A stretch of 32,000 nucleotides of DNA from Kiritimatiella glycovorans (GTDB taxonomy: Bacteria > Verrucomicrobiota > Kiritimatiellia > Kiritimatiellales > Kiritimatiellaceae). Positions within the stretch are counted from its first letter, which is position 1; every line of letters starts with the position of its first letter. The notes under the pieces were generated by a model, which was not told the origin of the DNA, did no database searches, and saw nothing but the letters and a program-made list of their open reading frames with translations. Location: the NCBI RefSeq assembly GCF_001017655.1, contig NZ_CP010904.1, forward strand, positions 2,400,001 through 2,432,000, in the 5' to 3' direction. The translations under genes were made by a program, and so were the position numbers. Positions 1 through 32,000 of the stretch are shown here, in pieces.

Positions 1-2
1 AG

Positions 3-1421
3 TACGGCAAGCAATTCGTCGCGATCCTCCTCGGCGAAGGCCTGCTGGCCTTCGCACTGGTGGGGGTGCCGTGCGGACTGCTGGTCTACCTGATTACCGG
101 CGATATGATGGTTTCGGTCTCCTCGGGGGTGGTCTTCGGAGCGATTGCTTCGGCGACGGACCCGGCCTCGACGATGGATGTGCTCTGGGAATACCGCGCG
201 GCGGGGGCGCTGACGACCGCGATCATCGCGATCGTGGCCCTGGATGATGCGCTGGCGATGACCCTGTACGGGCTGGGCACGGGGGTTGCACGCATCCTGA
301 CGCGACACGGAGGATCGATCTGGCCGCAGGTCGTGCACACGGTCGTCGAACTCGGGGGCGCCGTGGTGCTCGGCGTCGCGGCGGGCTGGGGTCTGAGCCG
401 CGGTATCCGCGCCGGGGTGCAGAAAGACCGGACCCTGGCCCTGACCCTGGCGGTCCTGATGCTCGCGGTCGGGATTTCGCTGACGCTGAAACTCGATGTC
501 GTCCTGGCCGCCATGGCGACGGGGGTCACGCTGATCCATCTCGTCCCGCACCGTTCACGCGAACTGTTCCATGCGGTGCGTGCCTTCAGCGCCCCGGTCT
601 ATATCCTCTTCTTCGTGCTGGTCGGCGCGAGACTGGGGCTCGCCGCGATGCCCCTCTGGATCTGGGCGCTCGCCGCCGTCTATGTCATCGCCCGCAGCAT
701 CGGCAAGATGGCCGGCGCCTGGCTCGGGGGAACCCTGTCCGGCGCGGAACCCGTCGTACGCAACGGCCTCGGATCGGCCATCTTCGCGCAGGGCGGCGTG
801 GCGGTGGGACTCTCGATCATGGCCGGCCACCACCTCTCCGGCATTCCGCTGGGCAACGGGATGAATGTCGGAGATATGATTATTTTCACGGTCACGGCCA
901 CGACCCTGATCGTTCAGCTCGTCGGCCCGCCCGTGACGAGGTGGGCCGTGCAGCGCGCGGACGAGACCGGCCGCAATGTGACGGAGGAGGACGTCATGGA
1001 CGCCATGACGGTGGCCGATGTCATGAACACCGACATGGAGCCCCTGCCCTCGCACGTGCCCCTCCGGCGCGCCTACGACCTGTTCGCCGAAACCGATGCC
1101 TCGGCGTGTCCGGTCATCGGTCGCAACGGGAATCTCGAGGGGCTGATGACCTTTCACGGGCTGAAGGAGGCACTCTGCGAACCGGGATGCCTGGACTGGC
1201 TCCTGATCGGCGACGTGGCGGGTGCGGCGGACACGACGGTCGAATCGGGGCGCAATCTCGGCGAGGCCCTGCACGAGATGGACCAGATGCAGAGGGACAT
1301 CGTTCCGGTCGTACTGAGCAGGGGCGACGAGATGCCCGCGGGACTGCTGGAACGCGGCCGCGCGCGGCGGCGGGTGCGCGAGGAACTGATGCGGCGCCGC
1401 GGCGGAACCGCAACGCGATGA
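3..1421 (+). CDS. Cation:proton antiporter (Na+/H+ exchanger family), 5'-truncated by window edge, with C-terminal CBS-domain pair
   Basis: Frame is open from base 3, and the tracked ORF 60..1421 continues upstream without a stop. The protein has multiple hydrophobic Gly/Ala-rich TM segments typical of CPA antiporters. Its C-terminal ~130 aa has two CBS-like units (VMDAMTVADVM...PVIGRNGNLEGLMT; ...DIVPVVLSRGDEMPAGLLER). Confidence 0.8.
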   Translation, partial: YGKQFVAILLGEGLLAFALVGVPCGLLVYLITGDMMVSVSSGVVFGAIASATDPASTMDVLWEYRAAGALTTAIIAIVALDDALAMTLYGLGTGVARILTRHGGSIWPQVVHTVVELGGAVVLGVAAGWGLSRGIRAGVQKDRTLALTLAVLMLAVGISLTLKLDVVLAAMATGVTLIHLVPHRSRELFHAVRAFSAPVYILFFVLVGARLGLAAMPLWIWALAAVYVIARSIGKMAGAWLGGTLSGAEPVVRNGLGSAIFAQGGVAVGLSIMAGHHLSGIPLGNGMNVGDMIIFTVTATTLIVQLVGPPVTRWAVQRADETGRNVTEEDVMDAMTVADVMNTDMEPLPSHVPLRRAYDLFAETDASACPVIGRNGNLEGLMTFHGLKEALCEPGCLDWLLIGDVAGAADTTVESGRNLGEALHEMDQMQRDIVPVVLSRGDEMPAGLLERGRARRRVREELMRRRGGTATR

Positions 1422-1428
1422 CGTCTTC

Positions 1429-1818
1429 TCACACCCTGACGATCTGGGGCAGCAGCGAAAAGTGGTCGTCGCGGGAGTAGAGGATCAGGTCGTGCTGCAC
1501 GGCCAGCGCCGCGATCCAGATATCGTGCGTCGGGATCGGTCTTCCGAGCATGCGCAGCTGCGCGAAAATGCGTCCGTAGTGATGACTGGTATCTTCATCC
1601 GGCCTCAACACGGCGACCCGTTCCGAGTTGAGAAACGTCGTCAGCCCCCGCTCGTTGCGGCGTGCGAGCGTCCCGCAGAGAAACCCGGCCCTCAGTTCGG
1701 CCAGCACAATCAGCGGCATGAATATATTTCGGGCGCGCCGCACCACCTGCAGGGCCTCCCGATCTCCGGAACAGAAATCACAGTATCGGTTCGTGTCGAT
1801 TAAAAGGTTCATCTCCAC
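1429..1818 (-). CDS. vapC: PIN-domain toxin VapC (type II TA ribonuclease)
   Basis: 129 aa with an N-terminal LLIDTN motif (PIN acidic residue), a central LAELRAG segment, and a C-terminal IPTHDIWIAALAV...LYSRDDHF pattern. Its start overlaps the stop of the upstream antitoxin gene by 10 nt. Confidence 0.85.
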   Translation of the reverse strand: MEMNLLIDTNRYCDFCSGDREALQVVRRARNIFMPLIVLAELRAGFLCGTLARRNERGLTTFLNSERVAVLRPDEDTSHHYGRIFAQLRMLGRPIPTHDIWIAALAVQHDLILYSRDDHFSLLPQIVRV

Positions 1819-2069
1819 AGGTCCTCATCGATCTGCTCGAACGCCTTCAGGGCCTCGTCAAACGCGGGATCTTCCACCCAGCTCCCCGACACCGCATCAA
1901 GATCATGGTGTTCGATCGGCTCCTCGCCCACCCCCGCCGACGCCGACAGAGCCTCCACCGCCACATAATTCAGGCTGCGCCCTTCCCGGACGGCCTGCGC
2001 CCGCAGACGCCGGTCCACCTCCGGAGGCACATCGCGAATCGTATACTGGATTTTATGCCTCTTTTTCAT
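1809..2069 (-). CDS. vapB: VapB/FitA-like ribbon-helix-helix antitoxin
   Basis: MKKRHKIQYTIRDVPPEVDRRLRAQAVREGRSLNYVAVEAL is a typical Arc/MetJ-type RHH N-terminus. The gene overlaps vapC. The start is uncertain: alternatives are ATG at 2099 or TTG at 2105. Confidence 0.7.
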   Translation of the reverse strand: MKKRHKIQYTIRDVPPEVDRRLRAQAVREGRSLNYVAVEALSASAGVGEEPIEHHDLDAVSGSWVEDPAFDEALKAFEQIDEDLWR

Positions 2070-2108
2070 GCCTGCTATGATGGCACTTTTTGCCTTCATC
2101 TGCAAGGA

Positions 2109-2129
2109 TTACTGAGTAAAAATCAGTAA
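2109..2129 (-). promoter_or_regulatory. Perfect 7-bp inverted repeat (TTACTGA-N7-TCAGTAA) upstream of vapB; candidate TA autoregulation operator
   Basis: Arms lie at 2109-2115 and 2123-2129. The repeat sits in an AT-rich tandem 10-mer (AGTAAAAATC x2) directly upstream of the vapB start candidates. Type II TA promoters commonly carry antitoxin-binding palindromes. Confidence 0.4.
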
Positions 2130-2232
2130 AAATCGAAATCGGGATTCACCACTGAGGCCACAGAGGATGCCGGGTTCGGGTTGGGAACCGCCGGCACGGA
2201 TGCGGATGAAGAATCGGGACTCACCACGAAGG

Positions 2233-2344
2233 ATACGAAGGACAACCGGGGGGGGAAGAACGAAGCCGGCCGGGTCAGGCTTCAGGACCGAAAATATCCC
2301 CCACCCCCTCGAGCACATGGCCCGGGCGGTAGGGATAGTTCTGC
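2233..2344. repeat. Copy A of a perfect 112-bp direct repeat (partner 4142..4253); carries a duplicated 3' fragment of the HAD gene
   Basis: By manual alignment, 2233-2344 is identical to 4142-4253 (offset 1909). Copy A contains the last ~22 codons plus stop of the HAD gene (2275-2344, minus strand) without the rest of the gene. Confidence 0.9.
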
Positions 2345-2455
2345 GGGGGTCCCGATTCGGAAGTCAGGAGTGCCGGTCTACTATGACGGACAGGATAAAG
2401 GGCTCGAGAAAGCGGTTCGATTACGTGTATCCGGGTAAGTGTTGCGGTGAAGAAT

Positions 2456-2522
2456 GCGGTTAAGGGTTCGTGGAAGGGCGCAGTCCACACTTCAGCGGAC
2501 CCTTCGTCGCCCACTTAACCGC
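2456..2522 (+). ncRNA. Candidate structured RNA in the IS110 left arm (possible bridge/seek-RNA stem-loop)
   Basis: A 9-bp outer stem GCGGTTAAG (2456-2464) / CTTAACCGC (2514-2522) encloses an inner stem GAAGGG (2473-2478) / CCCTTC (2500-2505). The structure lies ~140-200 nt upstream of the transposase ATG, where IS110-group guide RNAs are encoded. Confidence 0.3.
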
Positions 2523-2662
2523 CACCTTTACTCGGATACGCTTAATCGATCCGTCTTAAACGGCCTAATTTGGGATGATAACCATATAGAGGTTCTTTGA
2601 AATAGACGCTGGTCGAATGCAACGTACTCTTTGTTTAAGCAAAAACGAAAGGAGTACCGGAT

Positions 2663-3691
2663 ATGCAAACGACCAGCGCAAAGGAATTGTACGCAGGAGC
2701 CGACCTGCATGGAAACAATGTTTTTCTCTCGATTTGCGACCGGGAAGGCACGGAAGTCTTCCGGCGGCGGGTACGAACCACGCTCGATGCAGTCAATGAG
2801 GCGATGGATCCCTACTGGCCGCAGGTTCAGGCGATGGGGATTGAGTCCACGTTCAACTGGTACTGGCTGGTGGACGGCTTGCGTGAGCAGAACCGGGACG
2901 TGCGATTGGGGAATCCGGCGAAGATGAAACAGTACAAGGGGTTGAAACATGCCGATGACGCATCGGATGCTCGTTGGCTGGCCGAACTGCTCCGATTGGA
3001 TATTTTCCCGGAGAGCTACATTTATCCGAAGGAGGTTCGTTCGATTCGCGACGCGCTTCGACGCCGACAGCTGTTTGTCAGGCGGCGCACCCAGGTTATG
3101 CTCAGCCTGCAAAGCCTGCTGGAGCGTTACGGATTCAAGGCGCCGGGATCGCGTGCTCTTCAGCAGTGGACGCAGGCGGATGTCGAGGCGACGGGCCTTG
3201 ATCCGTTCGTACAGCTTCAACTCCGCACGTTGCTTGAGGCGGTCCAGTGCAGTGAGCGGCTGGCCGGACAGATCGAATCAGCGGTGCTGGGGTTTATTGA
3301 GCCCAACCCATCGTTTGAACAGGTTCAGACCGTGCCGGGCATCGGGAAGGCGCTTGGGATGACCATCGTGCTTGAAAGCGGCAACTTCGCCCGCTTCCCG
3401 AACGCGGGATGCTACGCCTCCTACTGCCGCGCCGTCAAAAGTGAGCGAAGTTCCAACAGCAGGAAGAAAGGTGAGAACAATAAGCGCAACGGCAATCCGT
3501 TTCTCGCATGGGCTTTCGTTGAAGCCGCGAGCTTCGCTCCGCGCTTTTATCCGGAGATTCAATCCTGGTATGACCGGAAGAAGAAAAAGCGCAACGCGAT
3601 TGTGGCGAAGAAGGCCTTGGCGGCAAAATTGTCCAAAGCCGTTTGGCATGTCATGAACGGGGAGGAATATGTAATGGGAATGTTGTTTTAA
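2663..3691 (+). CDS. IS110-family (DEDD) transposase/recombinase
   Basis: 342 aa. The N-terminus has a DEDD_Tnp_IS110-like segment (LYAGADLHGNNVFL...GIESTFNWYWL). The C-terminus has the Transposase_20 signature (VPGIGKALGMTIVLESGNFARFPNAGCYASYCRAV...SS...KKGENNKRNGNPFLAWAFVEAA). RBS AAAGGAG lies 7 nt upstream of the ATG. Confidence 0.9.
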   Translation: MQTTSAKELYAGADLHGNNVFLSICDREGTEVFRRRVRTTLDAVNEAMDPYWPQVQAMGIESTFNWYWLVDGLREQNRDVRLGNPAKMKQYKGLKHADDASDARWLAELLRLDIFPESYIYPKEVRSIRDALRRRQLFVRRRTQVMLSLQSLLERYGFKAPGSRALQQWTQADVEATGLDPFVQLQLRTLLEAVQCSERLAGQIESAVLGFIEPNPSFEQVQTVPGIGKALGMTIVLESGNFARFPNAGCYASYCRAVKSERSSNSRKKGENNKRNGNPFLAWAFVEAASFAPRFYPEIQSWYDRKKKKRNAIVAKKALAAKLSKAVWHVMNGEEYVMGMLF

Positions 3692-4141
3692 AACCCGATG
3701 CTGCCGGGAACCGGCTAGGGGTCTGCTTAAATCAGCGGACTGATTGGAACCGGCGGCATCGCTTCAGCTTTTGCGGTCTGTCCTGTCGTCAGCCTTCAAG
3801 GGTCTGGAAGTCTGCGTGCAGATGAACCACGGTGACTGAATAGGCAACGAGCGGGAACAAACGGTTTTCTGGCTCCAATACGAGAACGGGTGGCGGCCAT
3901 GGATCTGGAAAAGATTCGCCCTCACCTAAAAACCAGATGGGTGACTGAAACAACCGCAAACGAAAACCACGGTACGGAACGCAACGGTTGAGGCGACGGT
4001 TGAATCCGATCAAAACAAGGCATGAAGGGAAGCCGCTTGATCAGCGGCACGAAGGGGACTTTTGTGTTTGACCGGAACCTCTAATGGGTGACTCCTTTCA
4101 TTCAGTTAGAAACAGCCAAGCTTTGCTTGGCGCACCGAAGA

Positions 4142-4253
4142 ATACGAAGGACAACCGGGGGGGGAAGAACGAAGCCGGCCGGGTCAGGCTTCAGGACCGA
4201 AAATATCCCCCACCCCCTCGAGCACATGGCCCGGGCGGTAGGGATAGTTCTGC
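4142..4253. repeat. Copy B of the perfect 112-bp direct repeat (partner 2233..2344)
   Basis: Identical to 2233-2344. It overlaps the authentic 3' end of the HAD gene (4184-4253) plus 42 bp downstream of its stop. Confidence 0.9.
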
Positions 4254-4963
4254 AGGTCTTCACGGGAGCTTACGCCGCTGAGGACGAGGACCGTTTCGAT
4301 GCCGGCCTCGATGCCGGCGATGATGTCGGTGTCCATGCGGTCGCCGACGATGGCCGTCTCCTCCCGCCGGCAGCCGAGTTTTTTCAGCGCGCTGCGCATC
4401 ATCAGCGGATTGGGCTTGCCCGTGAAATAGGCTTTGCGGCCGGAGGTCATCTCGATCGGCGCAATCAGCGACCCGGTGGCGGGTACGAGGCCGCCCTCGG
4501 CCGGACCGGTGACGTCGGGATTGGTTCCGATCAGCCGTGCGCCCTTCAGCACGAGCGAAGCCGCGTGGCGCACGCGCTCGTAATTGTAGCTGCCCGTCTC
4601 GCCGACCACGACGTAATCGGGACAGACCTCATCGATCGAAAACCCCGCGTCGTAAAGGGCATTCGTGAGTCCCGGCTCGCCGATCACGTAGCACGACCCG
4701 CCCTCGCACTGCGACGCCAGGAAAGCGGCCGTCGCCATCGCGCTCGTGTAGAAGTGTTCCGCGTCGACGTCGAGTCCCAGCCGACGGAGTTTCTCGCTCA
4801 GCTCGCGCGGCGATCGCTGGCTGCTGTTGGTGAGGAAGAGGTAATGCCTGCCGCGGTCCTTCAGCGCCTGCAGAAAATCCTGCGCCCCGGAGAGCAGCAG
4901 GTCGCCGTGATAGATCACGCCGTCCATGTCGCAGATAAAGCCCTTTTTGCCGGTCAGTTTCAT
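4184..4963 (-). CDS. HAD-IIA family sugar/nucleotide phosphatase (NagD-like)
   Basis: 259 aa with motif I (FICDMDGVIY), TNSS, FTGKPNP and IVGDRMDTDIIAG, which is the classical NagD/HAD-IIA pattern. Confidence 0.85.
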   Translation of the reverse strand: MKLTGKKGFICDMDGVIYHGDLLLSGAQDFLQALKDRGRHYLFLTNSSQRSPRELSEKLRRLGLDVDAEHFYTSAMATAAFLASQCEGGSCYVIGEPGLTNALYDAGFSIDEVCPDYVVVGETGSYNYERVRHAASLVLKGARLIGTNPDVTGPAEGGLVPATGSLIAPIEMTSGRKAYFTGKPNPLMMRSALKKLGCRREETAIVGDRMDTDIIAGIEAGIETVLVLSGVSSREDLQNYPYRPGHVLEGVGDIFGPEA

Positions 4964-5136
4964 GCGGCCATTCTGACGAAGACCCCCGGCCCGGTGAAGC
5001 TCATTCGGCCTGAATTTAAGTGAGAGATTTACGATTGCATCGTAAATGCGGATCAGGATTTACCATGAAGGACATGAAGAGCGTGAAGGCTCGAGCACGA
5101 ATACGGTATTTCCCTGCGTGTCCCGATGTGGAACTC

Positions 5137-5159
5137 AGGCGGCCCCGCAGGGGCCGCCT
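5137..5159 (-). terminator. GC-rich hairpin downstream of the EF-hand gene (possible terminator, no clear U-tract on the minus strand)
   Basis: AGGCGGCCCC-GCA-GGGGCCGCCT forms a 10-bp perfect stem, 23 nt downstream of the stop at 5182. Confidence 0.35.
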
Positions 5160-5181
5160 TTCATGACGCTCGCCCACGGGG

Positions 5182-5640
5182 CTACTCGGCCCACGGACGC
5201 CGCCCGCCGCGGTCGCGGTCCCCGTCCGGACCGCCACGCCGCGCCCGTCGCTGCTGCATCTTCTCGCGCATCCGGCGATGGGCTCCATGCATTTCACGCG
5301 GGTCGAGTCCCCCGCTCTCGTCGGCGTCAATCCGGCGGAAGATTTCCGTGGACGAAGGCATCTTCGCGATCCGCTCGGGATCGATCCGGTCGCCCAGCCG
5401 CTCTTCGATTTTCGCCCGGCGCCGGTTATGAACGGCGCGGAATTCCTCGAGCGACAGCACACCGTCACCGTTGCGGTCCACCTGGCGAAAACGGTCCATC
5501 GCCTGTTTGCCCCGATCGCCGCGCGCTCCTTCCTCTCCGCGCCGCCCGCCCCGGGGCGGTCCATCCCAGTCCTGCGCCGTGGCCGCCGTAGCGATCAGTC
5601 CGGCGCATACGGCCGTCAGCATTTTTACTCCCGTCCTCAT
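5182..5640 (-). CDS. Secreted EF-hand calcium-binding protein
   Basis: The ATG at 5640 is preceded by AGGAGG. A signal-peptide-like N-terminus is present (MRTGVKMLTAVCAGLIATAATAQD). There are two EF-hand loops (DRNGDGVLSLEEF; DADESGGLDPREM). The longer tracked ORF (to 5751) is probably an over-extension. Confidence 0.75.
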   Translation of the reverse strand: MRTGVKMLTAVCAGLIATAATAQDWDGPPRGGRRGEEGARGDRGKQAMDRFRQVDRNGDGVLSLEEFRAVHNRRRAKIEERLGDRIDPERIAKMPSSTEIFRRIDADESGGLDPREMHGAHRRMREKMQQRRARRGGPDGDRDRGGRRPWAE

Positions 5641-5772
5641 CGTACATCCTCCTGTTTGAGGGGAACCCGTCGAGAGCCGGCCCGTCCGTGCTCTCTTCCG
5701 GTGCACAGAACGCAGGGGGTGGCCGTTTATTGCACGCCGTCGGGGCATCAAGCCGCATGCGTACCGCGCGCG

Positions 5773-6696
5773 CTACTTCCGCGGCGAGCCGCAGGGCACA
5801 TCCTCCATCCCGCAGGGTTCGTCGCCGGGCTCGAGTTCGAGCGTGGAATGGAAGATCTCATATCGGTCGAGTATTTCACGCGCTTCCTCGCGGATACCGC
5901 GCCGCCGCTCTCCCTTGAACGAGGGATCGATGACCACGTGGGCGGTAAATATATGGCGGACCCCGTCCATCGACCAGAGGTGGACATGATGCAGCGAGCG
6001 CACTCCTTCAATGCCGGTTAGTTCCGACTCGATCGCGACCGGGTCGAGATGCTCCGGGGTGCCCTGCAGAAAAACCTGCAGGATGCGCCGGAAATTGATC
6101 CAGACCCGGCGCAGGACCCAGATCGTGATCAGGATCGACAGGCCGGCGTCGAGGACGGGGATATCGCGGAAGACGAGCACGACGGCCGTCAACAGCACCG
6201 CGATCCAGCCGAGCACGTCTTCGAGCAGGTGCAGCAGCACGACGCGCGCATTCATCCCCTTCTGTCGGCGCAGCCGCAAAGCGGCCAGGCCGTTGACGAT
6301 CACGCCGAGCACCGCGAATGCGATCATGCCTTCGGCGTGCACCGGCTCGGGATTGAGGAGGCGCGGAACTGCGCGCCAGAGCACCGCCATGCCCCCGGCA
6401 ATCAGCACAATGGTGCTGATCAGTGCGCCGAGCAGCGAAAAGCGGCGGTAGCCGTATGAATAGTAGCGGTCGCGCCCGCGGCCGGAAAGACGTTCGAAAT
6501 ACCATGCCGACGCCAGCGCGAAACTGTCGCCCAGATCGTGTACCGCATCGGCGAGGATCGCCATGCTGTTCGTCCACAACCCTCCCGCAATTTCAAGAAC
6601 CGTGAACCCGGCGTTCAGGAAAAAAGCCACGCCGATACCGCTTTCACGGTCATGCGCGTGCTCGTGATGATGGGAGTGGTGCCGATGTTCAGTCAT
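5773..6696 (-). CDS. Cation diffusion facilitator (CzcD/ZitB-like Zn/Co/Cd efflux transporter)
   Basis: 307 aa with a His-rich N-terminus (HRHHSHHHEHAH), the TM2 motif LADAVHDLGD, the TM5 motif HLLEDVLGW, and a C-terminal cytoplasmic domain (HHVHLWS). Confidence 0.9.
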   Translation of the reverse strand: MTEHRHHSHHHEHAHDRESGIGVAFFLNAGFTVLEIAGGLWTNSMAILADAVHDLGDSFALASAWYFERLSGRGRDRYYSYGYRRFSLLGALISTIVLIAGGMAVLWRAVPRLLNPEPVHAEGMIAFAVLGVIVNGLAALRLRRQKGMNARVVLLHLLEDVLGWIAVLLTAVVLVFRDIPVLDAGLSILITIWVLRRVWINFRRILQVFLQGTPEHLDPVAIESELTGIEGVRSLHHVHLWSMDGVRHIFTAHVVIDPSFKGERRRGIREEAREILDRYEIFHSTLELEPGDEPCGMEDVPCGSPRK

Positions 6697-6781
6697 CGTT
6701 CACATTCAGTATTCGATGCCTCCTCGACCTCCGCTTCCCTGAGTGAAGAAAGGTCGATGAACAGGCCGGGGGCATCAGGCC

Positions 6782-7654
6782 TCACGATGCGGAGGACAGA
6801 TTCCGCTTCAACGCCTCGCGAACCTCGTCGAACGCGCGGGCCGAAGCGCTGCCGGCGGACTGCTGGTAACGCGTCAGCTCCCCGCGATCGCAGGCGCGCA
6901 CGACGCCGGGATCGATCGGGATGCGGCCGAGAAACGGCACATTCATCTGCTGCGCCATTTCCTCGCCGCCCCCCTGTTCAAAGATCGGGCTGACTTCCCC
7001 GCAGTTCGGACAGGCGAAACCGCTCATGTTCTCGACCACGCCGAGCACCGGAGTCTCGAGCTGCCGGCAGAAGGAAACGGATTTGCGGACGTCCTCGAGC
7101 GCCAGTTCCTGCGGGGTGGTGACGATGACCGCGCCGCTGACCTCGCCGATCGTCTGGATCACCCCCAGCGGCTCATCCCCCGTGCCCGGGGGGCAGTCGA
7201 CGATCAGGTATTCGCGCTCGTCCCAGTCCACTTCCGAGAGAAACTGCCGCAGTGCGGCGAGCTTGCGCGGGCCGCGCCAGATCACGGGGGTCTCGGGGGC
7301 CTCGAGCAGGAACCCGATCGACATCACATGCAGCAGCGGCGTCACCGGCACGGGCAGAATACGGCCCTCCGAACCCAGGACCTGCGACCCGGACAGATTG
7401 AACAGCCGGGGCACGCTCGGACCGTGGAGGTCGGCGTCCAGCAACCCTACGCGCTCGTCTTTCGAGAGAGCGGCCGCGAGATTCGCCGCCACGGTGCTCT
7501 TGCCGACTCCGCCCTTTCCCGACAGCACGAGCACCTTGTGCCGGATCCGCGCCATCGCGCATTTCAGCGCCATCTCCTGCGGATCGGCCTGCGCGCCGTC
7601 GCACTCGCCCGACGCCGCCGAAGGACATCCGTCACATGCATTCTCTTCGCTCAT
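6782..7654 (-). CDS. apbC: Mrp/NBP35/ApbC-family Fe-S cluster carrier ATPase
   Basis: Contains the deviant Walker A motif LSGKGGVGKST, a DCPPGTGDE motif, and a CPNCG cluster-ligand motif. The start is placed at ATG 7654 (GGGAGA upstream); the tracked ORF extends to a TTG at 7717. Confidence 0.85.
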   Translation of the reverse strand: MSEENACDGCPSAASGECDGAQADPQEMALKCAMARIRHKVLVLSGKGGVGKSTVAANLAAALSKDERVGLLDADLHGPSVPRLFNLSGSQVLGSEGRILPVPVTPLLHVMSIGFLLEAPETPVIWRGPRKLAALRQFLSEVDWDEREYLIVDCPPGTGDEPLGVIQTIGEVSGAVIVTTPQELALEDVRKSVSFCRQLETPVLGVVENMSGFACPNCGEVSPIFEQGGGEEMAQQMNVPFLGRIPIDPGVVRACDRGELTRYQQSAGSASARAFDEVREALKRNLSSAS

Positions 7655-7757
7655 TCGTCTTCTCCCTGTACGAACTGGAAAAGCGGAGATTATACTGCGT
7701 GCGTGCCGGATATACAAGCCTCTCCCGCCGTCCCCATCCCTCCGCCGACTTCAGCAT

Positions 7758-7786
7758 TTGACCCCGGCGCCGTTTCCAAGCAGAAT
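7758..7786 (+). promoter_or_regulatory. Candidate sigma70-type promoter for pyrK-pyrD (TTGACC-17 nt-CAGAAT)
   Basis: -35 TTGACC lies at 7758-7763 and -10-like CAGAAT at 7781-7786, 9 nt before the pyrK ATG, implying a very short or absent leader. This is pattern only. Confidence 0.25.
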
Positions 7787-7795
7787 GCCACGCTC

Positions 7796-8593
7796 ATGTT
7801 ACAGGAGCACACAGAAGTCTGTCTGCAGGAGCCGTACGGCGACAGCCCGTATCGTCTGCTGGGGCTGCGCGCGCCCGGAATCGCAGCGCGGGCCGCGCCG
7901 GGGCAGTTCGTCCACCTGCGCATACCCGAACTCCACGACGCCGTGCTTCGGCGGCCGTTCAGCATCTTCCGCACGGACGGGGAGCGGCTGGATCTGCTGT
8001 ACAAGCCGGTGGGCCGCGGCACCGAAGCGATGCGGCGGCTCGAACCGGGAAGCATCGCGGATCTCCTCGGACCCCTCGGCAACGGCTTTCCGTCCCCGTC
8101 CGGGGATCGGCGCACGCTGCTCGCCGGAGGCGGGTACGGCGGCGCCGCGCTTTATAGGCTCGCGGAGCGCGCACCCGCTCCGGGCGACGTCTTTCTAGGC
8201 GGGCGCACCGATCGCGAACTGGTCGCCGCCCGGGAGTTCGAACAGCTCGGGTGGACGGTTCACACCGCGACGGAAGACGGTTCCGCCGGCCGCAAAGGGC
8301 TGGTCACCGATCTCCTCCGCGATGCGCTCGAATCCGGATCGGCCGCCTCCTCCGAAATCTTCGCCTGCGGACCGATCGGGATGATGCGCGCCGTGGCCGG
8401 ACTCGCCGCCGCCTCCGCCTGTCCCGCGTGGGTCTCGCTCGACCGGACCATGGCCTGCGGGGTCGGCGCCTGCCAGACCTGCGTCATCCGGGTGGTCGAC
8501 ACCACACGCCCCGAGGGATGGCGCTGGGCGCGGTGCTGCCGGGAAGGCCCCGTATTCGAAGCACAGGACGTCCTCTGGGAGAACCCCGCATGA
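7796..8593 (+). CDS. pyrK: Dihydroorotate dehydrogenase (class 1B) electron-transfer subunit PyrK
   Basis: Has an FNR-like fold with the RRPFSI FAD motif, a GGGYG NAD/FAD-binding segment, and a C-terminal 2Fe-2S Cys cluster (MACGVGACQTCV...CC). It is translationally coupled to pyrD by an ATGA overlap. The tracked ORF start at 7328 is an upstream over-extension antisense to apbC. Confidence 0.85.
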   Translation: MLQEHTEVCLQEPYGDSPYRLLGLRAPGIAARAAPGQFVHLRIPELHDAVLRRPFSIFRTDGERLDLLYKPVGRGTEAMRRLEPGSIADLLGPLGNGFPSPSGDRRTLLAGGGYGGAALYRLAERAPAPGDVFLGGRTDRELVAAREFEQLGWTVHTATEDGSAGRKGLVTDLLRDALESGSAASSEIFACGPIGMMRAVAGLAAASACPAWVSLDRTMACGVGACQTCVIRVVDTTRPEGWRWARCCREGPVFEAQDVLWENPA

Positions 8594-9516
8594 CCCATCC
8601 CGCCGGAAAAGAACCCGACCTGCGGGTGGATATGGGCGGATTCGAAATGCCGAATCCCGTCGCCGTGGCTTCCGGAACGTTCGGGTACGGCTCGGAATAC
8701 GCGGAACTCATCGACCTCAATCACCTCGGCGCCATCGTCGTCAAAGGCCTCCGCGAAACCCCCTGGATCGGAAACCCGCCGCCGCGCACACACGAGGTCC
8801 GCTCGGGCATGCTCAACGCCATCGGCCTGCCCGGCCCGGGCGTGGAAAGATTCCTGCGCGACCACCTGCCGTTTCTCAACCGCTACCAGGTGCCGGTGAT
8901 CGTCAATCTATGGGGACTCGACGCGGAGGAATACGGGCGCATCGCCGAACAGCTCGACGACGTGGAGGGCATCGACGCGCTCGAACTCAATGTCTCCTGC
9001 CCCAACGTGAAGGCGGGCGGCGTGGCCTTCGGCACGGATCCCAAACTCTTCGCCGCCGTGCTCGACGCCGTGCGGCCGAAGACCCGCAAACCGCTGATGC
9101 CCAAGCTCGCCCCGCACGTGCCCGATATCGGGGTCTTCGCCCGCGCCGCCCAGGAACATGGCGCCGACGCGATCTCGGTGATGAACACCCTCCCCGCGAT
9201 GGCCATCGATATCGAGTCGCGGCGCCCCGTGCTCTCCAACCGCCACGGCGGGCTTTCCGGACCGGCGATCCATCCCGTCGCCGTCAAACTCGTTCACGAC
9301 GCCTCCCGCGCCGTCTCAATCCCCGTCATGGGCATGGGAGGCGTGACCTGCCCCGAAGACGCACTGGAACTGCTGATCGCCGGCGCGAGTTCCGTGGCCG
9401 TCGGAACCGCCAATTTCACCGACCCCGGCACCGCGGAACGGGTCGTCGCCGGCATTCGCGACTATCTCATGCGACACGACATGAAATCCGTAAGTGAACT
9501 GACCCTGGCGGAGTGA
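8590..9516 (+). CDS. pyrD: Dihydroorotate dehydrogenase B catalytic subunit PyrD
   Basis: Diagnostic segments are MPNPVAVASGTFGYG, LGAIVVKG, NAIGLPGPG, ELNVSCPNVK and GGLSGPAIHPVA. The ATG at 8590 overlaps the pyrK stop. Confidence 0.9.
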   Translation: MTHPAGKEPDLRVDMGGFEMPNPVAVASGTFGYGSEYAELIDLNHLGAIVVKGLRETPWIGNPPPRTHEVRSGMLNAIGLPGPGVERFLRDHLPFLNRYQVPVIVNLWGLDAEEYGRIAEQLDDVEGIDALELNVSCPNVKAGGVAFGTDPKLFAAVLDAVRPKTRKPLMPKLAPHVPDIGVFARAAQEHGADAISVMNTLPAMAIDIESRRPVLSNRHGGLSGPAIHPVAVKLVHDASRAVSIPVMGMGGVTCPEDALELLIAGASSVAVGTANFTDPGTAERVVAGIRDYLMRHDMKSVSELTLAE

Positions 9517-9526
9517 AGAGGTCCCT

Positions 9527-10504
9527 ATGAAAGTCCTGGTCGCCGGCGGAGCCGGATACATCGGAAGCGTGACGACGCAGCTGCTCTGCGATGAAGGGCA
9601 CGAAGTGTGCGTCTTCGACAACGGGGAGCGCGGTCACCGCGCGGCGGTGGACGAGCGGGCGGCGTTCGTGCAGGGCGATCTGCGCCGCGCGGACGAAATC
9701 CGCGGCGCCATGATGGAGTTCAGTCCCGATGCGGTCATGCATTTCGCGGCTTACATCGAGGTCGGAGAATCGATGAAACAGCCGGTGCCCTTTTTCCGGA
9801 ACAACGTCTCCGGCGGACTGAATCTGCTCGAGGCCGTGCTCGAAGCCGGCGTGTCGAAGATTATCTTCTCCTCCACCTGCGCCGTGTACGGCACTCCGGA
9901 GCGGGTCCCGATGGACGAGTCGCTCCCCCGGCGCCCGGAGTCGGTCTACGGCGAATCGAAGCTCATGTTTGAACGCATGCTCGAATGGGCCGAAACCATT
10001 CACGGCATCGAACCCGTATTCCTGCGCTATTTCAATGCGGCCGGCGCCACGGAAAAGTTCGGCGAAGCCCACGAACCGGAGACGCACCTGATCCCGCTGG
10101 TGCTGCAGGTTCCGCTCGGCCGGCGCGACAAGATCTTCATTTTCGGCGACGACTACGATACGCCGGACGGCACCTGTATCCGCGACTACATTCACATCCG
10201 CGACCTGGCGCGCGCCCACCTGCTCGCGCTGAACCCCGGCACCCGGGGCGCGTTCAACCTGGGCAACGGCAGCGGCTATTCGGTGCGGGAAGTGATCGAG
10301 ACCGCCCGCGCCGTCACGGGCCACCCTGTTCCCGCCGAAGTGCGGCCGCGGCGACCCGGCGACTGTGTCCGCCTGGTGGCGGACGCCTCGCGCGCGCGCC
10401 GGGAGCTGGGATGGACCCCGGAACATCCCGGCCTGCAGTCGATCGTGGCGGACGCCTGGAACTGGCACCGAGCCCATCCGGAGGGGTACGGGGACTGCGA
10501 CTGA
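9527..10504 (+). CDS. galE: UDP-glucose 4-epimerase
   Basis: Contains the Rossmann motif MKVLVAGGAGYIGS, catalytic YGESK, and the FRYFNAAGA / DGTCIRDYIHI motifs typical of GalE. Confidence 0.9.
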   Translation: MKVLVAGGAGYIGSVTTQLLCDEGHEVCVFDNGERGHRAAVDERAAFVQGDLRRADEIRGAMMEFSPDAVMHFAAYIEVGESMKQPVPFFRNNVSGGLNLLEAVLEAGVSKIIFSSTCAVYGTPERVPMDESLPRRPESVYGESKLMFERMLEWAETIHGIEPVFLRYFNAAGATEKFGEAHEPETHLIPLVLQVPLGRRDKIFIFGDDYDTPDGTCIRDYIHIRDLARAHLLALNPGTRGAFNLGNGSGYSVREVIETARAVTGHPVPAEVRPRRPGDCVRLVADASRARRELGWTPEHPGLQSIVADAWNWHRAHPEGYGDCD

Positions 10505-10510
10505 ACCGTC

Positions 10511-12981
<2,471 letters not shown>

Positions 12982-12985
<4 letters not shown>

Positions 12986-13737
12986 GGCCTCGCCCGCGGA
13001 CCGCGCTTCCCGCCCTCGCGGCCGCCCTCGCGGGCGCGCTCACCGCGGCCGCGGCCGAGTTCGGATCGGCCGGAGACGTATTGGCCTTCGCGCGGTCACG
13101 CCTGCCCCGGGAGCCGATGCGCGTGGAGGGCACCCTCAGGGCGAAAGCGCCGAATCATTTCACGCGCGCGACCTACAAAGTCGACTGGCTGCTGAACTGG
13201 GGCGAACGCGAGGCCTGCTGCGCCGTGCTGGACGAGCGCGGCCGATACCTCGGACAGCTTCGCGCGGAGTACCCCCGCGACGCCTCCCCGCGCTACACCT
13301 TCCGCCCCCGCCCCGAAGCCGATCCGGTATCGGCCCCCGACCTGCTCGAGCCGATCGGGAAGACCGACGTGAGCTGGAGCGATCTCACGCTGGCCTTCCT
13401 GTGGTGGCGCGAGGGGACCTACCAGGGCAAAGTCATGAAACGCGGGCGCGAGGCGGCCCTGGTCGAGTTCGCCGCGCCGGACCCGGACGATGAAGTACAG
13501 ACGGTGCGCGTCTGGATCGACAGCCACCTCGGACTGCTGCTGCAGGTCAACTATTACGACCGGAACGAAAAACTGCTGCGCTCGCTTCGCATCTCCACCA
13601 TCAAAAAAATCCGGGACGACCTCTGGATCGTCAAAAATCTCGACATGATCCGTCCGCTGTCCGGTGCGAGGACGAAGTTCACGGTGGAGGACGTAACCTT
13701 CCCCTCTTCTCCATCTCGCGGCGGGACGCGGCATTGA
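12982..13737 (+). CDS. Secreted LolA-like / outer-membrane lipoprotein-sorting-like protein (function uncertain)
   Basis: The start overlaps the lon stop (ATGA). It has a signal peptide (ALPALAAALAGALTAAAA). A beta-rich body with the pattern LVEF...VWID...LLLQVNYYDR...L.R.L.I...K...LW resembles the LolA_like family. The assignment is by resemblance only. Confidence 0.55.
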
Positions 13738-15403
13738 CGACGTCCTGTTTACGAAGCCACGCGCGCCGCGCGGTCATGACCCCGAACCGCATGAATGCGT
13801 AGTCGTCGGTGCTGTGCGCATCGGTGTCAATCACCAGCTTCGCCCCCGCCTCACGCGCGCGTCGCGCGTATTCGTCGGGAAGATCGAGACGCTCGGGCTG
13901 GGCGTTGATCTCCATCGCCACGCCGTGTTCCGCGCAGACCGCGGCCACGCGGTCGAAGTCGTACGCGAGCGGCTCCCGCTTCCCGATGTGCCGGGCGAGC
14001 GGGTGTCCGAGCGCGTGCACGACGCCGCTTCCGAGGGCCCGGACCAGGCGTTCCGTCATCCTGTCTGAATCGAGGTTGAAGTTGTAATGGATGCTCGCCG
14101 TCACCCAGTCGAGCCCGGCCAGAAGCTCTTCATCGAGATCGAGCGAACCGTCGGGGAGGATGTCCACTTCGACACCGGCCAGCACGAGAATATCGTCATA
14201 GCGATCGTTCGCCTCGCGGACGGCGTCGGCATGTCTCTTCAGGCCCTCCGCGTCCAGACCGCCGGCCACGCGAACGGCCTGCGAATGATCGCAGAAGGCC
14301 AGGTAGTCGTAGCCCAGCTTTCGCGCGCCCTCGATCATCTCTTCGATGGTGTGCACGCCGTCGGTCGCCGTGGAGTGCACATGCAGGTCGCCCCGGATGT
14401 CGTCCGGTTCGATCAGCGCGGGCAGCCCGCCCTCTTCCGCAGCCTCGATTTCGCCGCGATCCTCGCGCAGTTCGGGGGCGATCCACGGCAGGCCCAGTTT
14501 TCCGTAAACCGCCTCCTCGCTGCGACCCGCAAGCCGCGTGTCGCCGGAAAAAAGGCCGTATTCACTCAGTTTCCAGTCATGTTCCCGGGCGCGGCGGCGC
14601 AGACGGATATTGTGCGCCTTCGAACCCGTGAAGTACATCAGCGCCGAACCGAACGACGCCTCCTCGAAAAAGCGGAAATCCACCTGCAGCCCGCCGGAGA
14701 GCCGGACCGAAACTTTTTCCCCGCCGCGGCCGATCACCTCCGCCGGCCGCAGGCTGTCCACAATGCGGTCCGTGGTCGCGGCGCGGTCGGTGGAATGCAC
14801 CAGGATGTCGAGGTCGCCGACGCTCTCACAACCGCGCCGGAAACTCCCGGCCGCTTCCCAGCGGTCCACCGTCTCCTCCCCGTCCAGCAGACGGCCGATC
14901 ATGCCCGCCTGCTCCGAGGCCTCCTTCAGCAAAATGCGTCCCTCCGAGGCCGCCAGCATATCCAGCCCCTTCAGGATCTGCGCCTCGGTCTTCCCGCCCA
15001 TGCCCTCGAGACCGCGAACGCGGTGTTGCTCGCAGGCACGGCGCAGGTCGTCGAGATTGTCCACTCCCAGTTCCTCGTGGATCTTCTGCGCCTTCTTCGG
15101 TCCGAGGCGCGGGACGTCGAGCAGATCCGTCAGGTGTCCGGGAACCTGCCCGCGCAGTTCCTCCAGTTTCGCGCACGTGCCCGTCTCTACCATCTCACGG
15201 ATCTTGTCGGCGATGCTGGAGCCGATATGGGGAAGCTCGCTCAGATCCTCGCCCTGCTCCACCAGATCCTCGACCCTGCCGGACAGGTCTTTGATCGTAC
15301 GGGCCGCGTTGCGGTAGGACCGCACGCGGAACGGATTTCCGCCCTGAATCTCGACCAGGTCCGCAATCTCTTCAAACATCCCGGCCGCGTCGGCATTTTC
15401 CAT
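13679..15403 (-). CDS. polX: DNA polymerase X family protein with C-terminal PHP phosphoesterase domain (PolX)
   Basis: 574 aa with N-terminal HhH/Pol-beta-like segments (FEEIADLVEIQGGNPFRVRSYRNAAR; GSFRRG..VGDLDILV) and a C-terminal PHP domain (DLHVHST.TDG; CDHS). Confidence 0.9.
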   Translation of the reverse strand: MENADAAGMFEEIADLVEIQGGNPFRVRSYRNAARTIKDLSGRVEDLVEQGEDLSELPHIGSSIADKIREMVETGTCAKLEELRGQVPGHLTDLLDVPRLGPKKAQKIHEELGVDNLDDLRRACEQHRVRGLEGMGGKTEAQILKGLDMLAASEGRILLKEASEQAGMIGRLLDGEETVDRWEAAGSFRRGCESVGDLDILVHSTDRAATTDRIVDSLRPAEVIGRGGEKVSVRLSGGLQVDFRFFEEASFGSALMYFTGSKAHNIRLRRRAREHDWKLSEYGLFSGDTRLAGRSEEAVYGKLGLPWIAPELREDRGEIEAAEEGGLPALIEPDDIRGDLHVHSTATDGVHTIEEMIEGARKLGYDYLAFCDHSQAVRVAGGLDAEGLKRHADAVREANDRYDDILVLAGVEVDILPDGSLDLDEELLAGLDWVTASIHYNFNLDSDRMTERLVRALGSGVVHALGHPLARHIGKREPLAYDFDRVAAVCAEHGVAMEINAQPERLDLPDEYARRAREAGAKLVIDTDAHSTDDYAFMRFGVMTARRAWLRKQDVVNAASRREMEKRGRLRPPP

Positions 15404-15445
15404 CGTAACCTCCGACTCTTCAAAAGGCCGTTCGCATCCTGCCGA

Positions 15446-16471
15446 TCAAGAGTCGCGCGAGAACGACAGGGCCGAGCCCAGGCGCGCCATCGTGCCGGGG
15501 AACACTCCCTGCGCCAGCACCACCAGCAGCGCGATGGAGCAGACCGTCCGCCAGGCGGCGGCATGCTTTTCGCGCTCGCCCAGCGCCGAACGGATCAGCT
15601 CGCCCAGCGGCAGGGCATCCGTCAGCCAGCCGAAAGCCAGGGCGCACAGCGTGAGCGCCGCGAGATAGCGGATCAGGCTCTGCGGGCCCATGGTCTTCCA
15701 CAGCGTCGTCACCGTCGCGGCATTGGTTCCCGGCCCGGCAATCAGAAATACGAGCGCCGCGCCCGGTGAAGCGCCGGCGTGCATCAGGGCCATGGCGACG
15801 GGCGCGGAGGCCGTGGAGCAGACATAGATGGGTATGCCGACGGCCAGCATCACCAGCATGCCCGTAAAACCCGTGCCGAAACGTCCGGCGAGCAGGTTCT
15901 CCGGGAGCAGGACGCCCAGCGCGGCCGAGATCAGGATACCGAGAAGCACGGCCCGCCCGATCTCCTGCGGAAGGCTCACCAGCCCGTAGCGCAGTGCGCG
16001 GACCGCCATCCCGCCGCGCGGAACCGCATGATCCTCATCGCCGCCGGACGCATCGCCCAGCGTTTCCTCTCCGGACTGCATCGGCTCGTCGCGTCGGCGC
16101 CAGTCGACGGCGAACCCGCAGAAGATACCGGCGGCGAAAGCGGCCACGACACGGATCAGGGTGAACACCCCGCCGAGCAGGCTGTAGCTGACCGCGATGC
16201 TGTCCACGCCCGTCTGAGGGGTGGAGGCCAGAAAGGAGACCGAGGCGCCGCGGCTTGCGCCGTGCCGCCGGAGACCGGCGGTCACCGGAATGACACCGCA
16301 CGAGCACAGAGGCATCGGCACCCCCAGCACCGAAGCCCGGACCACGGGCTTCCATCCCCGCCCCCCGAGATGCCGCTCGACCATAGAAGGCCGAATCAGT
16401 ACGGAGAGCACCCCGGCCGAGACAAAACCGAACAGGAGGTAAGGCGACATCTCATTCATGATCGCCCACAT
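15446..16471 (-). CDS. PF03773-type (DUF318/ArsP-like) membrane permease, possible metal or metalloid transporter
   Basis: Polytopic membrane protein with the family-typical VLGVPMPLCSCGVIPV motif and a second half carrying IPIYVCSTASAPVA. The start is uncertain: ATG at 16471, 16459 or 16450, or GTG at 16501 overlapping the upstream gene. Confidence 0.75.
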   Translation of the reverse strand: MWAIMNEMSPYLLFGFVSAGVLSVLIRPSMVERHLGGRGWKPVVRASVLGVPMPLCSCGVIPVTAGLRRHGASRGASVSFLASTPQTGVDSIAVSYSLLGGVFTLIRVVAAFAAGIFCGFAVDWRRRDEPMQSGEETLGDASGGDEDHAVPRGGMAVRALRYGLVSLPQEIGRAVLLGILISAALGVLLPENLLAGRFGTGFTGMLVMLAVGIPIYVCSTASAPVAMALMHAGASPGAALVFLIAGPGTNAATVTTLWKTMGPQSLIRYLAALTLCALAFGWLTDALPLGELIRSALGEREKHAAAWRTVCSIALLVVLAQGVFPGTMARLGSALSFSRDS

Positions 16472-16484
16472 CTCGCGTAAAAAA

Positions 16485-16754
16485 TCAGCCGTTAACGTCA
16501 CCGTGCTCACTCTCCGTTCCCGCGTCTTTACAAACCCCGTAAAAGACGGTTTGTCGACGTCGCGACACCGGACAGTCGCGGCAGCGGGCGGCACCCGTAA
16601 CGCAGCCGCCCGTCAAACGCCGGATCCTGCCGCGTTCCACCAGCCGATCCAGCATCGGCTGCAAAGCCTGCGCATCCATGTCGAAACGGCGGGCCAGCTC
16701 CTCCCGCGTCACCGCGCCGCGGTCGCGTATCGCCTGTTCCACCTGTCGAATCAT
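16485..16754 (-). CDS. FeoC-like winged-helix protein with C-terminal Cys cluster
   Basis: 89 aa. MIRQVEQAIRDRGAVTREELARRFDMDAQALQPMLDRLVERGRI resembles the FeoC/YhgG fold. It is followed by a CVTGAARCRDC...C cysteine motif, analogous to the FeoC Fe-S binding wing. Confidence 0.65.
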   Translation of the reverse strand: MIRQVEQAIRDRGAVTREELARRFDMDAQALQPMLDRLVERGRIRRLTGGCVTGAARCRDCPVSRRRQTVFYGVCKDAGTESEHGDVNG

Positions 16755-16772
16755 GACCTATTCCGTCCGGCC

Positions 16773-17090
16773 TCAGGACCGGATCATGATCAGCATCATC
16801 TTGAACGGCTCATCCGCACGCAGGGCGTGGGGTTCATTGGCCGGCATACGCAGCATCTCACCGGCGCGGACGGTGTGATCCGTTCCGGACACGGCAATCT
16901 CCGCGCGGCCGTCGAGGACCATGACCAGCGCATCGAACGGCGCCGTGTGCTCACTGAGCCCCTGCCCTTCGGCAAAGGCGAACAGCGTCACGGTTCCGGT
17001 ATCCTTCTCAGCAATCGTCCGGCTGACGACCGAACCCTCCTGGTACTCCACCATGGCGGAAGGATTAAAAGCCTGCGTCTTCTCCATCAT
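16773..17090 (-). CDS. Small cupin-domain protein
   Basis: 105 aa with a single cupin barrel (GLSEHTAPFDALVMVLDGRAEI...AGEMLRMPANEPHAL). The start codon directly abuts the sulfatase stop with no gap. Confidence 0.8.
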   Translation of the reverse strand: MMEKTQAFNPSAMVEYQEGSVVSRTIAEKDTGTVTLFAFAEGQGLSEHTAPFDALVMVLDGRAEIAVSGTDHTVRAGEMLRMPANEPHALRADEPFKMMLIMIRS

Positions 17091-19211
17091 TCACTCCTGC
17101 TGGTTCCGTTCGCTCACGCGGGGATTCCGCACTTTTCCCTTCATCATTTCCGCGCTGTTCGGATCGCCCCCGAGATAACAGGGGCGCGCGGGAATGGTAA
17201 AGGGAACTTCATCCGAAGCGACCTTGCGGCCGTTCAGAAATACGTCCACGGCGGGGCCTTGCTTGACCACCCTGATTTGCGCCCATTGCTCTTTGGGAAC
17301 ACTCAGCGGGAGCCGAACAATCCGTTTCCCGTCATGAAACTGCACGCCGCGGTCCGGCACGATTTTCATAAAGCCATTCGCCTGCGGGCCCGGCGTGTGG
17401 CGGTTCCCCATGATCACCGCCCCGCCCCCGCAGTCTTTATCCACCCACGCCTCCACCGACCAGGTGAAGTCCGAGGCGGGCTTCAGCTCCGGCACCTCGC
17501 CCAGGAGCGCGTAGCCCCTGCCGCTGAAGTGGTAGACTCCGTGCGCGTCGGGTTCGACCCCGCGCAACCCGGGTTTTTCGCTCCCCCCGGCCTTCCACTC
17601 ATCGCCCAGCCACTTCCGGTTCAGTCTGCGGAAGTCGTCTTCAATACTTTCGAACGCGCGGCGCATCGAGTTGAGCCGTTCGGGATACCGGTCGGCGAGG
17701 TCCGTCGTCTCACTGCGGTCTTCCGCCATGTGGTAGAGTTTGAACCCCTTGTGATCGCGCGGCACGCCCCGCACGATCTTCCAGTCGCCCTGACGCAGCG
17801 CATTCCCCCAGTGCGAGAAGTAGAGATAATCGCGCGGGATCGGGCGGTTCTCCTCCAGCGCCGGGAGGAAGTTCCGTCCCGGAAAAGCCGGCGCGCCTTC
17901 GTCGTGCGCCTTCGAGGCGTCCAGTCCGGCCAGCGCGAGAAACGTCGGGAGGATGTCGACCAGGTGCACGGGCTGATGGCGCAGTTCGTTCGCGGCCTCC
18001 AGTCCGGCGGGCCAGTGGACGATCCACGGCGTCGCGATCCCGCCCTCGTGGACGATCATCTTATGATACTTGAACGGCGTATTGGCGGCCGTCGACCAGC
18101 CCGGACCGAGACAGAGATAGGTATCCTTCGACCCCGGCACGGCCTCCGGGTCGTGACCGCCGCCGCGCTCGAGCAGTTCGGCGCTGGCGCCGTTGTCGGA
18201 ACAGAAGACGATAAAGGTGTTCTCGAATTCGCCCTGCGCCCTGAGTTCATCGAGGATGCGCCCGATCTCGCGGTCCATGCGATCGATCATCGCCGCATGA
18301 ATCGCCATCTTTTCGGCCTGGTAGGCCTGCTGATTCTCTTCAAGCGAATCCCACGCGACGGCGTAACGCGTCTCACCTTCGCCGTACACCTTCTTCAGTT
18401 TTTCCTGCTTCATGTGCGGGGCGGCGAAATCTTCGATCCGTTCCGAGAGCGGGCAGTCCACGATCCCCGCCTCGCGCTGGCGGCGGTAGCGCTGTTCGCG
18501 GACGCGGTCCCAGCCCGTGTCATAACGCCCGCGGTAGCGGTCGATGTCCTTCTGGGGCGCGTGCAGCGGAAAGTGCGGGCTGATGAAGGCGATGTAGCCG
18601 AAGAAGGGCCGGTCCGGGGCCTGGCGCTTGTGTTGACGCAGGTACTCGATCGCCTTGTCGGCAATAAAGGTGGTGGCGTAATAATCGTCGCCGGGTTCGA
18701 CGGGCGGAAGGTTCTGCCCGTCCTCTGCGTGGGCGCGGGGCGAGAAAAAACGGTTGTGATCATTCAGGATGTACGAGCGGGCGAACCCCTGCTCGTTCGG
18801 CTGTCCGTACGCGTGCCATTTGCCGCTGATGAAGCTCCGGTACCCGGCGGGCTTGAGCCGTTCGGGCAGCATGCGGGCCCACTCCTGGGGTTGATGACGC
18901 TTCACGCCCGGGAGCGCGTCCATGCCGATCTGCTGCGGATAGTACCCGCTGAGCATGCAGGAGCGCGACGGCCAGCAGCGGCCGCAGTTGTAGCCCTGCG
19001 TGAAGCGCACGCCGTTCGACGCGAGGGCGTCGAGGTGGGGCGTGTGAATCTCGCCGCCGTAGCAGCCGGCGTCTGAAAAGCCCATGTCGTCGGCCATGAT
19101 GAACAGCAGGTTCGGCCGCTTCGCCTTCACGGGCGCCGCGGCCCGGACGGTCGGCAGGGCGAGCGCTGAAGTGGTGGCGAGCTGTCCCAGGAAACGACGA
19201 CGGTTGTTCAT
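17091..19211 (-). CDS. Tat-exported arylsulfatase (formylglycine-dependent) with C-terminal LamG/concanavalin-like domain
   Basis: Has a twin-arginine signal (MNNRRRFLGQLATTSALALP), the sulfatase N-terminus LLFIMADDMGFSD, and the CxPxR FGly motif (CWPSR). The ~200-aa C-terminal beta-sandwich-like extension (FTWSVEAWV...VFLNGRKV) is typical of Laminin_G_3. Confidence 0.9.
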   Translation of the reverse strand: MNNRRRFLGQLATTSALALPTVRAAAPVKAKRPNLLFIMADDMGFSDAGCYGGEIHTPHLDALASNGVRFTQGYNCGRCWPSRSCMLSGYYPQQIGMDALPGVKRHQPQEWARMLPERLKPAGYRSFISGKWHAYGQPNEQGFARSYILNDHNRFFSPRAHAEDGQNLPPVEPGDDYYATTFIADKAIEYLRQHKRQAPDRPFFGYIAFISPHFPLHAPQKDIDRYRGRYDTGWDRVREQRYRRQREAGIVDCPLSERIEDFAAPHMKQEKLKKVYGEGETRYAVAWDSLEENQQAYQAEKMAIHAAMIDRMDREIGRILDELRAQGEFENTFIVFCSDNGASAELLERGGGHDPEAVPGSKDTYLCLGPGWSTAANTPFKYHKMIVHEGGIATPWIVHWPAGLEAANELRHQPVHLVDILPTFLALAGLDASKAHDEGAPAFPGRNFLPALEENRPIPRDYLYFSHWGNALRQGDWKIVRGVPRDHKGFKLYHMAEDRSETTDLADRYPERLNSMRRAFESIEDDFRRLNRKWLGDEWKAGGSEKPGLRGVEPDAHGVYHFSGRGYALLGEVPELKPASDFTWSVEAWVDKDCGGGAVIMGNRHTPGPQANGFMKIVPDRGVQFHDGKRIVRLPLSVPKEQWAQIRVVKQGPAVDVFLNGRKVASDEVPFTIPARPCYLGGDPNSAEMMKGKVRNPRVSERNQQE

Positions 19212-19348
19212 GTGGATTCCTTTTCTTTAGTATCCGCATTGGAAAACGGCGGTTATTACATCACATTAAGCTCGAGCATTGAATTCCAAAGTCCGGCGAA
19301 CGGGCGGACGGCTCGGAGATCCGTCCCCACCCTGAGGAACGTTGCGTT

Positions 19349-20002
19349 ATGGGTATCCCTCTTACAACTCCTCCTTCCTGCCCCCTCTGCGGGAAAGGCG
19401 AGCCGATCGCATTCCATCGCGACCGGGACCGCGAATATCTCCAGTGCCCGCAATGCCGACTGGTCTTCGTCCCGCCCGGATACGTGCTCCCCCCCGAAGA
19501 GGAACGGCGCCGCTACGAGCAGCACCGCAATCTCCCTTACGACGAGGGGTACCGGGCTTTTCTGCACCGCACCCTCGATCCCGTCCTCCGCCGCGTCGCG
19601 CCGGGCGCGGAGGGACTCGACTTCGGCTGCGGTCCCGGCCCCACGCTGGCGCTGATGTTCGAGGAGGCGGGCCACCCGATGCGGACATACGACCCCTTTT
19701 TCGCCGATCACCCGGAGGCCCTGCGGCGACGCTATGATTTTATCACCGCGACGGAAGTCGTCGAACACCTCCACCATCCCGGCCGGGAGTTCGGGCGGCT
19801 GTTCGGGATGCTGCGCCCCGGCGGGGTGCTGGCGGTGATGACCAAGCGCGTGCTCGACCGCGAGCGCTTCGCGACGTGGCACTACAAAAACGATCCCACC
19901 CACGTCGGCTTCTTCGCCGATGCCACGTTCGAATGGATCGCGGCGCAATGGGGCTGCGGGCTGGAGTTCGAGGGAGACGACGTGGCGGTGTTTTCCTCCT
20001 GA
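19349..20002 (+). CDS. Class I SAM-dependent methyltransferase with N-terminal Zn-ribbon (CPLC...CPQC)
   Basis: Contains a CxxC-x19-CxxC zinc ribbon, SAM motif I (LDFGCGPG), a post-I acidic residue, and a Methyltransf_23/12-like C-terminus. The substrate is unknown. Confidence 0.8.
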   Translation: MGIPLTTPPSCPLCGKGEPIAFHRDRDREYLQCPQCRLVFVPPGYVLPPEEERRRYEQHRNLPYDEGYRAFLHRTLDPVLRRVAPGAEGLDFGCGPGPTLALMFEEAGHPMRTYDPFFADHPEALRRRYDFITATEVVEHLHHPGREFGRLFGMLRPGGVLAVMTKRVLDRERFATWHYKNDPTHVGFFADATFEWIAAQWGCGLEFEGDDVAVFSS

Positions 20003-20098
20003 ACCGAGACAGTGTCATGTCTCGCAAAATTTAACGCCACTGGAACATGGAACTCTTCCGCTAAGCCCCGATTCGGGGGCATCGGCCGGAAATCCGGC

Positions 20099-20377
20099 TC
20101 AGTGCCCGGTGCGAACCTGCATCCGCTCCCCCACATCCCTGGGAATCACGTAACGCGTGTCGCCCACGCGCACCAGCAGGCTGGGGTTTCCGGGATCGTT
20201 GCGCAGCACCTCCGTCTGCGCGCCGCGGCAGAGACCCATTTCGAGGGTCTTGCGGTCGGGATTCGAGCAGATCGTCGCATGCGTTCCGGGCTCGCACGCC
20301 GCCAGAGGCTGCGGCGCATCGCACCGCCGCAGTCTGCGCCTCCGGCCTCGTCTGAACCAGCCCCGTCCGCGTCTCAT
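20099..20377 (-). CDS. feoA: FeoA-domain protein with Arg-rich N-terminal extension, encoded downstream of feoB
   Basis: The C-terminal ~65 aa (LAACEPGTHATICSN...LEMGLCRGAQTEVLRNDPGNPSLLVRVGDTRYVIPRDVGERMQV) matches the SH3-like FeoA pattern. The ATG overlaps the feoB stop (ATGA). It corresponds to the 3' end of the otherwise spurious tracked ORF 20099..21883. Confidence 0.7.
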   Translation of the reverse strand: MRRGRGWFRRGRRRRLRRCDAPQPLAACEPGTHATICSNPDRKTLEMGLCRGAQTEVLRNDPGNPSLLVRVGDTRYVIPRDVGERMQVRTGH

Positions 20378-22752
20378 GACTCCCCTTCTCGCATCCTTTC
20401 GCGGCGGTCGGCAAACCTTTTCAGCGCCGACGCGAACAGCGCCGCGAGGGCCGCGGCGGCGGCGATCCAGGCGGACGAGGCGACGGGATGCGCGCCGAAG
20501 GTGCACACCTGGTAGAAGATCGTGGCCGTCACCCAGGCCAGGCCGGTGAGATAGACCACTTCGAACCACATCCAGTTCCAGCCCGCCTCGCGCCGGATGG
20601 CGGCGAGGGTGGCGCAGCAGGGCACGTAGATCAGGACGAAGAGCATGTACGCGAAGGCGGCGGCCCTGCTGCCGAACCGCTGCCTCATCGCCCTGAACGT
20701 CGCGGAGCGCACGCCGAGCGACTCCGCCGCGGCTTCCGGCGCGGCCTCTCCCGTTGCCGGGAGATCGACCAGGTCGACGTCGAAATTGCGGAAGCCTTGA
20801 ACGAGTCCCTCCCACGCCCCGGACGCCCCCGCCCGCAGGATCTCCGCGGGCGGCGCTTCGGCATCGCCTTCCGCGGCCTCTTCCGCCGGCGCCGCGTAAA
20901 GGGCGTCGAGACTGGCAATCACCGTCTCCTTGGCGAAGATGCCCGTGAAGAGTCCGACCACGGCCGGCCAGTTCTAGTCGCGGATCCCCATCGGCCGGAA
21001 CACGGGGGTGAGCGCGCGGCCGGTCTCGCTCAGCAGCGAGTTCTGCGGGCCCGCCCCTTCCGCATCCGCGCCGGGTGAGGGGAGATAACTCAGCACGCTG
21101 AGTATGATCACCACGATCAGGATCACCTGGCCCGCGCGCACGATGAAATCGCGAAGCCTGCGCCAGGCGTGCTGGAGGACGCCGCCGATCGCGGGGAGGT
21201 GATACGGCGGCAGTTCCATCACGAACGTGCCTGCCTCGCCGCGAAAGATCGTCCGCTTGAACAGCAGACCGGTCACGACCGCGAGCGCGATGCCCGTCAG
21301 GTAGAGGGCGAACACGACGCCCGCCGGGTTGCCGGGGAAGAACGCCACCGCGAACAGCGTATAGACCGGAAGCCGCCCGCCGCAGGACATGAACGGGTTG
21401 ATCAGCGCGGTCATGATCCGGTCGCGCCGCCGGTCCAGCGTGCGGGTGGCGAGGATGCCCGGCACGTTGCAGCCGAAGCCGATCAGCAGCGGGATGAAGG
21501 CCTTGCCGGGCAGTCCGATCACGCGCAGCCAGCGGTCCATGACGAACCCCGCACGCGCCATGTAACCCGATTCCTCGAGCAGCGAGAGGCAGAGAAAGAT
21601 AAAGAAAATCGGCGGGATAAACGTCGCCAGGATCTGCAGTCCGCCGCCCACCCCGTCCGTCAGCACGGCGGTGAGCAGTTCCGGCGCGCCAGCGGAGTTC
21701 ATCCACGCCGCCGGGGCCTCGACGAAGACCGCGCCGCACAGACGGTCGAAGAAGTGAATGAACGGTTCGCCGACCTTGATGGTGAACAGGAAGACGAGAT
21801 ACATGACGGCGAGGAAGATCGGGACGCCGATCACGCGGTTGAGCACGATGGCGTCCAGGTGATCGGAGACCGCCCGGCGCCACTGTTCATGCCGCTTCAC
21901 CACGTCCCGCGCCAGACCGTGGATGAACCCGTAGCGACCGTCGGCGATCACGATATCGGCTTCGTCGCCCGTGTGGCGGCGGGTGTGCGTCCTTACACGC
22001 TCGAGCACCTCTTCCGCCCCGCCCGAAGACCACTTCCGCACGTCGTCGTCGCCTTCAAGGAGTTTAACGGCCCACCAGCGCGCGTCGGCTCCGTGTTCCC
22101 GGGCCTCCGCTTCGATGAGCGGAACCAGCTCGGCGACCCCCTCTTCCACCGCGTCCTCGTAATGCACGTGCACCGAAGGCGGGCGGGCCTCGCGGGCCGT
22201 CTCCACCGCCGCCGACCGCAGGTCGTGCAGTCCCTCGCCGCGCAGCGCGACGGTGGGCACGACGCGCGAATCCAGGTGGCGGGCGAGGTGCTCGACCTCG
22301 ATCTCCAGCCGGCTGCGTCCGGCCTCGTCCATCTTGTTGAGCGCCACCACCACCGGAACCCGCATCTCGATGAGCTGGGTGGTGAGGTACAGGTTCCGCT
22401 CGAGGTTGGTGGCGTCGACGATGTTGATCACGGCGTCCGGTTTTTCGCGCAGGACGTATTCCCGCGCGATGTGCTCATCCACCGAGCTGGCGGAAAAAGA
22501 ATAGATCCCGGGCAAGTCGACCACGCGCACCGAGCACCCGCCGCACTCGTAATAGCCCTCGACACGGTCCACCGTCACGCCCGGCCAGTTCCCGACCCGA
22601 TGGCGCGAACCCGTCAGCGCATTGAACAGTGTGGTCTTGCCCGAGTTCGGGTTGCCCGCAATCGCGATAATGAAATGCCGCTTCAATCGTCCCCCCGGAG
22701 GTCCGCCACCCCCCGCTTCGTTCCGGAGGTCTATCCCTACCGGAACACTCAT
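20374..22752 (-). pseudogene. feoB: Ferrous iron transporter FeoB, single reading frame interrupted by an in-frame TAG at 20974-20976
   Basis: Tracked ORFs 20974..22752 (G-domain GNPNSGKTTLFNALTG plus membrane domain) and 20374..20961 are in the same frame. The junction reads ...PMGIRD*NWPAVVGLFTGIFAKE, which falls inside the conserved FeoB NWPA..GLFTG gate region. Total length is 793 codons, normal for FeoB. Confidence 0.8.
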
Positions 22753-22767
22753 CTTTGATAAAGGCTT

Positions 22768-22786
22768 ATTTAGACAAAATCTAAAT
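22768..22786. promoter_or_regulatory. 19-bp AT-rich palindrome ATTTAGA-CAAAA-TCTAAAT just upstream of feoB; candidate metalloregulator (Fur-like) operator
   Basis: Perfect 7-bp arms lie 16-34 nt upstream of the feoB ATG (22752). This is a striking AT island in GC-rich DNA, within the divergent intergenic region. Confidence 0.3.
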
Positions 22787-22970
22787 TAGCCCGCGTTAAG
22801 CACCCGCCCGTGCCTGACCTGGAACACATGATGGATCCATGCCCTACGGGGACCACCACGGATTGACCGGGTTTCACGGATAGGGGGGTCCGCTGACGAT
22901 ACATTTCCGTCGGAACTCCCGTACCGCGCACGGCCTTGACGCCACACCTCCCCGAAACTACGTTTTCATC

Positions 22971-24410
22971 ATGCGCGCATGGCTGGCAGTGTGGATGCTG
23001 CTGACGACGATCCTTCCGGGAGCGTCTCTTTCCGCGCGCACATGGACCGACCGCGGCGGGAACCGCATCGAGGCCGAACTTGTCGAAGTCGCGCCCGACC
23101 GCACCGTGACCCTGCGCTCTTCCGACGGCGCCACGCGGACGATTCCCTTCTCCGCCTTCGGCGCCGAAGACCGCCGATTCCTGGAGTCGCGGCTGGCGGC
23201 CCCGGGCCCCGGCCGGGAAGAACTCAATGCGACGCTGGGGATGGAACTCTGGCGAGACCGTTCCTTGTGGGACGATGCCACGGCCGCGACCGCGGAGCGG
23301 CTCTCGGTGCCGCGCGAATCGAAAACCGGGTACCAGGAGAGTTTTCGGGCCTATCCTTCCGGCGAGTGGGAACTGTGTGGCGAGCCGGTCTACTCGCTCG
23401 CACTCTACGGAGATAAACATCACCTGCGCAGCCTCTCCGCCGTACTGGTCAACAAAGGCGATGTCATCGCGGAGCGCATCGATTCCGACAGCACCTTCGA
23501 CCGCCTGCTGATGGCAGGCGATGAAGCGCGCGAGCGGATCGAAGAAGAAGTGGAGCGCTGCGGCGAAAACGCGCGGCGCCGGCTCCAATCGCTGCTGGGC
23601 GAACCGGAACGCGACCGCTACGGCGACGACCGCGCGCGGGAAAAGGTGTGGCGCTGGGACTGGCACGGACACGCCCTGCTGCTCTCGATCCAGGAAGGCG
23701 AATACGTCGCGTTTCGCGTGGTCCCGCCCGAAGTCGCCGATCGCGCGGGCCGTGCGAAGAAGATCAGCGACGAGGAGATCCGCGCGCGGCTGGCGGAACG
23801 GGTGGAGCGCCGGTCGAACGGCGACGTCGTGATCCGCGACATCCCGATGATCGACCAGGGGCCGAAGGGGTACTGTGTGCCGGCGACGTTCGAGCGCTAC
23901 CTGCGCTACATGCACATCCCTGCCGATATGTACATCCTCGCCATGGCGGGTGAAACCGCCCCCGGCGGCGGCTCGCAGCTCGAACCCATGATCGAAGGCG
24001 CCGAACGACTGGTCAGCCAGAACGGACGGCGGCTGAAAGACATCTCGAAGCACCCCGAAATCGATGATATCCGACGTTACATCGACGAGGGCCTGCCCCT
24101 GATGTGGGTGCTGAACGCGACGCCGGATTTTCAGCAGACCGCCCACGACCGCACCGTCGCCCGGCGCGACGTCACGAATTGGGATGCCTGGGCCAGGCAG
24201 CTCACATCCCGGCGCGAGGCGGCGGAGGACGCCGAACCGCGCAACAGGCGACCGGAGTACGGGCACATCTGTCTTGTGATCGGATACAACGAGCAGACCG
24301 GCGAGATCGCCTTCTCCGACTCTTACGGCCCCGAATACCGCGAACGCTGGATCACCGCCGAAGAAGCCTGCCTCTACTCGATGGAGGCCATGTACGTGAT
24401 TCACTGGTAG
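22971..24410 (+). CDS. Secreted protein with N-terminal SHD1-like domain and C-terminal papain-fold (C39-like) cysteine peptidase-like domain
   Basis: Has a signal peptide (MRAWLAVWMLLTTILPGASLSA) and an SHD1-like unit (RTWTDRGGNRIEAELVEVAPDRTVTLRSSDGATRTIPFSAFGAEDRRFL). The C-terminal region has a candidate catalytic Cys (GPKGYCVPAT) and His (EYGHICLVIGYN). Domain calls are by pattern resemblance. Confidence 0.6.
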   Translation: MRAWLAVWMLLTTILPGASLSARTWTDRGGNRIEAELVEVAPDRTVTLRSSDGATRTIPFSAFGAEDRRFLESRLAAPGPGREELNATLGMELWRDRSLWDDATAATAERLSVPRESKTGYQESFRAYPSGEWELCGEPVYSLALYGDKHHLRSLSAVLVNKGDVIAERIDSDSTFDRLLMAGDEARERIEEEVERCGENARRRLQSLLGEPERDRYGDDRAREKVWRWDWHGHALLLSIQEGEYVAFRVVPPEVADRAGRAKKISDEEIRARLAERVERRSNGDVVIRDIPMIDQGPKGYCVPATFERYLRYMHIPADMYILAMAGETAPGGGSQLEPMIEGAERLVSQNGRRLKDISKHPEIDDIRRYIDEGLPLMWVLNATPDFQQTAHDRTVARRDVTNWDAWARQLTSRREAAEDAEPRNRRPEYGHICLVIGYNEQTGEIAFSDSYGPEYRERWITAEEACLYSMEAMYVIHW

Positions 24411-24502
24411 CGCGCGCACGATGAAGATGAGGATGAAGCCTCTTTCTCCCTTCCCTCCCTCCGTTCCCTCCGATAGAGTTCCCCTGTTTTTTCGCGGTGT
24501 AA

Positions 24503-25810
<1,308 letters not shown>

Positions 25811-25834
25811 ACCGCGGCCGCGGCGAAGCTCCGC

Positions 25835-25869
25835 AAAGGCCCGGTGTCCGGACGGGACGCCGGGCCTTT
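25835..25869 (+). terminator. Intrinsic-terminator-like hairpin after eno
   Basis: A 10-bp stem AAAGGCCCGG (25835-25844) / CCGGGCCTTT (25860-25869) is followed by GCTTTG. It starts 25 nt after the eno stop. Confidence 0.55.
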
Positions 25870-25956
25870 GCTTTGCGCGGCGAAGCCGGCCCGGTCATCG
25901 ACGGTGGGGTGAATCCCGATTCCCTGAGTTCAACCTTGGGACCCCCGGGGGAATAT

Positions 25957-26059
25957 CGTACTCGTACGCGTACTCGGAGCGCCGAAGGCGCGATCCCACT
26001 CCCCCGGTTCAAGGAATTCGAGTACGAGTACCGCTTCGCTGAGTACGAGTACGCGTACG
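25957..26059. repeat. Period-6 GTAC-containing low-complexity blocks forming an imperfect inverted repeat
   Basis: CGTACTCGTACGCGTACTCGG (25957-25977) matches the reverse complement of TGAGTACGAGTACGCGTACG (26040-26059) at 17/20 positions. A further CGAGTACGAGTACC block lies at 26019-26032. A direct near-copy, GCGTACTCGTACGCGTAATCGG, lies at 26219-26240. Confidence 0.8.
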
Positions 26060-26465
26060 TTGTGACGCGGGCGGATTTCTAATCCAGCCGCTACGATTTC
26101 AGTAGTTCCACAAATATCCACGAAGAACCCGGAGATCGCGCCCTACCCAAGAGACGCAGGTCGAACCCATGCGTGAAGGCAGGGACTCTGCTGGACAGCA
26201 GAAGACCGTCCGCCGTGTGCGTACTCGTACGCGTAATCGGTCCCTGCCTTTTCCTCTCCTGAGAAGAAACCTCATCGGAGCAAGGCCCGCCATCCCTGAA
26301 AATCTTTCCGATTATTTCCGATCGACCTTTGACATTACGCAGATATCTGGTTCTTTAGCGCCTCCACAGCGCGGATCTCCCCGTACGGGAGACCGCCGAG
26401 ACGCCATGCGGACGCCCGCCGGAAAAGGGCGCACCCGCTGCACAACACCTCAAAGGAGGCTGCGT

Positions 26466-27263
26466 ATGACGCAACAGAAAGAACAGCACTACGCCGAAGA
26501 TCCGGTCCAGGTCCGCGAGACCGGTCAGTACCAGAATGAATACGTCCCCGGATTCGCGGAAAAATGGGACCAGCTCATCGACTGGGACGGCCGGGCGAAG
26601 AGCGAGGGCGACTTCTTCATCCAGACGCTGCGCGAACACGGCGCACAAAACATTCTGGACGTCGCCACGGGAACCGGCTTCCACTCCGTACGTATGATCG
26701 AGGCCGGATTCAACGTCATCAGTGCCGACGGCAGTCCGGCGATGCTCGCGACCGCCTTCGAGAACGGCAAAAAGCGCGGCCACATCCTGCGCACCATCCA
26801 GGCGGACTGGCGCTGGCTCAACCGCGACGTGCCCGGCACGTTCGACGCCATCATCTGCCTCGGCAACTCGTTCACCCACCTGTTCGAGGAACAGGACCGG
26901 CGGAAAACGCTGGCGGAATTCTATGCCGCGCTCAACCACGACGGCATCCTCATCCTCGACCAGCGGAACTACGATCAGCTTCTGGACGAAGGGTTCTCCT
27001 GCAAACACAAATTCTACTACTGCGGCGAGGACGTCGTCGCCGAACCGGATCACGTCGACGAGGGCCTCGCCCGCTTCGGCTATTCGTTCAAAGACGGCTC
27101 GAAGTATACGCTGAACATGTTTCCGCTGCGCAAGGACTACACCCGCCGCCTGATGGCGGAGGCCGGCTTCCAGAAGGTCACGACCTACGCCGACTTCGAA
27201 GAGACCCATCGGCAGGAGTCGCCGGACTTCTACATCCACGTCGCCGCCAAGAACGCCGAATAA
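26466..27263 (+). CDS. Glycine/sarcosine N-methyltransferase (GSMT), glycine betaine synthesis step 1-2
   Basis: 265 aa, near-colinear with the characterised halophile GSMTs as I recall them: EKWDQLIDWDGRAKSEGDFFIQ, DVATGTGFHSVRMIEAGFNVISADGS, GHILRTIQADWRWLNRDV, ICLGNSFTHLFEEQDRRKTLAEFY, LNMFPLRKDYTRRLM. RBS AAAGGAGG is present. The tracked ORF start at 26169 is an over-extension. Confidence 0.88.
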   Translation: MTQQKEQHYAEDPVQVRETGQYQNEYVPGFAEKWDQLIDWDGRAKSEGDFFIQTLREHGAQNILDVATGTGFHSVRMIEAGFNVISADGSPAMLATAFENGKKRGHILRTIQADWRWLNRDVPGTFDAIICLGNSFTHLFEEQDRRKTLAEFYAALNHDGILILDQRNYDQLLDEGFSCKHKFYYCGEDVVAEPDHVDEGLARFGYSFKDGSKYTLNMFPLRKDYTRRLMAEAGFQKVTTYADFEETHRQESPDFYIHVAAKNAE

Positions 27264-27322
27264 GCGGCGGCTCCGGGAAACAGCGGAGACCCCGCGGCAT
27301 GATCTGAGGAGGATTCACCTTT

Positions 27323-28162
27323 ATGACGGAAAGCTATACACAGGCCGTGAACACGGCCCGGGACTATTACAACAGCAACGACGCGGACAACTTCTACTTC
27401 CACATCTGGGGAGGCGAGGACATCCACGTCGGACTGTATCAGCACGACGAGGAGGCCATTTTCGACGCGTCCAGAAGGACGGTCGAGCAGATGGCCCGGA
27501 AACTCGGCCGCCTCGATGAGCACACATCGATCCTCGATATCGGCGGCGGCTACGGCGGCGCCATGCGCCATCTCGTCCGCACCACCGGATGCCGGGCGGC
27601 GGTCCTGAATATCTCGGAGGTCGAGAACGAGCGCGACCGGCAGATGAACCGCGAGCAGGGATGCGAGGACCGGATCGATGTGATCGACGGCGACTTCGCA
27701 AACATCCCGTTCGACGACGGGTCCTTCGACGGCGCGTGGTCGCAGGACGCGATTCTGCATTCCGACGACCGCACCGGCGTGGTGCGGGAAACGGCGCGCG
27801 TGCTCAACCCCGGCGCGAAGTTCGTCTTCACCGACCCCATGCAGACCGACGACTGTCCGGATGGGGTCCTGCAGCCGATCTACGACCGCATCCACCTCGA
27901 GTCGCTCGCCTCGCCCGGCTTCTACCGGCGCGCCGGCGAAGAAGCGGGGCTGGAGTTCGTCGAGTTCGAGGAACACGCCGACCAGATCGCCCGTCATTAC
28001 GGACGGGTCCTGAAAGAACTGATGTCGCGCGAAGCGGAGTTGAAGGACAAGGTCAGCGACGATTACATCGAGCGCATGAAGAAGGGACTCCGGCACTGGG
28101 TCGACGGCGGGAACGCCGGGTACCTCACCTGGGGGATCTTCACCTTCCGCAAACCCGCCTGA
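27323..28162 (+). CDS. Sarcosine/dimethylglycine N-methyltransferase (SDMT), glycine betaine synthesis step 2-3
   Basis: 279 aa with segments characteristic of SDMT: DYYNSNDADNFYFHIWGGEDIHVGLY, LDIGGGYGG, NERDRQMNREQG, WSQDAILHS, FVFTDPMQTD.CP.GVLQPIYDRIHL, GYLTWGIFTFRKP. RBS GAGGAGG is present. Confidence 0.88.
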   Translation: MTESYTQAVNTARDYYNSNDADNFYFHIWGGEDIHVGLYQHDEEAIFDASRRTVEQMARKLGRLDEHTSILDIGGGYGGAMRHLVRTTGCRAAVLNISEVENERDRQMNREQGCEDRIDVIDGDFANIPFDDGSFDGAWSQDAILHSDDRTGVVRETARVLNPGAKFVFTDPMQTDDCPDGVLQPIYDRIHLESLASPGFYRRAGEEAGLEFVEFEEHADQIARHYGRVLKELMSREAELKDKVSDDYIERMKKGLRHWVDGGNAGYLTWGIFTFRKPA

Positions 28163-28196
28163 TCGCGCCGGAACGCCCGGGAAGAGGCGGGAGGAC

Positions 28197-28236
28197 GAGA
28201 GTCAGAGTCAGAGTCAGAATCAGAGTAAGAGAGAGT
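28197..28236. repeat. Tandem period-6 purine-rich block (GAGTCA x3, GAATCA, GAGTAA, GAGAGA)
   Basis: Read directly from the sequence in the convergent intergenic region between SDMT and the CDP-alcohol transferase. It is followed by three 7-mers ending CTGA (GACCTGA, AACCTGA, GATCTGA). Confidence 0.85.
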
Positions 28237-28285
28237 GGGAGACCTGAAACCTGAGATCTGAGTTTGACAAAATCGGGAGCGCTAT

Positions 28286-28311
28286 CGGGATCGGGTTCGA
28301 CCCCGATCCCG
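28286..28311. terminator. Perfect 10-bp hairpin CGGGATCGGG-TTCGAC-CCCGATCCCG between convergent genes (possible bidirectional terminator)
   Basis: Stem arms lie at 28286-28295 and 28302-28311. There is no U-tract. It sits between the 3' ends of the SDMT gene (28162) and the minus-strand gene (28334). Confidence 0.4.
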
Positions 28312-28333
28312 CGTGATCTCTTCCTCCCGCCTC

Positions 28334-28903
28334 TCAGCGCGATGCCTCCCGCACGCGGAAGGCATCGAAAATCGAATGGACATCGGAGCGCCATTCGGGC
28401 AGCACGAGGGTGATCGCTGTCTCCTCGACCGCGGAGACCATCATGACCGCCAGCGCCGCCCGGAAGACCAGCGGCGTCCATCCCGCGAAGAGGATCAGCG
28501 CGCCGACACTGACCGCGGCCGTGCCGAGTTTCGCGCTCCAGGTGTGGTACGCGGGCAGGTGGCGGTGTTTCGTGTACGCCACCGCGCCGGAGACGAGTCC
28601 GAGGGCCAGGACGGCGAGGATCGGCGGCGCCTCCCGCAGCAGCCGGTCGGGCCAGAGCATCACCGCCCCCCAGACGCCGAAAAGACCCATGAGGACATCC
28701 CCGCAGGTGTCCAGGTGCGCGCCGAGACGGGTCTGCAGGCGCCACATGCGCGCGAACAGGCCGTCGGCGAAATCGCTCGCGAGCAGCAGGCCGAGCAGGA
28801 CGAGAAAAAATCCGCGCGCCTCCGCGAACCCCGCCGCCGCCAGCAGCGGGGATAATCCGATCCTGAACGCGCTGATCGTATTCGGAACCAGGGCGCGTCT
28901 CAT
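28334..28903 (-). CDS. CDP-alcohol phosphatidyltransferase family protein
   Basis: Carries the signature D-G-x2-A-R-x8-G-x3-D-x3-D (DFADGLFARMWRLQTRLGAHLDTCGD) in a polytopic membrane protein. The start is placed at ATG 28903 (MRRALVPNTISAFRI); an alternative ATG lies at 28978. Confidence 0.75.
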   Translation of the reverse strand: MRRALVPNTISAFRIGLSPLLAAAGFAEARGFFLVLLGLLLASDFADGLFARMWRLQTRLGAHLDTCGDVLMGLFGVWGAVMLWPDRLLREAPPILAVLALGLVSGAVAYTKHRHLPAYHTWSAKLGTAAVSVGALILFAGWTPLVFRAALAVMMVSAVEETAITLVLPEWRSDVHSIFDAFRVREASR

Positions 28904-28995
28904 CGCCGGCGCTCCATGCTTTGCTTCCACTTCATTTTCGGCTAGACTATGAACACGCAAGTCATACGAGACCAGCATAACCGGAGGGGATCCTC

Positions 28996-29715
28996 ATGAA
29001 GACCGCACATTCCACGCATAGTTCCGGCACCATCCACCGACGCGGCTTCATCGGCGCGGCGGGCGCCACGGCGGCGCTGGCGGCCGGCGGGCCTGCCGCC
29101 GCCGCTGCGGGAGCGCCGTACAGGCAGCCTCCCCTTCCCTACTCCGAGAACGCGCTCGAACCCGTGATCACCTCACGGACCCTGAGTTTCCACTACGGAA
29201 AGCATCACCGCGGGTACGTCAACAACGTAAACGAGCTGGTCAAAGGCACCGACTGGGCCGGAATGCCGCTGGATCAGCTCGTCGTACAGACCGCCGACAA
29301 CCCGGAATACGCCGCGGTGTTCAACAACGCGGCTCAGGCCTGGAACCACGCCTTCTACTGGAACAGCATGAGACCCGGAGGCGGCGGTGAGCCGCCCGCC
29401 GAGCTGAAGAAGATGATGCAGGATGTCTTCGGCGGCGTGAAGGCCTGCTGCAAAAAGCTCGCGGACGCGGCCGGATCGCAGTTCGGCAGCGGGTGGGCCT
29501 GGCTGGCGGTCGACGGCCACGGCACGCTTAACGTGCTCAAGACGGCCAACGCCGACACCCCGCTCGCCCGCGGCATGACCCCGCTGCTGACGATCGACGT
29601 GTGGGAACACGCCTACTACCTCGACTACCAGAACCGGCGCGGGGCCTACGTGGCCGCCGTCCTCGACAAGCTGATCAACTGGGACTTCGCCATGCGGAAT
29701 CTCGAGCGGGCCTGA
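28996..29715 (+). CDS. sodB: Fe/Mn-family superoxide dismutase (Fe-type signature) with Tat signal peptide
   Basis: SOD motifs are [31 protein letters not shown] (Fe-SOD-like) and [15 protein letters not shown]. The ~45-aa N-terminal extension has a twin-arginine motif, [18 protein letters not shown]. Confidence 0.9.
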
Positions 29716-29746
29716 AGAGCATGTGAATGCGACGGCCCCGAACACG

Positions 29747-29874
29747 TGCTTCTGCGGGCCTGACCCCCGCTACATCTTCATTGTGAAGGACTTACCTTCT
29801 GCGGGTCTGACCCCCGCTACATGCTTCTGCGGGTCTGACCCCCGCTACATCTTCATTGTGAAGGACTTACATCC
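29747..29874. repeat. Cluster of three REP-like units (CTTCTGCGGGYCTGACCCCCGCTACAT), two followed by CTTCATTGTGAAGGACTTA
   Basis: Direct copies begin near 29750, 29797 and 29825. Each contains the hairpin GCGGG-N7-CCCGC, and the extension contains the hairpin CTTCA-TTG-TGAAG. The cluster overlaps the 3' end of the RAYT-like gene. Confidence 0.85.
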
Positions 29875-30656
29875 CACCTCAATCGGTTTCCTGCGCTTAG
29901 GGCCTCAATTCCATCGTCGGAAAAGATGTCGTAAGCTCCTCGCGCCTCACGAAGCGTCGCACATTCCTCGGCCTCTTCTATACGACAGGCGTCCACATCG
30001 ATCCCGAACTCCCGTTTTACCCGCGCAATGTACGCAGGGCTTCCGAGCGCCAGTTTTTCGCTCCAATAATACTCACGGCTCAGCAACGAACCTCGTTCGC
30101 GGATTGCCGCATCCACACGCTCCCTTCGCCAGGCGCTCAGTTCCTCTTGATTAGATAACCCCGCCAGTTGCACCAGCAGGCTTCGGTCAATTCGCCCGTA
30201 TCTCTTCGGTCTGCGCTCAAGCTCATGGTACCCGCCAAAGGACCATTCCGAGGGATGCCTGACCACTCCGGCCCGAACCATATTCAGGTCGATATAGGTC
30301 ATACAGCGCCTCAAGTGGGTGCCATTTTCCACGGCCGTCGCGTGATAGCGGTCTTCCCAGAATGCTCCCTGGCGATGCTTACGCGCGTTATATTCCTGCG
30401 CCACACGGCCCGCCATAAGCTGCATCGCGCGGGGAATGGCCATCCGGTTGCCGGAACCGTGTACCAGAAGATGGATGTGATTTGACGTCACCACGTAATT
30501 GAGCACCTGAAGCCCATATCGTTTTTTCGCCTCAAACAACCAGTGCATCCAACGCCGTCGGTCTCTCGCGAAACGAAACAGAAATTCGCGCTTGTGACAC
30601 CGGTGCGTCAGGTGCCAGGTGTGACCGGGAAGGTAGAAGCGGTGGGGGCGGACCAT
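29853..30656 (-). CDS. REP-associated tyrosine transposase-like protein (IS200/IS605 Y1 HUH family, RAYT-like)
   Basis: 267 aa with YHLTHRC-type N-terminus (HTWHLTHRCHKREFLF), the HUH motif (SNHIHLLV), and the catalytic Tyr region (GAFWEDRYHATAV). It is flanked by REP-like hairpins in opposite orientation. Confidence 0.85.
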   Translation of the reverse strand: MVRPHRFYLPGHTWHLTHRCHKREFLFRFARDRRRWMHWLFEAKKRYGLQVLNYVVTSNHIHLLVHGSGNRMAIPRAMQLMAGRVAQEYNARKHRQGAFWEDRYHATAVENGTHLRRCMTYIDLNMVRAGVVRHPSEWSFGGYHELERRPKRYGRIDRSLLVQLAGLSNQEELSAWRRERVDAAIRERGSLLSREYYWSEKLALGSPAYIARVKREFGIDVDACRIEEAEECATLREARGAYDIFSDDGIEALSAGNRLRWDVSPSQ

Positions 30657-30792
30657 GGCGTAACCTTGCCACCTGCCCCCCTTGTCGTCAACGCGCCCGC
30701 GCTTAGAACTTCGTTTTTAGGGCCGTAATTGATCCCCTAAGACCAAACAAGCGATTTCAACACACGATTACTCATTCTATTTGAACCGCTTA

Positions 30793-30808
30793 CGGGGGTC
30801 AGACCCCG
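30793..30808. repeat. Inverted copy of the REP core (CGGGGGTCAGACCCCG) on the other side of the RAYT gene
   Basis: CGGGGGTCAGACCC is the reverse complement of GGGTCTGACCCCCG, found in the 29747-29874 cluster. Confidence 0.7.
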
Positions 30809-30824
30809 TTTCACTACAGCGGCA

Positions 30825-32000
30825 CGGATCATCCCCACGCGTGTGGGGAGAACGGTCGCGGCTAGCGCCATGAGGCTGAGGATATAGGATCATCCCCACG
30901 CGTGTGGGGAGAACTTTTCTTTGGTTGGTTATCCGATTGCATGAAGAGGATCATCCCCACGCGTGTGGGGAGAACGCTAGCGGAAATCGACAAGACACGC
31001 GCAGTGACGGATCATCCCCACGCGTGTGGGGAGAACGAAACTAAAAGCGGTGTCATTCCAAGTAAAGTCGGATCATCCCCACGCGTGTGGGGAGAACTCC
31101 CACAGGGTTTTGTCGGCGTTGTCGCTGTACGGATCATCCCCACGCGTGTGGGGAGAACATATTTTCGGAAGTTACAAGGAAAACAAATATCGGATCATCC
31201 CCACGCGTGTGGGGAGAACTCCTCAATTGGATTGTTAAGTCGAACTTGGTTCGGATCATCCCCACGCGTGTGGGGAGAACCCACGCCAAGGCGCAACGCT
31301 ATTACCGACAAACGGATCATCCCCACGCGTGTGGGGAGAACCCACCATGATTTAATGAATAAACCCGATTGTTCGGATCATCCCCACGCGTGTGGGGAGA
31401 ACTCCACAATTGTTACGACGAAACGCGGTATATGCGGATCATCCCCACGCGTGTGGGGAGAACTCTTTCAGGTCGGTCGCTTCTTGCGGTTCCAACGGAT
31501 CATCCCCACGCGTGTGGGGAGAACGGGGGGTTGTTTTCTTGGGGAAATAAAAGCCGACCATCATCCCCACGCGTGTGGGGAGAACGGAGCAGCATGAGGC
31601 CAACGTCAATGCTCACTCGGATCATCCCCACGCGTGTGGGGAGAACGAACAGCGACTTGCGACGACGCCATGTTTTGTCGGATCATCCCCACGCGTGTGG
31701 GGAGAACCCTAATTTGCCGTTGGGTTGCCAAGGTCTTGGCGGATCATCCCCACGCGTGTGGGGAGAACTGCCCTCTATGTTCCGCACCTTCATTTTGCGC
31801 CGGATCATCCCCACGCGTGTGGGGAGAACGCATCGAATTGCAACCCTGTCGAACTCGATCTCGGATCATCCCCACGCGTGTGGGGAGAACCAGATCAGAT
31901 CCGCGGAAGTGCTGGTAAAGAACGGATCATCCCCACGCGTGTGGGGAGAACGTTTGCAAGTGCTCCAGATAGGGTGAGTTTGCCGGATCATCCCCACGCG
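30825..32000 (-). CRISPR. Type I-E-like CRISPR array, 19 complete repeats plus a partial 20th, 19 spacers, continuing beyond the window
   Basis: The 29-nt repeat CGGATCATCCCCACGCGTGTGGGGAGAAC occurs at exact 61-nt period from 30825 to 31984, with unique 32-nt spacers. Its reverse complement GTTCTCCCCACACGCGTGGGGATGATCCG has the I-E architecture: a CCCCAC/GTGGGG stem and an 8-nt handle AUGAUCCG. Transcription is therefore inferred on the minus strand, with the leader beyond 32000. Confidence 0.97.

Follow-up and report, generated by a model that had tools for sequence, protein, structure and literature searches.

A 112-bp copy of a gene end within an intergenic palindrome next to an IS1111-type insertion sequence of Kiritimatiella glycovorans

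Introduction

The IS1111 elements guided by a seekRNA, such as ISEc11, ISPa11 and ISKpn4 (Siddiquee et al. 2024, PMC11187229), encode a DEDD transposase followed by a long non-coding region, possess RNA segments matching both strands of the target and produce no target duplication. Their inverted repeats are subterminal, with extensions of ~7 bp on the left and ~3 bp on the right (PMC11187229). An element with this transposase, layout and subterminal repeats, with extensions of exactly 7 and 3 bp, which would also share the RNA segments and the lack of a target duplication, lies in the 32-kb window analysed here, the whole of a stretch of 32,000 nucleotides of the K. glycovorans genome. It differs from the described elements in being a new sequence, with a transposase of 342 aa for which no close named relative was found, and in that the present copy occupies a site poorly matched by its guides, with a left junction lacking the C found in relatives. 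It also resembles the IS621/IS110 bridge RNA systems (Durrant et al. 2024, PMC11208160; Hiraizumi et al. 2024, PMC11208158) in its predicted RNA of two loops with two guide segments each and a shared core, here AC; unlike in these systems, the RNA would be encoded 3' of the recombinase gene and not 5'. Off-target insertion by a bridge recombinase at half-matched sites (bioRxiv 10.64898/2026.08.31.748434) is comparable in that the site matches only part of the guide, although that work was performed with IS621 in vitro, whereas ours relies on sequence alone.

The element is located between the two copies of a 112-bp direct repeat, for which two other systems offer a comparison. In quasipalindrome-associated template switching, an imperfect inverted repeat is the site at which a nearby template is copied, inverted repeats being hotspots for replication stalling and template switching (PMC7202029). 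The locus described here has a similar organization, but the classical events involve a few bases from the opposite arm, while here 112 nt would have been copied in direct orientation from 0.3-1.9 kb away. The attL and attR sites of integrative elements are likewise direct repeats that contain a gene 3' end and leave the gene intact; unlike these, the repeats studied here enclose no coherent element and no recombinase gene except that of the IS, and one palindrome spans the two sides of the left copy, which argues against a host/element boundary at this point.

Results

Ends and transposase of the insertion sequence

The features of the locus are listed in Table 1. The boundaries of the IS were defined by 16 related copies, which match positions 2576-4092 only; homology with loci L161-L166, L081-L087, L001 and L173-L175 is limited to this interval. 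Two contigs made of the IS only (1516/1518 bp) show 96.7% identity, and two copies within one 983-kb contig are 100% identical over 1516 bp. In L173, the left end is apparently duplicated across a run of N, which was dismissed as a scaffold artefact. The element had previously been placed exactly between the repeats and described as ~1797 bp long with a 450-bp right arm, and hence as long for the family. This impression came from ends set at the wrong positions: the mapped element, 1517 bp with 401 bp past the stop codon, is of normal family size, and is separated from the repeats by 231 bp on the left (2345-2575) and 49 bp on the right (4093-4141). The possibility that the 112 bp were part of the element, raised at the same time, did not survive the alignment of the IS copies, whose conserved ends stop well short of the repeats.

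Table 1. Positions of the features of the locus within the window
Feature	Position	Strand	Description
vapBC-type toxin-antitoxin pair	1429-2105	-	RHH antitoxin 1809-2105, PIN toxin 1429-1818
P1, left arm and most of the loop	2191-2232	.	CCGGCAC...GAATCGGGACTC + ACCACGAAGG
Left copy of the repeat (derived)	2233-2344	-	gene-end fragment without the remaining gene, in the P1 loop
P1, right arm	2345-2376	.	GGGGGTCCCGATTC...GTGCCGG
Palindrome P2	2400-2566	.	166-bp imperfect inverted repeat left of the IS, within 2345-2575
Best window match to the target predicted from the IS guides	2493-2506	+	CAGCGGACCCTTCG, 12/14, inside P2, unused
IS1111-type insertion sequence, IS110 family	2576-4092	+	1517 bp, TGATAAC...GGGTGAC
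Left subterminal inverted repeat	2583-2595	+	CATATAGAGGTTC, after the 7-bp extension TGATAAC (2576-2582)
Transposase/RNA-guided recombinase gene, intact	2663-3691	+	342 aa
Predicted guide-RNA module 1 (target-binding loop analogue)	3696-3761	+	consensus fold, compensatory pairs
Predicted guide-RNA module 2 (donor-binding loop analogue)	3782-3855	+	AAGGGTC (3798-3804), CGGTGACTGAATA (3830-3842)
Internal copy of the abutted ends	3937-3951	+	ATGGGTGAC/TGAAAC
Right subterminal inverted repeat	4075-4087	+	GAACCTCTAATGG, then GTG (3-bp extension) and AC
Non-IS DNA between IS and right repeat	4093-4141	-	49 bp, holds the terminator-like hairpin
Right copy of the repeat (source)	4142-4253	-	native 3' end of the HAD-IIA gene and 42 bp downstream
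HAD-IIA (NagD-like) hydrolase gene, intact	4184-4963	-	domain searches, homologue alignment

The transposase is 100% identical to a K. glycovorans protein and matches the Pfam domains DEDD_Tnp_IS110 (PF01548, E = 7.7e-14) and Transposase_20 (PF02371, E = 7.3e-12) as well as the NCBIfam model NF033542 (168 bits for a cutoff of 140), in agreement with the IS110 type first proposed. Its best PDB match is ISCro4 (E = 0.0045), the likeness to any solved IS110-family protein being remote. The gene is preceded by 87 bp and followed by the 401-bp non-coding region, a layout also present in nine relatives. The left subterminal inverted repeat is kept in all relatives and contains TAGAGGTTC (2587-2595), the exact reverse complement of 4075-4083. 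At the junctions of the relatives, at most AC is common to both sides. The internal copy of the abutted ends includes an exact 9-mer of the right end (4084-4092) and covaries with it in L087, where both read GGGTGAA. Judged from its domains, gene layout, subterminal repeats and predicted RNA segments matching both target strands, the element is a member of the IS1111 group.

Predicted guide RNA and target site

The IS encodes a predicted guide RNA composed of two modules, for which 14 of the 62 pairs of the predicted structure are compensatory. In the first module, the 5' guide TAGGGGTC (3716-3723) is antisense to the core and the right flank, while the 3' guide CAGCGGAC (3733-3740) is sense to the left flank and the core. 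These guides covary with the flanks of the relatives, as seen in L084 (TTGGGG with CCCCA), L166 (CGGGC) and L087 (GTAGGGG with CCCCTAC, and CAGCGAGC with CAGCGAGC). The second module has the same architecture as the first in the consensus fold, and its second segment, CGGTGACTGAATA, matches the RE-LE joint GGGTGAC/TGATAA.

The site actually used agrees with the guide-predicted target at 5-7 of 14 positions, and its left junction lacks the C found in 14/14 other left junctions read from relatives. The better match of 12/14 lies within the 166-bp P2. The IS flanks (TAATTT..GGGA / TCCTTT) resemble the family target (ATTAATTTATAGGAC / CCCTTTT) on both sides, and therefore 2345-2575 and 4093-4141 were most probably contiguous before the arrival of the IS, as a segment of 280 bp. 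A hairpin beside the target, as reported for ISPpu10, was considered as a family trait and discarded, the flanks of the relatives folding no better than shuffles.

The 112-bp repeat and its neighbourhood

The two copies of the repeat are identical over 112/112 positions by sequence comparison within the window, and a wider match (2227-2344 with 4136-4253; 118 nt, 99.2%) holds 117/118 identical positions, with a single mismatch. This pair is the sole long non-CRISPR repeat of the 32-kb window. The right copy comprises the stop, 22 codons and 1 nt of the HAD-IIA gene (4184-4253) and 42 bp of downstream DNA (4142-4183), and is contiguous with the intact ORF 4184-4963, whose C-terminus aligns with eight homologues, including the invariant Y242 and P244. 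The preliminary description was accurate on these points: it had reported two identical segments of host DNA carrying the last ~22 codons and stop of a HAD gene with 42 bp downstream, and the gene itself as preserved. It had also doubted a target-site duplication, and rightly so, given that the repeats do not abut the IS ends but lie 231 and 49 bp away from them.

The right copy is the source and the left copy the derived one. The flanking DNA on the two sides of the left copy pairs together, and no inverted repeat was found across the flanks of the right copy (longest 5 nt). Just outside the left border of both copies is a microhomology, CGAAG (2227-2231 and 4136-4140), which reaches eight matching bases (CACC..GAAG) if a 2-nt bulge is allowed. 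The return junction, 2344/2345, has no clear microhomology, GGGGGTC at 2345 and AGGTCTT at 4254 having only GGTC in common, out of register. The template and variable repeats of a diversity-generating retroelement were rejected as an explanation, with no reverse transcriptase among the scanned window ORFs and 0/112 differences between the copies, and 25866-25922 resemble parts of the repeat only in short, GC-rich and non-collinear stretches, a likeness treated as chance.

The spacer between the HAD gene and vapB measures 449 bp. A terminator-like hairpin, GCCAAGC-AAA-GCTTGGC followed by TGTTTCT (4131-4115, minus strand), lies 53 nt past the HAD stop codon; the overall terminator scan gave no enrichment over shuffles, and only the position of this hairpin carries meaning. 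Exact look-ups retrieved no other contig with the same transposase or HAD protein, and the nearest HAD homologues, at most 76% identical in protein, display no shared synteny. With no empty site or close relative available, the ancestral order proposed below is a reconstruction.

Only one assembly represents the locus, so that cells might in principle hold a single 112-bp copy. We consider such an artefact very improbable: the genome is finished and was obtained from a PacBio library of >10 kb at 265x, assembled with HGAP and checked against MiSeq reads in IGV (PMC5148204). Any long read spans both repeats, since they are 1.9 kb apart with unique sequence between them, and a polymorphism of the IS cannot yield a duplication located 231 and 49 bp outside its ends.

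Palindromes P1 and P2

When the left copy is removed, 2191-2232 joined to 2345-2376 form a 74-nt imperfect palindrome, P1, able to fold as a hairpin whose inner stem has 12 bp and whose outer stem has 8 bp (-19.4 kcal/mol with DNA parameters; z = -4.4, 0/200 shuffles as good). The uninterrupted sequence reads ...GAATCGGGACTCACCACGAAGGGGGGGTCCCGATTC..., and the insertion point is in the 12-nt loop, at a distance of 2 nt from the 3' stem. Even with the 112-bp insert in place, the arms still pair. An exact inverted repeat of at least 10 nt with the geometry of the one in P1 (GAATCGGGAC/GTCCCGATTC) occurs at 0.22% of 4515 control positions of the same window, and P1 across the left copy could still be a chance product (about 0.2% for the inner stem alone). 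The restoration of a palindrome upon removal of the left copy indicates that this copy was inserted into pre-existing intergenic DNA. This speaks against a local tandem duplication followed by insertion of the IS at the junction, one of the two mechanisms first envisaged.

The motif AATCGGGAYTCACC, found at 2137, 2212 and 25908 for 0.6 occurrences expected by chance, with an inverted part-copy at 2349-2358, might instead suggest that 2211-2358 is a small MITE-like palindromic element with terminal inverted repeats of 10-12 bp and the gene end as cargo. We regard this as very unlikely, given that its interior would be almost entirely the 112-bp copy, that the remaining copies of the motif are solitary and that the pairing extends outward (2191-2197 with 2370-2376), as in an intergenic palindrome and unlike at the termini of an element.

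The second palindrome, P2, matches its own reverse complement at 71% over 2413-2553 and folds on both strands (z = -5.0 and -5.6). A 6S RNA, an sRNA and a riboswitch were rejected as candidates; neither strand folds better than the other and the loops inside the stem are symmetric, and P2 is therefore a DNA-level palindrome. Neither P2 nor the 280-bp segment (2345-2575 and 4093-4141) has a match in Rfam or among plasmid and IMG/VR sequences. This segment has no similarity to the 172 fetched loci, and its longest ORF has neither a match in protein databases nor an exact counterpart in the ORF collection.

Discussion

Origin of the duplication

The location of the IS between the repeats raises the question of whether it produced them, either as a circular intermediate carrying flanking DNA and recombining homologously, or through a long target duplication upon insertion. 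IS110-family elements do form circles, some of them of several types (PMC12288879). This origin is nevertheless highly unlikely, and was already largely refuted by the mapping of the ends, 231 and 49 bp from the repeats. Target duplication is absent in the family (PMC11187229), and the borders of the repeats show no likeness to an IS end, a donor joint or a guide-matched target. Flank repeats are absent from all the relatives whose two flanks were usable (L165, L166, L082, L083, L084, L086 and L173); L164 (33 nt) and L087 (179/85 nt) were left out for their short flanks, and L174 and L175 gave no comparison. The repeat is therefore not a property of the IS. The precise and conserved ends, the absence of flank repeats in these relatives and the lack of an end-like border also count against the Campbell-type integration of an IS minicircle with 112 bp of flank, the other mechanism in the preliminary description. 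Neither of its two mechanisms is supported, because both assume IS ends touching the repeats.

An indirect contribution of the IS would be conceivable if single-strand (copy-out/top-strand) intermediates or off-target nicking near the palindromes stalled the fork, repair then writing the templated 112-bp copy into the hairpin loop. The match of 12/14 within P2 is compatible with an activity of the recombinase there. We give this reading little credence; if it were true, long duplications in the flanks, not adjacent to the element, could originate from bridge-type IS elements.

Integrative elements commonly duplicate gene 3' ends. It could be envisioned that an incoming circle or element that itself carried the HAD 3' end integrated at the chromosomal copy, in a Campbell topology, through RecA or a site-specific recombinase, with attL/attR-like repeats and the 280-bp segment and IS as a remnant. 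The gene-attached copy is followed by its own terminator-like hairpin, the perfect repeat fits a recent event, and 75 transposase genes and 12 islands have been reported for this genome (PMC5148204). We regard this scenario as unlikely, albeit less so than the other alternatives, since the scanned window ORFs (all the long ones, with 2.2 kb visible leftward) encode neither an integrase nor any recombinase besides the IS transposase, the 280 bp have neither coding capacity nor homologue, and 2191-2232 (host) and 2345-2376 (end of the element) would have to be unrelated, yet together they form a 74-nt palindrome.

We favour, with about an even chance of being right, two independent events superimposed in the 449-bp HAD-vapB spacer, an IS insertion and a templated copy of the gene end into a hairpin. 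In one event, the IS1111-type element would have entered between the terminator-like hairpin of the HAD gene and P2 by means of its own RNA-guided recombinase, at a site that only weakly matches its guides. In the other, 112 bp of the HAD 3' end would have been copied into the loop of the 74-nt P1, 280 bp away from the source, or 1.8 kb away if the IS was already present. Replication may have stalled, or the DNA broken, at the P1 hairpin; the 3' end set free, ...CACCACGAAGG, would then have annealed at CGAAG beside the source (4136-4140), and, after 112 nt had been copied, the end would have been rejoined to the other side of the loop, giving a templated insertion by a double template switch. 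The true IS ends, the covariation of guides and flanks, the palindrome split by the left copy, the one-sided microhomology and the intact source copy are observed; which event came first, the stall or break at P1 and the enzymes at work are inferred. As expected for an insertion into a hairpin, an inverted repeat holds the copy in its loop and a microhomology suitable for priming is present, although the return junction shows no clear one. Had the IS been in place by then, the jump of 1.8 kb would be a long one. To our knowledge, templated insertions of such length are not a well-documented class in bacteria. The IS is an ordinary RNA-guided element of the IS1111 type, and the duplication beside it has the look of a single accident of replication or repair; the left copy is best read as an ordinary rearrangement scar.

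The main value of this analysis is a correction: a target duplication of 112 bp would be at odds with current knowledge of IS110/IS1111 elements, and it dissolves once the true ends are mapped. What is gained is a new IS1111-type element with sharp boundaries, a predicted two-module guide RNA and ~16 relatives with guide-target covariation, as well as a clear case from nature of an intergenic palindrome whose loop received a templated copy of 112 bp. In automated annotation, scars of this kind could pass for target duplications or att sites.

REP 9-mers occur at the 2344/2345 junction, yet P1 and P2 are not REP copies; a REPIN/RAYT origin was set aside and the 9-mers were left as a coincidence. 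A Y1 transposase with REP hairpins is located at 29.7-30.8 kb of the window.

Boundaries of the insertion sequence

The insertion sequence (IS) lying between the 112-bp direct repeats was compared with its relatives at loci obtained from a transposase search, whose DNA identity with it is 96.7% (L161–L163), 79% (L164), 75% (L165 and L166) or 66–72% (L081–L087 and L001); loci L173–L175 were fetched later. BLAST of positions 2101–4400 against the related loci confined homology to ~2572–2576 through ~4092–4103. The left end of the relatives reads TGATAA[CTG]CAT and the right end GGAACCTCTAATGGGTGAC, except in L164 and L166, where it is divergent near the terminus, and in L087, where it reads GGGTGAA. 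Two contigs of 1516 and 1518 bp contain the IS only, and one 983-kb contig carries two IS copies that are 100% identical across 1516 bp and unrelated outside. Because both the homology and the conserved ends stop there, we delimit the window IS as a 1517-bp element with 87 bp upstream of the ATG and 401 bp downstream of the stop codon. Taking the repeats as ends had given the element of the preliminary description its artefactual length of 1797 bp and its right arm of 450 bp. The segment between the left copy and the IS holds P2, a 166-bp imperfect palindrome that folds on both strands (z = -5.0 and -5.6), and the segment on the right holds a terminator-like hairpin on the strand of the neighboring HAD-IIA hydrolase gene (HAD), 53 nt past its stop codon. 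Searches of Rfam, plasmids, IMG/VR, the protein database and the fetched loci gave nothing similar to either segment.

Positions of the features discussed (window coordinates unless a locus is named)
Feature	Position	Strand
P1 arms (left-copy borders)	2191-2232; 2345-2376	
Left copy	2233-2344	
79-aa ORF	2275-2514	-
Segment left of IS	2345-2575	
P2	2400-2566	
Best predicted-target match	2493-2506	
IS	2576-4092	
Module 1	3696-3761	
Guide TAGGGGTC, antisense to core plus right flank	3716-3723	
Guide CAGCGGAC, sense to left flank plus core	3733-3740	
Module 2	3782-3855	
Segment matching abutted ends (with module 2)	3937-3951	
Segment right of IS	4093-4141	
Right copy	4142-4253	
HAD-IIA hydrolase gene	4184-4963	-
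PolX-type polymerase gene	13679-15403	-
AATCGGGAYTCACC copies	2137-2150; 2212-2225; 25908-25921	+; +; -
GTACTCGTACGCGTA-type repeats in enolase-methyltransferase spacer	25940-26240	
Y1 transposase ORF	29853-30656	-
Y1 region	29749-30810	
REP-like hairpins (three)	29749-29850	
CRISPR array	30825-32000	
Mobile DNA beside IS relatives	L164 1596-2969; L161 301-687; L166 4884-5420; L173 2153-2441	

Predicted guide RNA and insertion site

The transposase contains the DEDD_Tnp_IS110 and Transposase_20 domains and scores above the cutoff of NCBIfam's 'IS110 family RNA-guided transposase' model. Elements of the IS1111 group have a long non-coding region after tnp, make no target duplication and possess subterminal inverted repeats with extensions of ~7 bp on the left and 3 bp on the right (Siddiquee et al., PMC11187229). 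As in this group, the left end of the window IS consists of TGATAAC followed by CATATAGAGGTTC and the right end of GAACCTCTAATGG followed by GTG(AC). The non-coding region, analyzed in ten relatives, is predicted to fold as two similar modules, each a closing stem enclosing two single-stranded segments, with compensatory changes in 14 of the 62 predicted pairs. The guide segments of module 1 covary with the flanks across relatives: guide TTGGGG corresponds to flank CCCCA in L084, GTAGGGG to CCCCTAC in L087 (with an exact CAGCGAGC on the left), CGGGC is found in L166, and L085 shows eight contiguous matches. The abutted ends GGGTGAC/TGA are matched by module 2 and by another segment downstream of it, and the counterparts of both in L087 are altered in step with its right end. 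The layout of the ends and the guide modules make the window IS an ordinary new IS1111-type member with a predicted seekRNA/bridge-RNA-like guide.

The target predicted from its guides is CAGCGGAC/CCCTAG, which the actual flanks (...AATTTGGGA/ and /TCCTTTCATT) match poorly, at 5–7 of 14 positions; off-target 'half-match' insertion was reported for IS621 (bioRxiv 10.64898/2026.08.31.748434). Since both flanks are still similar to the family's extended target (TAATTT..GGGA / TCCTTT vs ATTAATTTATAGGAC / CCCTTTT), the left (231 bp) and right (49 bp) segments were contiguous before insertion. At each of the 14 left junctions read in relatives, the base immediately before TGATAA is C (mostly GGAC/TGATAA, the usual right junction being GGGTGAC/CCCTTT). 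The window junction at 2575/2576, GGGA/TGATAAC, does not have this C, owing either to loss of a terminal base or to a mismatched core, and this aberrant junction may immobilise the copy. Across the 32 kb, the predicted target is matched best by CAGCGGACCCTTCG (12/14), inside P2 and 75 bp from the IS. Several relatives have in common an AT-rich left flank of ~20 nt, ATTAATTTATAGGAC, suggesting that the conserved target extends beyond the guide matches. Relatives of the IS often adjoin other mobile DNA, namely a second IS110-family gene, a group II intron maturase ORF or a DDE_3 transposase. The 48-nt repeat of flank plus left end in L173 extends across a run of N, i.e. a scaffold gap.

Origin of the 112-bp repeat

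As first described, the two copies are a perfect duplication (112/112 identical), and the right one comprises the HAD-IIA stop codon, the last 22 codons plus 1 nt and 42 bp downstream; with one mismatch, the match extends to 2227–2344 vs 4136–4253. An assembly artefact is unlikely considering the read length and coverage of the genome (CP010904; PacBio RSII 265x, library >10 kb, MiSeq-checked; PMC5148204). The HAD-IIA C-terminus can be aligned to its homologues, two invariant residues included, which indicates that the gene is intact and its end in the right copy native. In a 79-aa ORF, 57 codons from the palindrome region run in frame into the duplicate of the last 22 HAD codons; this exact sequence was not found in the protein collection, and the ORF is probably not a gene.

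The left copy is bordered by 42 and 32 bp that are mutual inverted repeats, and its removal in silico yields P1, a 74-nt hairpin with a 12-bp inner stem (GAATCGGGACTC / GGGTCCCGATTC), an 8-bp outer stem and a 12-nt loop (-19.4 kcal/mol with DNA parameters; z = -4.4; 0/200 shuffles fold as well). An exact inverted repeat of at least 10 nt in the same geometry occurs at 0.22% of 4515 control positions of the window, and the same test revealed no comparable palindromic flanks around the right copy. Because its borders pair as P1, the left copy is most likely the derived one and entered the loop of a palindrome that was already there. On the HAD strand, the ancestral spacer would have read HAD, 42 bp, terminator-like hairpin, P2, P1 and the antitoxin gene vapB, over 449 bp; this state is reconstructed rather than observed, as no close relative of the HAD–IS–vapB locus was found in searchable collections. 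Campbell or att-type integration as the source of the repeats does not fit, since it makes the 32-bp border element DNA and the 42-bp border host DNA, at odds with their palindromic relation, and no integrase gene was found among the window ORFs scanned. Neither was a reverse transcriptase, the matches being housekeeping genes and one Y1 transposase; a DGR was excluded on this ground and by the 0 differences between copies.

For the left copy, a templated insertion (double template switch) offers the most economical mechanism: replication would stall, or the DNA break, at the P1 hairpin, and the 3' end would mis-anneal at CGAAG next to the end of the HAD gene, be extended by copying 112 nt and then be rejoined. 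CGAAG lies immediately left of both copies (with a 2-nt bulge, CACC..GAAG also matches), and the other junction of the left copy has no clear microhomology. Inverted repeats are replication-stalling hotspots of template switching (PMC7202029). The IS has no visible part in the duplication, because flank repeats are absent from all relatives with usable flanks and the repeat borders contain no IS-end-like or target-like sequence. Most likely, the duplication is a templated copy that is associated with a hairpin and independent of the IS. A MITE-like unit with the 14-nt motif AATCGGGAYTCACC at its borders is conceivable but weak. The motif has three exact intergenic copies, that at 2212 being the left arm of P1, and 4 matches within 2 mismatches vs 0.6 expected.

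A gene 10 kb away encodes a DNA polymerase of the PolX type, with pol beta thumb, HHH and PHP domains; this enzyme class serves gap-filling and end-joining repair, activities of the kind that the proposed mechanism needs.

Other features of the window

A CRISPR array of at least 20 units (29-nt repeat CGGATCATCCCCACGCGTGTGGGGAGAAC, 61-bp period) runs off the window end, and the ORFs scanned over the 28 kb left of it included no cas gene. Directly beside it lies a Y1 (IS200-like) transposase ORF of 267 aa, flanked by three REP-like hairpins CTTCTGCGGGTCTGACCCCCGCTACAT and an inverted copy at 30795, a RAYT-like arrangement. The left-copy junction (2339–2351) reads TTCTGCGGGGGTC, with 9-mers that recur exactly in the 5' portion of this REP on either strand, and the native HAD sequence at the corresponding point (4248–4263) is identical to the REP at 12 of 16 positions; both likenesses are possibly coincidental. 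Several short repeats of the GTACTCGTACGCGTA type occur in the enolase–methyltransferase spacer.

What the first reader, a model, noticed from the sequence alone, without database searches (positions are those of the whole stretch)
2345..4141. Structured non-coding arms of the IS110 element: candidate bridge/seek RNA with a guide-like match to a host repeat motif
The left arm contains a nested ~67-nt hairpin (2456-2522). The strand of its inner stem carries CCTTCGT (2501-2507). That heptamer is complementary to ACGAAGG, which occurs twice at the left flank (2226-2232, 2235-2241), once at the right flank (4144-4150), and as ACGAAGGG inside the right arm (4049-4056). The right arm starts with an 11-bp stem (GATGCTGCCGG 3697-3707 / CCGGCGGCATC 3750-3760, one G-U pair) that encloses AATCAG-CGGA-CTGATT. 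It also has three copies of GGTGACT(GAA) at 3831, 3940 and 4087, and a terminal hairpin CCAAGC-TTT-GCTTGG (4116-4130). IS110/IS1111 recombinases are known to use an element-encoded RNA that pairs with both target and donor. These features fit such an RNA targeting the CAYGAAGG host repeat. The 7-8 nt matches could be chance, however, because the motif is common locally.
Basis: partly seen in the sequence, partly recalled or inferred. Interest (0 to 1): 0.65.

Follow-up and report, generated by a model that had tools for sequence, protein, structure and literature searches.

The report
IS1111-type insertion sequence with guide RNA

Summary
Relatives with 64-97% nucleotide identity align only to 2576-~4098. 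The insertion sequence is therefore 2576-4090, with 87 nt before the transposase gene, about 400 nt after it, and 9-bp subterminal inverted repeats. This is the IS1111-type layout. The 2456-2522 hairpin lies outside the element, inside a longer hairpin (~2400-2565) of unknown origin. The flanking ACGAAGG copies at 2235 and 4144 are the same position in a 121-nt direct repeat, so they are not independent.

The guide RNA is in the right arm. Stem-loop SL1 (3696-3761) recurs just after the transposase stop in about 115 of 168 related loci. In 71 distinct sequences all 14 of its base pairs show compensatory changes. Its 3' strand copies each element's left flank (z=16). Its 5' strand is complementary to the right flank (z=4.5). 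A second motif (3936-3945) co-varies with the right end. Intact paralogous targets give target = left flank-TG-ACCCC..., and the joined ends form a promoter.

Verdict: a new member of a known kind (IS1111-type seekRNA/bridge RNA). The 121-nt duplication and the 230-nt hairpin region remain unexplained.

The parts
2227..2347 (.). Left copy of the 121-nt direct repeat. It is a duplicate of the 3' end of the NagD-like HAD gene plus 48 nt downstream. It is not part of the IS.
   Evidence: the repeat finder family D3, 98% identity, spacing 1909. Perfect block 2233-2344 = 4142-4253.
2345..2575 (.). X-left: a 230-nt stretch of unknown origin between the repeat and the IS.
   Evidence: MFE -96.3 kcal/mol, z = -4.1 (+ strand) and -5.6 (- strand). 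No similarity to 168 related loci, to the rest of the window, or to plasmids. No Rfam match.
2576..4090 (+). The insertion sequence proper, 1.51 kb. A core TG is present at both junctions (2576-2577 and 4089-4090).
   Evidence: All relatives (64-97% nt identity) align only to 2576-~4098. Junction table. Intact paralogous targets in L074, L091 and L008 read LT-TG-ACCCC.
2576..2662 (+). Short left end of 87 nt: TG-ATAACCATA, then the subterminal inverted repeat TAGAGGTTC (2587-2595). GATAAC (2577-2582) would be the -10 box of the circle-junction promoter.
   Evidence: The LE start is conserved in 115 of 168 loci. The inverted repeat is read from the sequence. Promoter test.
2663..3691 (+). Transposase/recombinase, 342 aa, DEDD type.
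   Evidence: PF01548 + PF02371. NCBIfam NF033542 'IS110 family RNA-guided transposase', 168 bits against a cut-off of 140. Best PDB profile hits are the ISCro4 and IS621 transposases.
3696..3761 (+). SL1, the target-binding stem-loop and equivalent of the seekRNA. It has a 12-bp outer stem. The 5' loop strand 3713-3723 (GGCUAGGGGUC) is complementary to the top strand of G-ACCCC+N (right flank). The 3' loop strand 3733-3744 (CAGCGGAC-UG-AU) equals left flank + core TG + the first 2 nt of the IS.
   Evidence: Model R1 gives one hit in the window (87.8 bits). About 115 of 168 loci have a + strand hit just after the tnp stop. 95.6% of cells are paired and 14 of 14 pairs show compensatory changes, against <=47% paired in slid controls. 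Flank co-variation: z = 16 and z = 4.5, 0 of 20000 shuffles in each case.
3779..3859 (+). SL2, a second stem-loop that is a paralogue of SL1. Its guide-like strands are invariant (CAAGGGUCUGG 3797-3807; CCACGGUGACUGAAUAGG 3827-3844). Its role is unknown.
   Evidence: RNAalifold consensus with compensatory changes in the outer stem and the terminal hairpin. The wider family shows the same module, reading AAAGGGGUUGG...AAGAUYUG.
3861..3969 (+). SL3, the candidate donor-binding module. GAUGGG-UG-AC (3936-3945) equals the right end of the IS + core + the first 2 nt of the right flank. [quoted passage not shown]
   Evidence: The GATGGGTGACTG motif is present in 118 of 168 loci. It co-varies with the last 9 nt of the RE (z = 8.1; examples). 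For the RDG candidate, 6.51 against 6.29 pairs, z = 4.4. In this clade that strand also forms an RNA helix with 3962-3968.
4032..4048 (+). Conserved hairpin GCCGCU-UGAUC-AGCGGC near the right end, followed 11 nt later by a U-rich run. It may mark the end of the RNA.
   Evidence: The alignment shows compensatory changes among relatives.
4068..4090 (+). Right terminus: the -35-like TTGACC (4068-4073), the subterminal inverted repeat GAACCTCTA (4075-4083), then ATGGG-TG.
   Evidence: Joining the ends with a single TG gives TTGACC-N16-GATAAC. Across 77 unique junctions the mean best promoter score is 9.29 of 12, against 7.92 for the alternative join.
4091..4141 (.). X-right: the right flank of the IS (ACTCCTTTCATT...), including hairpin 4115-4131. 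That hairpin is terminator-like on the - strand, downstream of the HAD gene. X-right is not part of the IS.
   Evidence: Relatives diverge here. Terminator scan.
4136..4256 (.). Right copy of the 121-nt direct repeat. It is contiguous with the intact HAD gene 4184-4963 (-).

Best explanation
The window carries one copy of an IS1111-type member of the IS110 family, at 2576-4090, in Kiritimatiella glycovorans. A DEDD recombinase gene (2663-3691) is followed by about 280 nt of structured non-coding RNA on the same strand (3692-~3970). This RNA acts as the element's bridge/seek RNA.

SL1 (3696-3761) is the target-binding loop. [quoted passage not shown] It then runs 2 nt into the sequence of the IS left end, like a 'handshake' guide.

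SL3 carries the matching donor guides. GAUGGG-UG-AC equals right end + core + 2 nt of the right target half. A U-rich strand can pair with the left end.

The element would excise as a circle whose junction is ...TTGACC-N16-GATAAC.... That junction forms a sigma-70 promoter which drives the transposase and the RNA. The element then integrates at LT-TG-ACCCC sites.

Shown here: the element boundaries, the RNA structure with compensatory changes, guide-flank and guide-end co-variation across about 100 relatives, the TG core from intact paralogous targets, and the promoter geometry.

Inferred: transcription, RNA-protein binding, the handshake role, the assignment of the left-end guide, and whether this copy is active.

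This copy sits in an imperfect site (TTTGGGA-TG-ACTCCTT). The site lies at the foot of a long hairpin, and the hairpin lies between two copies of a 121-nt host repeat. That context is not explained by the IS mechanism.
For: - **Boundaries.** blastn against 168 fetched loci shows every relative aligning only to 2576-~4098. The junction tables agree.
- **Protein.** PF01548 + PF02371, NF033542, and profile hits to the ISCro4 and IS621 transposases.
- **Layout.** LE is 87 nt and RE about 400 nt, with a 9-bp subterminal inverted repeat. This matches the published IS1111 description.
- **SL1.** One model hit in the 32-kb window and hits in about 115 of 168 loci, all on the + strand just after the stop codon. 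95.6% of cells are paired and 14 of 14 pairs have compensatory changes.
- **Left guide against left flank.** 4.22 identical positions of 6, against 2.45 in shuffled pairings (z = 16, 0 of 20000).
- **Right guide against right flank.** z = 4.5.
- **Donor guide against RE end.** z = 8.1 (all three tests; examples).
- **Core.** Intact targets in L074, L091 and L008 read LT-TG-ACCCC.
- **Promoter.** Scores across the circle junction favour the single-TG join.
- **Guide order.** The top-strand match lies 5' of the bottom-strand match, as reported for IS1111 seekRNAs, which also sit just after the tnp stop.
Against: - There are no expression data.
- No Rfam family matches. I could not establish whether Rfam holds a bridge-RNA family at all.
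- This copy's own flanks fit its guides poorly on the left: 2 of 6, or 4 of 6 if one C was lost at the junction. The right side pairs over 7 nt only with one G-T wobble.
- The left-end (RDG) guide is weakly supported. In this clade that strand also pairs within the RNA.
- SL2 has no assigned role.
- The shuffle tests do not fully remove relatedness among loci.
- The recombinase motif around the catalytic serine (CR-V-x5-SN) departs from the published G-P-x4-SG.
Confidence: 0.85

Rival explanations
1. The upstream hairpin 2456-2522 is part of the element's bridge/seek RNA, and its CCTTCGT pairs with ACGAAGG host repeats at the flanks.
For: The hairpin is real and unusually stable. ACGAAGG is mildly enriched locally.
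Against: - The hairpin is outside the conserved element. The closest relative (96.6% identity, L161) has unrelated DNA upstream of 2569-2576.
- X-left has no homologue in any related locus.
- The SL1 model finds nothing there on either strand.
- The flanking ACGAAGG copies belong to one 121-nt duplication and lie 50-340 nt from the true junctions.
- The guides that co-vary with flanks lie elsewhere.
Confidence: 0.03
2. The long hairpin region X (2345-2575 plus 4091-4141) is a structured host or repeat element that served as the insertion context. IS1111-type elements often land in or beside palindromic repeats. X together with the IS reached this site by a separate rearrangement that duplicated 121 nt. 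Candidate routes are a template switch at microhomologies, Campbell-type integration of a circle, or decay of an island between attL and attR.
For: - The IS junction lies about 10-17 nt from the foot of the hairpin.
- About 9 of 50 relatives have reconstructed empty sites with z <= -3.4. One of them is L074, whose target lies in the arm of an inverted repeat.
- Published IS1111 targets are REP, attC and terminal-repeat structures.
- Both edges of the repeat show about 10 nt of imperfect extra similarity.
- The 4115-4131 hairpin looks like the HAD gene's terminator.
Against: - There is no general tendency to structured sites across the family (median z = -0.2, not different from controls).
- No second copy of X was found, and no empty site is available.
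- The mechanism of the duplication was not tested.
Confidence: 0.4
3. X-left is a non-autonomous passenger module mobilised by the IS recombinase, like ssr9 with ISPpu9. The 1.9-kb unit (X + IS + one repeat copy) moves as a whole.
For: Modular circles are documented for ISPpu9. L167 has an extra copy of the left-end terminus 241 nt upstream of its IS. L074 has a perfect 55-nt duplication abutting its IS.
Against: X has no IS-end-like termini and no related copies. The repeat is host gene sequence. There is no TG-AC pseudo-site at the repeat edges next to the IS ends.
Confidence: 0.08
4. The conserved right-arm structures are not guides. They are terminators, attenuators or protein-binding DNA sites for end recognition.
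For: Subterminal inverted repeats exist and may be recognised by the protein. A hairpin followed by a U-rich run lies near the end.
Against: Compensatory changes in all 14 SL1 pairs argue for a folded single strand. The loop strands track each element's own flanks and ends. A terminator or a protein-binding site would not do this.
Confidence: 0.04

Closest known systems
IS1111-group insertion sequences with a 3' seekRNA (ISEc11, ISPa11, ISKpn4; Siddiquee et al. 2024, PMC11187229)
   Same: - The transposase is 330-350 aa (342 aa here).
- The non-coding region before tnp is short and the one after it is long.
- Subterminal inverted repeats are present.
- A stem-loop RNA of about 70-95 nt starts just after the stop codon.
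- The top-strand target match lies 5' of the bottom-strand match, and the two overlap at the insertion point.
- A promoter forms at the circle junction.
- Targets often lie in folded repeats.
   Different: - Sequence is distant. Plasmid relatives are <=42% identical, and the nearest named one is 'ISGsu4 family'.
- The motif around the catalytic serine is CR-V-x5-SN, not GL-P-x4-S(T)G.
- The target is ...TG-ACCCC.
- There are three RNA modules, where the published description gives a short and a long RNA.
- Nothing has been tested experimentally here.
IS621 bridge RNA (Durrant et al. 2024, PMC11208160; Hiraizumi et al. 2024, PMC11208158)
   Same: - There are two loops, one for the target and one for the donor.
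[quoted passage not shown]
- A 2-nt core is included in the pairings.
- Short 'handshake' extensions match the non-cognate partner.
- The paper predicts bridge RNAs in the right end of 93% of IS1111 elements.
   Different: - The RNA is in the right end, not the left.
- The order of the guide strands in the loop is reversed.
- The core is TG, not CT.
- The handshake-like 2 nt follow the left guides, not the right guides.
- There is an extra middle module (SL2).
- Protein similarity is detectable only by profile (E = 5e-5).
ISPpu9 with its ssr9 module (Pares-Guillen et al. 2025, PMC12288879)
   Same: It is an IS110-family element inserted in palindromic repeats, with neighbouring non-coding modules that can travel with it.
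   Different: No evidence here that X is mobile or repeated. ISPpu9 does not form a junction promoter, whereas this family appears to.

Membership tests
IS110 family (DEDD recombinase elements) | Transposase with an N-terminal DEDD/RuvC-like domain (PF01548) and a C-terminal PF02371 domain. | tested here: met
   PF01548 at 7.7e-14 and PF02371 at 7.3e-12, both above the gathering score. NF033542 scores 168 bits against a cut-off of 140.
IS110 family (DEDD recombinase elements) | Conserved catalytic acidic residues, and a serine in the G-P-x4-SG motif. | tested here: inconclusive
   L15, E61, D99 and D102 are invariant, and D14 nearly so (>=90%), in 23 relatives. They sit in the stretch that aligns with ISCro4 and IS621. 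S264-N265 are invariant, but the surrounding motif reads CR-V-x5-SN, not G-P-x4-SG. There is no structural or biochemical check.
IS110 family (DEDD recombinase elements) | No terminal inverted repeats, and site-specific insertion with only a short core repeated at both junctions. | tested here: met
   TG is present at both junctions. Intact paralogous targets read LT-TG-ACCCC.
IS1111 subgroup | Subterminal inverted repeats of 7-17 bp. | tested here: met
   TAGAGGTTC at 2587-2595 and GAACCTCTA at 4075-4083, 9 bp, conserved in relatives.
IS1111 subgroup | The long non-coding region lies downstream of tnp and the left end is short. | tested here: met
   87 nt upstream against about 400 nt downstream.
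IS1111 subgroup | Transposase of 330-350 aa with the C-terminal GL-P-x4-S(T)G motif. | tested here: not met
   The length of 342 aa fits. The motif is replaced by CR-V-x5-SN in this clade. I therefore call the element IS1111-type by architecture, not a proven member of the curated IS1111 clade.
Bridge RNA / seekRNA | A structured RNA encoded in the element's long non-coding end, on the tnp strand. | tested here: met
   SL1-SL3 have compensatory changes and occur on the + strand only. Transcription itself was not tested.
Bridge RNA / seekRNA | [quoted passage not shown] | tested here: met
   Co-variation with the left flank (z = 16) and the right flank (z = 4.5) across 76-89 unique loci.
Bridge RNA / seekRNA | A donor-binding loop that matches the element's own ends. 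| tested here: inconclusive
   The right-end guide co-varies with the RE terminus (z = 8.1, but only 17 unique pairs). The left-end guide is only suggestive and has a competing intramolecular helix.
Bridge RNA / seekRNA | The RNA binds the recombinase, is required for transposition, and can be reprogrammed. | not testable with these tools
   This needs RIP or small-RNA-seq and transposition assays.
Rfam families | A match to a curated covariance model. | tested here: not met
   No hit at the gathering score or at E <= 10 for either arm. This is uninformative if Rfam 15 has no bridge-RNA model.

The most novel reading that the evidence does not exclude
The long flanking duplications are a by-product of RNA-guided recombination at two staggered sites or pseudo-sites, or of circles that carry host DNA. 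Two cases were seen: 121 nt here, set back from the IS ends by X, and a perfect 55 nt abutting the IS in L074. In L074 the right junction uses a TG-AC pseudo-target 57 nt upstream of the true target. If this reading is right, IS1111-type elements can duplicate and mobilise adjacent host sequence, here including the 3' end of a gene and a 230-nt hairpin module.
Probability: 0.1. Interest if true: 0.6.

Novelty: new member of a known kind. Interest (0 to 1): 0.3.

Why it matters
It corrects the annotation of this locus. The element is 1.51 kb, not 1.8 kb, and its guide RNA lies in the right arm.

It also gives a worked pairing scheme for a large, mostly uncharacterised clade of IS1111-type elements. 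The clade is found in Kiritimatiellota, Verrucomicrobiota, Desulfobacterota, Proteobacteria and others. The scheme has a TG core, a target of N6-TG-ACCCC-N3, guides at defined positions, and 2-nt extensions into the partner sequence.

The scheme could be used to predict targets and to choose orthologues for programmable recombination. The concept itself has been published since 2024, so the finding is confirmatory and not surprising.

The unexplained 121-nt duplication and the hairpin-rich filler are the only parts that might lead somewhere new.

Tried and rejected
- **Rfam scans.** Whole window at the gathering score, and both arms at E <= 10. Only chance-level hits.
- **Exact-protein look-ups.** The transposase, the HAD protein and the antitoxin returned nothing on record, so no other copies or alleles of this genome could be read.
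- **Search for close relatives of the HAD (NagD-like) protein, to find an empty site.** The best hit is 76% identical, so no syntenic comparator exists. That expensive search gave no return.
- **X-left against the related loci, the window and plasmids.** No match.
- **First junction model.** I first assumed that the IS runs TGATAA...GGGTGAC and that the target is GGAC|CCCC. I rejected this after finding intact targets reading LT-TG-ACCCC in L074, L091 and L008, and because it gives worse junction promoters (7.92 against 9.29).
- **General preference for hairpin-rich insertion sites in the family.** Not supported overall (median z = -0.2, Mann-Whitney p = 0.62), although a subset is extreme.
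- **DGR template/variable repeats, a CRISPR-type repeat duplication, or an assembly artefact as explanations for the 121-nt repeat.** Set aside. There is no reverse transcriptase, the block is 100% identical, and the source is a finished 2.9-Mb chromosome.
- **SL2 as a second programmable target loop.** Its guide-like strands do not track the flanks.
Full report
**1. What is in the sequence**

The window comes from the Kiritimatiella glycovorans chromosome. The transposase is 100% identical to a protein that NCBI names from that organism, on a 2,949,723-bp contig.

Between 2345 and 4141 there is one intact ORF, 2663-3691 on the + strand, of 342 aa. It carries the two Pfam domains of IS110-family transposases. 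It scores 168 bits against NCBIfam NF033542, 'IS110 family RNA-guided transposase', whose cut-off is 140. A profile built from 23 relatives finds the ISCro4 and IS621 transposases as its best solved structures (E = 8e-6 and 5e-5).

**2.

The interval 2345-4141 is exactly the DNA between two copies of a 121-nt direct repeat. The repeat spans 2227-2347 and 4136-4256, with a perfect 112-nt block 2233-2344 = 4142-4253. It contains the last 24 codons of the NagD-like HAD gene (4184-4963, - strand) plus 48 nt downstream.

I fetched 168 loci that encode relatives of the transposase. In blastn, every one that is alignable at the DNA level matches only window 2576 to about 4098. This includes L161-L163 at 96.6-96.7% identity.

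Junction tables show a conserved left terminus, TGATAACCATATAGAGGTTC, and a conserved right terminus, GACCGGAACCTCTAATGGGTGAC. Outside these termini the DNA is unrelated.

The element therefore has 87 nt before the start codon and about 400 nt after the stop codon. It has 9-bp subterminal inverted repeats: TAGAGGTTC at 2587-2595 and GAACCTCTA at 4075-4083. This is the published architecture of the IS1111 group.

**3. The ACGAAGG idea**

The heptamer occurs 9 times in 32 kb against 4.5 expected, and 2 of 100 shuffles reach 9.

- The copies at 2235 and 4144 are the same position of the 121-nt repeat.
- The copy at 2226 is its tandem neighbour.
- The copy at 4049 lies in a spacer that differs among relatives.
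- None of the copies is at a junction of the real element.

The proposed guide-target match is therefore at the level of chance.

**4. The real guide RNA is in the right arm**

An alignment of right ends from 15 elements, with its RNAalifold consensus, shows three structured modules followed by a hairpin near the end.

For SL1 (3696-3761) I built a covariance model.

- It hits once in the window (3693-3764, + strand, 87.8 bits).
- It hits in about 115 of 168 loci, always on the transposase strand and just after the stop codon.
- In 71 distinct sequences, 95.6% of cells are paired and all 14 pairs show compensatory changes. Registers slid by 1-3 columns reach at most 47% paired.
- On an independent MAFFT alignment, 97.3% of cells are paired.

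**5. The loop strands follow each element's own flanks**

In the junction table, the bases just 5' of UGAUUGG on the 3' strand of the SL1 loop repeat the bases just 5' of the element.

- L094: CAAGGGC in the RNA and caagggc in the flank.
- L018 and L019, two copies in one genome: AGGTT at both.
- L154: TATCC.

Rare left-end variants (TGAG, CGAT, TGAA) are mirrored in the RNA.

I tested each relationship by shuffling the pairing among unique loci 20000 times, leaving out the window.

| Comparison | Unique pairs | Observed | Shuffled | z | Shuffles reaching observed |
|---|---|---|---|---|---|
| Left guide vs left flank (identical of 6) | 89 | 4.22 | 2.45 | 16 | 0 |
| Complement of the 5 nt before GGGG vs right flank +4..+8 | 76 | 2.08 | 1.61 | 4.5 | 0 |
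| GATGGGTGAC motif (3936-3945) vs last 9 nt of the right end | 17 | 8.24 | 7.20 | 8.1 | 0 |

For the third comparison, GGGTGTC, GGGTGCC, GGCTGAC and GTGTGGC ends are each mirrored in the RNA.

These tests do not remove shared ancestry. However, many of the changes are in unrelated branches and in different genomes.

**6. Core and pairing scheme**

Three loci keep an intact paralogue of their own target next to the element.

- L074: GAGCAGACT-TG-ACCCCTTTTT.
- L091: CTAAGGAC-TG-ACCCCTTTCC.
- L008: GCAAGACC-TG-ACCCCGAGG.

Comparison with the occupied sites gives target = LT-TG-ACCCC... and donor = ...CTAATGGG-TG-ATAAYCAT.... TG is repeated at both junctions.

With this join, the circle junction carries a sigma-70-like promoter, TTGACN-N16-18-GATAAT. 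In the window it reads TTGACC-N16-GATAAC. Over 77 unique junctions the mean best score is 9.29 of 12, against 7.92 for the alternative join. A junction promoter is a known property of these families.

On this scheme the guide strands in the window are as follows.

| Strand | Coordinates | Sequence | Reading |
|---|---|---|---|
| SL1 3' strand | 3733-3744 | CAGCGGAC-UG-AU | LT + core + first two bases of the left end |
| SL1 5' strand | 3713-3723 | GGCUAGGGGUC | complementary to G-ACCCC-TAGCC |
| SL3 motif | 3936-3945 | GAUGGG-UG-AC | right end + core + first two bases of the right target half |

The two 2-nt extensions match the product of strand exchange. This recalls the handshake guides of IS621, but here they follow the left guides. 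That role is my inference.

The order of the guide strands, with the top-strand match 5' of the bottom-strand match, is the reverse of IS621. It is the order reported for IS1111 seekRNAs.

[quoted passage not shown] It co-varies weakly with that end (z = 4.4). In this clade the same strand also forms an RNA helix with 3962-3968, so its assignment is tentative.

SL2 (3779-3859) is a paralogue of SL1 with invariant strands, and I could not assign it a role.

**7. This copy**

The ORF is full length, the termini are intact, and the RNA modules score like those of relatives. The copy is probably functional.

Its site is TTTGGGA-TG-ACTCCTTTC.

- The right guide can pair over 7 nt (GACTCCT) if one G-T wobble is allowed.
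- The left flank matches the left guide at only 2 of 6 positions, or 4 of 6 (GGAC) if one C was lost at the junction. The family mean is 4.2.
- The closest relative, L161, sits in TTTGGAC-TG.

Better near-cognate motifs (GGTC-TG-ACCCC) lie unoccupied at 29757-29842 and 30795-30805.

**8. What remains unexplained**

X-left (2345-2575) folds into one long hairpin. It has no homologue in the material I could search. X-right contains a hairpin that looks like the HAD gene's terminator on the - strand.

Some relatives also sit in extreme palindromes, and L074's target lies in the arm of an inverted repeat. The family as a whole shows no such preference.

Long flank duplications occur in 4 of 82 loci. 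Two of them (L091, L008) are simply tandem arrays of target-bearing repeats. L074 has a perfect 55-nt duplication whose right junction uses a TG-AC pseudo-site.

In the window the repeat edges are not at the IS ends. Both edges show about 10 nt of imperfect extra similarity between the native side and the inserted side. This pattern would fit a template-switch insertion or recombination at short homologies.

I could not test this. The rest of the genome and any empty allele were out of reach.

**9. Verdict**

It is wrong in place, strand segment and target.

The element is a new member of a known kind. By architecture it is IS1111-type, with a divergent motif around the catalytic serine. Interest is modest.

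Noticed in passing
window 2227-2347 and 4136-4256: A 121-nt direct repeat (112 nt perfect) that duplicates the 3' end of the NagD-like HAD gene. It brackets about 275 nt of unrelated DNA plus the IS. Both edges show about 10 nt of imperfect extra similarity. The origin is unknown: template switch, circle integration or an island remnant.
   Followed up: partly
window 2345-2575: A hairpin of about 165 nt (2400-2565), nearly fully paired, z = -4.1 and -5.6, with no Rfam match and no homologue found. The IS left junction lies 10-17 nt from its foot.
   Followed up: partly
window 29749-29850 and 30795-30805: Three copies of a 27-nt repeat, CTTCTGCGGGTCTGACCCCCGCTACAT, plus one inverted GGTCTGACCCC just before the CRISPR array. 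They carry the IS family's target consensus (GGTC-TG-ACCCC) and are unoccupied. There are 4 hits against 0.8 expected.
   Followed up: partly
window 30825-32000: A CRISPR array: 29-nt repeat CGGATCATCCCCACGCGTGTGGGGAGAAC, 61-nt period, at least 19 repeats. It runs off the end of the window.
   Followed up: no
window 1429-2105 (- strand): A PIN-domain toxin (VapC-like) and a FitA-like ribbon-helix-helix antitoxin, immediately left of the duplicated segment.
   Followed up: no
L074 2868-2922 and 4442-4496: A perfect 55-nt duplication that directly abuts both ends of a related IS. The right junction uses the pseudo-target CTCT-TG-ACTCATC, 57 nt upstream of the true target GCAGACT-TG-ACCCCTTT. The true target is intact and lies in the right arm of a 24-nt inverted repeat.
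   Followed up: partly
L091 4472-4690; L008 1340-1450 and 2977-3090: Related IS copies sit inside tandem arrays of target-bearing repeats. L091 also has a solo fragment of the right end, about 95 nt, after the next repeat unit.
   Followed up: partly
window 3779-3859 (SL2): A third conserved stem-loop between the target and donor modules. It is a paralogue of SL1, and its guide-like strands are invariant. In the wider family they read like the consensus target (AAAGGGGUUGG ... AAGAUYUG).
   Followed up: partly
transposase residues 255-265 (window 3425-3457): In this clade the motif around the presumed catalytic serine is CR-V-x5-SN, invariant in 23 relatives. The published motif for IS110/IS1111 transposases is G(L)-P-x4-S(T)G.
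   Followed up: partly
L167 2675-2700: A second, 100% identical copy of the first 26 nt of the left end lies 241 nt upstream of the IS. It suggests a partial end copy or a nested insertion.
   Followed up: no
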